Positions 1 through 64,000 of a DNA stretch of 64,000 nucleotides are shown here, piece after piece. The notes beneath the pieces were generated by a model. The model worked only from the letters and a program-made list of their open reading frames with translations, did no database searches and was not told the origin of the DNA. Both the position numbers and the translations under genes were made by a program. Within the stretch, counting starts at the first letter, position 1. Every line of letters begins with the position of its first letter. This stretch comes from Candidatus Hydrogenedentota bacterium (lineage in GTDB: Bacteria > Hydrogenedentota > Hydrogenedentia > Hydrogenedentales > SLHB01): NCBI GenBank assembly GCA_963745075.1, contig CAVUWV010000031.1, positions 32,001 to 96,000 on the forward strand, in the 5' to 3' direction.

Positions 1-50
1 CCTGTGACGGGACTGAGAATCCCGCATCCTAACCGCTAGATGAACGGGCC
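1..50 (-). tRNA. tRNA-Glu(CTC), 3' part cut by the window edge
   Basis: Reverse complement GGCCCGTTCATCTAGCGGTTAGGATGCGGGATTCTCAGTCCCG: D-arm plus anticodon stem CGGGA/TCCCG with loop TT-CTC-AG. Confidence 0.9.
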
Positions 51-90
51 GCGGTCTTCAACGGACGTTGGGTTACGCCCGGAATAGAAA

Positions 91-166
91 TGGTTGCCGG
101 ACCAGGGTTCGAACCTGGAGTCTCCTGATCCAGAGTCAGGCGCCTTACCAATTTGGCCATCCGGCA
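91..166 (-). tRNA. tRNA-Gln(CTG)
   Basis: Acceptor TGCCGGA/TCCGGCA, anticodon stem CCTGA/TCAGG with loop CT-CTG-GA, GGTTCGAAC T-loop, encoded CCA. Confidence 0.96.
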
Positions 167-412
167 ATACAACGGAATGGTAGCCAACGGGGGGCATCTG
201 TGTCAAGAATTTGAGCGGGGCGGGACACTTCAGTCGTCCTTCAAGGTACCACTGAAAGTACACAAGCGACCAAGAGGACCAAAGGGACGAGGCGAGAACG
301 AGGTTTAGAACGATCGGCAATCCTGGACCATCGTTGAGGTCGTTTGGATCCTCTAAGTCATTGGACTATGGCGAAACGGCAGAAACCGATCCGTCCGACC
401 AAGCATCCCCGG

Positions 413-604
413 TCAGTACCAGACCGTCACGACGATGACCGGTTCCTGCTGGCCCTGTTGTTGGGGGCGCTCGTAGCCGAAGGACTGCTTGACGAGTTTG
501 GGCTCGACGTTGTGTTGTTCGAGCCATCTGTTGATGTGCTCGTCCATCAGACCCAGCCCATCCATGGTCACCTTGCCGATAAACGTCTGAACCCGCATCC
601 CCAT
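413..604 (-). CDS. Small hypothetical protein (63 aa, MGMRVQTFIGK...VIVVTVWY)
   Basis: ATG at 604 with AGGAG RBS; co-oriented with the HIT gene; protein-like composition. Confidence 0.7.
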   Translation of the reverse strand: MGMRVQTFIGKVTMDGLGLMDEHINRWLEQHNVEPKLVKQSFGYERPQQQGQQEPVIVVTVWY

Positions 605-692
605 ACTCCTTTCCGCGTCAATCCCCTGCAACCCGTTACGGGTGCGACTATAACACAGGTCTTTGACGGCTTGGCAAGGACCGCGCCCAACG

Positions 693-1034
693 TCAACCGG
701 GGGGCCAGCCGAGGGCGCGACCGCCCAGGACATGCAGGTGGATGTGAAACACACTTTGCCCGGCCTCGGGCCCGCAGTTGATGACGAAGCGGTAGTCCGT
801 GAGACCTTCCTGTTGAGCAACCTTGTTCCCCACGAGCGTAAGGCCTCCTAAGAGGTCTGTGTCCGCGTCGCCGGCATCGCTGATTCGCGCGATATGCTTG
901 CGCGGCACCACCAACACGTGGGTCGGTGCCCCCGGGTTAATGTCGCGAAACGCGTAGTAGTTGTCATCGGAATACACTTCAGTGGACGGAACGTCGCCGT
1001 TCAGAATCTTGCAGAACAGGCACTCATCAGCCAT
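693..1034 (-). CDS. Histidine triad (HIT) nucleotide-binding protein
   Basis: CLFCKI N-terminus, HIHLH triad, GGRALGWPPG C-terminus; GGAGG RBS. Confidence 0.95.
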   Translation of the reverse strand: MADECLFCKILNGDVPSTEVYSDDNYYAFRDINPGAPTHVLVVPRKHIARISDAGDADTDLLGGLTLVGNKVAQQEGLTDYRFVINCGPEAGQSVFHIHLHVLGGRALGWPPG

Positions 1035-1261
1035 GTTCACGGTCCTCCCTTTCGCTGCGGACTTCTTGGCCCGTTGTACTGAGCCCAAGCGTAGACAATC
1101 GAACCGGGAACGCGCAACTGGTGGTTTGTACCGCCCGCCGACGTTTGACTGAATTCCCGGGGCTGTTTAGACTGAGGGGCTGAACCCATTGGATGACCAT
1201 CCGTGGCCCTTGCTAGTGGTGCGTTGTATGATGGGCGCGGTTTGAAAAGGAGGGAATTACC

Positions 1262-1813
1262 ATGGCCAAAGTATTGGTACCGTTGGCACAAGGCTGTGAA
1301 GAACTCGAAGCGGTCACCATCATCGACCTGCTGCGCCGGGCCGACATCACGGTCGTGACCGCCGGACTCACGGACGATCCCGTCAAGGCGAGTCATGGCG
1401 TGACGATTGTCCCAGACAAGAATCTGGACGAAGCATTGAAGGAAGATTTCGACATGGTGGTGCTGCCGGGCGGCTTGCCGGGCGCGGACAATTTGAACGA
1501 TGACGAACGTGTCCACGGCGTGCTCAAGAAGATGGTGGACAGTGGGAAGTTCGCGGGCGCCATCTGCGCAGCGCCCATTGTGCTCGCTAAGGCCGGTCTG
1601 TTGAGTGGCAAGAAGGCCACGAGCTATCCGGGGTTTCTCGACAAGATGAATCTGCCGGACGTGACGGTTACGGGAGGCGCGGTGGAACGGGACGGCAAGA
1701 TCATCACGTCGCGCGGTCCCGGTACGGCGATGGATTTCGCGTTGGCCGTCATCGAGATGCTGAAAGACAAAGGTACGCGCGACACGGTCGAGAAGGCCTT
1801 GGTTCGAAATTAG
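1262..1813 (+). CDS. DJ-1/PfpI (YajL/ThiJ) family protein
   Basis: EELEAVTIIDLLRRA, LPGG, AICAAP (catalytic Cys), ITSRGPGTA. Confidence 0.95.
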   Translation: MAKVLVPLAQGCEELEAVTIIDLLRRADITVVTAGLTDDPVKASHGVTIVPDKNLDEALKEDFDMVVLPGGLPGADNLNDDERVHGVLKKMVDSGKFAGAICAAPIVLAKAGLLSGKKATSYPGFLDKMNLPDVTVTGGAVERDGKIITSRGPGTAMDFALAVIEMLKDKGTRDTVEKALVRN

Positions 1814-1839
1814 AACGTTTGGAATTGAAGGAGTAGCAT

Positions 1840-2685
1840 ATGTTTTTTTCGGGGATTTCGGATGAAGCGGGTCAGGCGATCGACACGCAGATCAAGGCCC
1901 ATCAGGATTTGGGGTGGGACCATCTCGAGTTGAGGCTGGTGGACGGGGAGAACGTCACGGCTTTGTCCGACGAGAAGTTCGCGGAGGTCTACGGCAAGGT
2001 GTGCGACGCGGGCATGAAGATCTCGTGTTTCGGCAGCGCCATCGCCAATTGGGCCCGGCCCATCACGTGTGACGCGCAGATCGACGTTGACGATCTGAAA
2101 CGGGCGATTCCGCGGATGCAGAAGTCCGGCACCCAGTTCATCCGCGTGATGAGCTATCCCAACGACCCCAAGCAACCCGTCAACGAGCCCGAGTGGCGCG
2201 CGGAAGCCATCAAGCGCATGAAAGTACTGGCCAAGATGGCGGAAGACGGCGGCATTATCCTGGCCCACGAGAATTGCAGCGGTTGGGGCGGCCTTTCGGC
2301 GGACAACAGCAATATCCTACTCGGCGAAGTGAACAGTCCCGCGTTAAAAGTCGTGTTCGATACGGGCAATCCCGTCACGTACGGGCAGGACGCCTGGGAG
2401 TATTATCAAAAGGTCTTCAACGACATCGTTTACGTGCACATCAAGGATGCCAAGAAGGTCGACGGCAAGGACGTCTACACCTACTGCGGCGAAGGCGACG
2501 GCTACGTGCGCGAAATTGTCGGCGACCTGATGACGAGAGGCTACGACGGCGGGTTCAGCATCGAGCCGCATCTGGCCGCGGTGATTCACACCGGCCAAAA
2601 AGCGGACAATGATTCGGCGTTGTACGATTCGTATACCGAATACGGCCGCCGCATGATGAAGATTGTGGAGGAAGTGAAACCGTAA
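1840..2685 (+). CDS. Sugar phosphate isomerase/epimerase (xylose-isomerase-like TIM barrel)
   Basis: HEN, FDTGN, HIKD and SIEPH metal-binding motifs; GGAG RBS. Confidence 0.88.
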   Translation: MFFSGISDEAGQAIDTQIKAHQDLGWDHLELRLVDGENVTALSDEKFAEVYGKVCDAGMKISCFGSAIANWARPITCDAQIDVDDLKRAIPRMQKSGTQFIRVMSYPNDPKQPVNEPEWRAEAIKRMKVLAKMAEDGGIILAHENCSGWGGLSADNSNILLGEVNSPALKVVFDTGNPVTYGQDAWEYYQKVFNDIVYVHIKDAKKVDGKDVYTYCGEGDGYVREIVGDLMTRGYDGGFSIEPHLAAVIHTGQKADNDSALYDSYTEYGRRMMKIVEEVKP

Positions 2686-2726
2686 CGGAGGGCGTCCGCC
2701 GTTCGCGGAACCCAAAGGGGTGGGGT

Positions 2727-2867
2727 ATGCGTAAGACGCAAATCAGGGCGTTCATCGGAACCGTGTTTGCCATCGCGGTGCTCGTCGTGTTCGCGGCCAT
2801 CGCCGCGTCGGCTATGGGGAAAGACATCCCCATCCTCCGCAACATCAGCGGCGCGCTGGGAATGTGA
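2727..2867 (+). CDS. Small membrane protein (46 aa, MRKTQIRAFIGTVFAIAVLVVFAAIAASAMGKDIPILRNISGALGM)
   Basis: Below the ORF-track cutoff; G-rich RBS, basic N-terminus and one hydrophobic helix. Confidence 0.6.
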   Translation: MRKTQIRAFIGTVFAIAVLVVFAAIAASAMGKDIPILRNISGALGM

Positions 2868-2924
2868 GCACCCGCAATCCTGCTTCTGTGACGGGATACG
2901 GCGTCTGGTCGATTGAGGGATCGG

Positions 2925-3094
2925 AAAGAACATCCCCCTTGATCCCACTTCAAAGGGGGAGTCTTGCGCACCCCAATTCTTGGTGAGATATGTTGTGAAA
3001 TTCTCCGAAACCGGACCGTCGCTCACCCCAAGACGCGACGCGAAGCGTTGCGAACAATTCCCCCTTCGAAGGGGGATCAAGGGGGATGTTCTTT
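2925..3094. repeat. Inverted-repeat doublet, family CCCCCTT (copy 1)
   Basis: AAAGAACATCCCCCTTGATCCCACTTCAAAGGGGGA ... TCCCCCTTCGAAGGGGGATCAAGGGGGATGTTCTTT; 36-bp arms, 2 mismatches. Confidence 0.9.
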
Positions 3095-3158
3095 AGTTCG
3101 GCTCAGCGACCGCCGATGTGCGGATCATCGAATCTCGCGGTTTCCGACGCAAACGATT

Positions 3159-4208
3159 TCAATCCACAACCTTCAGCCGGGCGGTGTAGATCGAGGCGGA
3201 GTTCTTGTTCTTCTCCCGGTCTTCTTCGTGTTGCGAATACCAGGACACGAACAGCGCAGGATGTTCCGCGTCCACTGAGGCCGGATCGACGATGAGGCCA
3301 GGATAGGATGTGTCGCCGCCGCTGGGTAAGGTGATCAGTTCCACTGCTTTGCCGTCGACGAATTCCCACACGCGCGTCACCCATTGACGATCCGCGCCAC
3401 GACTGCGTCCGGCGATGAAGAAGCGATCCTTCCAACGCGCCAAAGCCGGCGAATGGACAATGTCCCCCACCGTTTCGCCGGTCCACTCGGTGTGTTCCGG
3501 ATTGCTGCGCCAAATGAAGCCTTCGTTGATGTCATCCTGCATGCGTGTGACGACAAATAGCGAGCCGTCTTCCAGTATGGTCACGTCCGACTCGCTGGGT
3601 TGACGGCGGTTCGCGATCTCGCTTTTCAGCGTCCAGTTCAGGCCGTCATCCGATACGATGAGTTGCATTTCGCGCTCGGGAGGTTTCGGACGGTACGCGG
3701 TGTATGCGATTCCGTAGAATCTCCCTTCAAGATAACGGACGCGCCACACCCACCAATCGGGTTTGTAGATGCCTTGGATCTTCGACCACGTGGTGCCGTC
3801 CTCGCTCGAAGCAAAGTAGGAGCGGACACTCTGCCGGTCCGGCAACGCATGACCTTCCATGTGCATGAGGTTCCACGTACCGAAATAGACATAGAGCACG
3901 TCGTCCGTCGCCGTGAAATGGGGATCGCGGTCGTCGCCGGCCGTGTCCAGCGTGCCGCAAGGTTCCCAGGTCCGCATGTTCGCACTGCGCATCACGCGAA
4001 TCTCGCCGTCCAACGAGCCGTGACTCTGCGCGTGCCGGAAGCAGAGGTAATAATGGTCCTTCCACCGGATGAGATCGGTAAAGGCGTTGTGGGCGCCGTC
4101 GCTGTAGGCCTTGTCCAGCCAGTCAATCTCCGCCTTGGGCGACGCGTCCTGCCCCCACGCCGCGATGGCGAGAATGAAGAGAACGCTAACCGTAATGATT
4201 CGTTTCAT
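3159..4208 (-). CDS. Secreted sialidase/BNR-like beta-propeller protein
   Basis: Signal peptide; HNAFTDL, DRDP, SxDGxxW Asp-box-like repeats, GGDTSYPG. Confidence 0.75.
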   Translation of the reverse strand: MKRIITVSVLFILAIAAWGQDASPKAEIDWLDKAYSDGAHNAFTDLIRWKDHYYLCFRHAQSHGSLDGEIRVMRSANMRTWEPCGTLDTAGDDRDPHFTATDDVLYVYFGTWNLMHMEGHALPDRQSVRSYFASSEDGTTWSKIQGIYKPDWWVWRVRYLEGRFYGIAYTAYRPKPPEREMQLIVSDDGLNWTLKSEIANRRQPSESDVTILEDGSLFVVTRMQDDINEGFIWRSNPEHTEWTGETVGDIVHSPALARWKDRFFIAGRSRGADRQWVTRVWEFVDGKAVELITLPSGGDTSYPGLIVDPASVDAEHPALFVSWYSQHEEDREKNKNSASIYTARLKVVD

Positions 4209-4227
4209 GCCGCACCTCAAGATGATC

Positions 4228-4369
4228 GTCCACAGATTACACAGATTTTCACAGATTGGAGTTCAAAAGAGATTGGGAAGAACGAAACCGCCACCGAAAT
4301 GCTTTTGATCGGCAACGTCCTCTATTTCTCTCTTTCTTGAATCTGTGAAAATCTGTGTAATCTGTGGAC
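4228..4369. repeat. Inverted-repeat doublet, (CACAGAT)x3 family, gene-less
   Basis: Perfect 30-bp IR GTCCACAGATTACACAGATTTTCACAGATT / AATCTGTGAAAATCTGTGTAATCTGTGGAC around an 82-bp spacer. Confidence 0.93.
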
Positions 4370-4384
4370 AAGAAACTCTTCTCT

Positions 4385-5488
4385 CTACGACCCTTGCGTC
4401 AACGCCTTCACGACCCGGTCGCCGAAATCGCTCGTGCTGATGGGTTCGTGACCGCCTTTGGGGTCTTTCAGATCCGCCGTGGTGTAGCCCGCAGCGAAGA
4501 CCGTGCGCATGGCGTCCATGATCTGCTTCGCTTCCTTTTCCAATCCGAAACTCTTCTCCAGCATAAGCGCAACGGATCCAATCATGGAGTACGGATTCGC
4601 AATGCCCTTGCCCGCGATATCCGGCGCGGAACCGTGGGAAGGTTCGTAGTAGCCCTTATCCGGCCCGATACAGGCGGACGGCATCAACCCAAGGGAGCCC
4701 AGCAGACCCCCGGCCAAGTCGCTCAGGATATCGCCGAACATGTTTTCCATAACCATCACGTCGAACTGGCGCGGGTTCAGCACCAGCGCCGTCGCGGCCG
4801 CGTCGACAATGATGTGCTTCACCTTCACGTCGGGGTATTGCCGGCCCACCTCGTCGCCCACCGCGTTCCACAACACGCTGGACATGAGCACGTTGCTCTT
4901 GTGGACGTTGTGAAGGATCTTCTTGCGCTTACGGGCCTCTTCGAAGGCCACGGTCAGAATCTGCCGGATCTCTTCTTCGTTGTATTCGAGCGTCTCCTTG
5001 ACATAGCGCAGGCCGTTGGCGTCCGTACCCTCCTCCTTCTTTCCGAAGTACAAGCCGCCGATGAGTTCCCGGATCATCATGATGTCGATTCCGTCGGCCA
5101 CGATTTCCGGACGTAGCGGCGAGAAGAAAGCCAATTCGGGCGGCAGATACACCGGCCGGAAGTTGGCGAACGTATTGTACCGTTTGCGCATAGGCAGTAG
5201 GGCACCCCGTTCCGGGCGCTCTTCGACGGGAATCCGGCTCGATTCCTCATGACCCAGCCCGATGGGCCCCTTCAGGATGGCGTCCGCGCGGTCGCACGCG
5301 GCCATCGTCTCCGCGGGGAACGAATGGCCGTGATCGAAGTAGGCCTGCGCGCCAAAGGGCGCACGCACCAGTTCGTAGGTCACCCCGGCCGACTGTTCAA
5401 TGACGCGCAGCACCTTGACGGCTTCGGCCGTGATTTCGGGGCCGATTCCATCGCCTTCGAGCACCGCGATAACGTATTTCTTCGACAT
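4385..5488 (-). CDS. leuB: 3-isopropylmalate dehydrogenase
   Basis: [45 protein letters not shown]. Confidence 0.92.
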
Positions 5489-5544
5489 ACCAAGTCCTTC
5501 AAGTCATACGGGCGGACGCCCGAAAGCATCCGCCCGTCGGAAAA

Positions 5545-6060
5545 CACGAAATCCGAAGCACGAAATCCGAAACAAATTCCAATGCTCCAAATTCAAAAAA
5601 GCCCTAGATCAGGCCTAAGTAGAGGTCACCACAAACGCGGGTACACGCCACTGTGCGTACTTCACCTCAAGAACATCCCCCTTGATCCCCCTTCAAAGGG
5701 GGAGTCTCGCAGACCCAAGTTTCGGGTGAGCATAAGGACAAACAGCAAAATCACAGGGCTCTGTCCGTCTCATCCGCCCCGCGAAGCGTGGGCAAGATAA
5801 TCCCCCTTTGAAGCCACGCCGCGGCGTGGGAAGGGTCGAGGGGGATGTTTCGTCTGTTATGTGTACCCTTTCTTGTGGGAAGTCGTACTTATCGTGGCTT
5901 CCTACCATGGCACAACCCAGCATTACAGGGAACGGGCGACGTGACGGACGCGATACATCCACACGTTTTGGTCATTTGAATTTCGGTCATTCGTGCTTGT
6001 TTCGGATTTCGTGCTTCGTGCTTCGAATTTGACTTGAAACGTGCTTCGGATTTCGGATTT
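5545..6060. repeat. Inverted heptamer-repeat doublet (AAATCCG/AAGCACG) enclosing a CCCCCTT element
   Basis: CGAAATCCGAAGCACGAAATCCGAAACAA at ~5547-5575; reverse-complement arm TTGTTTCGGATTTCGTGCTTCG... at ~5997-6060. Confidence 0.85.
5672..5849. repeat. Inverted-repeat doublet, family CCCCCTT (copy 2)
   Basis: AACATCCCCCTTGATCCCCCTTCAAAGGGGGA ... TCCCCCTTTGAAG[CCACGCCGCGGCGTGG]GAAGGGTCGAGGGGGATGTT. Confidence 0.85.
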
Positions 6061-6073
6061 GGGCGCCAAGCCC

Positions 6074-7153
6074 CTACACGGTCGCCGCCAGTTCCGCAAC
6101 CGCGTCGCCGATCTTCGTGGTCGACATACCGCCTTCCTTGATCTCTTTGGCCGACATGCCCGGCAGCTTGCCGGATTCCAGGAACGCCACACACGCCTTC
6201 TCCACGCTGTCGGCGGCATCCGACTCGCCGAGGTGGTCCAGCAGCATCTGCCCCGCGAAAATGCAGGCCAGCGGGTTGATGACGTTCATCCCCGTGTACT
6301 TCGGCGCGCTGCCGCCGATGGGCTCGAACATGGACACGCCGTTCGGGTTGATGTTGCCGCCGGCGGCAATGCCCATGCCGCCCTGCACCATGGCGCCCAG
6401 GTCGGTGATGATGTCGCCGAACATGTTGCCCGTCACGATCACGTCAAACCACTCAGGGTTCTTGACCATCCACATCGTCGTCGCGTCGACGTGGGCGTAC
6501 TCGCGCTTGATGTCCGGGAATTCTTTCGCACCCATTTCGTGAAAGGCCCGTTCCCAAAGGTCGTACACATAGGTCAGCACGTTCGTCTTGCCGCAGAGGG
6601 TCAGCGTGTTGGTCTTGTTGCGTTTCCGGGTGAGTTCGAACGCGTACCTGAGGCAGCGGTCCACCTCGTTCCGCGTGTACACCATCGACTGGATGGCCAC
6701 CTCGTACGGCGTGCCCTTCCGCTGAATGCCGCCGACCCCCGTGTACAGGCCCGCGGAGTTCTCGCGCACCACCACGAAATCGATGTCCTCCGGTCCCTTG
6801 TTCTTGATCGGCGTCTCTACCGTCGGGTACAGCTTCACGGGGCGCAGGTTAATGTATTGGTCCAGCTCAAACCGCGCCTTGAGCAGGATACCCTTTTCGA
6901 GAATGCCCGGTTTGACATCCGGGTGGCCGATGGCGCCGAGATAGATCGCATCAAAACCCCGGAACTCCTCGATGGCCGAATCCGGCAGGATCTCACCCGT
7001 CTTGAGGTACCGGTCACCGCCGAAATCGAATTCTTTGGTCTCGAGCTTGATGCCAAACCGGTCCGCGGCGGCGCTCATTACTTTGACGCCTTCCCGAAGT
7101 ACTTCCGGTCCGGTACCATCGCCCGGAAATAGCGCGATCTTATAGGTTGCCAT
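6074..7153 (-). CDS. Isocitrate/isopropylmalate dehydrogenase family protein (second LeuB-like paralogue)
   Basis: PGDGTGPEV, NLRPVKL, VVREN, NMFGDIITD, MFEPIGGSAPK. Confidence 0.9.
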   Translation of the reverse strand: MATYKIALFPGDGTGPEVLREGVKVMSAAADRFGIKLETKEFDFGGDRYLKTGEILPDSAIEEFRGFDAIYLGAIGHPDVKPGILEKGILLKARFELDQYINLRPVKLYPTVETPIKNKGPEDIDFVVVRENSAGLYTGVGGIQRKGTPYEVAIQSMVYTRNEVDRCLRYAFELTRKRNKTNTLTLCGKTNVLTYVYDLWERAFHEMGAKEFPDIKREYAHVDATTMWMVKNPEWFDVIVTGNMFGDIITDLGAMVQGGMGIAAGGNINPNGVSMFEPIGGSAPKYTGMNVINPLACIFAGQMLLDHLGESDAADSVEKACVAFLESGKLPGMSAKEIKEGGMSTTKIGDAVAELAATV

Positions 7154-7707
7154 GGTTACGTCTACCCCCTATGCGATTTATCCGCGGATCTCGACATGGA
7201 CAGAGACTCCCGGGTCGTCAGTGTGAGCCCGCGACGGGCCGATGATGGGAACAGGCGGAAATTTTATCACTTGAACGCGGGGTAACTCAAGACGACGACG
7301 AGTGCCACAACATAGTGTCCCAAGTTCCGCTCTGGGATGGATATCTTCTGCCAATTGGAGTATAGTAAACAACATCGTTCGAAGCTCCAGGTAGAGCAGG
7401 TACCGTTTTCTTTCCCATCTGACTGCCTCATTTAATCCTCTCGAAACGCGTGCGAAAGACGATGCGCGTCTATTCGCACGGCGCAATTGACGACCGGACC
7501 CTATACCGGACAAATCAGACCGGGTGTACGGTATGTTGAGTATCTTAGGATTTATTGCCGAAACTCGCAGTTCTTTACTGTTTGTGCGGGCGTCTCTCTT
7601 TGGACGGCGTGTTTAGGCGCTGGGTGGGTGACCGCACCACCGGTCCACGATTCGAATCTTTTCAATGGTTTGGTTGATCTTCGCAGATACAACAAGGGAG
7701 GTTTCCA

Positions 7708-7833
7708 ATGGGTGACAAGAGCCAGAAAGACAAGGACAAAAGCCGAAAACAGAAGGTGGTAAAGGACGCGGACTCAAAGAAGCGCAAGGAAGAAAAACAA
7801 GAGAAGAAGCCCGCACCCGGACTCCTCAAATAG
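7708..7833 (+). CDS. Small Lys-rich protein (41 aa, MGDKSQKDKDKSRKQK...)
   Basis: AAGGGAGG RBS ~6 nt before ATG; highly charged; precedes the CBS gene. Confidence 0.6.
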   Translation: MGDKSQKDKDKSRKQKVVKDADSKKRKEEKQEKKPAPGLLK

Positions 7834-7964
7834 GATTCAGCGGGATCGAAATCGGAGACAGCGCGTTTCGCCGAGTTTTCGGCAGCCGACGGTGCGTGAT
7901 ACCGGCATTTGTGACACGGGACATCCGCATCCGGCGACGGCCACCGCACAATTGGAGTAGGAAA

Positions 7965-8411
7965 ATGTCTATGACGATTCGTGAACTTGTCGGCGAAAAT
8001 CGGGAAAAGTACTCGGTAAACCTCGACCAATCAGTCCGGCAGGTGATTGATTGCATGTATGAAGGGGAAGTACACGCCGTAGCAGTTTGTGACGGCGACA
8101 AAGTTGTCGGCGTCTTCTCGGAACGAGACTTGTTGCGGCGGATTGTGCACCAAGGCCGCGACCTGCATTCGACCAAAGTCCGGGACGTGATGACGTCACC
8201 GGCATACTGGATTTCCATGGACGAGCGCTATGAAGTCGCGAAGGCCATCATGATCGACAAGAAGCTAGGTCAGTTGGTGGTTAAAGATGAACAGCACGAC
8301 TTTCGAGGCTTCGTTTCCTGGCGAGAACTTCTCGAAGCCGACCTTTCGGATTCCCGGGATCTTGTGGGTAAACTGAACGACGATTATTACGAGCATCGTT
8401 TTCAACCTTAG
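7965..8411 (+). CDS. CBS domain protein
   Basis: VVGVFSERDLLRR, KVRDVMTSP, GFVSWREL CBS pair. Confidence 0.9.
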   Translation: MSMTIRELVGENREKYSVNLDQSVRQVIDCMYEGEVHAVAVCDGDKVVGVFSERDLLRRIVHQGRDLHSTKVRDVMTSPAYWISMDERYEVAKAIMIDKKLGQLVVKDEQHDFRGFVSWRELLEADLSDSRDLVGKLNDDYYEHRFQP

Positions 8412-8564
8412 AAGTGGTCTATTGATCGCCGTGAGTTGCATTTCCTCAATCGCAGGATTGGGCCGCCTGGAGTAATTGGAAGACCGAGCCAGGCATGGAC
8501 CGAAAGCTACCGTCACGCGAATCCAAATGACGGCGTATTCGTATGCATTACGCCAAACCTGTAG

Positions 8565-10915
8565 ATGGAATCGTACGAGAACGTAAAAACGGCATCCTGT
8601 GTTCCCGCGGCGCCGGAAAGGGAAACCTTGGGTCACCTGGCCCCACCAATGCGCATCGCTTTCCTCGGCAACTACGTGCCACGGCTCTGCGGGATCGCGA
8701 CCTTTACCCACGATCTCTGTGAGGCCGTGGCGGGGGCAGTTCCGGCGGCGCAATGTTATGTGGGCGCGGTGAACGATCGCGTTGAGGGCTATGAGTATCC
8801 GTCGCGCGTACGCTTCGAATTGCTGGAAAAGGATCTGGACTCCTATCGCCGGGCTGCGGATTTCTTGAACTTCAACAACGCGGACGTACTGTGCGTGCAG
8901 CATGAGTTCGGCATCTACGGCGGACCCGCGGGAAGTCATTTGCTGGCGCTGCTTAAGGAGGTCCGCATGCCGGTAGTAACCACGCTGCACACGGTCCTGC
9001 GCGAGCCGAACGCCGCGCAGCGAGCGGTAATGGAGGAACTGGTGCAGCGCAGCGACCGCGTTGGTGGTGATGGCGCAGAAGGGCGCGGAGATTCTTGCGC
9101 GATACATATGCGGTGCCGGATGCCAAAGTGGATGTCATTCCCCACGGCATCCCCGATATTCCGTTCGCGGATTCCCGCTCTTTCAAGGAGCAGTTCGGAG
9201 TCGAGGGACGAATTGTACTGCTCACCTTCGGCCTGCTTGGACCGGGCAAGGGTATCGAATATGTCATCGAGGCGCTGCCGCGAGATCGTGCAGACGCATC
9301 CCAATGTGGTCTATCTGGTGCTTGGGTGCGACGCATCCGCACCTGCTGGCGCGTGAGGGGGAGCGCTACCGGCTGAGTCTGGAGCGGCTGGCCGACGAGC
9401 GCGGCGTGAAGGACCACGTGATCTTCCACAATCGATTTGTGTCGCTGGACGACTTGACCGAATTCATCGGCGCGACGGACATCTACATGACGCCCTATCT
9501 CAACGAGGCGCAAATCACCTCCGGGACGCTGGCCTATGTCTTCGGGGCGGGCAAAGCCGTGGTTTCCACTCCGTATTGGCACGCGCAGGAATTGCTTGCG
9601 GACGGGCGCGGCATACTCGTGCCATTTCGACGACTCACCGGCCATCGCCGAAGGCGTGTGCGAGTTTCTCGACCATCCCGAGCGTCTGGAGAGAAACGCG
9701 CAAGGAGGCCTATCGACTTGGGCGTGAGATGATCTGGCCTGCCGTGGCGCAACGATATCTGGAGTCGTTTCAACATGCGCGCGCCGACCGCCAGGCGACC
9801 CCGCGCACGGCCTTTGCCGAATTGGACACTCGCCAGCCGTCCTTACGATCTGCCCTCCGTTGCGGCTGGATCACATCGTGCGCATGAGTGATGGCACGGG
9901 TATTTTTCAGCATGCCATTTTCAACGTGCCGGACTTTCACCATGGCTACTGCACGGATGACAATGCCAGGGCGTTCATCTTGTGCAATCTGCTGGATGAA
10001 CTTGGCGGCGAACCTCCCAAGGAGAATCTCAACGGCTTCACCACCAGTTATCTCGCATTTCTCGCGTCGGCCTTGAATCGCGATACGGGGCGATTCCGCA
10101 ACTTCATGAGCCATGGACGGCAGTGGCTGGAGGACGCGGGCAGCGAGGACAGCCACGGCCGCGCGCTTTGGGCGCTTGGGTGCCGGGGCGGCGCGTTCCC
10201 GGAACGAGGGCCGGCGCCGGTTATCCGCTCAACTCTTCGAACGCGGCCTGACCGCCGTGGAAGTCATTCACCTCGCCGCGCGCCTGGGCGTTCACGTTGC
10301 TGGGCATTCATGAATACATGCGCGAGGTTTCCGGATAGTCCCGAAGCCGAGGCACGCCCGCGAAACGCTTACCGGCAAGCTGGTGACGCTCTGGCGGAAG
10401 CTGCGCCACGGAGAACTGGCCCTGGTTTGAAGCGAGCGTCACCTACGACAACGCCCGTCTCTGCCAGGCCCTGATACTGAGCGGTAGCGAATGCCCGAAG
10501 CCGAAGCCGTGGAAATCGGCTTGAAGTCGCTTGCGCTGGTTGGCCTCGCTGCAAAGGACACAGGCGGGCCACTTCAGGCCCATCGGCAGCAACGGCTTTT
10601 ACGTCCGCGACGGCGCGCGCGCGGACTTCGATCAACAACCGGTGGAGGCCCAGGCCATGGTTTCCGCCTGCCTGGAAGCGTTTCGCGTCACGCAGGATGC
10701 CACATGGTTGGTCGAGGCCAGGCGCGCCTTCGAGTGGTTCCTGGGCCGCAACGATCTCGGCCTTCCGCTCTATGATTCCGGCACCGGCGGCTGCGGCGAC
10801 GGGTTGCACAGCGATCGGGTCAACGAAAACCAGGGCGCGGAATCGTCGCTCGCCTTCCACCTTTCCCTGGCCGAAATGAACCACGCGGAGCACCCGCTGC
10901 CTGGTGCACTCATGA
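8565..10915 (+). pseudogene. GT4 glycosyltransferase fused to a C-terminal domain; many frameshifts (decay or sequencing indels)
   Basis: Fragments across frames: YVPRLCGIATFT, QHEFGIYGG, TPYLNEAQITSGTL, GYCTDDNARA, FDQQPVEA, NENQGAES. Confidence 0.8.
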
Positions 10916-12377
10916 GTACCATCCCCATTCGCCGCCACGCGATTACAGCTGCTCCCGGAAAGCGCGCGGGTCATCATCCGCCCGTTCATTCCCACGACGC
11001 GCGAGCGCATCACAGCCATCATCGGCCGGGCCCTTGCCCTGACCGACAGGAGGTCGAGCAGGAACTGCAGGCCGTGCATTCAGGAATTCGGTTCCCGGCA
11101 CTTCGACATCGAATCGCTGCTGCTGAAACACTACGCGAAAGTGCAGCACCACGTCTTCACCCAGCGCCCGCTCTCGCGGGCGCGGCAATTGCTCATCGGC
11201 GCGCTGTTCTCCGGTGAATACGCCCTGGAATCCGCAGCCCTGTTCAATCCCTCCATCGTCCCGCACCCCGATCAAAGCGGGGTCGCCTGAGGGATGCCTG
11301 CGTTTCATCATGAGCCTGCGCGCCACCGGCGAAGGGCACATCTCCTCGATCGAGTTTCGCGTCGGCAACATCTCCGCGGACGGCGACATCAGCATTGATC
11401 CCGATCTCCCGCTTCGTCACCGTGCCCGCAAGTGGTTCCCAATCCCCGCTACCGGAAGAAGGACTTCATCATCAAGCTGCACGAAATGGGCTTTGACAAC
11501 GACTGCGCCACGGCAGTCATGGGCCCGTTGGGCGATCAGTTCACCCGCAGCGACCTGGTCAACAGCGTCGCACATGTCCGGCGCGATACCTCTACCCATC
11601 ACCTATGATCTGCAACGCACGCTCGAGTGCATCCAGTGGCTGGCGGATTCCAATTACGAACTGCGCTTCTCCGCCCGAACTGGCCCTCAGTGAGCGCATC
11701 ATCTTTCCGGTTTCCTCCAATGAAAGCAACGGCATCGAGGACGCCCGCTTTGTCCGTTTCACCGATGACGACGGGACGGTCACGTATTACGCGACCTACA
11801 CCGCGTACAACGGACACGACATTCTTCCCGCAGCTCATCGAGACCCAGGATTTCCTGCACTTCCGCGTGCTCACGCTGAACGGCAGCGCCGTGCAGAACA
11901 AAGGCATGGCGCTCTTTCCCCGGCGCATCAACGGCCTTTACGCCATGCTCTCCCGGCAGGACGACGAGAACCTCTTTATCATGTTCTCGGACAACCCGCA
12001 CTTACTGGAGCGATCCGCAAATACTGCTGCGCCCGGCGGAGGCGTGGGAATCGGTCAAGGTGGGAAACTGCGGCTCTCCTATCGAAACGGAAGCCGGTTG
12101 GCTGGTCATCACCCATGGCGTGGGCCCCATGCGCAAGTATTGCATCGGCGCCGCCCTGCTGGATCTGGAAGATCCCACCAAGGTCATTGGGCGACTTCGC
12201 GAACCGCTCCTTTGTCCCGGAGGCGACGAACGCGACGGCTATGTTCCCAACGTCGTCTATAGCTGCGGTTCCCTGCTGCACGGGGGCGAACTCATCCTGC
12301 CCTATGCGATGAGCGACAAGGCTACCGCAATCGCCAGTGTCTCGTTGAAAGAGCTTCTCGCAGCCATGAAAGCGTGA
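10912..12377 (+). pseudogene. GH130 glycosidase/phosphorylase family protein; several frameshifts
   Basis: SLRATGEGHISSI, NGIEDARF, YYATYTAY, NKGMALFPR, GNCGSPIET, GYVPNVVYSCG in successive frames. Confidence 0.82.
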
Positions 12378-12488
12378 CGTTTCTTCGTCGGGACACGGCG
12401 AGCATCTACAATGAGTGGCGCAAGTATTCCGACGGCGGCTGCAGAGGAAGGCGCAACGACGCCGCTTGGACGTCTTCGCCCAAGGTCT

Positions 12489-13322
12489 TTACCGCGCAGT
12501 TTCACGTGCATACCGCAGGGAAAGAAATGCACTCAACGCGTTCCGGCCCAGTCGGATGGACGTCCGTCGCGCCCTCTCCTTCCGGCGGATTTGAACCTCG
12601 CCGAGTCCCAATCCAACGGAATTGACTTGCTCGTACGGAATGACGCAACGCCACAGGAGGTACCGCACGCGGACCGCATCGCGCTCCACCACCACGCGCC
12701 TCGGCACGGTCAAAATCGTGCCGACCACCGCGACGGTGACATAGAACGCGATTAACAGAATCCCTTCCCGGCTTCCGTTGGTGATGGCGTACACGACGGG
12801 GGCGAAGAGTACGGGCGCCAACAACCTCAGCGCCATTGGATTTATGAAGGTCGATTCGTCACTACGGAGACCCGGGGAACGCTCGGCGATTGTCGTCAAC
12901 GCGTCGACGAACCGGGCGTACTCCAGACCGAGTTCAATCCCTACCCGGACCGGACGAGTGTTCGCGTCCCCCGCGACCTCGACGCTGACCGTCGTCGGCC
13001 GGAACCGCATGCTCGAAACGCTCTCCCACGGCAACCAATCCGGGTCCCGGTTCGGGTTCCGAAGGCCCCGTTCCCCGATTTCCAGCACATACCGCTTCTG
13101 GCGAATCCCCACCCACACCAACACCGCGCCAAGCACGGTATGGAGTGCGATGCAAACAACCGCGCCCACCTTCACCATGTCCGGTACTTTTGCAAACTCG
13201 TCGCCAAACATGCTCGCCACCACAAACACATCCAACCCGAGAAACAGCACCCCCAGGACCAACAAGGCCCGCACCTGCCGCTTGGGGCTCTCGAAACGCT
13301 TCACACTGTCCGACGCGCTCAT
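12489..13322 (-). CDS. Membrane protein with putative bacterial PH-like domains
   Basis: Two TM-hairpin plus beta-rich units (WLPWESV, VIPYEQV). Confidence 0.6.
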   Translation of the reverse strand: MSASDSVKRFESPKRQVRALLVLGVLFLGLDVFVVASMFGDEFAKVPDMVKVGAVVCIALHTVLGAVLVWVGIRQKRYVLEIGERGLRNPNRDPDWLPWESVSSMRFRPTTVSVEVAGDANTRPVRVGIELGLEYARFVDALTTIAERSPGLRSDESTFINPMALRLLAPVLFAPVVYAITNGSREGILLIAFYVTVAVVGTILTVPRRVVVERDAVRVRYLLWRCVIPYEQVNSVGLGLGEVQIRRKERARRTSIRLGRNALSAFLSLRYARETAR

Positions 13323-13473
13323 GATTCCCGGATTGTAGCCCCCTCGACGGGCATTGGAAAGTGCGAAGAGCCGAACTGTAGCACAGGCGTGAGAGTGGAC
13401 CCGGGATGAGCGCTTATCGGTCCAGTTCGTGGTCTGTAACTGAATATGCCAGGTCTTTACCTGTCACGTGTAC

Positions 13474-13926
13474 TCATTGGGATGTCTGCTGCCCGAGTTC
13501 TTGGGCGAGCCCTATTAAAATTCCTTCGGGGCCCCGGATGTAGCAGAGCCGATACGCGTCTTTGTACCGGACCACTTCGCCGACGAGTTCCGCGCCGCGT
13601 TTGATGAGCCGGGCGAGCGTATCGTCGATGTCCTCCACGGTGAACATGACGCGCAGGTACCCGAGCGCGTTCACCGGGGCGTTGCGGTGATCGGCGGCCA
13701 CCGGCGGCGCGAGGAATCGGGAGATCTCGAGCCGGCCGTGACCGTCCGGCGTACGCATCATGGCAATCTCGACGCGCATGCCGCGCAATCCAGTGACGCC
13801 ATCTGCCCAGCCTCCATCGATAGGGGCGCGCCCTTCGAGTTCGAGGCCAAGTTCGGTGAAGAACGCAATGGCGGCATCGATGTCTTCGACCACGATGCCG
13901 ACATTGTCCATACGCTTGACCGTCAT
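13474..13926 (-). CDS. VOC/glyoxalase family protein
   Basis: MDNVGIVVED..AAIAFFTELGL, YRLCYIRGPEGILIGLA; AAGGAG RBS. Confidence 0.92.
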   Translation of the reverse strand: MTVKRMDNVGIVVEDIDAAIAFFTELGLELEGRAPIDGGWADGVTGLRGMRVEIAMMRTPDGHGRLEISRFLAPPVAADHRNAPVNALGYLRVMFTVEDIDDTLARLIKRGAELVGEVVRYKDAYRLCYIRGPEGILIGLAQELGQQTSQ

Positions 13927-13990
13927 ACTGTCTCCTTGGCGTTAGGCATTTTGAATGTTAGCGAGCAGCATGTACAGCAACACTCCGGCC

Positions 13991-14332
13991 TCACGATTCG
14001 GGATCAAACCCGAATACTCGAAGCTCCTGATCGCAGCGACACGCTTTCGCGATACGTGCGGCCCACGCGATGGCCTCCTTACTTGAAGGCAGCTCAAGTA
14101 CAGTGAATCCACCAGTGAGCGGAGGCGCCCACGGGTAGCCTCCCTCAGCAGCGGAGCCATTGGCCGAAACTAGAACGGGCGGTACTGTTTCATCAATACC
14201 ACCGCCGAAAACGTAGACACCCGCTTCCTTCGCCTCGCGTATCACGGCATGAGCGTCTCGACCCACCGCCTCCAATTCGCTCTCGGGTACATTCATTGCA
14301 GCACTGGGGAATGAAATTAGATACTTTGCCAT
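13991..14332 (-). CDS. YciI family protein
   Basis: AGVYVFGGGI, GGFTVLELPS..EA..WA..IA. Confidence 0.85.
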   Translation of the reverse strand: MAKYLISFPSAAMNVPESELEAVGRDAHAVIREAKEAGVYVFGGGIDETVPPVLVSANGSAAEGGYPWAPPLTGGFTVLELPSSKEAIAWAARIAKACRCDQELRVFGFDPES

Positions 14333-14376
14333 GATCTTCTTTCTCTAAGAACTTTGCGGTCAGCATTACAGGCCAT

Positions 14377-14540
14377 GCCTAACAGCGGTTGTATGGTTTC
14401 TTCATAACGCCTTTAGGCCGCGACATCGCGCCATAGGACCCCGGCGGCAATGCCGATGTAAAGCCCGTATTTGCAGCGCGTTGAAGCAGGCTCAGTGGTG
14501 ATCGCGGGGGGATAGATGGTATCTGTATGAGACGCCTTCG
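14377..14540 (-). other. attI-like integron recombination site (unit A)
   Basis: Minus strand: GGCGTCTCATACAGATA ... TTATGAAGAAACCATACAACCGCT-GTTAGGC, 44 nt upstream of yciI. Confidence 0.5.
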
Positions 14541-14594
14541 ATTCTCCACTGCAATTCGTCCTCCGGACTTTTGACGCCCTTGCCGCGCCGATTT

Positions 14595-14729
14595 TCACCC
14601 TGTAGTAGAAAAGTCTAAGCAGATGACCGTTGGCTGCGCAAGTTCTCTGTCCCGTGGTGCTGTCGGGTGGTGCCAAGGAAGGGGTCAGGGGTTTTAGCGT
14701 CGATGGTTGTGCGCGCGAGGAATCGGGAG
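14595..14729. repeat. Dispersed direct repeat, copy A
   Basis: TCACCCTGTAG..AAAAGTCTAAGCAGATGACCGTTG.CTGCGCAAGTTC...CG.TGGTTGTGC...GAGGAATCGGGAG shared with 15553, 18435 and 19444. Confidence 0.9.
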
Positions 14730-14787
14730 AAAGAGCAGTTTCCCGGGTCACTCTGCAGGTGAACGCGAAACTCTGGGGCCATGACGA

Positions 14788-15399
14788 TCATCTTCGGCGA
14801 AGGCGGTAAAAGCGAGGGTGTGCTTTCTGCACATAGCGAGGTGCCCCGGTCAAGTCGAAGGCCTCCTCGTTGGTGATCGTCCATCCACGGTAGGCTTCTT
14901 CGATCTCTTCCCGACTGATTCCTCGCGGCAGTGGTCCTCTCCGACCCGGTGAAAACGCGTACATCAGGAGCGTGGCGTCGTCGGTGGCCACATCCGTGAC
15001 CTCACGGCTCACCGCTCGCACCTCTTGGGGCGGGAGACCATGTACGACGCCAAAGTCCAGGATGAGGCGAAATCCCGAGCCGATGCCGGCGGCTGCGAGC
15101 GCCGCAATGCTCCCTTCGACAAACAAAACCTCTACGTCGGCGTTCCGTGCGCGTTCGCGGGCGGTGCGCACCGCCTTCGGCACGATGTCGATACCGGTTA
15201 CATCCCACCCGCGTTGAGCCAGACGAACCGACCAGAACCCGGTGCCGCATCCGAGATCAAGCGCAGGCCCATATGGCCGTTCTCTACCGCCCACTTCTCG
15301 ATCTAGAAGCATAACGGCCTGTTCGCCGATGGGAAGGGACGGCATCCGCTCCCACGGCGTCATGCCGACCAGATACTGGAATCTGTAGAAAAGGCTCAT
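14788..15399 (-). CDS. Class I SAM-dependent methyltransferase
   Basis: ALDLGCGTG motif I, VTGIDIV, LILDFGVVH; GGAGG RBS. Confidence 0.92.
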   Translation of the reverse strand: MSLFYRFQYLVGMTPWERMPSLPIGEQAVMLLDREVGGRERPYGPALDLGCGTGFWSVRLAQRGWDVTGIDIVPKAVRTARERARNADVEVLFVEGSIAALAAAGIGSGFRLILDFGVVHGLPPQEVRAVSREVTDVATDDATLLMYAFSPGRRGPLPRGISREEIEEAYRGWTITNEEAFDLTGAPRYVQKAHPRFYRLRRR

Positions 15400-15423
15400 T
15401 CAACCTCCCGGGGAGGTTTTGGG

Positions 15424-15492
15424 GGCTAACAATAATTAGATGGATCCGCATAAGATGCGGGTTTCTTCGTTCCTGTCCGTATAAGACGCCCT
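15424..15492 (-). other. attI-like integron recombination site (unit B)
   Basis: Minus strand: GGCGTCTTATACGGACA ... CTTATGCGGATCCATCTAATTATT-GTTAGCC, 24 nt upstream of the methyltransferase. Confidence 0.5.
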
Positions 15493-15552
15493 TTGATTTC
15501 CTTGCGCCGGCACGATAAAGCCGCCACTGACAGACCGCGCCACAACGTCTTG

Positions 15553-15670
15553 TCACCCTGTAGCAAAAAAGTCTAAGCAGATGACCGTTGCCTGCGCAAG
15601 TTCCCCGTCCTATGGTCCTGCCGGGTTATGCCGACGAAAGGGTCAGGGATTCTGCCGTCAATGGTTGTGC
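15553..15670. repeat. Dispersed direct repeat, copy B
   Basis: Close match to 14595-14712. Confidence 0.9.
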
Positions 15671-16088
15671 ATATGGTACGCGCGGGGGACGGGCGGATTG
15701 CGGATTGGAAGAAGCGGGGAATCGGAGATTGCTGGAAGCGCGTTCGGAGTTTCGGCATGGGCAGAGTTCTCCCTATAGATCAAGGCCAGGGTGTTGCATT
15801 GGGATTCGGGTTGGCGGTGAGGAGCGGGAAGTGTATGCAGGAGGGACTGGCTGAGTGGGGAGGCGTTGCTTGCGTATCGGCGCTGCTCTTGCGGATACAC
15901 TACTCGCCAACGACGGAGTTCCAGTCTCCGAACGCCGCCGTGTGAGTAACCCGGAGGAGGTTACTATGCTTCTAGTTCGTGGTCTGTCCCTGAATTAAGC
16001 CCTGAATTAACCGCTGGTGGTATAATGCTACACTTAACAACAGCACTTAGCGACCCACCGGAATGCAGTGAGGGAGACGTTTAGCCTT

Positions 16089-16660
16089 ATGGGGATACCT
16101 CAGGATAGTGGCTTGAACGACCCAACTTGGCTTGATTATGCCACTGCGATTGGTGCCATTGCGACTCCTTTGATGGTGCTGGCACTAACAGCGGCCGGAT
16201 GAGGAAGTTGCGGACACGCCTTGAACGGCAGATGGAACTCGAAGACAAGCTTCGAGAAAATCGGATTCAAACCCAGACCGATACTCAGCCCTTTGTATTG
16301 TTTCTCATGTCAAAGGAGGCTTGGCTGGCGGATCCCAAGAACAAGGGCAAAGACAAGGACGCAATCGCAGCACAGAAGATGCTCTCGGTCGAATACCGGA
16401 GAATCGCATTCGAGATGTGCATTCGTCAGGTGCGACGCGGTTGTGACTGCGTACAACAATCTGATGCAGTATTTCTTCGCGCCGGGGTAATGCGGGATTT
16501 CGGAAAGGCAGGCAAAGATGAAGTCAAGGAAATGGCTGCTCTCCTTGGTATCTTCTTGTTAGAGATCAGGCGCAGTTTGGGCAACGAGTCAACGAAATTG
16601 AAAAGTTGGGACATGCTGGAGTGGTTCATCAAAGAAGCTCGGGAGTTTAAAAAGCAATAG
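16089..16660 (+). pseudogene. Hypothetical protein with N-terminal TM helix, frameshifted
   Basis: MGIP..TWLDYATAIGAIATPLMVLALTAAG then shifts to RTRLERQMELEDKLRE...LLEIRRSLGNE; lower GC than flanks. Confidence 0.6.
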
Positions 16661-16735
16661 ACAATCCGGACGACAAGCCGAAAGAGAAGACGACCTACAG
16701 TCAATGCCGATGGAGAATATTTGAAAGGGCTTACA

Positions 16736-17432
16736 ATGGCAGATGACCATAAGCTTCCCGACCTTTCGAAGGAGCTATATCAACGAATACGGTTGGTGCG
16801 ACGAGATATAGGTAGCCTCCTTTTTCACTTCACGAGATCTACAAACGAGGATTACATAACAGTCGAGACGGATTGGGGAACAGATCCATGTCAGGGTCGG
16901 CGTTTGGTGTGCTGGAGAAAATTCTGTATGAAGGCAAACTCATTGGGACATCGAGTTGGACAAACGGAGAGAATTGTATCTGCTTTACCGAAGCACCGAT
17001 TCAGAGTTTAACTCGATATTTTCCCTGGTTGAAATTGCTTCGTCGGAAAAGGAACGACCGAGATACGAGCCTTTTGGCATTGCGGTGAGCAAGGCATTTC
17101 TATTTGGAAAAGGCGGGCGACCAGTCATATACGATCATCCATCTGCATTCCATCAACTACCCTCTCCTCAAAAATACCGATTTGTACCCTATGATCCGCA
17201 GCACGGAATTGATTTCACGTGGGAGCGGGAGTGGCGAATTAAGACCGACGCCTTGGTTCTCGACCCCAGAGGGACGCTGGTCGTAGTACCATCTTCTGAA
17301 CAAGCCTTTGAGTTGGTTTATGAACACTCAAAGTTAGAAGTAGATTACGATGATGCTCCCTCTCCACAGGGGACATACCATGTGCCAAGGTGGCTTGCTA
17401 TGTCTTTGGACCTCTTTGGGATGAGTTTTTGA
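16736..17432 (+). pseudogene. AbiGi-like (ART-fold) protein, two frameshifts
   Basis: LFHFTR / LEKILYEG / CFTEAP / RYEPFGIAVSK / GGRPVIY / WEREWR across three frames. Confidence 0.65.
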
Positions 17433-17468
17433 AGTAGCGGCGTAGTGTGCCTTTTGGGATTCTTGCTC

Positions 17469-18246
17469 ATGCCTACCCCCGATAATATCAGAGCCAAGAT
17501 TGAGCGGGCCAACAAACACATCAAGGAGCTTGATCGGGCAATCCGAGAATTCCTAAACAACAGGCCGTTCCGAATTGTTACTAGGCAAGATAAGAATACG
17601 GGCGAGCGCATTATGGTCATTGCCGATGCCCGACCTATTCCCGCTGAATGGAGCATTCTCGTTGGAGAATCGGTTTATCAGCTCAGGTCCAGTCTTGACC
17701 ATGCTATTTGCTACATGGTCGAACGCGCCGGGGGAAAGATCACAACAAGAACCCAATTCCCGATCAGTACAACTCAGCGGAAGGAATTGATGAGAAGAGA
17801 AGAAACCTCGATAAAAGGAGTACCCGCGGTCGCTGCCGATATCGTGAGGCAATTCCAGCCCTACAATATCGTTCGATCCTTACGAGTTTTACGAACACCC
17901 CCTCAACGTCTTGAGAGAACTCAGCAATACCGATAAGCATAGATCGCTCAATTTGATCGTTCTCGCCTCCCCCGAAGCAAAAATCAAAGTCGGGCCGAAT
18001 ATCCGTGACTGCCGGGTGACCATACACAGCAGCATCAAGAACGATGCTGAGATACTCCGATTCAGATTCCTCAACGTCGAAGTGGACGTACACCCGCAAC
18101 TTGGAGTTAGTGTATTGTTTGACAAGGTTGGGTCTTTTGTCGAACCTTATCCCGTCATACCAACACTCCAGCGCCTCTCGGACTTCGTTTCGCAAATCAT
18201 TTTCACTCTCAAACCCTGGCTTGAAGGACATCAGGGTGCCTATTAG
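17469..18246 (+). pseudogene. Hypothetical helical protein with HEPN-like LSNxDKHR motif, frameshifted near 17900
   Basis: KIERANKHI, LRSSLDH, QFPI, then RELSNTDKHR in the next frame. Confidence 0.6.
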
Positions 18247-18313
18247 CTCCTATACAGAGAAGCGTTAGTTACCACGTTGATAGCCAAGCGATACTAGTTG
18301 CGCCAGTCGTTAT

Positions 18314-18445
18314 TCAGATTGAAACTGCCCGCTGCGCTTTCAGCACGGCGATAAAATCTGCGGGCGGGGGGCGGTGAAGTGGAGGCGCTCGCGGGGGGCG
18401 GGGTGTTGGAAGCCGAGGTGTTCGGCGTGGAGGGTCTGCCGTCGA
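18314..18445 (-). pseudogene. Degenerate duplicate of the rluD 3' end
   Basis: Encodes TLHAEHLGFQHPAPRERLHFTAP(fs)PADFIAVLKAQRAVSI* versus rluD ALHAEHLGFEHPGTGERMQFNAPPPADFEAALDALRII*. Confidence 0.85.
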
Positions 18446-18530
18446 TGGTTGTGCGTACGAGGAATCGGGAGGTTTCTTGTCCTGTATTGCGCCTTCAGCG
18501 CTCCGTTTGTGGGGCGGCCGGGAACCCCCG
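18435..18530. repeat. Dispersed direct repeat, copy D (right half)
   Basis: TCTGCCGTCGATGGTTGTGCGTACGAGGAATCGGGAGGTTTCTTGTCCTGTATTGCGCCTTCAGCGCTCCG closely matches 19542-19612. Confidence 0.9.
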
Positions 18531-18771
18531 CACACGGATCGCCTTATTGTTCCCGGTCGCTTCACAGTTTCAATTCCAAGCTGTGCGAGGACCATAAACA
18601 CGGTTTTACTTACGCATGCCGTGCTGGGCGGCAAGGTCAATCACTGAATTGGTGCTTTCAGACATAAACGCGCCCGTCTTGCCGAACGTCGGGCATCATG
18701 CACAGCGCCCGAGGATTGCCACCCGGCACCATGATGTGGGTCGCAGTCGCTGCAGCCCTGAATTTGCTGGC

Positions 18772-19035
18772 CTATGCCGAGGAGTCCACTCTTCTGGTTT
18801 TTGACTTGCTTCCAGATTTCGGCAGCTTCTTAAGCTGAATCACCAAACGGAGAGCTTCATTTACAGTCTGGTCCGTCGGAAACGCTTGGGCTACATCTTC
18901 GTCCAACAAAACCAGATTGGTGCCCTCGTGGAACCTATCTGCGTATTTGCCCTGGACCCCGGTTTTGAGTAGTTCTCCAAGTTCATATTCTTCCCGAAGC
19001 TCATCCGCTTTTTCGTCTCTGGATTTCCTCTTCAT
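18772..19035 (-). CDS. BrnA-like type II antitoxin
   Basis: DELREEY, GKYA, TNLVLLDEDVAQAFP..VNEALR; overlaps the BrnT-family gene. Confidence 0.8.
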   Translation of the reverse strand: MKRKSRDEKADELREEYELGELLKTGVQGKYADRFHEGTNLVLLDEDVAQAFPTDQTVNEALRLVIQLKKLPKSGSKSKTRRVDSSA

Positions 19036-19297
19036 ACGCTCTTCTTTCTCGACGGGTAAGCTCCCGTGCACTGATGATGCGGATTCTATCTCCCCGGTCA
19101 GTATGCGCGACCATCAAAAGCCGACCGGCGGCCGATGACCCGAAGATGATGGAACGTTCTTCGACTTCGGAATGATCCGTATCGTACGTAGTGATGCTCA
19201 ATGGATCCTTGAAAACTGTGGCAGCCTCCTTGAAAGCAACTCCATGCTTTCGCAGGTTCATCCTCGCCTTGGCCGGATCCCATTCAAATTGTATCAT
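19001..19297 (-). CDS. BrnT family (DUF497) toxin
   Basis: FEWDPAKA.MNLRKHGVAFKEA, HSEVEER, IRIISAR..T.RERRAYE. Confidence 0.92.
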   Translation of the reverse strand: MIQFEWDPAKARMNLRKHGVAFKEAATVFKDPLSITTYDTDHSEVEERSIIFGSSAAGRLLMVAHTDRGDRIRIISARELTRRERRAYEEEIQRRKSG

Positions 19298-19443
19298 GAC
19301 TCATCTCATGCGCGTCGAAGGCGAACGCTCAAGCGTAGCGGTGTGGCGCGTTCGCATATGGCACACATCGTGTAGCGCCGCCCTCACAAATGTGTTGCAC
19401 GGCGTTTCCCTCCGCCACGGGCAGACTGCGCCACGATGTTTCC

Positions 19444-19637
19444 CCACCCCGTAGGAGAACAGTCTATAGGGTCGATCGTGGGCTGCGCAAGTTCCCTGTT
19501 CTATGGTCGTGTCGGGTTATGTCAACGAAAGGGTCGGGGATTCTGCTGTGAATGGTTGTGTGTACGAGGAATCGGGAGGTTTCTTGTCCTGTATCGCACC
19601 TTCAGCGCTCCGTTTTGTAGCGCGACCGGGAACCCGG
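19444..19637. repeat. Dispersed direct repeat, copy C (longest)
   Basis: Left part matches copies A/B; right part matches copy D. Confidence 0.9.
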
Positions 19638-19962
19638 GGTAGGCCTACGCGTTGCGTCGCCCAATCACGCACCTCTCCCACGACCGATCGCAATGCAACA
19701 CCCCGTGCAACGTATATAAGGAGCGCTCCACCCATGCCAACCAAAACCGAGCCCACCCGTTACGCTCGCCGCCTTTCTCGTCCTCGCGAAAGCGGGGAAT
19801 ACGGGGAACCATCACGACCACTCGCGTACGCACCCCCCCTTGAATCGTCACGAGAACGGGGGGGTGCCCAAGCGTTCCCAATTGCGATCTTTCTTCGGAC
19901 CCTACAGCGACGACGCGGCTTCTTTCCGCGCTGGACTGTGGGTATCTTGGCCCTTCGGGCCA

Positions 19963-20157
19963 TTACGACGACTTGGTGTCGACGCCGCGGTGTTGGGATT
20001 TGCCGTCGCCAAACCCGTGTTTCCTGCGCAACCTCTCGAAGACCTCTTCGGCGGGATGCACCTTGCTCTCCGCAACCTGGCGCTTGCCGAGTTCCAGAAT
20101 CTTCAGGAGGGCCTCCGCATCCGTCAACTCGTCAAGCTTCTCGATCTCTTCTGCCAT
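19963..20157 (-). CDS. Short protein resembling the C-terminal half of Phd/YefM antitoxins
   Basis: ALLKILELGKRQV..SKVHPAEEVFERLR; GGAG RBS; no adjacent toxin. Confidence 0.55.
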   Translation of the reverse strand: MAEEIEKLDELTDAEALLKILELGKRQVAESKVHPAEEVFERLRRKHGFGDGKSQHRGVDTKSS

Positions 20158-20195
20158 CGTTCAGTCTCCAATGTTCGCCACCATAGTAACACCAA

Positions 20196-21158
20196 TCAGA
20201 TTATCCGCAGCGCGTCCAGCGCGGCTTCGAAATCCGCGGGCGGGGGCGCGTTGAACTGCATGCGTTCGCCCGTCCCTGGGTGTTCAAACCCCAAGTGTTC
20301 GGCGTGGAGGGCTTGGCCGTTGAGGGCTTCGAGGACGAGGCGGAGTTCGGGGGAAATGGGCCATTTCTTGAAGTCGGTGACGCCGTAGATGGGGTCGCCG
20401 AGGACGGCGTGGCCGGCGAAGCGGAGGTGGACGCGGATCTGGTGGGTGCGGCCGGTATCGAGTTTGAGGCTGACGAGGGACGCGATGCCGAAGCGTTCGA
20501 GGGCGATGAAGTTGGTGATGGCGTCTTTGCCGTGGATGCCGGTGACGGTCATGCGTTTGCGGTCCTGGGTGCTGCGGCCGACGGTGGCGTTGATGCGGCC
20601 CCGGTCTTCCTTGAACTGGCCCTGCACGAGGGCGAGGTAGCGCCGGTCGAAGGTGTGTTCGCGGGACTGTTCGGCGAGGCCAATAAACGCGCGCGGGGAT
20701 TTCGCGACGACCATCACGCCCGAGGTGAACTGGTCGAGCCGGTGGACGATGCCGGGCCGCTGGGCGTCCGCGCCGGGGCGCTGGAAATCCGCGCAATGGT
20801 ACAGCACCGCGTTGACGAGGGTGCCGTCCGGATGGCCCGGCGCGGGATGGACGACCAGGCCGGACGGCTTGTTGATCACCAGCACGTCGGCGTCTTCAAA
20901 CAGGATTTCGAGGGGAATGTCCTGCGGTTCGAGCGCGGTGGACGGCGGCGGCGGGAGTTCGGCCGTGATCGTGTAACCGTCGTGGACGGTCTGGCTCGGC
21001 CGCGTGCAGACCTCGCCGTTCACACGGATACGCTTCTCCTTGATCAGCTTCTTCAGATACGAGCGCGTTGCGTCTTCAATGCACGCCGCCAGGTACACGT
21101 CGAGCCGGAGCCCTTCGTGATCCTCATCGACGATTTCTTCAAAGCGTTGCGGCTGCAC
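20196..21158 (-). CDS. rluD: RluA/RluD family 23S rRNA pseudouridine synthase
   Basis: S4 domain RLDVYL, NKPSGLVVHP, IVHRLD, TGRTHQIRVH, LGDPIYG, QALHA. Confidence 0.93.
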   Translation of the reverse strand: MQPQRFEEIVDEDHEGLRLDVYLAACIEDATRSYLKKLIKEKRIRVNGEVCTRPSQTVHDGYTITAELPPPPSTALEPQDIPLEILFEDADVLVINKPSGLVVHPAPGHPDGTLVNAVLYHCADFQRPGADAQRPGIVHRLDQFTSGVMVVAKSPRAFIGLAEQSREHTFDRRYLALVQGQFKEDRGRINATVGRSTQDRKRMTVTGIHGKDAITNFIALERFGIASLVSLKLDTGRTHQIRVHLRFAGHAVLGDPIYGVTDFKKWPISPELRLVLEALNGQALHAEHLGFEHPGTGERMQFNAPPPADFEAALDALRII

Positions 21159-22666
21159 GGCGAAATCCCGGCGCAAGCGCCTTGTACGTATCTTGGTATA
21201 GCGCGAAGCCGTCGTCGTAGCGCTTGGCGAGGCTCGCGTCCGGCTGGCAGGTGTCGACGACTTTGATGATCGCGTCGCAGGCTTCTTCGACGGACTTGTA
21301 GAGGCCCGTCTCGACCGTCGCGAGCAAGGCGGCGCCGTAGGCGGGACCCTCGTCGATGTTGGTGGTGACCAGCGGCGTCTTGTTCACGTCCGCCTGGATC
21401 TGCCGCCAAAGCGGACTGCGCGCGCCGCCGCCCGAGGCGCGGACCTGTGTCACCGGGCACGCCCATCTCGTGCATGATTTCGAGGCTGTCCCGCATGGAA
21501 TAGGCCACGCCTTCGAGGACCGCGCGGCTCATGTGTGCGCGGGTGTGGCGCAGCGACAACCCCACGAATGCGCCCTTCGCGTAGGGGTCTTTGTGGGGCG
21601 TGCGTTCGCCGGTGAGGTAGGGCAGGAAGGTCAGCCCTTCCGCGCCGGGCGGGATGGTCTCCGCCGCAGCGGTGATGTATTCGTAGGGGTCGCGCCCCGT
21701 TTCCACGGCCACGGCCTTCTCGTTCTGGCACAGCGCGTCGCGGAACCAGCGCAGCGATCCGCCCGCACTCAGCACCACGCCCATGACATGCCACTTGCCG
21801 GGAACGGAGTGACAGAAGGTATGCACGCGACCCTGCGGGTCCAGGCTAATCTTCTCGGAAAAGGCGAAGACCACGCCGCTGGTGCCGACCGTCGACGAAA
21901 TCACGCCGGGCCGGACGATGCCGTTGCCCACGCCGCCTGCGGCCTGGTCGCCTCCGCCCGCGATGACGGGAATGCCCGCAGGAAGCCCCGTCAGTTTCGC
22001 CGCTTCAGCGGAGAGTTTGCCCGTGACTTCCGTGCCCTCGAACGCGGGCGGCATAAAGTCCGCGTTAATATCGAGGATGGACATCAACTCTTTGTGCCAG
22101 GTCCGATTCTTCACGTCGAAGAGCAGCGTGCCCGAAGCGTCCGCCACATCTGTCGCGAATTCGCCGGTGAGCACGTAGCGGATGTAGTCCTTGGGCAGCA
22201 GGACCTTGCGGACCTTTTCGTAGACCGCGGGCTCGTTGTCCCGCAACCACAGGATTTTCGGCGCGGTGAACCCGGTCAGGGCGGGGTTGCAGACCATCTC
22301 GATGAGCCGCTTCTCCCCCACCTTTTCGGTAATCGCGTCGCACTGGGGTGCGGTACGCTGGTCGCACCAGAGCAGGGCGTTGCGCAGAACCTGATTATCA
22401 GCGTCGAGGAAGACCGAGCCATGCATCTGGCCCGTGAGGCCGATCCCTTTAACGTCCTTGGGATTGACCCCTTCGGCGTGGGCGAGCATGGTCAGCGCTT
22501 TGTAGGCCGCCTCCTTCCAGTCGGCGGGATCCTGTTCGGCCCAATCGGGCTTAGGAGTCAGCAGGGGGTACTCGACCAAAGCCGAGGCGACGAGTTTGCC
22601 GGTCGCGTCCATGGCGACGGCTTTGGTGCCGCTGGTACCCACATCAACGCCGATAACGATACTCAT
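21139..22666 (-). CDS. xylB: Xylulokinase, one frameshift near 21455
   Basis: GVDVGTSGTK, TGQMHG, GGGDQAA, LPYLTGERTP; C-terminus SGGGARSPLW in another frame. Confidence 0.9.
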
Positions 22667-22735
22667 CCTCGAATCACTCCCTTGTAGTACGAACTGCTAC
22701 AACCCAACCCGTCGGGTACCTCTGAACAGCACCAA

Positions 22736-22899
22736 TAACATCCCCCTTGATCCCCCTTCAAAGGGGGAATTGCGCTCAATCACGCTAGTTCGTAAAGGGA
22801 CCGCGCTTGGCTCTGAACCTGGGTCATTGCCAGAGCCGGAACGCAACGCGAAGTGTTACGACTTATTCCCCCTTTGAAGGGGGACCAAGGGGGATGTTA
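22736..22899. repeat. Inverted-repeat doublet, family CCCCCTT (copy 3)
   Basis: TAACATCCCCCTTGATCCCCCTTCAAAGGGGGAAT ... ATTCCCCCTTTGAAGGGGGACCAAGGGGGATGTTA. Confidence 0.92.
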
Positions 22900-22980
22900 G
22901 TTCGGCGCAACGGCTTCCTGCAACTAGGTCCCGCGCTGCCAAGGTATCGATTCTCGGCTAAACGCATTCCGGGTACACAG

Positions 22981-23015
22981 AAAAAGGGCAGGACTGCATG
23001 AGAACAGTCCTGCCC
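22981..23015 (-). terminator. Rho-independent terminator of rpsU
   Basis: GGGCAGGACTG/CAGTCCTGCCC stem followed by TTTTT on the minus strand. Confidence 0.8.
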
Positions 23016-23043
23016 GGAGGATACCATGGATGGCCGGCTCGAA

Positions 23044-23226
23044 TCAGTCCGCGCTGGCGTTGCGGGCGATGGCCTTGGCCAATTTGCGGCGGCGACGTTC
23101 GCTCGGCTTCTCGTAGTGCTTCATTTCTTTCAGGCGCTGCATGAGGCCTTCTTTGTTGCACTTTTTCTTGAAGCGGCGTAGTGCTTTCTCAAATGGCTCG
23201 TCGCTCTTGACGCGCACTTTGGTCAC
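23044..23226 (-). CDS. rpsU: 30S ribosomal protein S21
   Basis: EPFEKALRRFKKKC, HYEKPSERRRRK; GGAGG RBS. Confidence 0.96.
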   Translation of the reverse strand: MTKVRVKSDEPFEKALRRFKKKCNKEGLMQRLKEMKHYEKPSERRRRKLAKAIARNASAD

Positions 23227-23493
23227 TAAAAATCAACCTCCCCTCATCCATCACCACGGCATCAGCGTGGTGGAGTATCTCGAACCGTGGCTAGATTTTT
23301 CGAGGTTTTGCGCAACCTTCTTCCTCGCAAACACGGTCCGGAGTGCATGCGCTTGCAGCCATATACTGTATCATGCCGACCCCAGGGTGTCAACGAGCCC
23401 ATCGTTTGACTGACTCTATCCCCACTGTTACAATCAGCTTCGGTACACCATAGACGACCTGAATTGAGAGCGAGTGTGGGTATGAACATGGCC

Positions 23494-23528
23494 GGACCTT
23501 CTCCCCTTGGTGAGAAGGCCTTTCTTTT
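23494..23528 (+). terminator. Possible attenuator terminator in the pyrR leader
   Basis: CCTTCTC/GAGAAGG stem then TTTCTTTT, ~33 nt before pyrR. Confidence 0.45.
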
Positions 23529-23561
23529 ATCCGGCTGTCTTTGCGGGACTTGTCGATAATC

Positions 23562-24152
23562 ATGGCCGAGCTGGAAAACGAGGAAAACACCGAAACCACG
23601 GTTGTGCTCGATGCCGACGCCATGCGGACTGCCATCCACCGCGTGGCCCAGGAAATTGTCGCGGCGAACGACGACTTGGCCTCCGTCGCCCTCCTGGGAA
23701 TATTGAGTCGTGGCCGTCCCCTTGCCGAGCGGTTCGCCGCCGAAATCGAGTCTATGACCGGGACCGCGCCTCGGGTTGGCTCCCTCTCCACCGAGTTGTA
23801 CCGGGACAACGTCCGGAGCGGTAAACGGGCGGCCTCCCTCGGACATGTGACCCACTTCGACTTCGACGTAGAAGGAACGACCGTCATCCTGGTGGACGAC
23901 GTGCTCTCGACGGGGCGAACCGTCCGCGCGGCCATGGATGAAATCATCGACTACGGCCGGCCGCAGTGCATCCGGCTGGCTTGTCTGGTGGATCGGGGGC
24001 TGCGTGAATTGCCCATCCAGGCGGATTATCTGGGCTGGTCTCTGGCGACCAAACCGGACGATCGCGTGTTTGTGCGCCTGAAAGAGTCGGATGGTGAGGA
24101 TAGCGTACTGCTGAAGAGCCGGCCCGACGCCGCCGAGGAGGCCGAGGAATGA
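23562..24152 (+). CDS. pyrR: Pyrimidine attenuation regulator / uracil PRTase PyrR
   Basis: VILVDDVLSTGRTVRAAM, GRP, LVDRGLRELPIQADYLG. Confidence 0.92.
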   Translation: MAELENEENTETTVVLDADAMRTAIHRVAQEIVAANDDLASVALLGILSRGRPLAERFAAEIESMTGTAPRVGSLSTELYRDNVRSGKRAASLGHVTHFDFDVEGTTVILVDDVLSTGRTVRAAMDEIIDYGRPQCIRLACLVDRGLRELPIQADYLGWSLATKPDDRVFVRLKESDGEDSVLLKSRPDAAEEAEE

Positions 24153-25132
24153 CGCCTCCCGACTCCAAACCCGCACCGGCCTGGACGCGAAAAGATTTAA
24201 CCGGCCTCGAGGACCTGTCCCGCGAAGAAATTGAGACCGTTCTGGACACGGCGCCCCAGTTTGTTGCCATCGCGAAACGGGAAAGCGGCATCAAGCGGGT
24301 GCCGTTGTTGCAAGGGCGGCTCATCGTGAACTGGTTCTTCGAGCCGAGCACGCGCACGCGGACCTCGTTCGAGATCGCGGCGAAACGGCTCAGCGCGGAT
24401 TCCCTCACCATCAATGTGCAGGTTTCGAGTTCCAAGAAAGGCGAGACGCTGCACGATACCCTGAACAATATCGAGGCCATGCACAGCGACGTGGTGGTCA
24501 TTCGGCATAGCCTGGCGGGCGCGCCTCACATTCTGGCCCAACATCACGATTCACATATCATCAACGCGGGCGACGGCGCGCACGAACATCCGACGCAAGC
24601 CCTGCTCGATGCCTTCACCATCCGGGACCACGTCCGCAAACAACGCCAGGATCCGAACGCAACGCTGGACGGCATCCGGGTCGCCATTATCGGCGACATT
24701 TCCCATAGCCGTGTGGCTCGAAGCAACGTCTGGGGCCTGACCAAGCTGGGCGCGAAGGTGGTTTTGTGCGGTCCAAGCACCTTGATGCCGCCGGAGATCG
24801 GCCGGATGGGGGCGGAGACTACATCCGATCTGCGGGAAGCCATTGAAGGTGTGGATGTGGTGTACTCGTTGCGCATCCAGCTCGAACGGCAGCAGAAATG
24901 CCTGTTCCCGAGCATCCGTGAATACATCCGGCTGTTCCGCATCGACAACGAATCGCTCAAAGCCGCGCCGCCGCAGGCGCTGATCATGCACCCGGGCCCC
25001 ATCAATCGGGATATCGAGTTGTCCGCCGAAGTCGCCGACGGTCCGCACAGCGTCGTGTTGGAGCAGGTGTCCAACGGGGTGGCCGTGCGCATGGCCATCA
25101 TGCATCTACTGGTAAACGGCCGCGCCGCGTAA
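24149..25132 (+). CDS. pyrB: Aspartate carbamoyltransferase catalytic subunit
   Basis: FFEPSTRTRTSFE, NAGDGAHEHPTQALLD, MHPGPINR. Confidence 0.96.
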   Translation: MTPPDSKPAPAWTRKDLTGLEDLSREEIETVLDTAPQFVAIAKRESGIKRVPLLQGRLIVNWFFEPSTRTRTSFEIAAKRLSADSLTINVQVSSSKKGETLHDTLNNIEAMHSDVVVIRHSLAGAPHILAQHHDSHIINAGDGAHEHPTQALLDAFTIRDHVRKQRQDPNATLDGIRVAIIGDISHSRVARSNVWGLTKLGAKVVLCGPSTLMPPEIGRMGAETTSDLREAIEGVDVVYSLRIQLERQQKCLFPSIREYIRLFRIDNESLKAAPPQALIMHPGPINRDIELSAEVADGPHSVVLEQVSNGVAVRMAIMHLLVNGRAA

Positions 25133-25179
25133 ATGAAAACAAGAACCCGTCGGGGTTTTGAAAGAGCGTCTACGATCTT

Positions 25180-25306
25180 CTCGTGCTCGTAATCGTTATC
25201 GTAATCGAGAGTTGAAACGGTCTGAGTAGAAATCAGAACTTGAGGATCTGAACGAGGGCGCAGCGTCATTGCACGTTGTCGATTACGATTACGAGCACGA
25301 GTACGA
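25180..25306. repeat. Inverted hexamer-repeat doublet (TCGTAA/TTACGA), copy 1
   Basis: CTCGTGCTCGTAATCGTTATCGTAATCGA ... TCGATTACGATTACGAGCACGAGTACGA between pyrB and pyrC. Confidence 0.85.
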
Positions 25307-25328
25307 TTTGAGAGGAGCAAATGCACCT

Positions 25329-26597
<1,269 letters not shown>

Positions 26598-26669
26598 TTC
26601 AATTCCGGTTCATCCGCGCACCCAACTGTGGTAGGCTCGTTCGAACAGTTTCTGGTGCGAGATTCGGCA

Positions 26670-27170
26670 ATGCAAGGACAGGCAAACTTCCAATACGATC
26701 ACCCCTGGGGACCCATTTACGGATGGTTTTCCCCCGCCGGACTGACGTGGCTCGAGCTGCCCCACGCGGAGAAGGGATTTGCGCGGCGGTCCGTGTTGCA
26801 CTCGGCGGCCAATGACGCGCGGGTCTGGGACCTGCACGCGGCGCTTGAACGGTATTTCGCGGGGGTGGAGGAAGGGTTCGAATCCATTCCCCTCGATTTG
26901 AACGGCGCCACGGATTTTCAACGCGCGGTCTGGCTTGCGTCTCGCGAAACATCATGGGGTGTGACGCAAACGTATGGGGATCTGGCCCAACGGCTTGGGA
27001 AGAACGCGGGCGCCGCGCGCGCGGTGGGTCATGCCTTGGGCGCGAACCCAATCGCGGTGCTCGTTCCCTGCCATCGTTTCCTCGGCAAGGACGGCAAGCT
27101 CCAAGGCTATGCCGCCGGGCTGGCGTGGAAACGGGAGTTGCTCCGCATCGAAGGCGCTCTGCTGCACTGA
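26670..27170 (+). CDS. ogt: Methylated-DNA--protein-cysteine methyltransferase
   Basis: FQRAVW, TYG.LA, ARAVG.A..ANP, PCHR active site. Confidence 0.9.
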   Translation: MQGQANFQYDHPWGPIYGWFSPAGLTWLELPHAEKGFARRSVLHSAANDARVWDLHAALERYFAGVEEGFESIPLDLNGATDFQRAVWLASRETSWGVTQTYGDLAQRLGKNAGAARAVGHALGANPIAVLVPCHRFLGKDGKLQGYAAGLAWKRELLRIEGALLH

Positions 27171-27186
27171 TGAGCAGACACAGGCG

Positions 27187-27999
27187 CTACCCCCGTGGCA
27201 GTCCAGCGTCGAGTTCCTGTTGATACGTCTCACACACGAACGACGAATCCGGGAGCGCGTCCGTCAGGGGATCATCCGCTTCGCCGCAGAAGCCGAGATG
27301 CAAATGCTTCCGCCAGCCTTCGGCGTATTCGTATTTCCCAGACATGCGGCCGACGAGGGCGGACATTTCTTCCAACGTCGTGAGATAGCTGTCGAGTCCC
27401 TGGCTGCGGTCGAGCCACTCCTTCTGCGACTTGTGACAAGCGAGAGACGCGCGTTTCGTCTTCACGACGGACGTGATATCGACGTACTGTCCCGCGCGGA
27501 CGACACGGCGCAACGGGTCGCGCAGTCCCCACGGCAACGCATGGTACACCGTCACCGGATCGCCGGCGGGAGGACGCGGCGGATCGGTCATGTAGTTGCA
27601 CATGCCCCGGAAGAATGCCGCGGAGACGGCGATCCGGCAGGCATTCATGTGGTCTTCCATGTAGTCCTGCGGCGATTGCACAAGGAGAATGCGCGGCTTG
27701 ATCTCCCGGATAACGGAGCAGACTTTACGCGGCGCGACGCGGTCGTAGAATAAGTCCAGGTCATCCGCGAAGGGCTCGTGGAAGGTGGCTCCGAGCACCT
27801 TGGCGGCTTCGCGGGCTTCTTCCGTGCGCTGAGCGATGATGCTTTCCCGCGTGGTCCAGTCCGTGCCCATGGAGCCGTTGCAGAGGTTCATGTAGTGCAC
27901 GTCATACCCGGCCTTGTCCAGCATCAACAGGGTGCCGCCCATCATTAACTCGATATCGTCGGGGTGCGCCGCCACGGCGAACGCTACGGGTTTACTCAT
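27187..27999 (-). CDS. PIG-L/LmbE family deacetylase
   Basis: AHPDDIE motif, DYMEDH, CHKSQ. Confidence 0.9.
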   Translation of the reverse strand: MSKPVAFAVAAHPDDIELMMGGTLLMLDKAGYDVHYMNLCNGSMGTDWTTRESIIAQRTEEAREAAKVLGATFHEPFADDLDLFYDRVAPRKVCSVIREIKPRILLVQSPQDYMEDHMNACRIAVSAAFFRGMCNYMTDPPRPPAGDPVTVYHALPWGLRDPLRRVVRAGQYVDITSVVKTKRASLACHKSQKEWLDRSQGLDSYLTTLEEMSALVGRMSGKYEYAEGWRKHLHLGFCGEADDPLTDALPDSSFVCETYQQELDAGLPRG

Positions 28000-28050
28000 T
28001 GTCGGTCCCCTTACTAACTCGTGGTATTGACGTCGATACGGGCATACGCA

Positions 28051-28413
28051 TCAGGCTTCGCGCTCGGGTCTATGGGGCAGTTCCTCGCCGAAGGACCGAA
28101 TTTCCACATGTTCCAGCGTGGCGATGCCTTCGTGAATCACGGCTTCGAGGACCGGCAAGAATCGTTTGAGATTCTCCACCGTATCCACGATTTCGACAAT
28201 CACGGGCAATTCCGTGGTGAGGCGGAGTACCTTCGTGGTGTGGATGCGGTGATGAACGCCGTATCCGGCCATTCCGCGCAGCGCCGTCGCCCCGGCAATG
28301 CCGTGGTCGCGCGCCATCTGGATAATCCATTCGTACAACGGCATCCCTTCGTGCCGGTCGGACTCCCCGACGAAAACACGTAACAGACATCCTTCTTCGA
28401 GATATCTCCGCAC
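28051..28413 (-). CDS. DUF190 (PII-like) protein
   Basis: LLRVFVGESD, AGATALRG.AGYG, LPVIVEIVD; follows crcB. Confidence 0.9.
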   Translation of the reverse strand: MRRYLEEGCLLRVFVGESDRHEGMPLYEWIIQMARDHGIAGATALRGMAGYGVHHRIHTTKVLRLTTELPVIVEIVDTVENLKRFLPVLEAVIHEGIATLEHVEIRSFGEELPHRPEREA

Positions 28414-28476
28414 GACGACTCCTTGGGTTTGGCCGCGAAAGGGATAGAGTCCTCCCCGTCACGCCCGGTACAATTC

Positions 28477-28599
28477 TCGTAGTCGTACTTGTAATCGAAT
28501 ACGCCGCAAAAGGCCAAGAGTAAATAGCGGCCGTTTGGCTCCTTGACGCGAGTTGCACGGTTGGTTCGATTACGATTACGAGCACGATTACGATTACGA
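28477..28599. repeat. Inverted hexamer-repeat doublet, copy 2
   Basis: TCGTAGTCGTACTTGTAATCGAA ... TTCGATTACGATTACGAGCACGATTACGATTACGA between crcB and DUF190. Confidence 0.82.
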
Positions 28600-28627
28600 A
28601 TATTTCTTACTTCGCTTGTTTATGTCT

Positions 28628-29005
28628 TCATATTGCACGCGCCAGCGCGTATCCCAGCCAGACGGCGAACAATCCGACCACGATCTGAACACCGACATTC
28701 GCCAGCGCCAACATTGTTTCGCCGTCGCGGCCCAATCCGAACGTTTCGTATCCGAAGGTGGAAAAGGTGGTGAAACCGCCCAACATGCCGACCATGACGA
28801 ACATGCGGGCGTTGGGGTGCATGATTTCGCGCACTTCGGCCAGTCCGCCCAGCAGTCCGATCATGAGGCACCCCAGCACGTTCACCGCCAGGGTACCGAC
28901 GGGAATCCAAGGCTTGTCCACCAGGTTCTGAACCCAACCACTTACGAGGTACCGGCCCGCCGAACCGACAAACCCTCCTAAACCCACGAGAAGTATGTTC
29001 AGCAT
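28628..29005 (-). CDS. crcB: Fluoride channel Fluc/CrcB
   Basis: GG..G...RY, GTLAVN..G, GGFTTFSTF. Confidence 0.95.
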   Translation of the reverse strand: MLNILLVGLGGFVGSAGRYLVSGWVQNLVDKPWIPVGTLAVNVLGCLMIGLLGGLAEVREIMHPNARMFVMVGMLGGFTTFSTFGYETFGLGRDGETMLALANVGVQIVVGLFAVWLGYALARAI

Positions 29006-29254
29006 GTGTCATCCACGGCAAAGATTGACGTAACGAAATCCCCGGCAATTGTGTGCTACAACCGCGCTCGGGTGCAAGTGGAGAAAAGGGATGGAGACCG
29101 GAAGACTGGGGATGGTCATTTGATCGGACAGATCAGACCGATCGGTCCGATCCGACGGATCAAACACGTCAACCAGGGGCTACCCGCCCATCGTATGGGC
29201 ATTTCGCAGGCGCGCTCCATTGTGCAGACCGGTCCGTTGCAGTAGGATTGGTGC

Positions 29255-30580
29255 ATGGCAGAAGACCTTTTCAAGCATGCGGCAGCGGAACGGCTGCGCA
29301 AAGAGGCGCCGTTGGCGCGCCGGGTGGCGCCGCGTAAGCTGGACGACTTGATCGGCCAGGAGCATATCCTTGGTCCCGGCAAGATCCTCCGCCGGGCCAT
29401 CGAGGCGGACCGGATCACATCGCTCATCCTTTACGGTCCCCCGGGCTGCGGGAAGACGGCCCTCGCGCGGCTCATCGCGATGCGAACCCAGTCCGTCTTC
29501 GACAATTTGAATGCGGTGACTTCGGGCGTAAAGGAACTCCGCGCGCTCATTGAGTCCGCCAAAACACGCCGGATCCATGAGAGCAAGAAGACGATTGTTT
29601 TCGTGGACGAGATTCACCGGTTCAATCGCGCGCAACAGGATGCCTTACTCCCGGACGTGGAGAACGGCAACATCGTGCTCATCGGGGCCACGACCGAAAA
29701 CCCGTTCTTCTCGGTCGTGTCTCCCCTTCTTTCACGATCGCAGATCTTTGAATTGCGTAAACTCTCCGAGGAGCAGATTGTCCAACTTCTGAAACGAGCG
29801 CTTACGCATCCGGAACGCGGCTGGGACGATATCGAAGTGCAGGCTGATGAAAACGCGCTGTTGCACTTCGCGACGTATGCGGAAGGCGACGCGCGCCGCG
29901 CGTTGAATGCCTTAGAGATTGCAGTACTCACCACGCCACCCGATGACGGCGTCGTGCACATCTCGCTCGCCGTGGCCGAGGAGTCCATTCAGAAGAAGCT
30001 GATCCATTACCAAGGCACGGGGGACGAACACTACGACGCGGCTTCGGCGTTCATCAAGAGTATGCGCGGCACCGATCCCGATTCGGCGTTGTACTGGATG
30101 GCGCTCATGCTGGAAGCGGGTGAAGACCCGCGGTTCATCGCCCGGCGCATCTGCATCGCCGCATCCGAAGACGTGGGCAACGCGGATCCCATGGCCTTGG
30201 TCGTGGCCACTTCCGCATGGCAGGCCTGCGAGTTTATTGGGTTGCCGGAGGCGCAAATCATCCTGGCGCAGGCCGCAACGTACGTCGCCTGCGCATCCAA
30301 GAGCAACTCCGCCGTGATGGGCATTTCCGAAGCCCGGCGGGATGTGCGCGAAGGAAAGACGGTCGAGGTTCCGTCCCACCTGCGGGATGCGCATTATCCC
30401 GGCGCGAAACGCTTAGGACGTGGAGAAGGCTACCAATACGCCCACGATTACGAGGACGGCTACGTGCCCCAAAACTACGGGGTACCGAGGGGGACCTACT
30501 ATCACCCCGTTGCGCGGGGCAAGGAAGCGGAATTCCAGGAACGGCTCGCCGAGTTCGACCGGCGAAACGAGGAAGACTAA
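29255..30580 (+). CDS. rarA: Replication-associated recombination protein A
   Basis: GPPGCGKT, DEIHRFN, GATTENP, SAFIKS.RG.DPD, ASEDVGNADP. Confidence 0.95.
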   Translation: MAEDLFKHAAAERLRKEAPLARRVAPRKLDDLIGQEHILGPGKILRRAIEADRITSLILYGPPGCGKTALARLIAMRTQSVFDNLNAVTSGVKELRALIESAKTRRIHESKKTIVFVDEIHRFNRAQQDALLPDVENGNIVLIGATTENPFFSVVSPLLSRSQIFELRKLSEEQIVQLLKRALTHPERGWDDIEVQADENALLHFATYAEGDARRALNALEIAVLTTPPDDGVVHISLAVAEESIQKKLIHYQGTGDEHYDAASAFIKSMRGTDPDSALYWMALMLEAGEDPRFIARRICIAASEDVGNADPMALVVATSAWQACEFIGLPEAQIILAQAATYVACASKSNSAVMGISEARRDVREGKTVEVPSHLRDAHYPGAKRLGRGEGYQYAHDYEDGYVPQNYGVPRGTYYHPVARGKEAEFQERLAEFDRRNEED

Positions 30581-31431
30581 CCTTTCGCGCTCGGTTTTCG
30601 CGCCACGAATCGACGGTACTGCGCCCTGCCACTCTGGATCGCATCGTACATGTCGCTCCCCTCAACGGCGGCAAACATGAAGAACTGCGGCTGACGGCTT
30701 GGAGGTACTTTGGCAAGGATGTACTCTCGTTTGCGGTCACTTTCCTGCTGCAAAGCCGCGAATACGTTGGGATTGATGATGACGTCCTCGACAATCTCGA
30801 ATCCCGCTTCCCGGATTAATCCCGCGAACTTCTCCATGCCATCGCTCACCTGAAAGTCGGTGTACAAGAGATGCCCACCCGGACGGAGCACTCGGTACGC
30901 ACCCGAAAAGAAGCGATGGGGATGGTTGTAGCAGTGCGTTGATTCGACGCTGACAACGGCGTCAAAACGTGCGTCTGGAAAAGGAAGCGCTTGGGCGTCC
31001 GCTTGTTCGAAGTTCAGACCGTCGACGCCGTACCGAGTCCGGCAGTAGGCGACGCTGCTCTTGCATACGTCGGCCGCTGTAACCGAACGCGGCCCCAGCC
31101 GCGTCGCAATGTATGCGGCCCCGCCGCCACGTCCGCATCCCACTTCCAGCACGTCTTTTCCCGTCAGATCGACGGCGCCCGCGACGGCGTGATAGAGCTG
31201 CAACGCACAACGGTCGTTCTCGGGGTCATCGGTCAGCACCGGGACCGGATCGTTCGGATCGAGCGGCACGTAGCCGTAGTTCATCAACGCGATCTGGTGG
31301 TCGTTCCGGTCGAGGCGATTGATGTAATTGTATTGGATCTTCACCATCATCGGCCGGATGACGTTGAACAGCGCGCGGATCAGCCGGCTGTTGGGCGGAT
31401 CTAACCGAGGTCCGCTTGGCGCGTCAGGCAT
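30577..31431 (-). CDS. Class I SAM-dependent methyltransferase (lipid/fatty-acid O-methyltransferase-like)
   Basis: LMNYGY, QLYH, VLEVGCGRGGG, FDAVVSVES.HCY, VLRPGG. Confidence 0.85.
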   Translation of the reverse strand: MPDAPSGPRLDPPNSRLIRALFNVIRPMMVKIQYNYINRLDRNDHQIALMNYGYVPLDPNDPVPVLTDDPENDRCALQLYHAVAGAVDLTGKDVLEVGCGRGGGAAYIATRLGPRSVTAADVCKSSVAYCRTRYGVDGLNFEQADAQALPFPDARFDAVVSVESTHCYNHPHRFFSGAYRVLRPGGHLLYTDFQVSDGMEKFAGLIREAGFEIVEDVIINPNVFAALQQESDRKREYILAKVPPSRQPQFFMFAAVEGSDMYDAIQSGRAQYRRFVARKPSAKG

Positions 31432-32488
31432 TGTGCGCGTCCTCGATTAGCTGAAAATAGCGCGCGACCTGTTCTTCCGCCCAGTAGCGGGGGCGAAAAG
31501 GCGAGGCGCCATAGACAAACCCGACGTGTCCGCCGCGTTCCGTGAATTGCGGGATCAGGTACGGCGATCGGTCCGCTTGGTCGCGCGGCAGTGTCGAGGC
31601 CGGATTGAAGGGGTCGTCGGCGGACGACAACAGCATCGTGGGCACGCGTATCCCGTCGAGGAATTGACCGCAACCCTGCGTAGCCCAATACTCATGCGCG
31701 CCGGAAAACCCGTGCAGCACGGCCGTGGCGTATTCGTCGAATTCCCAAAGGGTTCGGCTGCGGCGGACCCGATCGATATCGATGATGCCGGGGAAACGCT
31801 GCTCCTTCGCCACCGCTTTTTCGATCAGCTTGTGCAAGAAATGTTTCGCGTAGGCGCCGTGCATCACCCGGTCGATGTGAGGTCCTGAAACGGTCAGATC
31901 GTACGGCGCGGAGACCACGGCTGCGGCGCGTACCCATGAGGCGGCCTCCGCGCCGGTTTCGCCGAGCCATTTCGCCAACACGTTTCCGCCCAGGGAGAAG
32001 CCTACGGCGTAGACGGGTCCCGGATCGTCGGACAACCGCGCCGCTGCAAATGCGAGATCGGTCGTCTCGCCGGAGTGATACAAGCGAGGCGCGCGATTCA
32101 TCTCGCCGCCGCACCCGCGAAACTCCATGGAAACAGCGGTCCACCCGACGGCTTGGAACAACGCGTTCATTCCGAGCAGATACTTTGATTGGGCGTCCCC
32201 CTCCAAGCCGTGCAACATGAGCACTGTGGGTTTCTCCGGAACGCCATCGCAGAAGTGCAGATTCAGGAAATCGTTGTCGGGGGTATTCCACGTGACTTTT
32301 CGTGTCGCGGTGTTGGACGACCGTCGAAAACAGGGCGCGAAAACGGTTTGCAGGTGGCCGTTTTTGAGCCACCACGGTGGCCGGAATGGGTGCGACGCCA
32401 GACGCGCGAGCACACGAGCCTTATCCTGTTCCGCGTGTGTATCGAGCGTTTGTCGATGGTCGTCAAGTTTGACATTTGGCTCTTTCAC
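31424..32488 (-). CDS. YheT family alpha/beta hydrolase
   Basis: NGHLQT, HGLEG, GFSLGG nucleophile elbow, DDPF, GGHVGF. Confidence 0.9.
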   Translation of the reverse strand: MKEPNVKLDDHRQTLDTHAEQDKARVLARLASHPFRPPWWLKNGHLQTVFAPCFRRSSNTATRKVTWNTPDNDFLNLHFCDGVPEKPTVLMLHGLEGDAQSKYLLGMNALFQAVGWTAVSMEFRGCGGEMNRAPRLYHSGETTDLAFAAARLSDDPGPVYAVGFSLGGNVLAKWLGETGAEAASWVRAAAVVSAPYDLTVSGPHIDRVMHGAYAKHFLHKLIEKAVAKEQRFPGIIDIDRVRRSRTLWEFDEYATAVLHGFSGAHEYWATQGCGQFLDGIRVPTMLLSSADDPFNPASTLPRDQADRSPYLIPQFTERGGHVGFVYGASPFRPRYWAEEQVARYFQLIEDAHNA

Positions 32489-32644
32489 GTCAACAAACCT
32501 ATCCTAAGTCGAAGCAAGAGAGATACTTCGTAGGGGCATTCGCGATTCAGTTCCAGATTGAATCTGGGTTGCCTGCACCTTTGCGCCTATCCTACAATGG
32601 AAGCGAAACCTCACTCCAGTCTTGAACCACGGGAGGGCGTGGGA

Positions 32645-32983
32645 ATGGGAATGTTCTGGAACGCCGATATGTCGCAGAGCGCTAATTTTACGGGAAACCC
32701 GGCCAGTGACGACCGCCGCCAACAAATCCGCGAGTTGGAACACCAGGTCGCACGCCTACAACTGATGAACCAGGCACTATGGGAGTTGGTGCGTGAGCGC
32801 GCGAAGCTCACTGACGCCGACTTGCAGCAGAAAGCCCAGGAAATCGACCTCCGGGACGGCGTTCAGGACGGAGAGATTACGAACACGGCGCTGAAATGCC
32901 CATCCTGCGGGCGGGTTTCTTCATCGAAACATTGGAAGTGCCTGTACTGCGGGCTGGAATTCGAGAAACCCATCATGGGTTAA
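32645..32983 (+). CDS. Hypothetical protein with C-terminal Zn ribbon
   Basis: QALWEL, IDLRDG..DG, CPSCG...CLYCG. Confidence 0.75.
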   Translation: MGMFWNADMSQSANFTGNPASDDRRQQIRELEHQVARLQLMNQALWELVRERAKLTDADLQQKAQEIDLRDGVQDGEITNTALKCPSCGRVSSSKHWKCLYCGLEFEKPIMG

Positions 32984-32995
32984 CCCTTATAGGCG

Positions 32996-33352
32996 TCACA
33001 GGAGGGCGGTTTTCCAGGCTTCCTCGTTAAAGCCGACGAGCGCCACATCTTTCCCGAGGGCGAATGGGCGTTTGATGAGGTTGCCGTTCGCGGCCAATAG
33101 GGCAAGGGTCTCATCCACGGTCAGCGTTGGTAACCGGTCTTTCATGCCCATGATTTTGTAGTCGCCGCCGGAGGTGTTCAAGAGACTGCTAAGGTTCCCG
33201 GACCGCGCTTTGAGCATGCGGCGCAATTCCACGGGCGTGGGCGGTGTCTCCCGAATGGGGATCACCTCGTGGGGAATCCCGTGTTGTTCGAGGAACTTCA
33301 AGGCCTTGCGGCAGGTGCCGCAGTTCTTGTAGGCGTATACTTTGAGTTTCAT
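32996..33352 (-). CDS. ArsC/Spx (YffB-like) family protein
   Basis: CGTCRKA, NTSG, LIKRP. Confidence 0.9.
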   Translation of the reverse strand: MKLKVYAYKNCGTCRKALKFLEQHGIPHEVIPIRETPPTPVELRRMLKARSGNLSSLLNTSGGDYKIMGMKDRLPTLTVDETLALLAANGNLIKRPFALGKDVALVGFNEEAWKTALL

Positions 33353-33418
33353 GGCGGGGAAAAATAGCAACACCGGCGGGGCCGGTTCAAGAAACATTCA
33401 CCAGAATCGAGGGAATTG

Positions 33419-34741
33419 ATGGTTACGGAAAAAGAAGTACTGGAATCCATGCGGCACATTATCGACCCGGATTTGGGCAAGGACATTGTGTCGTTGGGCT
33501 TTATCAAGAATCTCAAGATTGACGGCGGCAATGTCTCGTTCAACGTGGAATTGACGACCCCGGCCTGCCCGGTAAAGGAATCGTTTCGCCAGAAATGCGC
33601 CGAAGCGGTTCAGGTGTTGCCTGGCGTATCTTCAGTCGACGTAAAGATGAGCGCGATGGAACGTAAGCCGCGTCCGGGGAGTGATATCAACACGTTGGAA
33701 AGCGTCGACGCCGTGATCGCCGTGTCGTCGTGCAAAGGCGGTGTTGGCAAGTCCACTGTCGCGGCGCATCTCGCCCGGGCGATGCAACGGGACGGGTTGG
33801 CCGTGGGGCTGCTGGATGCGGACGTGTACGGACCGTCCGTGCCGACGTTGTTCAACGCCTATCATCCCGCGGTGGGCATGGTGGACAACAAGATCCAACC
33901 GGTGACCCTGGACGGATTGAAAGTCATGTCGCTCGGCTTTCTGCTGGGCGAGTCCCCGGCGGTGTTACGGGGACCCATCGTCTCGAACTACATCACCCAA
34001 ATCCTTCACCAGACGGACTGGGGCAAGTTGGACTACCTCATCATCGACTTGCCGCCGGGAACGGGCGACATCCAGTTGACCATCGTGCAACAGGCGGCCC
34101 TGGACGGGGCCATCATCGTGACAACGCCCCAGGCGTTGTCGTTGGTGGACGTGGCCCGCGGCATTCTCATGTTCGAGAAGGTGAGCGTGCCCGTGCTGGG
34201 CGTAGTCGAAAACATGTGCTCGTTCACGTGCGACGACTGCGGCAAGGTCCACTACCCCTTCGGCCGCAGCCGCAGCTCGTTGCAGCAGCGGTTCGGCTTG
34301 GCGACCCTGGCGGAACTCCCAATTATGGACGGACTTTCCGATCTGTCTGGTAAGGACTCGGGCAAAGACATCAACGGTATGGCCGAGATGGCGGACCAGG
34401 TTCATCGCGCCGTTGGAAAGAGCCGCATCGAAGCGGCGGACCGTCCCGAAGTGGCTCTGGTGGGCGACACGATTCAGGTCAAGTGGAGTGATGGACACAC
34501 GGCCGGACTGTCCATGTACGACGTACGCTGTGCATGCCCCTGCGCGGTCTGCGTCGACGAGAATAGCGGCGAGAAACTGCTGGACCCGGAACAGGTTCCG
34601 CGCGATATCTCTGTCGAAAACATGCAGCAACTGGGCAACTACGCCGTGTCCTTCGCCTGGAGCGACGGCCATACGACCGGCATTTATTCATGGGATTACT
34701 TGCGGCAATTGGCCGAGGAAGGTTCGAAGGCGCAGGTATAG
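33419..34741 (+). CDS. Mrp/NBP35 Fe-S carrier ATPase with N-terminal DUF59 and C-terminal DUF971 domains
   Basis: DPDLGKDIV..LTTPACP; CKGGVGKST; DLPPGTGD; VENM..F.C..C; C-terminal RCACPCA.C, GNYA...WSDGH.TGIY. Confidence 0.92.
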   Translation: MVTEKEVLESMRHIIDPDLGKDIVSLGFIKNLKIDGGNVSFNVELTTPACPVKESFRQKCAEAVQVLPGVSSVDVKMSAMERKPRPGSDINTLESVDAVIAVSSCKGGVGKSTVAAHLARAMQRDGLAVGLLDADVYGPSVPTLFNAYHPAVGMVDNKIQPVTLDGLKVMSLGFLLGESPAVLRGPIVSNYITQILHQTDWGKLDYLIIDLPPGTGDIQLTIVQQAALDGAIIVTTPQALSLVDVARGILMFEKVSVPVLGVVENMCSFTCDDCGKVHYPFGRSRSSLQQRFGLATLAELPIMDGLSDLSGKDSGKDINGMAEMADQVHRAVGKSRIEAADRPEVALVGDTIQVKWSDGHTAGLSMYDVRCACPCAVCVDENSGEKLLDPEQVPRDISVENMQQLGNYAVSFAWSDGHTTGIYSWDYLRQLAEEGSKAQV

Positions 34742-34742
34742 G

Positions 34743-35854
34743 TTAGGAACCGGAACGCTCGACCGGTAGCAGTTCATACCAGGAATCATCGAGTTCGAAT
34801 ACGATGCGGCCTTCCAGCTTAGCGAGATCGCTTAGTTTGGATTCTTTTATAACAAGTTGCTTCCATTCCGGCGAATCGCGTCGAATGCTTTTGAGCGATT
34901 CGTTTTCGTAGCCTCGTTGGATCCAGTCTCCGTTCTTCTTCTCGAAGACCCGGCCTGCTTCTTTCTGCTGTTCGGTTTCCGCCAGCGCGCGCATCGGCGC
35001 AAATCCCTGCGCTTCACCGGCCTCGGAAGCTCCTTTTTGCGTCGCCGCGTCTGATTCCTCGGCCGTCGCTCCGGTTTCGGGTGGCGCGCTCGCGACTCGT
35101 CTCGCCGTTGGTGGTTCAGCGGACGCCGCCGGGGGCTCGGATTGGGTTGCGGGCATTTCGCGCGACAGGTATCCCAGCGACTGCAATTTCTCGCCACGGT
35201 CCTTCCCGGTCGCTTCCTCGGCGGCTGGCGGATGCCCTGCGGTCGATTCATCACTTGCTATTTCGGACTTTGCCTTTTTCTCAGCCGGTTTCTCCAAGCG
35301 GGAGCTGCCGCTGGATACGGCGCCTGGACCAGGATAGGCCTCCGTATCCATCAAATCTTTCCCGGGCGCCGACTCGTCCGGGATGTTCCGAGTAACGCGC
35401 TGCGCCTGCTCGAAAGCAGGGGCCTCGTCCGTTGCATGGTTCTGTTGAGGATGCATCGATCCCGGCGCGGGTTCCATTGCCGATTCAGCCATGGTACTGG
35501 AAAGCTGCACGGAAGCGGACCTAGGATTCATCTGCACAACGACGACTGCGCCGACCACGATGAATACGGCGGCGGCGGCCAGCAAGGGCCACATGTTGTC
35601 CTACGCATGAATCGCGCGCGGGTGAACTGCAGCGTGTTCGGGCTGAGGGCGGACCGGACCCCGTCTTCGAATCCTTCGGGGGCCTTTTCGGGCGGCAGGT
35701 TGGCGTAAAGCTGGTCCACCCGTTTGAGGGCGTCCAGTTCGCGCAACAGTTCCGCGTCATCGGACAGGGCGGCTTCGACCTCGGCCCGTTCTTCGGGGCT
35801 GAGTTCACCGTCCAGCAGGGGCGAAAACCGCTCTCTGATTTCGTCGCGATCCAT
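34743..35854 (-). CDS. Anti-sigma factor (N-terminal anti-sigma domain, TM helix, low-complexity region), frameshift near 35595
   Basis: FSPLLDGELSPEE..EVE..L; TM WPLLAAAAVFIVVG in the adjacent frame; follows the ECF sigma. Confidence 0.7.
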
Positions 35855-35877
35855 CGTATTACCTGAACTTCCGGGTT

Positions 35878-36480
35878 CTACAATATTTCCAGTTCGCGCA
35901 ACCGGTCGCGAAGCATCTGCCGCGCCTGGCTGAGCCGGGACTTCACGGTGCCGACGGGGCATCCCATGACGTCCGCGATCTCTTCATAACTCAAATCTTC
36001 GGTGGTCCGAAGGATAAACGCCATCCGGTAATTTTCGGGCAATTCCGTCAGGCATTGCTGCAACAACTCGGCCGTCTCCGCGCCGATGGCCTCGTCACTC
36101 GGCGTCGCAACTGCAGGAACGGCTGCGTCGGCCATACCGGGGGCCACGTCCTGGAGCGCTTCCAGCGAGGTGCCGCGATTGCGCCCTTTCCGGCCCATGT
36201 CGCGCAGACGGTTCCGGGCGAGGTTGGCCGCGATACTGTAAAGCCACGTATAGACTTGTGCGGTACCGCGAAAATCGCCGATCCCGCGATAGGCCCGCAC
36301 GAAAACCTCCTGGCTCAAATCGAGCGCGTCTTCCCGGTTTCCGACGAACCGGTATACGACTGCATACACGCGATCCTTGTACCGGCGGACGATTTCGTCG
36401 AAGGCGGACGAATCGCCTTTCCGGCATTGGTCAACCAACCCGGCGTCGGAGTGGCCACGGGCTTCTTTCAGCAGAACCAC
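35878..36480 (-). CDS. ECF sigma-70 factor
   Basis: DALDLSQEVF, TWLY.IA.N, LSYEEIA, GTVKSRL. Confidence 0.93.
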   Translation of the reverse strand: MVLLKEARGHSDAGLVDQCRKGDSSAFDEIVRRYKDRVYAVVYRFVGNREDALDLSQEVFVRAYRGIGDFRGTAQVYTWLYSIAANLARNRLRDMGRKGRNRGTSLEALQDVAPGMADAAVPAVATPSDEAIGAETAELLQQCLTELPENYRMAFILRTTEDLSYEEIADVMGCPVGTVKSRLSQARQMLRDRLRELEIL

Positions 36481-36610
36481 CGGTCGTTTTCGCTCCAGCG
36501 CCGGCGAGCGGCGCTTGTGTCCAATGCCAATCCTTTAGACACCCTGGGTGCGTGGAAGTTCGATGGCGCCATCAGGGTCGCCCTTAGTTTATCACGACAT
36601 CGGTAACGCG

Positions 36611-36753
36611 CAGGGCTTACGCATCTTAATTATGCAAAATATGCCACTTTCCGGAATTCGCGGTCAGTTTATCACCCGATTACGATGACGTTCTTTGCTG
36701 CGTTTAGTGAAGTACAGGCCGTATTGCCGGGAAATTTCGATGCGTAAGCCCTG
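36611..36753. repeat. Perfect 15-bp inverted repeat in the sigma/corA divergent intergenic region
   Basis: CAGGGCTTACGCATC (36611-36625) / GATGCGTAAGCCCTG (36739-36753). Confidence 0.75.
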
Positions 36754-36835
36754 GTAATGTGCGTAAGGTGTTGCGACTCTGATACGGTAGTGGCAAGGTT
36801 TCCGGCCCGATTGTTGATTGAGGAGCCTATATCCC

Positions 36836-37975
36836 ATGTCCCCGGATGACGAACATCACTCCGCGACCCAGCATAGCCGCACGCCGCCGGGCGCGCTGCC
36901 GGGGACGCTTATCGTCGATCCGGATTCGCCCATGCCGGCCATTACGGTATTCGGGTACGGTCCGAAGGGATACGAAGAAAAACAAGTCGAGGGTCCGCAA
37001 GATATCCCCGCGTTTCTGGAAGCCTGGCCGATGGTCTGGATAAACGTGGACGGACTGGGCGACCGGGACGTGCTGCAACAACTGGGCACCATGTTTGAGT
37101 TGCACCGGCTGGCGCTGGAAGACGTGGTGAGCGTCCACCAGCGGCCCAAGGTGGACCAGTACGACGACCAACTTTTTTTTGTCGCGCGCATGGTTTACCA
37201 GAACGAAGAGGTCATCACGGAACAGCTCAGCATGTTTCTTGGCGACAATTATCTGCTCACGTTCCAGGAGGGGGAGGAAGGCGATTGCTTTGAACCGGTG
37301 CGCGACCGCATCCGAAAGGGCTACGGCCGCGTGCGCAATAACGGGGTGGATTTCCTGGCGTACTGCCTGATCGACGCCCTTGTGGACGTTTACTTCCCGA
37401 TCATCGAGACGTATGGCGATCATCTGGAAATGTTGGAGGATCAGGTGCTCGAGTCGCCAACCGCCGTAATGGTCGCGGAGATTCACCAATCACGCCGCGA
37501 TCTGCTTGTGCTGCGCCGGGCCATCTGGCCTATGCGCGAGGCCATCAACGCCATCCTGCGCGACCGGGACTCGAATTTTACGCAGGAAACCCGCGTGTAC
37601 CTTCGCGATTGCTACGACCACACGATTCAGATTCTCGATCTGGTGGAGGCGTACCGGGAATTGGTGTCCGACCTGATGGACGTGTATCTTTCGTCGCTAA
37701 GCACGAAGCTGAACGAAGTCATGCGGGTACTCACGGTTATCGCGACAATCTTCATTCCACTAACGTTTGTCACCAGCCTATACGGCATGAATTTCAACAC
37801 GAAAACGTCGCCGTGGAACATGCCGGAGTTGGACTGGTTCTTCGGCTACCCGATGGTGCTGCTCATCATGGCGGCGATGGCCATCGGGCAATTGTATTTC
37901 TTCTGGCGCCGGGGCTGGCTCGGCACGACGTTGGAAGAGCGCGAAAAAGCCAAGGAAAGGCGCGAGGAGAAGTAG
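36836..37975 (+). CDS. corA: Mg/Co transporter CorA
   Basis: LHRLALED, QRPK, YGMNF signature, MPEL, two C-terminal TM helices. Confidence 0.95.
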   Translation: MSPDDEHHSATQHSRTPPGALPGTLIVDPDSPMPAITVFGYGPKGYEEKQVEGPQDIPAFLEAWPMVWINVDGLGDRDVLQQLGTMFELHRLALEDVVSVHQRPKVDQYDDQLFFVARMVYQNEEVITEQLSMFLGDNYLLTFQEGEEGDCFEPVRDRIRKGYGRVRNNGVDFLAYCLIDALVDVYFPIIETYGDHLEMLEDQVLESPTAVMVAEIHQSRRDLLVLRRAIWPMREAINAILRDRDSNFTQETRVYLRDCYDHTIQILDLVEAYRELVSDLMDVYLSSLSTKLNEVMRVLTVIATIFIPLTFVTSLYGMNFNTKTSPWNMPELDWFFGYPMVLLIMAAMAIGQLYFFWRRGWLGTTLEEREKAKERREEK

Positions 37976-38113
37976 GCCCAACGAAGATTCTCCGTGGGGT
38001 ATCGGGGATGTTCGAGGGACCGCAGGGACATGTGCCGGCGAGAAGCGTCTCGAGATCGTGGCCAATCCTGGACGTTGCAACCGGGCATGGTACCGAGGTC
38101 AGGAGGAAAACCA

Positions 38114-39499
38114 TTGCGCACAATCCTATCGTTCGCGTTGTTAATCGCGCCGATTGCCGTTGCGGAGCCCCTGACGGTCGGCACGGCGGTGGTGGACATC
38201 ACGCCGCCCGTCGGCTACCGGATGAGCGGCTACTTCTACGAACGGTTAAGCACCGGCGTGCACGATCCGTTGCACGCGCGCGCGTTGGCCTTCGCGCAAG
38301 GAGACGAGCGAGGCGCCATCGTCCTGTGCGAACTGGTCGGTGTGCCAGCGGAAGCGACGCGTCCCGCGCGCGAGGAAGCTTCGAGGCGAACGGGCATTCC
38401 AGCCGCGAATATATTGATTGCGGCGACCCATTCTCACACCGGGCCGGCGTATTTTGGTGCGCGTTTCGCCTACTTCAAGGAACAGGCCATCGCGGAACAC
38501 AACGCCGATCCCCACGAAGCGACTTCGTATCTCGAAACGTTGACCGGCGATCTGGTGCGCGTCATCGAGGAAGCGGTTGCGCATCGAGTTCCCGTATCGC
38601 TCCGCGCGGGGGGCGCCACGCAAGAAGGATTGGCATTCAACCGGCGGTTTCACATGAAGGATGGCAGCGTCCGTTTCAATCCGGGCAAGCAGAATCCTGA
38701 AATTGTGGAGCCGGCGGGTCCGACGGATCCATCGGTACCCGTGATCCTGTTTGAACCGTTGGAGGATAGCGTTCCGCCTACCCTGTTGACGTCCTTTGCG
38801 ATGCACCTGGACACGGTGGGCGGCACGGAATACTCGGCGGACTATCCCTACTACATGGGAAACGTGTTGCATCAGAAGTACGAGGACCTCGTTCCGATCT
38901 TCGCCATCGGACCTGCGGGCGACATCAACCACGTCGATGTCAGCACCAAGGCGCCACAGAAAGGACACGAGGAAGCGGAGCGCATCGGCAACACGCTGGG
39001 CGCGACCGTCTTAAAGGCATTGGAGTCGCTCCCACGCGTGGATGTTCCGTCGTTCGCGGTTCGCACCGAATCGGTGACGCTTCCCCTCCAGTACTACTCG
39101 GCGGAAGACGTGGCCTATGCGATGGCCAACCGGGACATGATTGCCGATAGCGAGGTTCCATTCCTGGAACGCGTGCGGCTGTACAAAATCGTCGATCTTC
39201 AGATGCGCGGCGGGGACTCGATCGCCGTTGACGTCCAGGCGTTCCGGCTGGGGCCGGACGTCGCCGTCGTAGGCCTTCCGGGCGAGATTTTCGTGAACCT
39301 CGGTTTGGCTATTACGAGGGCCTCTCCCTTCAAGACCACGCTGATCATCGAGCTGGCCAACGATTACGCGGGCTACGTTCCCACGCGCAAGGCCTTTGAA
39401 GAAGGCAGTTACGAAACAGTGAATTCGCGCGTGCAACCGGGCGGCGGCGAAGCCTTAGTGGACGCCGCGGTGCGGCAATTGAAGGCCTTGGCGGAGTAG
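38114..39499 (+). CDS. Secreted neutral/alkaline ceramidase-like hydrolase
   Basis: TTG start after AGGAGG; DITPP, HDPL.ARAL, ATHSHTGP, FNRR, LPGE.F, GY.PT. Confidence 0.8.
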   Translation: MRTILSFALLIAPIAVAEPLTVGTAVVDITPPVGYRMSGYFYERLSTGVHDPLHARALAFAQGDERGAIVLCELVGVPAEATRPAREEASRRTGIPAANILIAATHSHTGPAYFGARFAYFKEQAIAEHNADPHEATSYLETLTGDLVRVIEEAVAHRVPVSLRAGGATQEGLAFNRRFHMKDGSVRFNPGKQNPEIVEPAGPTDPSVPVILFEPLEDSVPPTLLTSFAMHLDTVGGTEYSADYPYYMGNVLHQKYEDLVPIFAIGPAGDINHVDVSTKAPQKGHEEAERIGNTLGATVLKALESLPRVDVPSFAVRTESVTLPLQYYSAEDVAYAMANRDMIADSEVPFLERVRLYKIVDLQMRGGDSIAVDVQAFRLGPDVAVVGLPGEIFVNLGLAITRASPFKTTLIIELANDYAGYVPTRKAFEEGSYETVNSRVQPGGGEALVDAAVRQLKALAE

Positions 39500-39574
39500 C
39501 GCCGTCTGCCATAGAGTCTTTATCGACAACTGCTAACCGATTGTCGCGTAATCACGCCGAAGGAAGGGTCGGAT

Positions 39575-39648
39575 TGTAGCGCAGGCGTCTCGCTTGCCTT
39601 GTATTCAGGTTAATCCAGTGACCTTACAGGCGAGACGCCTGCGCCACA
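39575..39648. repeat. GTAG-type REP doublet (REPIN-like)
   Basis: TGTAGCGCAGGCGTCTCGCTTG ... CAGGCGAGACGCCTGCGCCACA between convergent genes; partial relative at 13378. Confidence 0.85.
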
Positions 39649-39661
39649 TTCATGGAAATGC

Positions 39662-40771
39662 TTAGATAAAGCTCAATCCGTAGCGAAGACTCGGCGCCGG
39701 GAAGAGCTTCGCGAAGACGCCGGAAGGGCGGTTGCGTTCGTGGTGTCCGAATACAAACTCTTCCGCGGACATGAGATCGTCCAGTTCGGCGGATTCGTCG
39801 CCACACGTGAACACGAATCGTCCTTCCTCCGTGAGCACGGCGAGGCTGCGAGCCGCTTCCGGCCCCGCAGTCGTTTCAAACCAGGGACGCAACCGGTCCA
39901 GCAACTGGCGGAAATTCAAGACGAGCAGGGTTCCGGAAGTGTGAATCGGTTCGAGGGACGCCCTGGCCCGATTGAGGTGTTCGAGCAAAATCGGATCGGT
40001 ACCCTGAACCGTCAGTTGCAGGGTTTTCGCGTCGTGGCGCTCCATGACCTGCGCGAGAGCGCCCAGAACAAGGATTGCATCGCCCGCATACTCCATCACC
40101 CGGCAGCGCCAATCTTGCTGCGACACCCGGCAGATGATGTAGCCGCAGGGCCTCCCGGCGTACGTTATGGTCAAGAAATCAACGTCGTAGGTCTGACAGA
40201 TCCGGGACTGGATTGCGCTGGCCCAATCCAGCGTCGGACGAATGTAGTAGGCGACCTTCTGCTGGTAAGCGGCGGTCCACACTCGTAAGTCGCCATCTTC
40301 AAAAGGACGAATGGCAACGTCCGCTATCGTAAGTCCGTCAGCGACAGCACGTTCGACCGTCGCTCGGAAGTCCAGCCCGACATCCGCCGCACCCATGCGG
40401 CGGTAGAGGCCGCGTCCGCCGGAAATCATGAAGAAGTCGACGCCGCCTGCCGTCGCCTCGGCGCAAGCTTGGGCCAAGAGTCGGCTGGCCAGCGCTTTAC
40501 CGCGATGGGTCTCATCTGTGGCCACGGCGCCGACCAAACCCACCCGCAGCGTACACCCGCCCAGACTGGCCCAGCGTTCGGTCCGGCCCACGTGACTGAC
40601 GATGCGGTCGCCATCGGAAAAGACGAGCAAGTTGTCCACGTTCTGTTCGTTGAACAGGGTGGAAAAGGCCTGGTGCATCGACCCGGGGGCACCGTCCATA
40701 AACACGTCGTCGACAAGATCGTCGAGCGCGGGCAGTTCGTGGGGCTCCAAGTGGCGCGGTCCATCCAGCAT
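39662..40771 (-). CDS. GNAT (Eis-like) N-acetyltransferase
   Basis: VGAVAT...RGKALAS.LL, ISG.RGLYRRMG. Confidence 0.85.
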   Translation of the reverse strand: MLDGPRHLEPHELPALDDLVDDVFMDGAPGSMHQAFSTLFNEQNVDNLLVFSDGDRIVSHVGRTERWASLGGCTLRVGLVGAVATDETHRGKALASRLLAQACAEATAGGVDFFMISGGRGLYRRMGAADVGLDFRATVERAVADGLTIADVAIRPFEDGDLRVWTAAYQQKVAYYIRPTLDWASAIQSRICQTYDVDFLTITYAGRPCGYIICRVSQQDWRCRVMEYAGDAILVLGALAQVMERHDAKTLQLTVQGTDPILLEHLNRARASLEPIHTSGTLLVLNFRQLLDRLRPWFETTAGPEAARSLAVLTEEGRFVFTCGDESAELDDLMSAEEFVFGHHERNRPSGVFAKLFPAPSLRYGLSFI

Positions 40772-40968
40772 CAGGGGCCTCTCCTTTCCAGCGTCTGAGT
40801 GCAGCGCAACGCAGGGAACAAACACCCTGTATTCATACGATTGATTCGATACGCCCTACAGCAATTCATCGTTGTCATTATCCCCCTCTTGGACTACAAT
40901 ATGCTTAGGTTACACAAAACCATTTTTCGGCGTCGACGTGGCAGCGACGCAACGTGGGGGGTACCACC

Positions 40969-42120
40969 ATGCACAAGAATCTTATCGGAATTCTATCACT
41001 TCTTGTTGCGATCTCGATTATCGCGGGTTGTCCTCGTGGACACAGAACCAGTCCGCGATACACCGTAACCGACCTCGGCACCTTGGGCGGCAATCTCAGC
41101 AATGGGTTGGCGGTGAACGACCAGGGCCAAGTGGTCGGTTTGTCAAAGGACGCATCGGGGTTCACGCTGGGCTTCGTGTGGGATGAAGCGACCGGGATTC
41201 ATTCGGTCGGGGCCCTTGGATCCAGGAGTGAGGCCTGGGACATTAATGAATACGGCCAAGTCGTCGGGGAATCCGTAATCTCCGGGGGCGACAGTCATGC
41301 TTTTCTCTGGACGCCGGACACGATGAACGGCACGACCGGCGCCATGGTGGACCTCGGCACGTTGGGCGGCCCGGGCTCCGGGTCGTGGCAAATCAACGAT
41401 ATGGGGCAAGTGACCGGCTGGGCGGATATCCCGACATGGTGGCGGCCGTTTCTGTGGACGCCGACCAGCCCGAACGGCAGTTCAGGGACCATGGCGGACT
41501 TGGGCACACTCGGCGGACCGTATGGGGAAACATACGCCATCAACGCGATGGGGCAAACGGCGGGAAAATCGCTCGAACCCGACCATAACTATACGCGCGC
41601 CACGCTATGGACCCCGGATACCGCGAACGGTGACACTGGAATGTTGGACGACATCGGGACGCTGGGCGGCAACACGGCGGAAGCCCGCGACATCAACGCC
41701 TCGGGTGAGGTCGTCGGGAAATCGGCCTTGGAGGGGGACGCGGAGGAGCACGCGTTCAAGTGGACGCCGGACGCGCCGAACGGCTACGTGGGCGCCATGG
41801 TAGATCTGGGAACCCTTGGGGGGGACACCAGTTACGCCTACGGCATAAACGACCAGGGAGAGGCTGTGGGACAGTCTACGTATGCGGATGCCAGCGAAGG
41901 CGCGTTCTTGTGGGATTCCACCCGGGGAATGGTGGACCTGAATGCGTATCTCGTGGGCAGGGACCGATACGATTCCGAGACCGGCATGGGATGGCAGATT
42001 TCCATCGCGCGGGACATCAATTGCGACGGGTGGATCGTCGGGACCGGCACCTTGAATGACGGTGAACCGCATGCCGTGTTACTGCGGCCCGCCGGACACT
42101 GCGTCACGTGCGCTGATTGA
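40969..42120 (+). CDS. Extracellular HAF-repeat (lipo)protein
   Basis: Lipobox IAGC; repeated DLGTLGG...A..IN..GQVVG...HAF.W units. Confidence 0.9.
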   Translation: MHKNLIGILSLLVAISIIAGCPRGHRTSPRYTVTDLGTLGGNLSNGLAVNDQGQVVGLSKDASGFTLGFVWDEATGIHSVGALGSRSEAWDINEYGQVVGESVISGGDSHAFLWTPDTMNGTTGAMVDLGTLGGPGSGSWQINDMGQVTGWADIPTWWRPFLWTPTSPNGSSGTMADLGTLGGPYGETYAINAMGQTAGKSLEPDHNYTRATLWTPDTANGDTGMLDDIGTLGGNTAEARDINASGEVVGKSALEGDAEEHAFKWTPDAPNGYVGAMVDLGTLGGDTSYAYGINDQGEAVGQSTYADASEGAFLWDSTRGMVDLNAYLVGRDRYDSETGMGWQISIARDINCDGWIVGTGTLNDGEPHAVLLRPAGHCVTCAD

Positions 42121-42189
42121 TCCGCAGCGTGTAACGTCTGGATGATTTGCCGTTTACCGGCATCGGGCGGGAATTGTGGGTGTCCGGCG

Positions 42190-43197
42190 CTACGGTTCAT
42201 CCACCGAGTCGGTGTTATCCACGCCCTGAGTCCCGAAAACATTCAGGAATGGTGATTGAGTCGCCCCATGATTTTGCATATAGGGTGTGGGGTTGGACGA
42301 CGACGAGTGGGTCACTGAGAACGAATAGGAACGGGGGTAGGGGTAATAGCGGTGGTGGTACCCGTACGGGTAGTAACGGCCATACAAAGGCCACCGCCAA
42401 TACTCGTTGTTCAGATATAGGTTCTGATTCCGGAGATACTGTTCCTGCGCTTGCAGATTGTACAAGTAATCCTCCCGCGCTTGGGCTTTGGCTTGGGCCG
42501 CAACCACTTGTTGTTGCCGAAGCGCTTCCGCCTGGCGGCGTGCCTGTTCTTCCAGCAATTGGCGGCGTTCTTCCGCTCGGCGCAATCGTTCCTGGTTCAC
42601 GCGGGCTTGCAGTTCATAGTTGGGTGTCTCGTTTCCTTTCATGCGCAGCGTCGTCGATCCGTCGTCGGAGATGACGATCTCGCGGTAGCCTTCGGCATCG
42701 GACTGCAGCACGTAGGACCGGTCCACCGAAGTCGTTTCGGACAGCGAGTTTCCCCAGATTCCCAGCTTGTTCGTCTGCGCCTGGTCCTGCAACGCGGCAT
42801 AGTCCGCCTGTTCCGGGGCACGGACTTTGTCCCATTCGACAAGACCGTATTGCAAGAGAACGGCGGCCGGATCGGTGCCGTCCTCCAATTCCACCGTCAC
42901 GTAGTTCATCCCCCGGCTCTCACGGACCACGTGGATGTAAACGGGCTGATTGAGAACCAATTCTTGCAGAAACTGTTTGGCGACATCGCCTTCGGGCGTA
43001 TCAAGCTTCGGGGCTTTGACTCCGTATAGCACGGCAAGCTGGGACTCCTCGCCCCGGACCAATTTCATGCTGTGCCCGCCGAGGACCGATGCGACGGTCC
43101 ATGGTTCAGCCGCGACTGCAACGTGGGAAAGGAATGCCAGACCCAGGAATAGGGCGAAGTGCGTTGCGAGGTTCCGACGCCAAGACAGCTTTCTCAT
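42190..43197 (-). CDS. Thermonuclease (SNase)-like protein with coiled-coil and Tyr-rich tail
   Basis: LYGVKAP, AKQFL..L, LL..GL, Q..A....LGIW; signal peptide. Confidence 0.75.
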   Translation of the reverse strand: MRKLSWRRNLATHFALFLGLAFLSHVAVAAEPWTVASVLGGHSMKLVRGEESQLAVLYGVKAPKLDTPEGDVAKQFLQELVLNQPVYIHVVRESRGMNYVTVELEDGTDPAAVLLQYGLVEWDKVRAPEQADYAALQDQAQTNKLGIWGNSLSETTSVDRSYVLQSDAEGYREIVISDDGSTTLRMKGNETPNYELQARVNQERLRRAEERRQLLEEQARRQAEALRQQQVVAAQAKAQAREDYLYNLQAQEQYLRNQNLYLNNEYWRWPLYGRYYPYGYHHRYYPYPRSYSFSVTHSSSSNPTPYMQNHGATQSPFLNVFGTQGVDNTDSVDEP

Positions 43198-43319
43198 GAG
43201 CCTTCTCCCCGGTCTCCCTTGCGGCGGCGGGAGTTCGAAGCGGGCGAATTGTCCTGTCAAAAGTCTAGTATGCTTTGTCCAGCATATCAATTAGACGAAA
43301 TCTTTGCCGATTTGTTCGT

Positions 43320-44690
43320 CTAGCGAACTTTCCACACGTGAATCACCGGCTTGGCGTCATCGGCAAATGGCTCCAGAACATAGAGTACGTCGCGTTCACG
43401 GTCATAGGCCACCGGGCCGACACGGTAGCGGCGTTGGACGCCGGTCCCGATCATTTCGGGCTCGACACCGGCCGGGTTGAGTAGCAGTTGACTGTCGATG
43501 CCGAGGCGCGCGTAGGGCTGGGGCTCCCACGGTTCCATGTCCCCCTTCGCGACGCGCGCCAGATCGTCGGGGTTGTAAAGGATCATCATGGCGGTCATGT
43601 GGGAACTCCACCAGCCGCGGTAGTCGTTGTGGCCGTCGCACCCGGTCAGGTCTTGCGGCGGGCAGGGTGAACCGTCGGCCTGCCGGCAGGTGGGAAAATC
43701 GTTCACGAAGGCGGTTTCGATGCAGGGCACGTCGGGTCCGGCCGGGTTCACCCACCCATACCAGTACTTGGCCCCGGTTCCTTTCGTGCCCGCGAAGAGG
43801 ACCGCCGTCTTACCGCTTGTTGTGGAAAGCCAGGCGCCGCCCTCCCATTCGTCAACGTGCTGGTAGCCTTGAAGTGAGCGATTGACCACGTCTTCGCTGT
43901 TCTGCGAACTCTGATACTGAAGCAACACCGTCGCTTCCAGATGGGTTCCTGCGGGCGATGGCGATCCGTTGTCCGCCCACGGTCGATAGGCAAAGAGGGC
44001 CGGCCCTTGTCCCGACCAGCCGCCGTCGCGGAACCGGCCGGTCGCAAGCAGTTGACCGCCGACGTTTGCGGCCGCCCATGCGGGAGGAATTGCGAAGAGA
44101 TAGTCGTTGACGCTGTACAGGGAGTAGTTGCCGATATACCAAGCTCCTTGGGGACTCGGCGCCGACAGGTTGGGATCGATCCACGCATGGGTGGGTCCCG
44201 TGGCATCTTCATGGAAGTGCTGACCCCAAGCGAGATGAATCTTGGGCCCCGTTTCCGGCGTGTCCAGGTACTCCATCCCGGTACGCGGGATTTCGGCGTA
44301 TTCGGTGAACATTCCGCGGGCGGCGTTCTGGAAGGGCTGGATGAATTGGGCTTGAGGCAGGGCCGCGGGGTCCTTGGACCGCAGCGGCGACGGGATGGCG
44401 ATCTCGGCGATCTGATTTCCGTCCGGCAGTTCGCCGTAGGGTAATCGCACGTGCCCCATCACGTAGAGCGAGCCCGGGTATCCGTCTGCGGCTCCGGAGG
44501 GATCGCCGTTGGGATTGCATGTCATCGCGCCGCCGCCATAGGCAAACGTCTGAGGCCGCTCATCGCCGCCGGGTAATCTGAAGGCACCGAGATAGGTGAA
44601 GTCGTCGGGTTGGACGAGCGTGGTTTGGGCGGAAACGGCGGCCGCAAGGAGTAGTACGGCAGCCGCGAAATAGACGTGGTTCACTCGCAT
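43320..44690 (-). CDS. Secreted hypothetical protein
   Basis: Signal peptide; D(F)TYLGAFRLP start and KPVIHVW end; long GC3-biased ORF. Confidence 0.75.
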   Translation of the reverse strand: MRVNHVYFAAAVLLLAAAVSAQTTLVQPDDFTYLGAFRLPGGDERPQTFAYGGGAMTCNPNGDPSGAADGYPGSLYVMGHVRLPYGELPDGNQIAEIAIPSPLRSKDPAALPQAQFIQPFQNAARGMFTEYAEIPRTGMEYLDTPETGPKIHLAWGQHFHEDATGPTHAWIDPNLSAPSPQGAWYIGNYSLYSVNDYLFAIPPAWAAANVGGQLLATGRFRDGGWSGQGPALFAYRPWADNGSPSPAGTHLEATVLLQYQSSQNSEDVVNRSLQGYQHVDEWEGGAWLSTTSGKTAVLFAGTKGTGAKYWYGWVNPAGPDVPCIETAFVNDFPTCRQADGSPCPPQDLTGCDGHNDYRGWWSSHMTAMMILYNPDDLARVAKGDMEPWEPQPYARLGIDSQLLLNPAGVEPEMIGTGVQRRYRVGPVAYDRERDVLYVLEPFADDAKPVIHVWKVR

Positions 44691-44859
44691 GGCGAAATCC
44701 CCCGGCGTGTCGCCTGAACGTGCATGCCCCCGCCTGCATCTGCCGTTAGCATAACATGAAAACGTCTTCATTGCTTGGAGTCTTCGACGATCGCGTCAAT
44801 CTGAGTCCGGCACCCCGGTTGGGGTATAATCCGGCTTCTCAGTCCTGGAGGGTAGGTAG

Positions 44860-45231
44860 ATGGTTTTACGCGTTGTCTCGATCATCATGTTCTTTTTGCT
44901 GCTGCTTTGCGTAGCGGTTCAGTACAATGACCCCGATGGGCCGGTGTGGATGGCGATTTACGGCTATGGGGCTGTCATTACCGCCATGGCGATCGGCCGG
45001 CGGTATACGGTCTTCGCGCTGGTAGGGTTTATCGGTTATCTGGCCGGGTTTATCTATTGGGTTCCCGGCGTGGTGGTCGACAATCCGTCCGACATTTTGA
45101 CGGACTTGCAGATGGGGCACCAGGGCGTGGAGGAAGCGCGCGAGGCCTTCGGGCTGCTGTTGACGGGGGTCTGGATGCTGGTGCTCGCGATTGTGTGGTA
45201 TCGCCACCGGTCGCGCACGCTCGTCGACTAA
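44860..45231 (+). CDS. TMEM220-family membrane protein
   Basis: VQYNDPD..VW..IY, EEARE.FGL. Confidence 0.85.
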   Translation: MVLRVVSIIMFFLLLLCVAVQYNDPDGPVWMAIYGYGAVITAMAIGRRYTVFALVGFIGYLAGFIYWVPGVVVDNPSDILTDLQMGHQGVEEAREAFGLLLTGVWMLVLAIVWYRHRSRTLVD

Positions 45232-45278
45232 CGTCGCGACGGGCAACGTGCGGTTTTTTGGTACCGGGGAGCCGGATT

Positions 45279-46103
45279 ATGCAGCACGAAACGACGATAC
45301 GGCTCGGATTCTTCTTTGGCGTATTCGTATTGATGGCGTTGTGGGAGCTTGCGGCGCCACGCCGGAAACGGGTTATGGGGCGAGGAGTCCGATGGTTTTC
45401 GAATCTCGGGCTGGTCGTGCTGGATACGGTGCTGCTACGGTTAGTCTTCCCGTTGGTCGCGGTCGGAATGGCGCTGAAAGCACAAGAATGGGGCTGGGGG
45501 TTGTTCAACCGCATCGACGCGCCATCCTGGGTTGCGGTGCTGGTATCGTTCGCCGCACTCGACTTCGTCATTTACCTTCAACACGTTATGTTTCACGCGG
45601 TGCCGCTCTTCTGGCGGTTTCACATGGTGCATCACGCCGACCTCGATCTGGACGTGAGCAGCGGATTGCGGTTTCATCCCGTCGAGATTCTGCTATCCAT
45701 GGGAATCAAGATCGCGGTCGTCGCGGTATTGGGCCCGCCGGTGGTGGCGGTGCTAATCTTCGAAGTCGTACTGAACGCGACGTCCATGTTCAATCACAGC
45801 AACGTGCGCATGCCCGGTCTCGTGGACCGAGTTTTGCGCTGGTTCGTGGTAACGCCGGACATGCATCGCGTCCACCATTCTATCGAAGTACGCGAAACAA
45901 ACAGCAATTTCGGGTTCAATCTGCCGTGGTGGGATCGGCTGTGCGGGACCTATACGGACCAACCGGCTGCGGGACACGAGGGTATGATCATCGGGCTGAC
46001 CCAGTTTCGGGACGCCTCGCTCCAGTACTTTCACCGGCTCTTATTGCTGCCGTGGACCGGCCAAACCGGCGAGTACCCCGTCAACCGGCGCAAGCGCAGT
46101 TAA
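45279..46103 (+). CDS. Sterol desaturase / fatty acid hydroxylase family protein
   Basis: His boxes HVMFH, HMVHH, FNHSN, HRVHH; SNFGF..PWWDRL.GT. Confidence 0.92.
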   Translation: MQHETTIRLGFFFGVFVLMALWELAAPRRKRVMGRGVRWFSNLGLVVLDTVLLRLVFPLVAVGMALKAQEWGWGLFNRIDAPSWVAVLVSFAALDFVIYLQHVMFHAVPLFWRFHMVHHADLDLDVSSGLRFHPVEILLSMGIKIAVVAVLGPPVVAVLIFEVVLNATSMFNHSNVRMPGLVDRVLRWFVVTPDMHRVHHSIEVRETNSNFGFNLPWWDRLCGTYTDQPAAGHEGMIIGLTQFRDASLQYFHRLLLLPWTGQTGEYPVNRRKRS

Positions 46104-46117
46104 TTTCCCAACGAAAT

Positions 46118-46555
46118 CTATGCGTTTTGCAGGAAGAAGCCAGATACCTCGCCGGAGGAATTGAAGACCACTTTGGCATTGAGCGTCGCTCGCTCAAACT
46201 TACACTCGACGTATACCGCGTCGAACCCCTGTTCGCGGGTGGTCCGAACCTTACCCCTGCTCTGAAATGGGCCGGCCTGTTGTGTTAACGCCGACCACGT
46301 GTCGCGCAGCTTGGATTCGGGCAGTGCGGATTTCATAGTTGTGTCAAATGTTCCCACGACGCCCGCAAACTCTGCTTTCGCAAGCATGTCTACAACGCCA
46401 GTTGCCTTAGTTTCGAGACTGGGACCCCCCGACGCGGAGTCCGCGGTTCCCGTGTTCACCGCCTGGCTGGAATCGGCGGTTTGGTTGCAGCCGCAGATTA
46501 GAATCGCGGTGACGGCGACCGCGGCGATCATTGCAGTTTGCAGTGTGTGTTGCAT
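46118..46555 (-). CDS. DUF3887-like lipoprotein
   Basis: Lipobox ICGC; FD.TMKSAL....L...W, C.FE, VVFN..G.VSGFF. Confidence 0.75.
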   Translation of the reverse strand: MQHTLQTAMIAAVAVTAILICGCNQTADSSQAVNTGTADSASGGPSLETKATGVVDMLAKAEFAGVVGTFDTTMKSALPESKLRDTWSALTQQAGPFQSRGKVRTTREQGFDAVYVECKFERATLNAKVVFNSSGEVSGFFLQNA

Positions 46556-46663
46556 GACAGGATCCCCCAATGGTTCGATTCGCGTTGTTACGATTCAACA
46601 TAAACCATGCTTCGTGTGAATCGGAGATTCCAATGAACGGACGTTCACAGGCACTCCGGTTCA

Positions 46664-47344
46664 CTACGCACCGGCATGGTACACGACCCCAAACACTATC
46701 TTTGATATGACTTCTGCGGCGACCAGCAAAACGATGAATACGCCAATCGCTTTGCCGCCCGACACGTTGCAGGAAACGGCGAAGGCGCGGTACATGAGCG
46801 CGACCATCCATACGATCATGACCAACATTGTCAAGACTGCGACTCCAAGGAGAACCAGGTCAAATGGCGCGATGGAGCCGAAGAGATCGGAAGGCATCAC
46901 GTTTCGACCGGCAGCCGCATTTGCTTGCATCGTCATCGTCGCCTGGATGAGCTGTTGGCTCGCCCGTTGGACCGGCGGAGGCCACACCAAAATCGCCGTG
47001 ATCAGAGCCGGAAAACGGGCGAGTGCCTGCGTACCGAACACGTCAACGATGCGAATCCGGCTCCTCGACAACAGCATTCCGCCCAAGAGAAGCAGGACGC
47101 TCACGATAATCCAGTCAATTGGACCTTCGATCCAGTAGATCCACACCGGGGTGAACGTACCGGTATGGAAGTCCAACACGCCGTCAAAGTGACTTCCTGT
47201 AGCCCAATTGACGCAGCCGGCGGCCAGGATTGCAGCGAGCCCGACACCTAGGGCCGGGGCTCCGGCAATGTAGTGAAATGGGTTAAAGACCCAGGTCGCC
47301 CATCCGCCAGATGACTCACTTTCCCCAGACGTTGTGTCGTTCAT
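46664..47344 (-). CDS. YIP1-like membrane protein
   Basis: FNPF.YIAG, HFDGVLD, R.VD.FGT..LAR; multiple TM helices. Confidence 0.7.
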   Translation of the reverse strand: MNDTTSGESESSGGWATWVFNPFHYIAGAPALGVGLAAILAAGCVNWATGSHFDGVLDFHTGTFTPVWIYWIEGPIDWIIVSVLLLLGGMLLSRSRIRIVDVFGTQALARFPALITAILVWPPPVQRASQQLIQATMTMQANAAAGRNVMPSDLFGSIAPFDLVLLGVAVLTMLVMIVWMVALMYRAFAVSCNVSGGKAIGVFIVLLVAAEVISKIVFGVVYHAGA

Positions 47345-47652
47345 TTCTCACTCTCCGTCTTCGGCTCTTGGGTTTCCCGAAGCGCACGAACCTTTGCCCG
47401 TAGTGCGTCCAGGCGGTTTCGGACCGTTGGATACGAGACGCGATATCGCTGTGCCAACCCTTTGAGGCTACCGCTCTCTTCCAGCAGCAGTAGCAGGAAC
47501 TCCTGTTCATCTGGCGCCAACTGCGCGAGAACCGGCAATGGAAATTCGCCTTCAACGGCGGTATTGCACGCACCGCATGCGAATCGCTGTACCTTCAGGG
47601 ACGCGCCGCAACTCGGGCATAGCCTTGGCAATAATCGGTCATCTGCTGGCAT
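47341..47652 (-). CDS. DUF2089 (Zn-ribbon plus HTH) protein
   Basis: CPSCG..L.V....C..C.T.VEG.F, GSLK.LA....VSYPTVRNRLD. Confidence 0.92.
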   Translation of the reverse strand: MPADDRLLPRLCPSCGASLKVQRFACGACNTAVEGEFPLPVLAQLAPDEQEFLLLLLEESGSLKGLAQRYRVSYPTVRNRLDALRAKVRALRETQEPKTESEK

Positions 47653-47816
47653 TGATTACCTTTCAGTCCTTAAGTTGTCCATTCGATTTATACATCATTT
47701 CATATCGAATGTCAAATCTATATTGAATAATATTTATTCTATAGTAAATAAATCGTAATTATAAGTAAATAAATATTCGAAAAAACGGGTGTATTTCAGT
47801 CAAGGCGGGGCTGGGA

Positions 47817-47849
47817 AAAGAGCGCGCCCACCCCGGAGGGTGGGCGCGC
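47817..47849 (-). terminator. Rho-independent terminator
   Basis: GCGCGCCCACCC/GGGTGGGCGCGC stem followed by TCTTTT on the minus strand. Confidence 0.75.
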
Positions 47850-47878
47850 AGAGCGATCCTCAAACTGCGGAAGCGCGT

Positions 47879-49465
47879 TTAGAAGCAAATTCTCGTTTCG
47901 AACGTGATGAATTCGCCACTGTCTTTATCCGACCCGCCGGCAAAGACGAGGCCGTTGTTCGCGAAGAAGCTACCGTCCTGGATGGCATCACCCGGGAACA
48001 GGTGGGACCAGTGCGCCATGAACATCAGGTCTTCGCTGTAGTGATAGGTCAGCACGAGGTCTGAAACGTAACCGATTTCGTCATCGGCCTCTTGAGTCCA
48101 AAAGGACAGGGCCGGCGCGAGGGGAACGCGCCATCCCCCGAGATTCGCGTAGGCTGGCAAGTCAAAGGGCTCGTCCACGAGAAAGTATCCGACGCTCGCA
48201 AACAGGTCCAGGGACTCGGTCGGGTGCGCGATGGCGCCTACCATAAAGACGTGCCCGTTGGAGAAGTCGTTTTGCAGGTCGAAGAACCCGTTATACATGT
48301 GGTTGGAGAAGAGGCGGTTGAAGCTGACGCTCGCCTCCGGGCGGTCGAACGGGTTCAACCATTCCCCGAAGGAGAGGTCGCGATTGTCTTCGCCCTGATA
48401 GTAGGCGTATTTGGCGAAGATACGCGGCTGCCACATGATGTCGAACGAGTATCCCACTTCCGCGGTGGCCCCCCAGGCGTCGAATTCGGCTCCGTCATCG
48501 CCGTACAGGAACGGTTTGAAGGAGAAGCCTTCGCGATCGGCATCGCCGAACTGGTACGCGGCTTCAACGTCAAAATCGAGCGCGCCCACTGCGCCGGCGG
48601 CACGCAAGCCGACCGTGTGCAGGTTGGTGGCGTCGTAATCGTCGACGTTGACAAGTTCTTCGAGCCATTCGATGGGTGCGATGAAGTTGGTGTCGTTCAA
48701 GCTGCGTGCGTCACGCAACCACATCCAGTACGCGTCGAAGGTGATGTTTTCGAGTGCGGTGCAACTGGCGTAGACGCCGTAGAACCAGACGTCGCCGTCT
48801 TGCTCGTTGATCCCGCCTTCGAACAACTGGGTGGCCCACGCGTCGACGCGGTAAGTATCGCCGGGCAAGGTCAGGCGCAGACCGTCGAACGAACGGCCGC
48901 GATAGAAGGGACCGAAATCCTTCGGGCCAACAAGCCACTGGCTGCCAAAAGCGAGTTCCTGACGGCCGATGCGCATTTGCAGCGGAGTGCCCCACATATT
49001 CTGGGCTTCGATATACGCTTGGTAGACCTCGACATCGTCGCTGGTGACGGCGCGCGAATCCGCACCGGTGACGTAGTCGGAACGGAAATCCTCGCCCCAG
49101 AAGTCGTAGCTTTCCAACTCGATGAACGCGGAGACGTCATTGGTGAAGTCGGCTTTGACGTTAAGGCGGGTGCGTTGTTCCGTCAGCCACAAGTCGTTCG
49201 TCTTGTTGTCGAACGCGTATGGGCTCACGAGACCAAGCCCGTTATAGGCCGGCGCCCCGGAGACGAATTCGCCGATCGCCCGGCGCGGCACGAAATAGTT
49301 TGGAACGCGGACTTCGAACGGCCCGGGCTGAACGGCCCAATTAATAATCCAGTCGGTTTTGATGCGCAGCTCTCCGCCGACCTGGACGTTCTCCAGTTCC
49401 GCCATAGCGCTGAATGAACCTGCCACGAGACACGCGGCAATCAGAATAGTACACAGTCGAGACAT
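47879..49465 (-). CDS. Alginate-export (AlgE)-like outer membrane beta-barrel
   Basis: Signal peptide; QRTRL, YQAYI, RIGRQE..FG.QWL.G, FDG.R; C-terminal Phe. Confidence 0.8.
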   Translation of the reverse strand: MSRLCTILIAACLVAGSFSAMAELENVQVGGELRIKTDWIINWAVQPGPFEVRVPNYFVPRRAIGEFVSGAPAYNGLGLVSPYAFDNKTNDLWLTEQRTRLNVKADFTNDVSAFIELESYDFWGEDFRSDYVTGADSRAVTSDDVEVYQAYIEAQNMWGTPLQMRIGRQELAFGSQWLVGPKDFGPFYRGRSFDGLRLTLPGDTYRVDAWATQLFEGGINEQDGDVWFYGVYASCTALENITFDAYWMWLRDARSLNDTNFIAPIEWLEELVNVDDYDATNLHTVGLRAAGAVGALDFDVEAAYQFGDADREGFSFKPFLYGDDGAEFDAWGATAEVGYSFDIMWQPRIFAKYAYYQGEDNRDLSFGEWLNPFDRPEASVSFNRLFSNHMYNGFFDLQNDFSNGHVFMVGAIAHPTESLDLFASVGYFLVDEPFDLPAYANLGGWRVPLAPALSFWTQEADDEIGYVSDLVLTYHYSEDLMFMAHWSHLFPGDAIQDGSFFANNGLVFAGGSDKDSGEFITFETRICF

Positions 49466-49661
49466 GGTCATTTCCCCCTTCATTGCGACTGCTCCCCCAA
49501 CGCCCTGTATCCCCCACAGGCGCGCTATGGGCATATGGTACGTGTCCGGGTCCCATTAGTCAACCGGCAAACCGTGGGGCTACCGGCCGCCGGACGTGTC
49601 CCAACCCTCTCTCAGGGTATCATCATGCGCGGTACCCCCGAGATCGTGTAGCCTTCCCGCA

Positions 49662-51390
49662 ATGGAAACGCCTCGCAACCAGGACCTGCGTGCGGTGAGA
49701 CGGCCAGGGGCCGGGGGCATTGCCCCGTCGCTGCTACTGAATCTCGCGCAAATCCCGGCATTCGCCGGCACGGTGGTCCTGTACAATCTCATTTGCGTGC
49801 AGAGCAATCTCCTTTGGCTCTACATCGCGATCTTGATTGTTGCGAGCAGGTGGTTTTTCCCCGCGGTGTGTGTGTGGGCGTTCGTCGTTACCGCCGCAGC
49901 ACCCTGGATTGCCGGCGAAATGCAGGTCACGTTGCTGGGCGGGCAACTCCTTATCGTGCTTGGACTATTGGCCTCGGGACGTCTCGGTTGCCCGCGGTCC
50001 CCACGGTCGGCTCCGCGGCGCGCTGCTGCGTTGGACCGGACGCAGCATTCGTAACGCGTTTCTCGTGGTGGCGGGGCTGCTTCTGCTTTGGTTGGCGTTC
50101 TTTCGTTCCGCGCCGGTCGTCCTTCCGATTGCCTGGGCGGGAACTTTGCTGGCTTTTGTCTGGAAGGCTCCATGGCCACGGGCGCGCCATTCGTCGAGTT
50201 GGCGGCAAACGGCCGCGAATGTTGCACTGCTCGTGATGACGTTGCTGGTGTGCCTTGCCGGTCTGGAATTTGCCGCCCGGCGATTGTATCCCCCGCCCCC
50301 GATCAAACAGTCGGCCCGGGCGGGTTTTGAAACGCATCCGCAGGCTCTTTGGACGCTCCGGCCGGGCCGCAGCGACACGTACACGACCATGCCGAAAGAA
50401 GGCAAGCCGAAGGAATTCGAGGTGACCGTCTCTTCCCAGGGACTGCGGGAACGGGAACTGGGCCCCAAGGGCGCGGACGAATTCCGCATTGTGGCGTTGG
50501 GAGACTCGTTGACTATGGGGTGGGGCGTCTCCCACGACCAAGCCTATCCCTATCAATTGGAGGAACTGCTCAACACGCGGATCCCCTCGAAACACATCAC
50601 GGTGATCAACGCCGGCGTGGCGGGGTATGGCCCTTGGCAGGAACGGATCTTCTTGGACGAGCGGTGCATGACGCTGGAGCCGGACCTGGTAATTTTGCAG
50701 GTCTATCCCGAGAACGACGTGCAAAACACGCTGAATCGCACGGGCGACTATCTGGAGTCGTACAACCGGAGCTGGGAAGAGATGGTGTTGTACTGGCGCT
50801 ATGAGGCCGACTGGCGCATGCAGGCGGATTGGTGGCTGTTAACGAATTGCCGCCTTTACTCCCAGTTCCGGATCGCTACCGGCGCGCAGTGGGACATGAC
50901 GCAGGTCCTGCGCGATGTGCGCTGGCTCCCGCCGTTGCGTATCCCAAAACTGCCGCCGAAAGCGCCGCGCCCCTTCGCGCTGGAGATGATGCTGGACCAG
51001 TGGTACCCGCAGCTCACCACTAGCTGGAATCTCATGAAGACCGACATCCGCGGGATTCGCGACGAGTGCATGGCCCGAAAGATCGGTTTCTTCGCGTTTT
51101 GCCTACCTTCATGGACCGAGTTGCCGGACACGATGTGGACGGACACCGTCAGTGAGGCGCAAGGGCACCCGGCCTACGAGCGGTTCAAGGATGTTCGCGT
51201 GTGTGAATCGTTTTTCGAGGAAGCGTCTATTCCCTATACGAACGTTACCGCGTGGATTAAGGAGCATGGACCACCGGATCGACTCTATATGATGGACGGC
51301 CACTTCAACCCCGAAGGCAATCGCGTCCTCGCCGAGCGTCTGGCAAACGTCCTGACGAGGAAAGTGTTGCCGGAATATGGGTTGCCGTGA
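49662..51390 (+). CDS. Membrane-anchored SGNH/GDSL hydrolase, frameshift near 50000
   Basis: N-terminal TM helices; LGDS.T.G, NAGVAGYG, END, DGHFN. Confidence 0.75.
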
Positions 51391-51692
51391 GAGTCCTCGA
51401 CGGGCGCCCTATCGAGTACTTGCCTCCCCCCCGATCCGCTTGATATAACAACCCTTGCGCCGGCTGCGGAGTCCGGGCGCGTGCCCGAGGAGACGGGAGC
51501 CACATCAAATCGGGAAAGGGTTGCGGCGAGCCAGTAGGGTCGGTCTGTGCAATCAAGGTCTTCAGTTACGGCAGGCAAAACAGGCGCGTTGGATCTTTGG
51601 GCTTGGCATCGTCGATGGGAATGAAGAATTAACGCGGCTGGAAGCCGCGTCTACTTGGGGTTTGATCATCTACACGCACAAAGGAGTCCCGC

Positions 51693-52934
51693 ATGAATAC
51701 GGTCACCGGAGATAAGGTCCAAAAAGCGGCCAAAGCGGCCTTGGAAGCTGGGGAAGGATTGTTGCGGCTGGCGCCGACGTGGGTGCCGCGGTCGTTCCTG
51801 CAACCGGGTCGCCGGTTGAAATTGCATCCCGACGATTATTACGCCTTAGGCAAAGATCGGGGCGGCATCGATGAGCGTTGGTTCGCCTCGACTACGGCGG
51901 CCGACAACGAGGGTGCGCCACCCGACGAGGGGCTGAGCTATGTGGTCCAGGACGGCGCGCGCTTCACGCTGAAGGACGCGGTCGCGAGCCTCGGCGCGGA
52001 ACTCATCGGCGACGCCATCTGGAACAAGTACAAGCGGTGGCCGGTCTACAGCAAGTTCTTCGACAACATGGGGCCTATCCCCCATCACCACCATCAAAAC
52101 GCGGAACAGGCTGCCCTAGTCGGCCGGGAAGGCAAGCCCGAATCCTACTATTTCCCGCCGCAATTGAACGCCATCGGCAACAATTTCCCGTACACGTTCT
52201 TCGGTCTCGAACCGGGCACGACGAAGGAAGACATCGTGCGTTGCCTCGACCGGTGGAACGAGGGTGACAACGGGATCCTGGACTATTCAAAAGCGTATCG
52301 TTTGAAGCCGGGGACGGGCTGGTTGGTGCCTCCGTGCATTCTTCACGCGCCGGGATCGCTGGTCACGTACGAACCGCAATGGGGCAGCGATGTGTTCTCC
52401 ATGTTCCAGTCTCTGGTGGAAGGCCGCGATGTGTGGCGGGAACTCCTGGTCAAGGACATCCCGGAGGACAAACGCGACGACCACGAGTACATCGTCAATC
52501 AGTTGGATTGGGAGTCGAACGTCGACGACCACTTCAAGGACAACCATTACCTGGAGCCCATCCCCGACGGCAACACGGAAAACGCGGGCTATGTGGACCG
52601 GTGGGTCGTCTACGGCAAGGTGCACGGCGAGCAGTTGTTCAGCGCGAAGGAACTGACGGTCGCCCCGGGAGCGAAGGTGGCGATCAAAGACAATGGCGCG
52701 TCCGGCGTCATTCTCATGCAGGGTCGCGGCAAGATCGGCAACCTGCCTTTCGAATGCCCGCAGATGATCCGCTTCGGCGAGATGACGGAAGACGAGGTCT
52801 TCATCACGGAACAGCGCGCGAAGGAAGGCTACACGGTCGAGAACCTGGGCAAGGATTGCCCCTTGGTCATGCTCCGCTACTTCGGCCCGGGCGCGAACCC
52901 GCAAGCGCCGAAGGTGGGCGATTACAAGAAGTAA
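51693..52934 (+). CDS. Cupin-fold, mannose-6-phosphate-isomerase-like protein
   Basis: KFFDN..PIPHH.H, KPESYY, LHAPG, EPQ..SD; AAGGAG RBS. Confidence 0.75.
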   Translation: MNTVTGDKVQKAAKAALEAGEGLLRLAPTWVPRSFLQPGRRLKLHPDDYYALGKDRGGIDERWFASTTAADNEGAPPDEGLSYVVQDGARFTLKDAVASLGAELIGDAIWNKYKRWPVYSKFFDNMGPIPHHHHQNAEQAALVGREGKPESYYFPPQLNAIGNNFPYTFFGLEPGTTKEDIVRCLDRWNEGDNGILDYSKAYRLKPGTGWLVPPCILHAPGSLVTYEPQWGSDVFSMFQSLVEGRDVWRELLVKDIPEDKRDDHEYIVNQLDWESNVDDHFKDNHYLEPIPDGNTENAGYVDRWVVYGKVHGEQLFSAKELTVAPGAKVAIKDNGASGVILMQGRGKIGNLPFECPQMIRFGEMTEDEVFITEQRAKEGYTVENLGKDCPLVMLRYFGPGANPQAPKVGDYKK

Positions 52935-53000
52935 CCCGTTGCTTCCCAACCAGCGCCTCTTTCACATTGATGATGAACGGACTGTAAAAGGAGACGATAG

Positions 53001-54053
<1,053 letters not shown>

Positions 54054-54064
54054 GATTTATTCGC

Positions 54065-54515
54065 CCGCAGATATACGCAGATGGTCGCAGATGAAGAATG
54101 ATGAAGACAAGAAAAGGGACCCACAGACTTACGCGATAATCGGAGTTGGAATGCAAGTTCATGGGCGATTGGGCTGCGGGTTCCAGGAACCCGCATATCA
54201 GAGCGCATTCGCTGTCGAGTGTCGATTTCAAGGCGTGCCGTGCGAGCGTGAGGTCAAGTACGAGATTACGTACAGAGATGAGATTTTGGACTGTTACTAT
54301 CGCGCGGACTTTGTTTGTTACGGAGCGGTAATCGTCGAGTTGAAGGTCGTTGAGGAATTGACGGATAAGCACCGCAGCCAAGTCATCAATTATCTGAAGG
54401 TATCGGGATTGAAACGCGGAGTTTTGATGAATTTTGCGAACGAGCGTTTGGAATATGAGCGCATCGTGTTGGATTATTCCGATTCTTAATCTGCGAACAT
54501 CTGCGTAATCTGCGG
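54065..54515. mobile_element. GxxExxY gene bracketed by inverted (CGCAGAT)x3 arms
   Basis: CCGCAGATATACGCAGATGGTCGCAGAT(G) ... (TA)ATCTGCGAACATCTGCGTAATCTGCGG; arms overlap the start and stop codons. Confidence 0.7.
54091..54489 (+). CDS. GxxExxY protein (PD-(D/E)xK nuclease superfamily)
   Basis: VH..LG.GFQEPAY, RADF, IVELK, QVINYLK, G.LMNF; lower GC than neighbours. Confidence 0.93.
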   Translation: MKNDEDKKRDPQTYAIIGVGMQVHGRLGCGFQEPAYQSAFAVECRFQGVPCEREVKYEITYRDEILDCYYRADFVCYGAVIVELKVVEELTDKHRSQVINYLKVSGLKRGVLMNFANERLEYERIVLDYSDS

Positions 54516-54531
54516 ACAGGAGGTTTTCGTT

Positions 54532-55674
54532 ATGGCGAAGAAGAAGTTGAACGTGGCCATGATTGGCTATGGGTTTATGGCGCGGGCGCATTCGAACGCG
54601 TATCTGAAGGTGAATCATTTCTTCGATCTCGACTATGAGCCGGTGCGGAAGGTGGCCTGTGGCCGGGATGCGGAAAAGGTGAAGGCCTTCGCGGATCAGT
54701 GGGACTATGAGTCCACGGAAACGGACTGGCGCAAGGCGATCGAGCGGAAGGACATCGACGCCGTCGACATCTGTTGTCCCAACAATCTGCACCACGACAT
54801 CGCCATCGCGGCGGCCGAGGCGGGCAAGATGATCCTCTGCGAGAAGCCGCTCGCCATGAACGGCGCGGAAGGCGAGGAAATGTGCAAGGCCGTCGAGAAG
54901 GCCGGTGTGCCGAACACGGTCTGGTACAACTACCGCCGCGTGCCGGCGGTGACGCTGGCCAAGCAACTCATCGACGAAGGCCGGTTGGGCAAGATCTTCC
55001 ACTACCGCGCGGTGTTTCTCCAGGACTGGACGATCTCCGAGGAGCTACCCCAGGGCGGGCAGGGATTGTGGCGATTGGACGCGGCGGCGGCGGGCAGCGG
55101 CGTGACGGGCGATCTTCTCGCGCACTGCATCGACACGGCCCTGTGGTTGAACGGCTCCATCAGCGACGTGACGGCTATGACGGAGACGTTTATCAAGGAA
55201 CGGGTCCACACGGCTACCGGCAAGAAGCAGCCGGTCGGCATCGACGACGCCTGCGCGTTTCTGGCGCGGTTCAAGAACGGGTCGCTGGCGACGTTCGAGT
55301 CAACGCGTTACGCGCGGGGACACAAGGCGCTCTATACCTTCGAGATCAATGGCGAGCACGCGTCGATCCAGTGGGACCTTCACGATTTGCACCGGCTCAA
55401 TTATTTCGATCACCGGGACGATTCGATCGTGCGCGGGTGGCGCTCGGTCCACGTCACGGACGGTGACATGCCATACATGGACAAATGGTGGGTGCCGGGG
55501 CTGCAGATTGGCTACGAACACAGCTTCGTGCATCAGGCCGCCGACTTCCTGGAGAACATCGCGAAGAACAAACCGACGGCGCCGACGTTCCGCGATGCAC
55601 TCGAAACGCAGCACATCTGCGACGCGGTTTTGAAATCAGCCCAATCGGGTTCCTGGGAACAGGTCCCCGCGTAG
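54532..55674 (+). CDS. Gfo/Idh/MocA oxidoreductase
   Basis: IGYGFM, CEKPLA, GDL.AH.ID; GGAGG RBS. Confidence 0.93.
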
Positions 55675-55691
55675 ACCATTCAAACAACAAT

Positions 55692-55729
55692 CCGGGGAAA
55701 CCTTTTCTCAGAGGAGAAGGTTTCCCCGG
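55692..55729. terminator. Hairpin between convergent genes
   Basis: CCGGGGAAACCTT / AAGGTTTCCCCGG. Confidence 0.6.
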
Positions 55730-55778
55730 TTCCATTCCAAAAGACGTTACTACGCGCTTCGCGGGTTCGCCCGGCCGC

Positions 55779-56615
55779 CTACCACGAATCCTGGATAAAC
55801 TTGAGCCCGTTGCGGGCGACGTGCTCTTCGCTGGGGGCCATCTTGCGCCAGATGCAGGTGGCGCCCGTCACTTCGGGGAGCCAGGCACCGAAGGCTTCGA
55901 TGGTCAGCCAACCGTCATACCCCACCGATTTCAGCGCGCCGAACGTTTCGCCCCAGTGCACGTGGTCTTCGCCGGGCGTCGCGCGGTCGTTGGCGGAAAT
56001 GTGAACGTGATTGATATGCTTCCCGCCCGTCTTGACGGAGTCGGCGATGTCCTTTTCTTCAATGTTCGCGTGGAACGTATCGTACAGAATGCCGACGGAC
56101 GTGCTGTGGATGCGGTTCACCAACTCGACGGCATCCGATTCCGCATTGAGGAAGTACGTTTCAAAGCGGTTCAGCGGTTCGACGGACAGGACAATGCCGC
56201 TGTCTTCTGCATGAGCCGCGACCTTTTTGAGGCCTTCGACACACCAGTCCTTTTCCTGATCCGTAGGTCCCCGACCGATGAGTCGGCCCACCGGCGAGTA
56301 CATGGGACCGGCCACCGCGCTTGCGCCCAACTCCACCGCTTTGTCGATGCACGTCGTGAGAAAGTCGACGGCGGCTTGACGTTCTCCGGCATCCTCGCCG
56401 ATAAGGTTCGTGCCGCCGGGCAGCACGGTGGCGACGGTTCGTTCTAGCCCGAATTCATCCAGTACGCTGCTCAATTCCTTCCAGGGCGAGCCGTCCAGCA
56501 CGAACATGGGCAACTCGACCCCGTCAAACCCCCAGTCCTTGATGTTCTTCATTACCGGCACGTGCGATTCGTTCGCCGCGGCCGTCCAGAGCAACAGATT
56601 CATCCCGATTTTCAC
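55779..56615 (-). CDS. D-psicose/D-tagatose 3-epimerase family protein
   Basis: EPLNRFE, DTFH.NIEE, HVH.S.NDR, WL.IEAF. Confidence 0.88.
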   Translation of the reverse strand: MKIGMNLLLWTAAANESHVPVMKNIKDWGFDGVELPMFVLDGSPWKELSSVLDEFGLERTVATVLPGGTNLIGEDAGERQAAVDFLTTCIDKAVELGASAVAGPMYSPVGRLIGRGPTDQEKDWCVEGLKKVAAHAEDSGIVLSVEPLNRFETYFLNAESDAVELVNRIHSTSVGILYDTFHANIEEKDIADSVKTGGKHINHVHISANDRATPGEDHVHWGETFGALKSVGYDGWLTIEAFGAWLPEVTGATCIWRKMAPSEEHVARNGLKFIQDSW

Positions 56616-56699
56616 GATAGTTCCCTCCCTCGTAACGACTCGGCAGCCTAGCACAGTCTGCGGGGAATTGCCATGGTTTGATTCCCCCGTGACCTTACC

Positions 56700-56857
56700 C
56701 GTCATCCTGAGCCCTTTCAGGACTGCGCACAAAGCCGCGCAGTCCTTGCCGGAGATAGGAAGGCGGCGAATAACCGCCTTCCTTAGGAGCGGAGCGAAGG
56801 ATCTGGAATCGGTCAGGCGCCAGTGTGATGCGATCCTTCGCTGCGCTCAGGATGACG
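56700..56857. repeat. GTCATCCTGAGC-family inverted doublet with two nested hairpins
   Basis: CGTCATCCTGAGC..[insert]..GAGCGGAGCGAAGGATC ... GATCCTTCGCTGCGCTCAGGATGACG. Confidence 0.82.
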
Positions 56858-57002
56858 TTTATCTATATTCCGGGCGCGTTGGACTCCGGTGGCGTGGATG
56901 TTTTAGATTATCTCACCTCTGCTGGTGACCTCACAATTCTGCGCAGCATTGGTTCCAGTGCGTGCGTAAGCGACCCACGCGGTCAATGAAATGGAGATTG
57001 GA

Positions 57003-60000
57003 ATGAGTTTACGAAGACCCACAACCCTACTAGGAGCCGCGTTCACGTTGACGTGTCTGGCCGTGGCTTTGCTCTGTACAGCCCCGGTTTCTCACGCTGC
57101 CGACGACGGTTTCGTCCCGCTTTTCAATGGAAAGAACCTGGACGGCTGGACGGGGGACCCCCGTTTGTGGAAAGTCGAGGACGGTGAGATTGTCGGATCG
57201 ACCGACGGCGTAAAGATCGACCACAACACCTTTCTCATGACGAAGAAGGAATACGGCGACTTCATTCTCCGAGTGAAGGTGAAACTGCGCAATCACAACA
57301 GTGGGATCCAGTTCCGGAGCGAGCAACTTCCCGACTACGTTGCCGCCGGTTATCAGGCGGACGTTGCCGAGAAGACCTACTTCGGCATGCTCTACGAGGA
57401 GAAGAAACGCGGCATCATGGACTACTGGAAGGCCATGTCGCCGGAAGAGCAGGCCAAAATCGAGACGTACGTCAAGCAGGGCGACTGGAACCAGTACGAA
57501 ATCACCTGTGAAGGCGACCACGTCAAGCTCGTGTTGAACGGTCACACCACCTGCGACATCGTCGATCCGGAAGGCGCCAAGAAGGGCATCATCGGGCTTC
57601 AGCTTCACGCCGGGCCGGAGATGGAAGTCCGGTTTAAGGACATCGAGATTAAAGATCTGTCCTCCGACAAGCAGGCGGCGTTGCTTCCCGACATCGATCG
57701 CACGCGGCGCGAACGCATCGGCGCACGCGGGGAGCGATTTGTGACGCCGGACGGGTTCAGCGTGGAACAGGTCGCCACGGACGAACTGACCGGTTCCCTG
57801 ATTAATATGACCTTCGATCCGCAAGGCCGCCCCACCGTCGCCCTCGAACGGGAGGGTGTCGCGTTGTTGCTGGACGAAAACGGCGACGGCGTATACGACG
57901 CGAAAAAGATCTTCGCGGATCAGGTGAAGACGGCGATGGGGATGTTCTACCTGGGACCTGGTGACCTGCTGGTTCAGTCCGACGGTCCGCGCGGCCCCGG
58001 CATCTATCGCGTGACGGATACCGACGGCGATGACCACGCCGACAAGGTGAAGCGGATCGTGAAAGCGACGGCCGGGATGGGTGAGCATTCGCCCCACGCT
58101 ATCGTCATCGGTCCCGACGGTTACTTTTACGTGATGTACGGGAACCACTCGTACCCCGACAAGAAGCTGGATCAGGATTCGCCGTGCCGCGGGTTGCAGG
58201 AGGACTTCCTCCTGCCCAGATACGTGGACCCGCGCGGCCACGCGAACAGCATTCGTGCCCCCGGCGGCACCATACAGCGGCTTGACCCCGCGATGGAGGA
58301 CCTAGCCCAATTTTCGGGCGGGTTTCGCAACGCTTACGATTTCTCGATCACGGAGACCGGTGAGATCCTGACCTTCGACTCCGACATGGAGTGGGATTTT
58401 GGGTTGCCCTGGTATCGGCCGATCCGCGTCATTCACGCGGTGCCGGGCGGCGACTACGGCTGGCGCACGGGGTCGAGCAAGATGCCGGAATACGATGTGG
58501 ATACCCTACCGCCCATTGACGATGTAGGACGCGGGTCCCCGGTTGGGACCTGCGTCTACCAGCACGACGCCTACCCAAAGCGCTTTCGAGGCGCTTTTTT
58601 TATGGGTGATTGGTCCCGCGGGCGAATCCGTGTGATGTTCCCTGAACGGGACGGGGCCACCTTTCACGGCAAAACGCTGGACTTTCTCGTCGGCGAACCG
58701 CTGAACATTACCGACCTCGATGTGGGCCCCGACGGGTTCGTCTATTTCAGCGTCGGTGGACGCGGCACGGAAGGCGGGGTCTATCGCGTCCGGTACGACG
58801 GTCCCGGCGCGCCGGCCCCTTCAACCGAGGGTATCCTGGCCGTGCTCGATCAGCCCATGCCCCGGTCGGCATGGGGACGACTTGCCATCGAGAAGGCGCG
58901 CGAATCCATGGGAAAGGCAGCGTGGGAACACGGCTTGATAGACGCCGCGCGAAATCGGGACCTCTCGTCGGAACGGCGCATCCGGGCGCTCGAAGCGCTT
59001 CAGGTGCATGGTCCACAACCCAATCACAAACTGCTGGCGGGACTATCAAAGGATGAGGATCCGGAAGTCCGCGGATTTGCCGTATACCTGTTGGGAACGC
59101 TGCCGTGGGAGGACGTACACAAGGCGCTGACCGAAGCGTTGGGTGATGACGATTCGCTGGTCGCGCGACACGCGTGCGAGGCGTTGGTCCGTGCCGGGCT
59201 GAACAACGCCATGACCGTGGATGCCAACGACGATTTAGTGCGGGGCCTGTTTACGTTGCTCGACAATCCGGACCGCTTTGTCCGTTACGCCGCAGAGTTG
59301 GCGATGGAACGCGTTGATCGGGACGTATGGGCGCCCCTCGTCCTGAACGACTCCATTCCGGCACGTCCCCACGGGGCGCTGGTGGGATTGCTCGCCCTCA
59401 TCCACACCCAGGAAGTGTCCGAGGACTCCGACACCATCTTTACCAAGCTCACGGAGTACGGGCAAGCAAGATCTGAGCGACACGATCTTACTGGACTACC
59501 TGCGCGTGGCCAGCCTGGCATACATCCGGGATGTGGACCACGCCGATCGCAGTAGCTTCACCGGAACCATCGGTCCCCGTTTGCTCGCACGTTTTCCGAC
59601 CGAGGACCGTGCGTTGAACCGGGAGTTGCAGGTCGTGCTCGCGCACATGGAGACTCCCGGCACGATCGATGCGCTTCTGGCCTATCTGACGCCGGACAAA
59701 TCGCAGCAGGAGCAGATTCACACGGTGTATGCGCTACGCGCCATTAAAGACGGTTGGAACGCGGAACAGCGGGGCCGCCTGGTGGATTGGTTCGATCGCG
59801 GCCGTGAAATAACCGGCGCCGCGAGTATGGAAGGTTACATCAATAATCTCTGGGCCTCCACGATGGAGATTCTCCCCGACGACGAGCGGAAGGTTGCCGA
59901 GGCCCGGAAGGCGGCTGCATTGAAGAAGCGTGCCGACGATGCGCTCGCGCTGTTGGCGAAGATCGAAGGCGAATCGCCCAAAGGCGCATCCGATCTTACG

Positions 60001-60480
60001 AACATGAGCTTCGCGGAGTTGAGCGAATATCTGGAGTACGATCCCATGTCGTACCCGGGCGGCGACGTGCTCGAGCGCGGGAAGGCGGTCTTCATCAAGT
60101 CGCGCTGCGCCAATTGTCACGTTTTCGGGACCATTGGCAAGGGCGGTGGACCGGATTTATCGACGGTGGTCAGCCGTTTCCGGCGGCGAGACATTCTGGA
60201 AGCAATCATGTACCCGTCAAAGGTCATTTCCGACCAGTACGTGGGAGTGGAAATCGACCTGAATGACTTCTCGACCGTAACGGGGATGGTTGCGTCGGAG
60301 AACGACAAGACGTTGACGGTCATCACCGTGGATGGCGAACGGGTCGAGATACCGCGCGACTCGATCGAGGAGCTCCGCAAATCGGATCTGTCCATCATGC
60401 CGGAAGGGCTGCTCAACACGATGAGCCTGGGCGAGTTGGTTGCCCTCATCAATTTCCTGGAGCGCGGGTCGGACATCTGA
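57003..60480 (+). CDS. PVC-type membrane dehydrogenase: DUF1080, beta-propeller, HEAT and cytochrome c domains; frameshift near 59470
   Basis: LFNGKNLDGW, NSGIQFR, GLQLH; GFRNAYD; HEAT-like repeats; CANCH heme motif, GPDLS, SIMPEGL. Confidence 0.85.
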
Positions 60481-60501
60481 TCGAGTGTGAACGCAAAACT
60501 G

Positions 60502-60537
60502 AATCGGCCGCATGCCTCGACGGGTATGCGGCCGATT
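60502..60537. terminator. Hairpin between convergent genes
   Basis: AATCGGCCGCATGCC / GGTATGCGGCCGATT. Confidence 0.65.
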
Positions 60538-60557
60538 TGCATTCCAAACCGAATTAT

Positions 60558-61055
60558 CTATTGGGAATATCGATTGCGTGGTGTAGGGTCGGGTTTCGTG
60601 ATCATGGAGCGGCCCCGTTTCTTGTCGAGGGCCGCCAACACGCTGTTGGCTTTAGCCGTTTCGCGGGGCGACTTCTTGGATACTTCCCGTTCGATAACTT
60701 GCGCCAGCGTGCGCGCGGCGTCGCCGAACGCTTTGTTGAGTTCCATGCGGCAAACGAGACAGTAATCGGAACGCGGTTGGGCGGGGCGCTCTTTGCAGCG
60801 AAGACAGGTGCGCTCTTCCAGCGCACGCTTCTTCATGATAATGGGATCTTCCAGAAACCCCTCGACTTCGTCCGGAAGTACACCGGCGAAGGCCGCGATA
60901 TCCTCGTGCGTCTTGAGTCCGTGCTGTTCGACGGCTTCCCGAACCCGCGCACCGTCCTCCAAAAACTTGTCCTTGCAGCGCACACAGATGGGGATTCCTT
61001 CCTGTGCCGCAATGATTTTACCGCATCGCTTACAACGCGTCTGCTTATCCGCCAT
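60558..61055 (-). CDS. Zn-finger/HTH protein, YvyF-like architecture
   Basis: CKRCG...C..C, central DIA..AGV....V..FL, second C..C...C..C. Confidence 0.65.
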   Translation of the reverse strand: MADKQTRCKRCGKIIAAQEGIPICVRCKDKFLEDGARVREAVEQHGLKTHEDIAAFAGVLPDEVEGFLEDPIIMKKRALEERTCLRCKERPAQPRSDYCLVCRMELNKAFGDAARTLAQVIEREVSKKSPRETAKANSVLAALDKKRGRSMITKPDPTPRNRYSQ

Positions 61056-61647
61056 GATCCCTCAATTCCTCTGCCACCCGGTTCACTTGCCTCTCCAACT
61101 CCTCTATTGTACCTGAATTTTCTATCACCCAATCGGCCAGGGGGATTTTTTTCTCCGGAGGCGTTTGTGCCGCCACACGGCGTTTTGCTTCTTCTTCGTC
61201 GATCCCACGCCCTTCCACCAGACGCCGGATACGCAGGGAGGCGGGACAATCCACCACGATCAGGCCGCTGAAAAACTCGTCCAGACGGCCGTTTTCGGCG
61301 ATGAGCGCGGCGTCGATCAGCACGATGTCGTAGTTTTCCCGGGCCAGCGACACACATTGCGAAGCGATCTCCATACGGATCGCGGGGTGCAGGATGGCAT
61401 TGAGGCGATCGCGGGCTTCGGTATCGCGGAAAACGTACGCGCCGAGTTTTTCGCGGTCGATTTGGCCATTTGTCAGGATTTCCGATCCAAAGGTTTCAAC
61501 CACAGTGTCCACCGCCGCGCCGCCGGGTTCGATCAGTTCGTGCCCGACGGCGTCCGCATCGAGCACGGGAATTCCGCGGTCTCGGAAGAGGCGCGCCGCC
61601 TCCGATTTCCCACTTCCCGTACCGCCGGTTAAACCGTAAACCCGCAC
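61045..61647 (-). CDS. coaE: Dephospho-CoA kinase
   Basis: GLTGGTGSGKS, DAD, IDREKLG..VF, LN.ILHP, AD.VI.N.G. Confidence 0.95.
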   Translation of the reverse strand: MRVYGLTGGTGSGKSEAARLFRDRGIPVLDADAVGHELIEPGGAAVDTVVETFGSEILTNGQIDREKLGAYVFRDTEARDRLNAILHPAIRMEIASQCVSLARENYDIVLIDAALIAENGRLDEFFSGLIVVDCPASLRIRRLVEGRGIDEEEAKRRVAAQTPPEKKIPLADWVIENSGTIEELERQVNRVAEELRDHGG

Positions 61648-61685
61648 TGGTTTTGCTCCATGTGGATGTGGTTCCGGGGAACCTG

Positions 61686-64000
61686 TCAGGCGAAATGGAA
61701 TCGTTTCCCTTGCGTCTGGCGTATGGACAATTTGAGGAGATTTCCGACGAGGATCGGGTGCTTGGGGATAATCTCCATGAGCCGTTCGGGCCCGTCGTAA
61801 CCGAAAATGTGGTCGACCTGCTCGTCGCCTTCATTGCTCTGGCAGTTTACCTGCACGTCCTCGACTTCTTCCGGCACGCACAGAATGATTCGATTCAGCG
61901 CGATCGGACTGTCGAAGGAAAGGTGAACGACCTGCCGGTACCCCTTGTCATCGTCTTCACGGTATTTCACCCAGCCGAAGCACAATGGTGTGAACAAGGG
62001 GGCGCTCAGTTGATGCACGCCTTTCGGCAGGTTGGGGCGCAACCACAAGGCGCCGTCCGGCACGTTGAGCAGGAAGCCTTCCAGCGCATAGAGCACGTGC
62101 CAAATGGATGGTGACGCCATGTGCCGGTCTTGCCCCCATCCCTGGGCGTCGCCGGACTCGAGATTCCATTCCAGGGGTTGATTGAACACGCGGCCGCGGC
62201 GGCCGTGCATGTTCTTGTAGGTCTTCTGGACGGCGAAGAGACCACGGTCCGCGTAGCCGTGGCAGATCAGGAGACTCGCGAGCTGGCCGGTTTCGATCAA
62301 CGGCCATGCCGACCCGATCGCGGGCTCTACACCGGCGGATGCGGGGTTGCGGGCGGGGTCGTCGCCGGGAAGCACGCCGCGGGCAACGCCCTGGGGCGAA
62401 TCGTTGAGGGAACACAGCGCGGCCAACGCGCGCTTCACGTTTTCGGGCGGGAACAGTTGGCCGAGACAGAGAAAATCGGCGTACCACTGTCCGGCGAGTT
62501 GTCCCGTGTGGCAAACGTCGGACAGATTGCCGGGGTCGTCACCGGGATTGTTGGAAGCCCACAAGCGATAGTAGCCCTTGTCGTCGTCCCACAATTTGTC
62601 CTCAAAACTCCGGAGCGCGCGGGCAAGCAGGTTGTCGTACTTTTTCGCTTCCTCTTTGTGATTGAGACGACGGGCCAACCGCGTATACGCGCGGATAGCG
62701 GCAATCCAGAGGCTGCACGTGTAACTGCACGCGCCGTACACCACCCAGTTGTCGTACATGGTCGAGCGCCCCTCTTGCTCGGGAAGCCCGTCTCCATCTT
62801 CATCCATGGCGAGGACGTGTTCCATCGCCTGGCGCGCGCGGGGGAAGATGTGATCGAGAATGAACCGTTTGCCGGTCATGATGTAGTTGCGATACACCAT
62901 GAGCACGAATTTGATGTTCACGTCGACTAGTTTATCGGGCGTACGGCCGTGGTTGGGTTGGTGCAGGCATCCCGTTCCGAGATTCCGGAAGATTTGGCCC
63001 GGATCGTTCTCGTCCTTGAGCTTGCCGAACAGGGCGAGTTCGCCTTCGTCAAAATTGGGGAAGAACAACGTCGAGCCAAGCGAACCATAGAATCGGCGAT
63101 CCAAGGCGCCGGTGATTGGTTCTTCGAGCGTTTCCATCATGGTGAACTCGTTGCCGGCGGTGAGCAGGCAGTTGGTGGAGAATACATAGTTGTTGTTGAT
63201 CAACATCTTGTTGAACCAACGCGGCATGGAGGCCGTGAGGATGCGGCTCTGCCAGTCCTCGACCGCTTTGAAGTAATACCGGTAATAGGTGAGCGCCTGC
63301 GATGCGACCGCCACCGCGGTGGGGAAATGATTCGCGTAGCCGTGGCCCAGGTCGCGCCCCTGAACCTCGTGACGGGGGGTGTGCCACGCCAACACGAAGA
63401 CCAGGCTACGGCCTTTCTGGGCGGGAAGGGTAAAGGCGTTGCAAATTGCGCCCGAATGGCTTTCCTGACTGCGTGAGATCTTGTTCCCCAGGTGGCCCAT
63501 ATCATGGAACTGATTCCATAAGACGAGCAGTTCACGCGCATCGCGCTCGTTCCACCCCATGATGGTCGTCACCACTTCCTGTTGCTGTTTTGCAACCACG
63601 CAGTAATTGCCTTCCGCGTTGGTGCGAATCTCGCCGCGAAATCCAAACTCGAGCCCCGCCAAACGCGGTTTGTTCTGCTCGTTCTCGGCCCCCTCCTGCA
63701 TCCGGTAGTGTTCGGAATCGTGATCGCTGACGGCGACCACCGGCCGGATGGGACCCCGCCGCTCGGGGAAGTGGGTCTTGGTGCATCCACACAAGTTTTC
63801 CCAGTTGAAAAGGACGGATACGTCATATGGAAAATCGGTGGGGTTGTGCACGTACATGGAAACAAATGCGAGCGGGAGCGTCGATGCTTCGTGATCGTAT
63901 GGGATGACCGGGGTTACTGCGCTCCAGTTGACGCGCATCGGGAACAGTTTTTCTTCCAAGTGGTAGTGGGAAGCGGGATACAGGCCGCGCCAGCCCAACT
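61686..64000 (-). CDS. GH116 (non-lysosomal glucosylceramidase-like) glycoside hydrolase, 5' truncated
   Basis: TP.IP.D...S.LP, D.DGDGLPE, YD.W, LW.AA, QLAGQWY. Confidence 0.85.
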   Translation of the reverse strand, partial: LGWRGLYPASHYHLEEKLFPMRVNWSAVTPVIPYDHEASTLPLAFVSMYVHNPTDFPYDVSVLFNWENLCGCTKTHFPERRGPIRPVVAVSDHDSEHYRMQEGAENEQNKPRLAGLEFGFRGEIRTNAEGNYCVVAKQQQEVVTTIMGWNERDARELLVLWNQFHDMGHLGNKISRSQESHSGAICNAFTLPAQKGRSLVFVLAWHTPRHEVQGRDLGHGYANHFPTAVAVASQALTYYRYYFKAVEDWQSRILTASMPRWFNKMLINNNYVFSTNCLLTAGNEFTMMETLEEPITGALDRRFYGSLGSTLFFPNFDEGELALFGKLKDENDPGQIFRNLGTGCLHQPNHGRTPDKLVDVNIKFVLMVYRNYIMTGKRFILDHIFPRARQAMEHVLAMDEDGDGLPEQEGRSTMYDNWVVYGACSYTCSLWIAAIRAYTRLARRLNHKEEAKKYDNLLARALRSFEDKLWDDDKGYYRLWASNNPGDDPGNLSDVCHTGQLAGQWYADFLCLGQLFPPENVKRALAALCSLNDSPQGVARGVLPGDDPARNPASAGVEPAIGSAWPLIETGQLASLLICHGYADRGLFAVQKTYKNMHGRRGRVFNQPLEWNLESGDAQGWGQDRHMASPSIWHVLYALEGFLLNVPDGALWLRPNLPKGVHQLSAPLFTPLCFGWVKYREDDDKGYRQVVHLSFDSPIALNRIILCVPEEVEDVQVNCQSNEGDEQVDHIFGYDGPERLMEIIPKHPILVGNLLKLSIRQTQGKRFHFA

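Follow-up and report, generated by a model that had tools for sequence, protein, structure and literature searches.

GxxExxY nuclease genes flanked by inverted triple-heptamer arms: a candidate nuclease-repeat partnership at operon junctions

In the window, the whole 64-kb stretch of Candidatus Hydrogenedentota DNA analysed here, a GxxExxY gene lies between two co-oriented host genes and is bracketed by inverted repeats that touch its start and stop codons. The locus raises the question of what ties such a gene to such repeats. The entire unit spans 451 bp (54065-54515) and separates a xylose-isomerase-like TIM-barrel gene (PF01261; 53001..54053, plus strand) from a Gfo/Idh/MocA oxidoreductase gene (54532..55674, plus strand). 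The left arm (54065..54099, plus strand) begins 12 nt past the upstream stop and comprises three CGCAGAT units, starting at 54066, 54076 and 54086 (periods of 10 and 10 nt), plus GAAGAAT. It contains the ATG (54091-54093) of the GxxExxY gene (54091..54489, plus strand; 132 aa, PF13366/TIGR04256), which shares bases with the third CGCAGAT unit. The right arm (54482..54515, minus strand) holds the inverse of three CGCAGAT units, with starts at 54489, 54499 and 54508 (periods of 10 and 9 nt). It overlaps the TAA (54487-54489) and stops just short of the GGAGG ribosome site of the Gfo gene. A sequence-only reading had described the triple at the ATG, its inverted counterparts at the TAA and a low-GC unit of 451 bp between co-oriented genes, and these features were confirmed: the periods are 9-10 nt and the GC content is 48.8%, as compared to 61.7% in the TIM-barrel gene and 61.4% in the Gfo gene. 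The GC3 of the unit is 58%; that of these neighbours is 83-84%.

The two arms, of 35 and 34 nt, respectively, pair over ~34 nt, interrupted by one gap and two mismatches. When the mRNA is folded in silico, the arms are paired and the start codon faces the stop codon (z -4.1). Double-unit matches numbered five in the window against 0.10 expected by chance. Between the arms, no DDE, HUH or serine transposase was found, GxxExxY being the only ORF there. No target duplication was visible beside 54065-54515, a site that is old and for which a close empty allele was not found. An Rfam search of the window returned nothing but one tRNA gene (RF00005; 94-166, minus strand).

The 132-aa protein matched a sole family, PF13366 (E 3.6e-35, 121 bits; cut-off 22), with a TIGR04256 GxxExxY match of E 1.6e-37 (128 bits; cut-off 35). 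Its closest named relatives, at 84-85%, occur in Candidatus Hydrogenedentota records, and the family was found in 36 of 41 related genomes. Among 62 aligned homologues, E33, D73, K85, Q97, Y101 and F115 are invariant, and E83 is present in at least 90%. A structure model (pLDDT 92.6) superimposed best on Cas4 SSO0001 (4ic1; Foldseek E 8e-5, Z 8.5, rmsd 2.7 over 97 aligned residues), followed by restriction-type, lambda-exonuclease and AddAB nuclease domains. The assignment of GxxExxY to the PD-(D/E)xK superfamily thus stands, with a Cas4-like fold and the E...D...ExK...QxxxY residues retained. Judged from these residues and the modelled fold, the protein is very likely an active PD-(D/E)xK nuclease. 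Comparison with two same-genus orthologues gave a dN of 0.09 and a dS of 2.0 or saturated, values that indicate purifying selection. A single-sequence query of viral contigs gave no confirmed relative. Among the sequencing runs listed, the best matches were six DNA runs with 5-7% of the sampled words; none exceeded 7% and none of those listed was an RNA run.

We then asked whether other GxxExxY genes carry arms, an enrichment set as a check on the sequence-only reading. Loci were pooled from the 41 related genomes (part of the matches listed; 31 further matches lie beyond the list), 80 loci from other phyla and the Gfo loci described below. The 221 loci gave 192 with 194 full-length genes, of which 189 were distinct and 183 had both flanks. 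An arm was defined as one of six word types with at most two mismatches over three units. By this criterion, 152 of the 183 homologues (83%) had an arm on at least one side and 94 (51%) on both; the detector found none at the remaining 31. Among random genes of the source genome (G000), the corresponding numbers were 3 and 0 of 300, and among shuffled flanks 1 and 0 of 183. As the six words were defined after viewing the flanks, the weight rests on these controls rather than on the raw share. Of the two-sided loci, 87 of 94 carried the identical word type on both sides. Fifty-one of the 94 pairs pointed inward and 17 outward, the gene in the latter lying between doublets; 26 were scored as having the same direction. 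In two loci (L168 of G012 and L231 of G031), two tandem GxxExxY genes had arms between them, which suggests arm-mediated duplication. The possibility that the arms are coding repeats was rejected, as their 8-11-nt spacing breaks the frame in most loci.

The arm words follow the protein. On a quick maximum-likelihood tree (117 columns, 155 labelled proteins, many open forks), the word changed 28 times, as compared to 91.5 times with shuffled labels, and none of 200 shuffles was as low. The clades mix phyla: proteins of the CRCAGAT type occur in Acidobacteriota, Chloroflexota, Planctomycetota, Pseudomonadota and others. In 68 of 100 cases, the arm word could be predicted from protein neighbours in other genomes. 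Such clustering reflects, on the sequence comparison, the co-inheritance of gene and word, and does not by itself demonstrate recognition. The two arms of one locus were also more alike than same-type arms elsewhere, in their units (19.2 vs 17.5 of 21), their spacers (0.73 vs 0.35 of 2) and their outer bases (3.7 vs 2.4 of 5); none of 2000 permutations of the 59 pairs, which include a few near-copies, was as high.

The junction upstream of the Gfo gene provided a view of the unit's history. Of 47 matches in 61 genomes, 30 Gfo-orthologue loci were examined. A GxxExxY gene lay directly upstream of Gfo in nine (one cut by a contig end), and a TIM-barrel gene adjoined Gfo in eight with neither gene nor arms; the upstream context of the other 13 was different or unknown. 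The empty orthologous sites sought as a check therefore exist. In the Gfo tree, seven filled loci grouped together, with the empty L119 nested among them as the sister of the filled L118, and the remaining two filled loci were placed elsewhere; the junction is filled across several families. In L112, L115, L116 and L117, the GxxExxY alleles are 48-52% identical and the Gfo genes 83-89%. More generally, the junction neighbours of divergent GxxExxY alleles are 81-89% identical. A further allele, in L120, is 31% identical and has arms of the CGCAAAG type. In G005, of the same genus, an intact left arm and a decayed right arm surround unrelated REP-like repeats. Taken together, these comparisons indicate that the arms are a lasting socket with exchanged content, and that the cargo does not follow its neighbours.

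In G002 (L365), the position orthologous to another arm site of the source genome is occupied by a doublet and, after it, a broken GxxExxY gene. At four further sites compared with their orthologues, the arms proved to be shared, to have decayed or to be missing, and no clean empty allele with a readable junction emerged. Upstream of Gfo in other lineages (L121, L136 and L141), we observed other small accessory genes or remnants, which by eye we take to be HEPN-like and nucleotidyltransferase-like. The presence of these other genes makes the site a general hot spot.

Gene-less arms are found in the window as well. The sister doublet at 4228-4369, reported by the sequence-only reading as three CACAGAT units in a perfect 30-bp inverted repeat without a gene, was borne out: arm 1 (4228..4257, plus strand) and arm 2 (4340..4369, minus strand) flank an 82-nt spacer (4258..4339). 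Folded as single-stranded DNA, the doublet forms a hairpin (z -9.2). Its second arm starts ~16 nt past the stop of an isopropylmalate-dehydrogenase-family gene (4385-5488, minus strand). In three same-genus genomes, an arm likewise follows the dehydrogenase stop, a decayed inverse arm precedes the next gene and 250-350 nt of other repeats lie between the two. The sister is thus an old socket, of which both arms are perfect only in the source genome. A fresh insertion was rejected, the site being old and shared by same-genus genomes. An origin by deletion of a gene was rejected as well, for no GxxExxY remnant was detected in the 82-nt spacer. Of 106 gene-less regions, only L402 had a GxxExxY-like stretch within a doublet, and its match is weak (tblastn E 4.5e-4, the best of many queries; profile E 0.31). 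In this doublet (L402:425-566, of G102), the spacer can be read on from the arm, without a break in frame, into a GxxExxY-like motif; the stretch is possibly a deletion remnant, statistically too weak to count as proof of deletion.

Several unrelated repeat families gather at gene junctions in the source genome. Within the window, one junction (5542-6060) has outer inverted arms of GAAATCC/CGAAGCA-type units around a CCCCCTT...AAGGGGG palindromic pair. Inverted doublets of the CCCCCTTGATCCCCCTTCAAAGGGGGA type, with arms of 35-46 nt and no gene, occur at 2925-3094 and 22736-22899, and six-base TCGTAA/TCGTGC units form inverted doublets at 25181-25306 and 28477-28587.

The source genome (6.8 Mb, 89.7% complete) contains one GxxExxY gene and many more arms. 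With at most two mismatches, 34 triple arms were found, as compared to none in two shuffles. With at most one mismatch, there were 36 arms of CRCMGAT, 9 of CRCGGAT and 15 of CRCGAAD, and 0 or 1 in a shuffled genome; triples of CRCRGAG, CRCAAAG, ACAKGAT and CACTAAW were absent at this threshold. The commonest word, with 36 arms, is that of the genome's only GxxExxY gene. No gene of the CRCGAAD or CRCGGAT type was found in this 89.7% complete assembly despite the 15 and 9 arms. Five inverted pairs at most 600 bp apart, one of them the GxxExxY unit, were formed by the 36 CRCMGAT arms, a count that would miss decayed partners; pairs are more numerous in other genomes. Many of the arms stand alone or lie in tandem mosaics. 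Four single arms folded no better than shuffles (z 0 to +1.9) and are not palindromes. Scored on crude gene calls, the outer end lay no more than 60 nt from a gene end in 15 of 60 arms, 11 of which followed a stop and 4 preceded a start, and the inner end did so in one; three arms lay inside a called ORF and 42 had no called end that close.

To relate arm abundance to the cognate gene, we counted exact triples away from the GxxExxY genes in the 41 relatives, assigning gene types from the protein alone. Five or more ACADGAT arms occurred in 6 of 12 genomes with that gene type and in 1 of 29 without it (Fisher p 0.001). For CRCMGAT, the same threshold was reached in 9 of 15 genomes with the gene and 9 of 26 without (Fisher p 0.19, rank test p 0.02), one of the latter having a gene cut by a contig end. 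Neither CRCVGAG (5 of 16 vs 4 of 25 genomes with and without the gene) nor CRCHAAG (3 of 17 vs 0 of 24) gave a significant difference. Five genomes with no intact gene among the loci examined (G009, G010, G024, G033 and G036) had 0-6 arms of the four types. In these abundance tests, as in those on Methylococcales below, kin are not independent data points.

Among Methylococcales, 10 of 71 genomes had the gene at E 1e-25. Their median arm number, which includes gene-side arms, was 6, as compared to 2 in genomes without the gene (p 0.0025), and at least 10 arms were present in 3 of 10 and 6 of 61 genomes, respectively (p 0.11). Rechecking five arm-rich gene-less genomes gave one divergent match and four with none. 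G102 and G075, the main contigs of which span nearly the whole genome, had 76 and 20 arm matches (controls 20 and 2) and no PF13366 match, and two Methylococcales drafts with 93 and 17 arm matches had no PF13366 match either. Judged from such genomes, arms can persist after the gene is lost or spread by other means. Overall, a dependence of arm abundance on the gene was found for ACADGAT and weakly for CRCMGAT, and not for CRCVGAG or CRCHAAG; the arm-rich gene-less Methylococcales are counter-examples.

In some relatives the arms have multiplied. G008 has 42 family matches and 14 near-full-length copies of a 580-bp unit that are 83-94% identical to the query copy and lie at unrelated sites; the dozens of unit copies (L248-L297) include frameshifted ones and internal deletion derivatives of 155-350 bp. 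In addition to the inner arms, these copies have an outer inverted repeat and flanking 6-8-bp duplications. The mean longest word shared by their flanks was 4.75, as compared to 3.41 when permuted (0 of 5000 as high; 20 rows, one copy counted twice). The outer repeat also occurs 33 times in G017, on MITEs without arms. For its partner transposase we guessed PF13612, which we take to represent IS982; it was absent from five genomes, and two viral matches were uninformative. The G008 burst was rejected as proof of GxxExxY transposition, as the copies have target duplications at an outer repeat that bounds the arm-free G017 MITEs as well. In G032, outer ends were likewise seen on ten 169-bp doublets, seven of which show by eye a 5-bp duplication; they belong to a ~195-bp MITE family (L320-L329) whose members have CCTARAA ends, 5-bp duplications and an internal CGCAGAT arm doublet. 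The doublets of G039, G014 and G028 have varied spacers and no such outer ends. Inverted doublets fold as hairpins in G014, G028, G032 and G039 too. Because arms lie inside outer repeats with target duplications in G008 and G032, other enzymes can spread them; conventional MITE machinery can amplify arms or the whole unit, and neither burst is evidence of transposition by GxxExxY.

The observed anatomy, the enrichment, the match of word and protein clade, the intact catalytic residues, the purifying selection and the change of cargo at one junction are best accounted for, with a probability of roughly 0.55, by a GxxExxY nuclease with its own arms as recognition and cutting sites, host repair then swapping the content and copying the arms. 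According to this explanation, the arm would be the substrate, cutting would drive exchange and the host would supply the repair. More specifically, the protein would recognise cognate triple-heptamer arms and cut beside or between them. By analogy with Ssn/NTS and RAYT/REP, its likeliest substrate would be single-stranded DNA or the 30-35-bp stem of two arms; alternatively, it could be double-stranded DNA in which the three units, about one helical turn apart, act as repeated binding sites. Host recombinational repair would exchange DNA between arms and would occasionally copy arms to new gene junctions. By the same analogy, the partnership is best read as REP/NTS-like, of a socket-and-cartridge kind, unlike a transposon that inserts with target duplications. 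Under any mechanism, operons probably tolerate the unit because it lies between a stop codon and a ribosome site and its gene is folded out of the message. More tentatively, at odds clearly below even, GxxExxY may be a large family of minimal site-specific PD-(D/E)xK nucleases with clade-specific arms, homing-like cartridge exchange at operon junctions and the capacity to seed their own dispersed repeats. Such a family would amount to a REP-like replicator with a Cas4/RecB-type enzyme at its core and would offer many natural pairs of enzyme and target.

The co-variation of gene and word could arise from co-inheritance alone. It would do so if arms were spread by MITE or IS transposases, slippage or recombination and GxxExxY were a passenger with an unrelated job, such as defence. 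The arm-rich genomes without the gene point in this direction, as do the MITE-like ends with 5-8-bp duplications that carry arms, the gathering of unrelated repeat families at gene junctions of the source genome and the weak genome-wide dependence for three of the four words. We nevertheless consider a passenger role unlikely: it leaves unexplained why the same 7-base word flanks 40-55%-identical proteins in different phyla, and why such arms are almost absent at other genes (3 of 300). We think it less likely still that the arms act at the RNA level, an intervening-sequence-like autoregulation in which their pairing within the operon transcript would loop out the gene, mask its start codon and place the upstream stop close to the ribosome site downstream, leaving a harmless, self-repressed insert whose protein binds or cuts the stem. 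Such a stem requires no clade-specific three-unit word, most arms of the source genome are unpaired, the nearest folds are DNases and the exchange of cargo happens in DNA. These points outweigh, in our estimate, the predicted mRNA fold that pairs the arms with the ATG facing the TAA (z -4.1), the count of 15 in 60 arms whose outer end is close to a gene end (at most 60 nt), as compared to one whose inner end is, and the maintained pairing between the two arms of a locus. Tolerance at the RNA level is also compatible with cutting at the arms and does not exclude it.

Least probable, and in our view very unlikely, is an autonomous miniature transposon in which GxxExxY would be the transposase, the arms its terminal inverted repeats, each containing three sites for it, and the doublets its MITEs. 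The inverted ends, in which subterminal units recur, the patchy occurrence of the unit at orthologous sites and the 14 near-full-length 580-bp copies in G008 would all suit a transposon; the lack of a visible target duplication beside 54065-54515, the single copy in the source genome, the purifying selection and a junction filled across several families would not. Moreover, the G008 copies are bounded by a second, outer repeat, flanked by 6-8-bp duplications, and this repeat also bounds the arm-free G017 MITEs; we also know of no strand-transfer chemistry in a lone 132-aa nuclease. Conversely, the G008 and G032 families are themselves MITEs or passenger-carrying IS derivatives, which carry arms or the whole unit; the native unit differs from these in having neither outer terminal repeats nor visible target duplications.

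The nuclease that cuts at its own arms, if substantiated, would be of some consequence. GxxExxY is a very common gene without an assigned function, and the arms offer a concrete candidate substrate for each clade, which makes the family testable with oligonucleotides. The explanation would also account for a type of intergenic repeat that is abundant in environmental bacteria yet undescribed, and would provide a source of 130-aa sequence-specific nucleases.

The arrangement is real and widespread and apparently undescribed in print. No description of GxxExxY arms was found in the literature covered, to which subscription papers and supplements may add. The 132-aa protein belongs fully to PDDEXK_3/GxxExxY (PF13366), a family for which PMC3424549, as far as available, gives many transfers and no known function and describes no flanking repeats. 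The TAACTGA heptamer repeats of PMC4679880 were set aside as a different repeat, that account, as far as available, mentioning no nuclease. The closest solved folds are those of Cas4, RecB and lambda exonuclease (4ic1, 4r5q), and GxxExxY keeps their E...D...ExK...QxxxY residues. GxxExxY differs from these enzymes in its 16-20% identity, its much smaller size and a locus without a CRISPR link, and a shared fold shows no function.

The sequence-only reading had proposed a REPIN-like system, a proposal that is supported in part. Of the three findings that it had named as refuting, a lack of arm enrichment and a lack of empty orthologous sites were contradicted by the data, and independence of doublet abundance from the gene drew a mixed answer. 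In favour of a REPIN-like system, the gene is flanked by its own repeat type and the doublets form hairpins; against it, the arms are not palindromes, only 5 inverted pairs occur among 36 arms, near-complete genomes contain 20-76 arms and no such gene, the sister is old and the G008 and G032 families carry another element's ends. As portrayed in the parts of PMC3116915 and PMC3733652 available, REP/REPIN-RAYT and TIRtron-TIRYT systems resemble the present one in having a low-copy enzyme gene flanked by its own repeat type, which lies either between the two members of an inverted pair or with a doublet on each side; mosaic arrays and hairpin-forming inverted doublets without a gene are likewise common to them. 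In contrast to GxxExxY, RAYT and TIRYT are HUH Y1 transposases; REPs are palindromes, unlike single GxxExxY arms, and REPINs are mostly doublets, whereas the arms of the source genome are mostly single or in tandem.

Ssn nucleases cut single-stranded DNA at flanking repeats (Chenal et al. 2025, PMC11893778, the main text of which does not mention GxxExxY). As presented there, the Ssn/NTS/SRM system is similar in that a small single-domain nuclease, the function of which used to be unknown, has cognate repeats on its flanks; these repeats occur elsewhere in the genome as well and differ according to the protein. The frequency of flanking is comparable: 71% on one side and 42% on both for Ssn, and 83% and 51% for GxxExxY. 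By the same account, Ssn is a GIY-YIG enzyme of proven activity and NTS a self-contained hairpin, whereas GxxExxY has a PD-(D/E)xK fold and predicted cleavage, and its arm, a row of three direct heptamers, needs a second arm to pair with. The best reading, by analogy, is that the closest kind is an Ssn/NTS- or RAYT/REP-like nuclease-repeat partnership on a PD-(D/E)xK enzyme, one that falls outside both systems in enzyme fold and repeat anatomy. If the enzyme cuts its arms, PD-(D/E)xK would be the third nuclease fold, after HUH RAYT and GIY-YIG Ssn, partnered with dispersed repeats.
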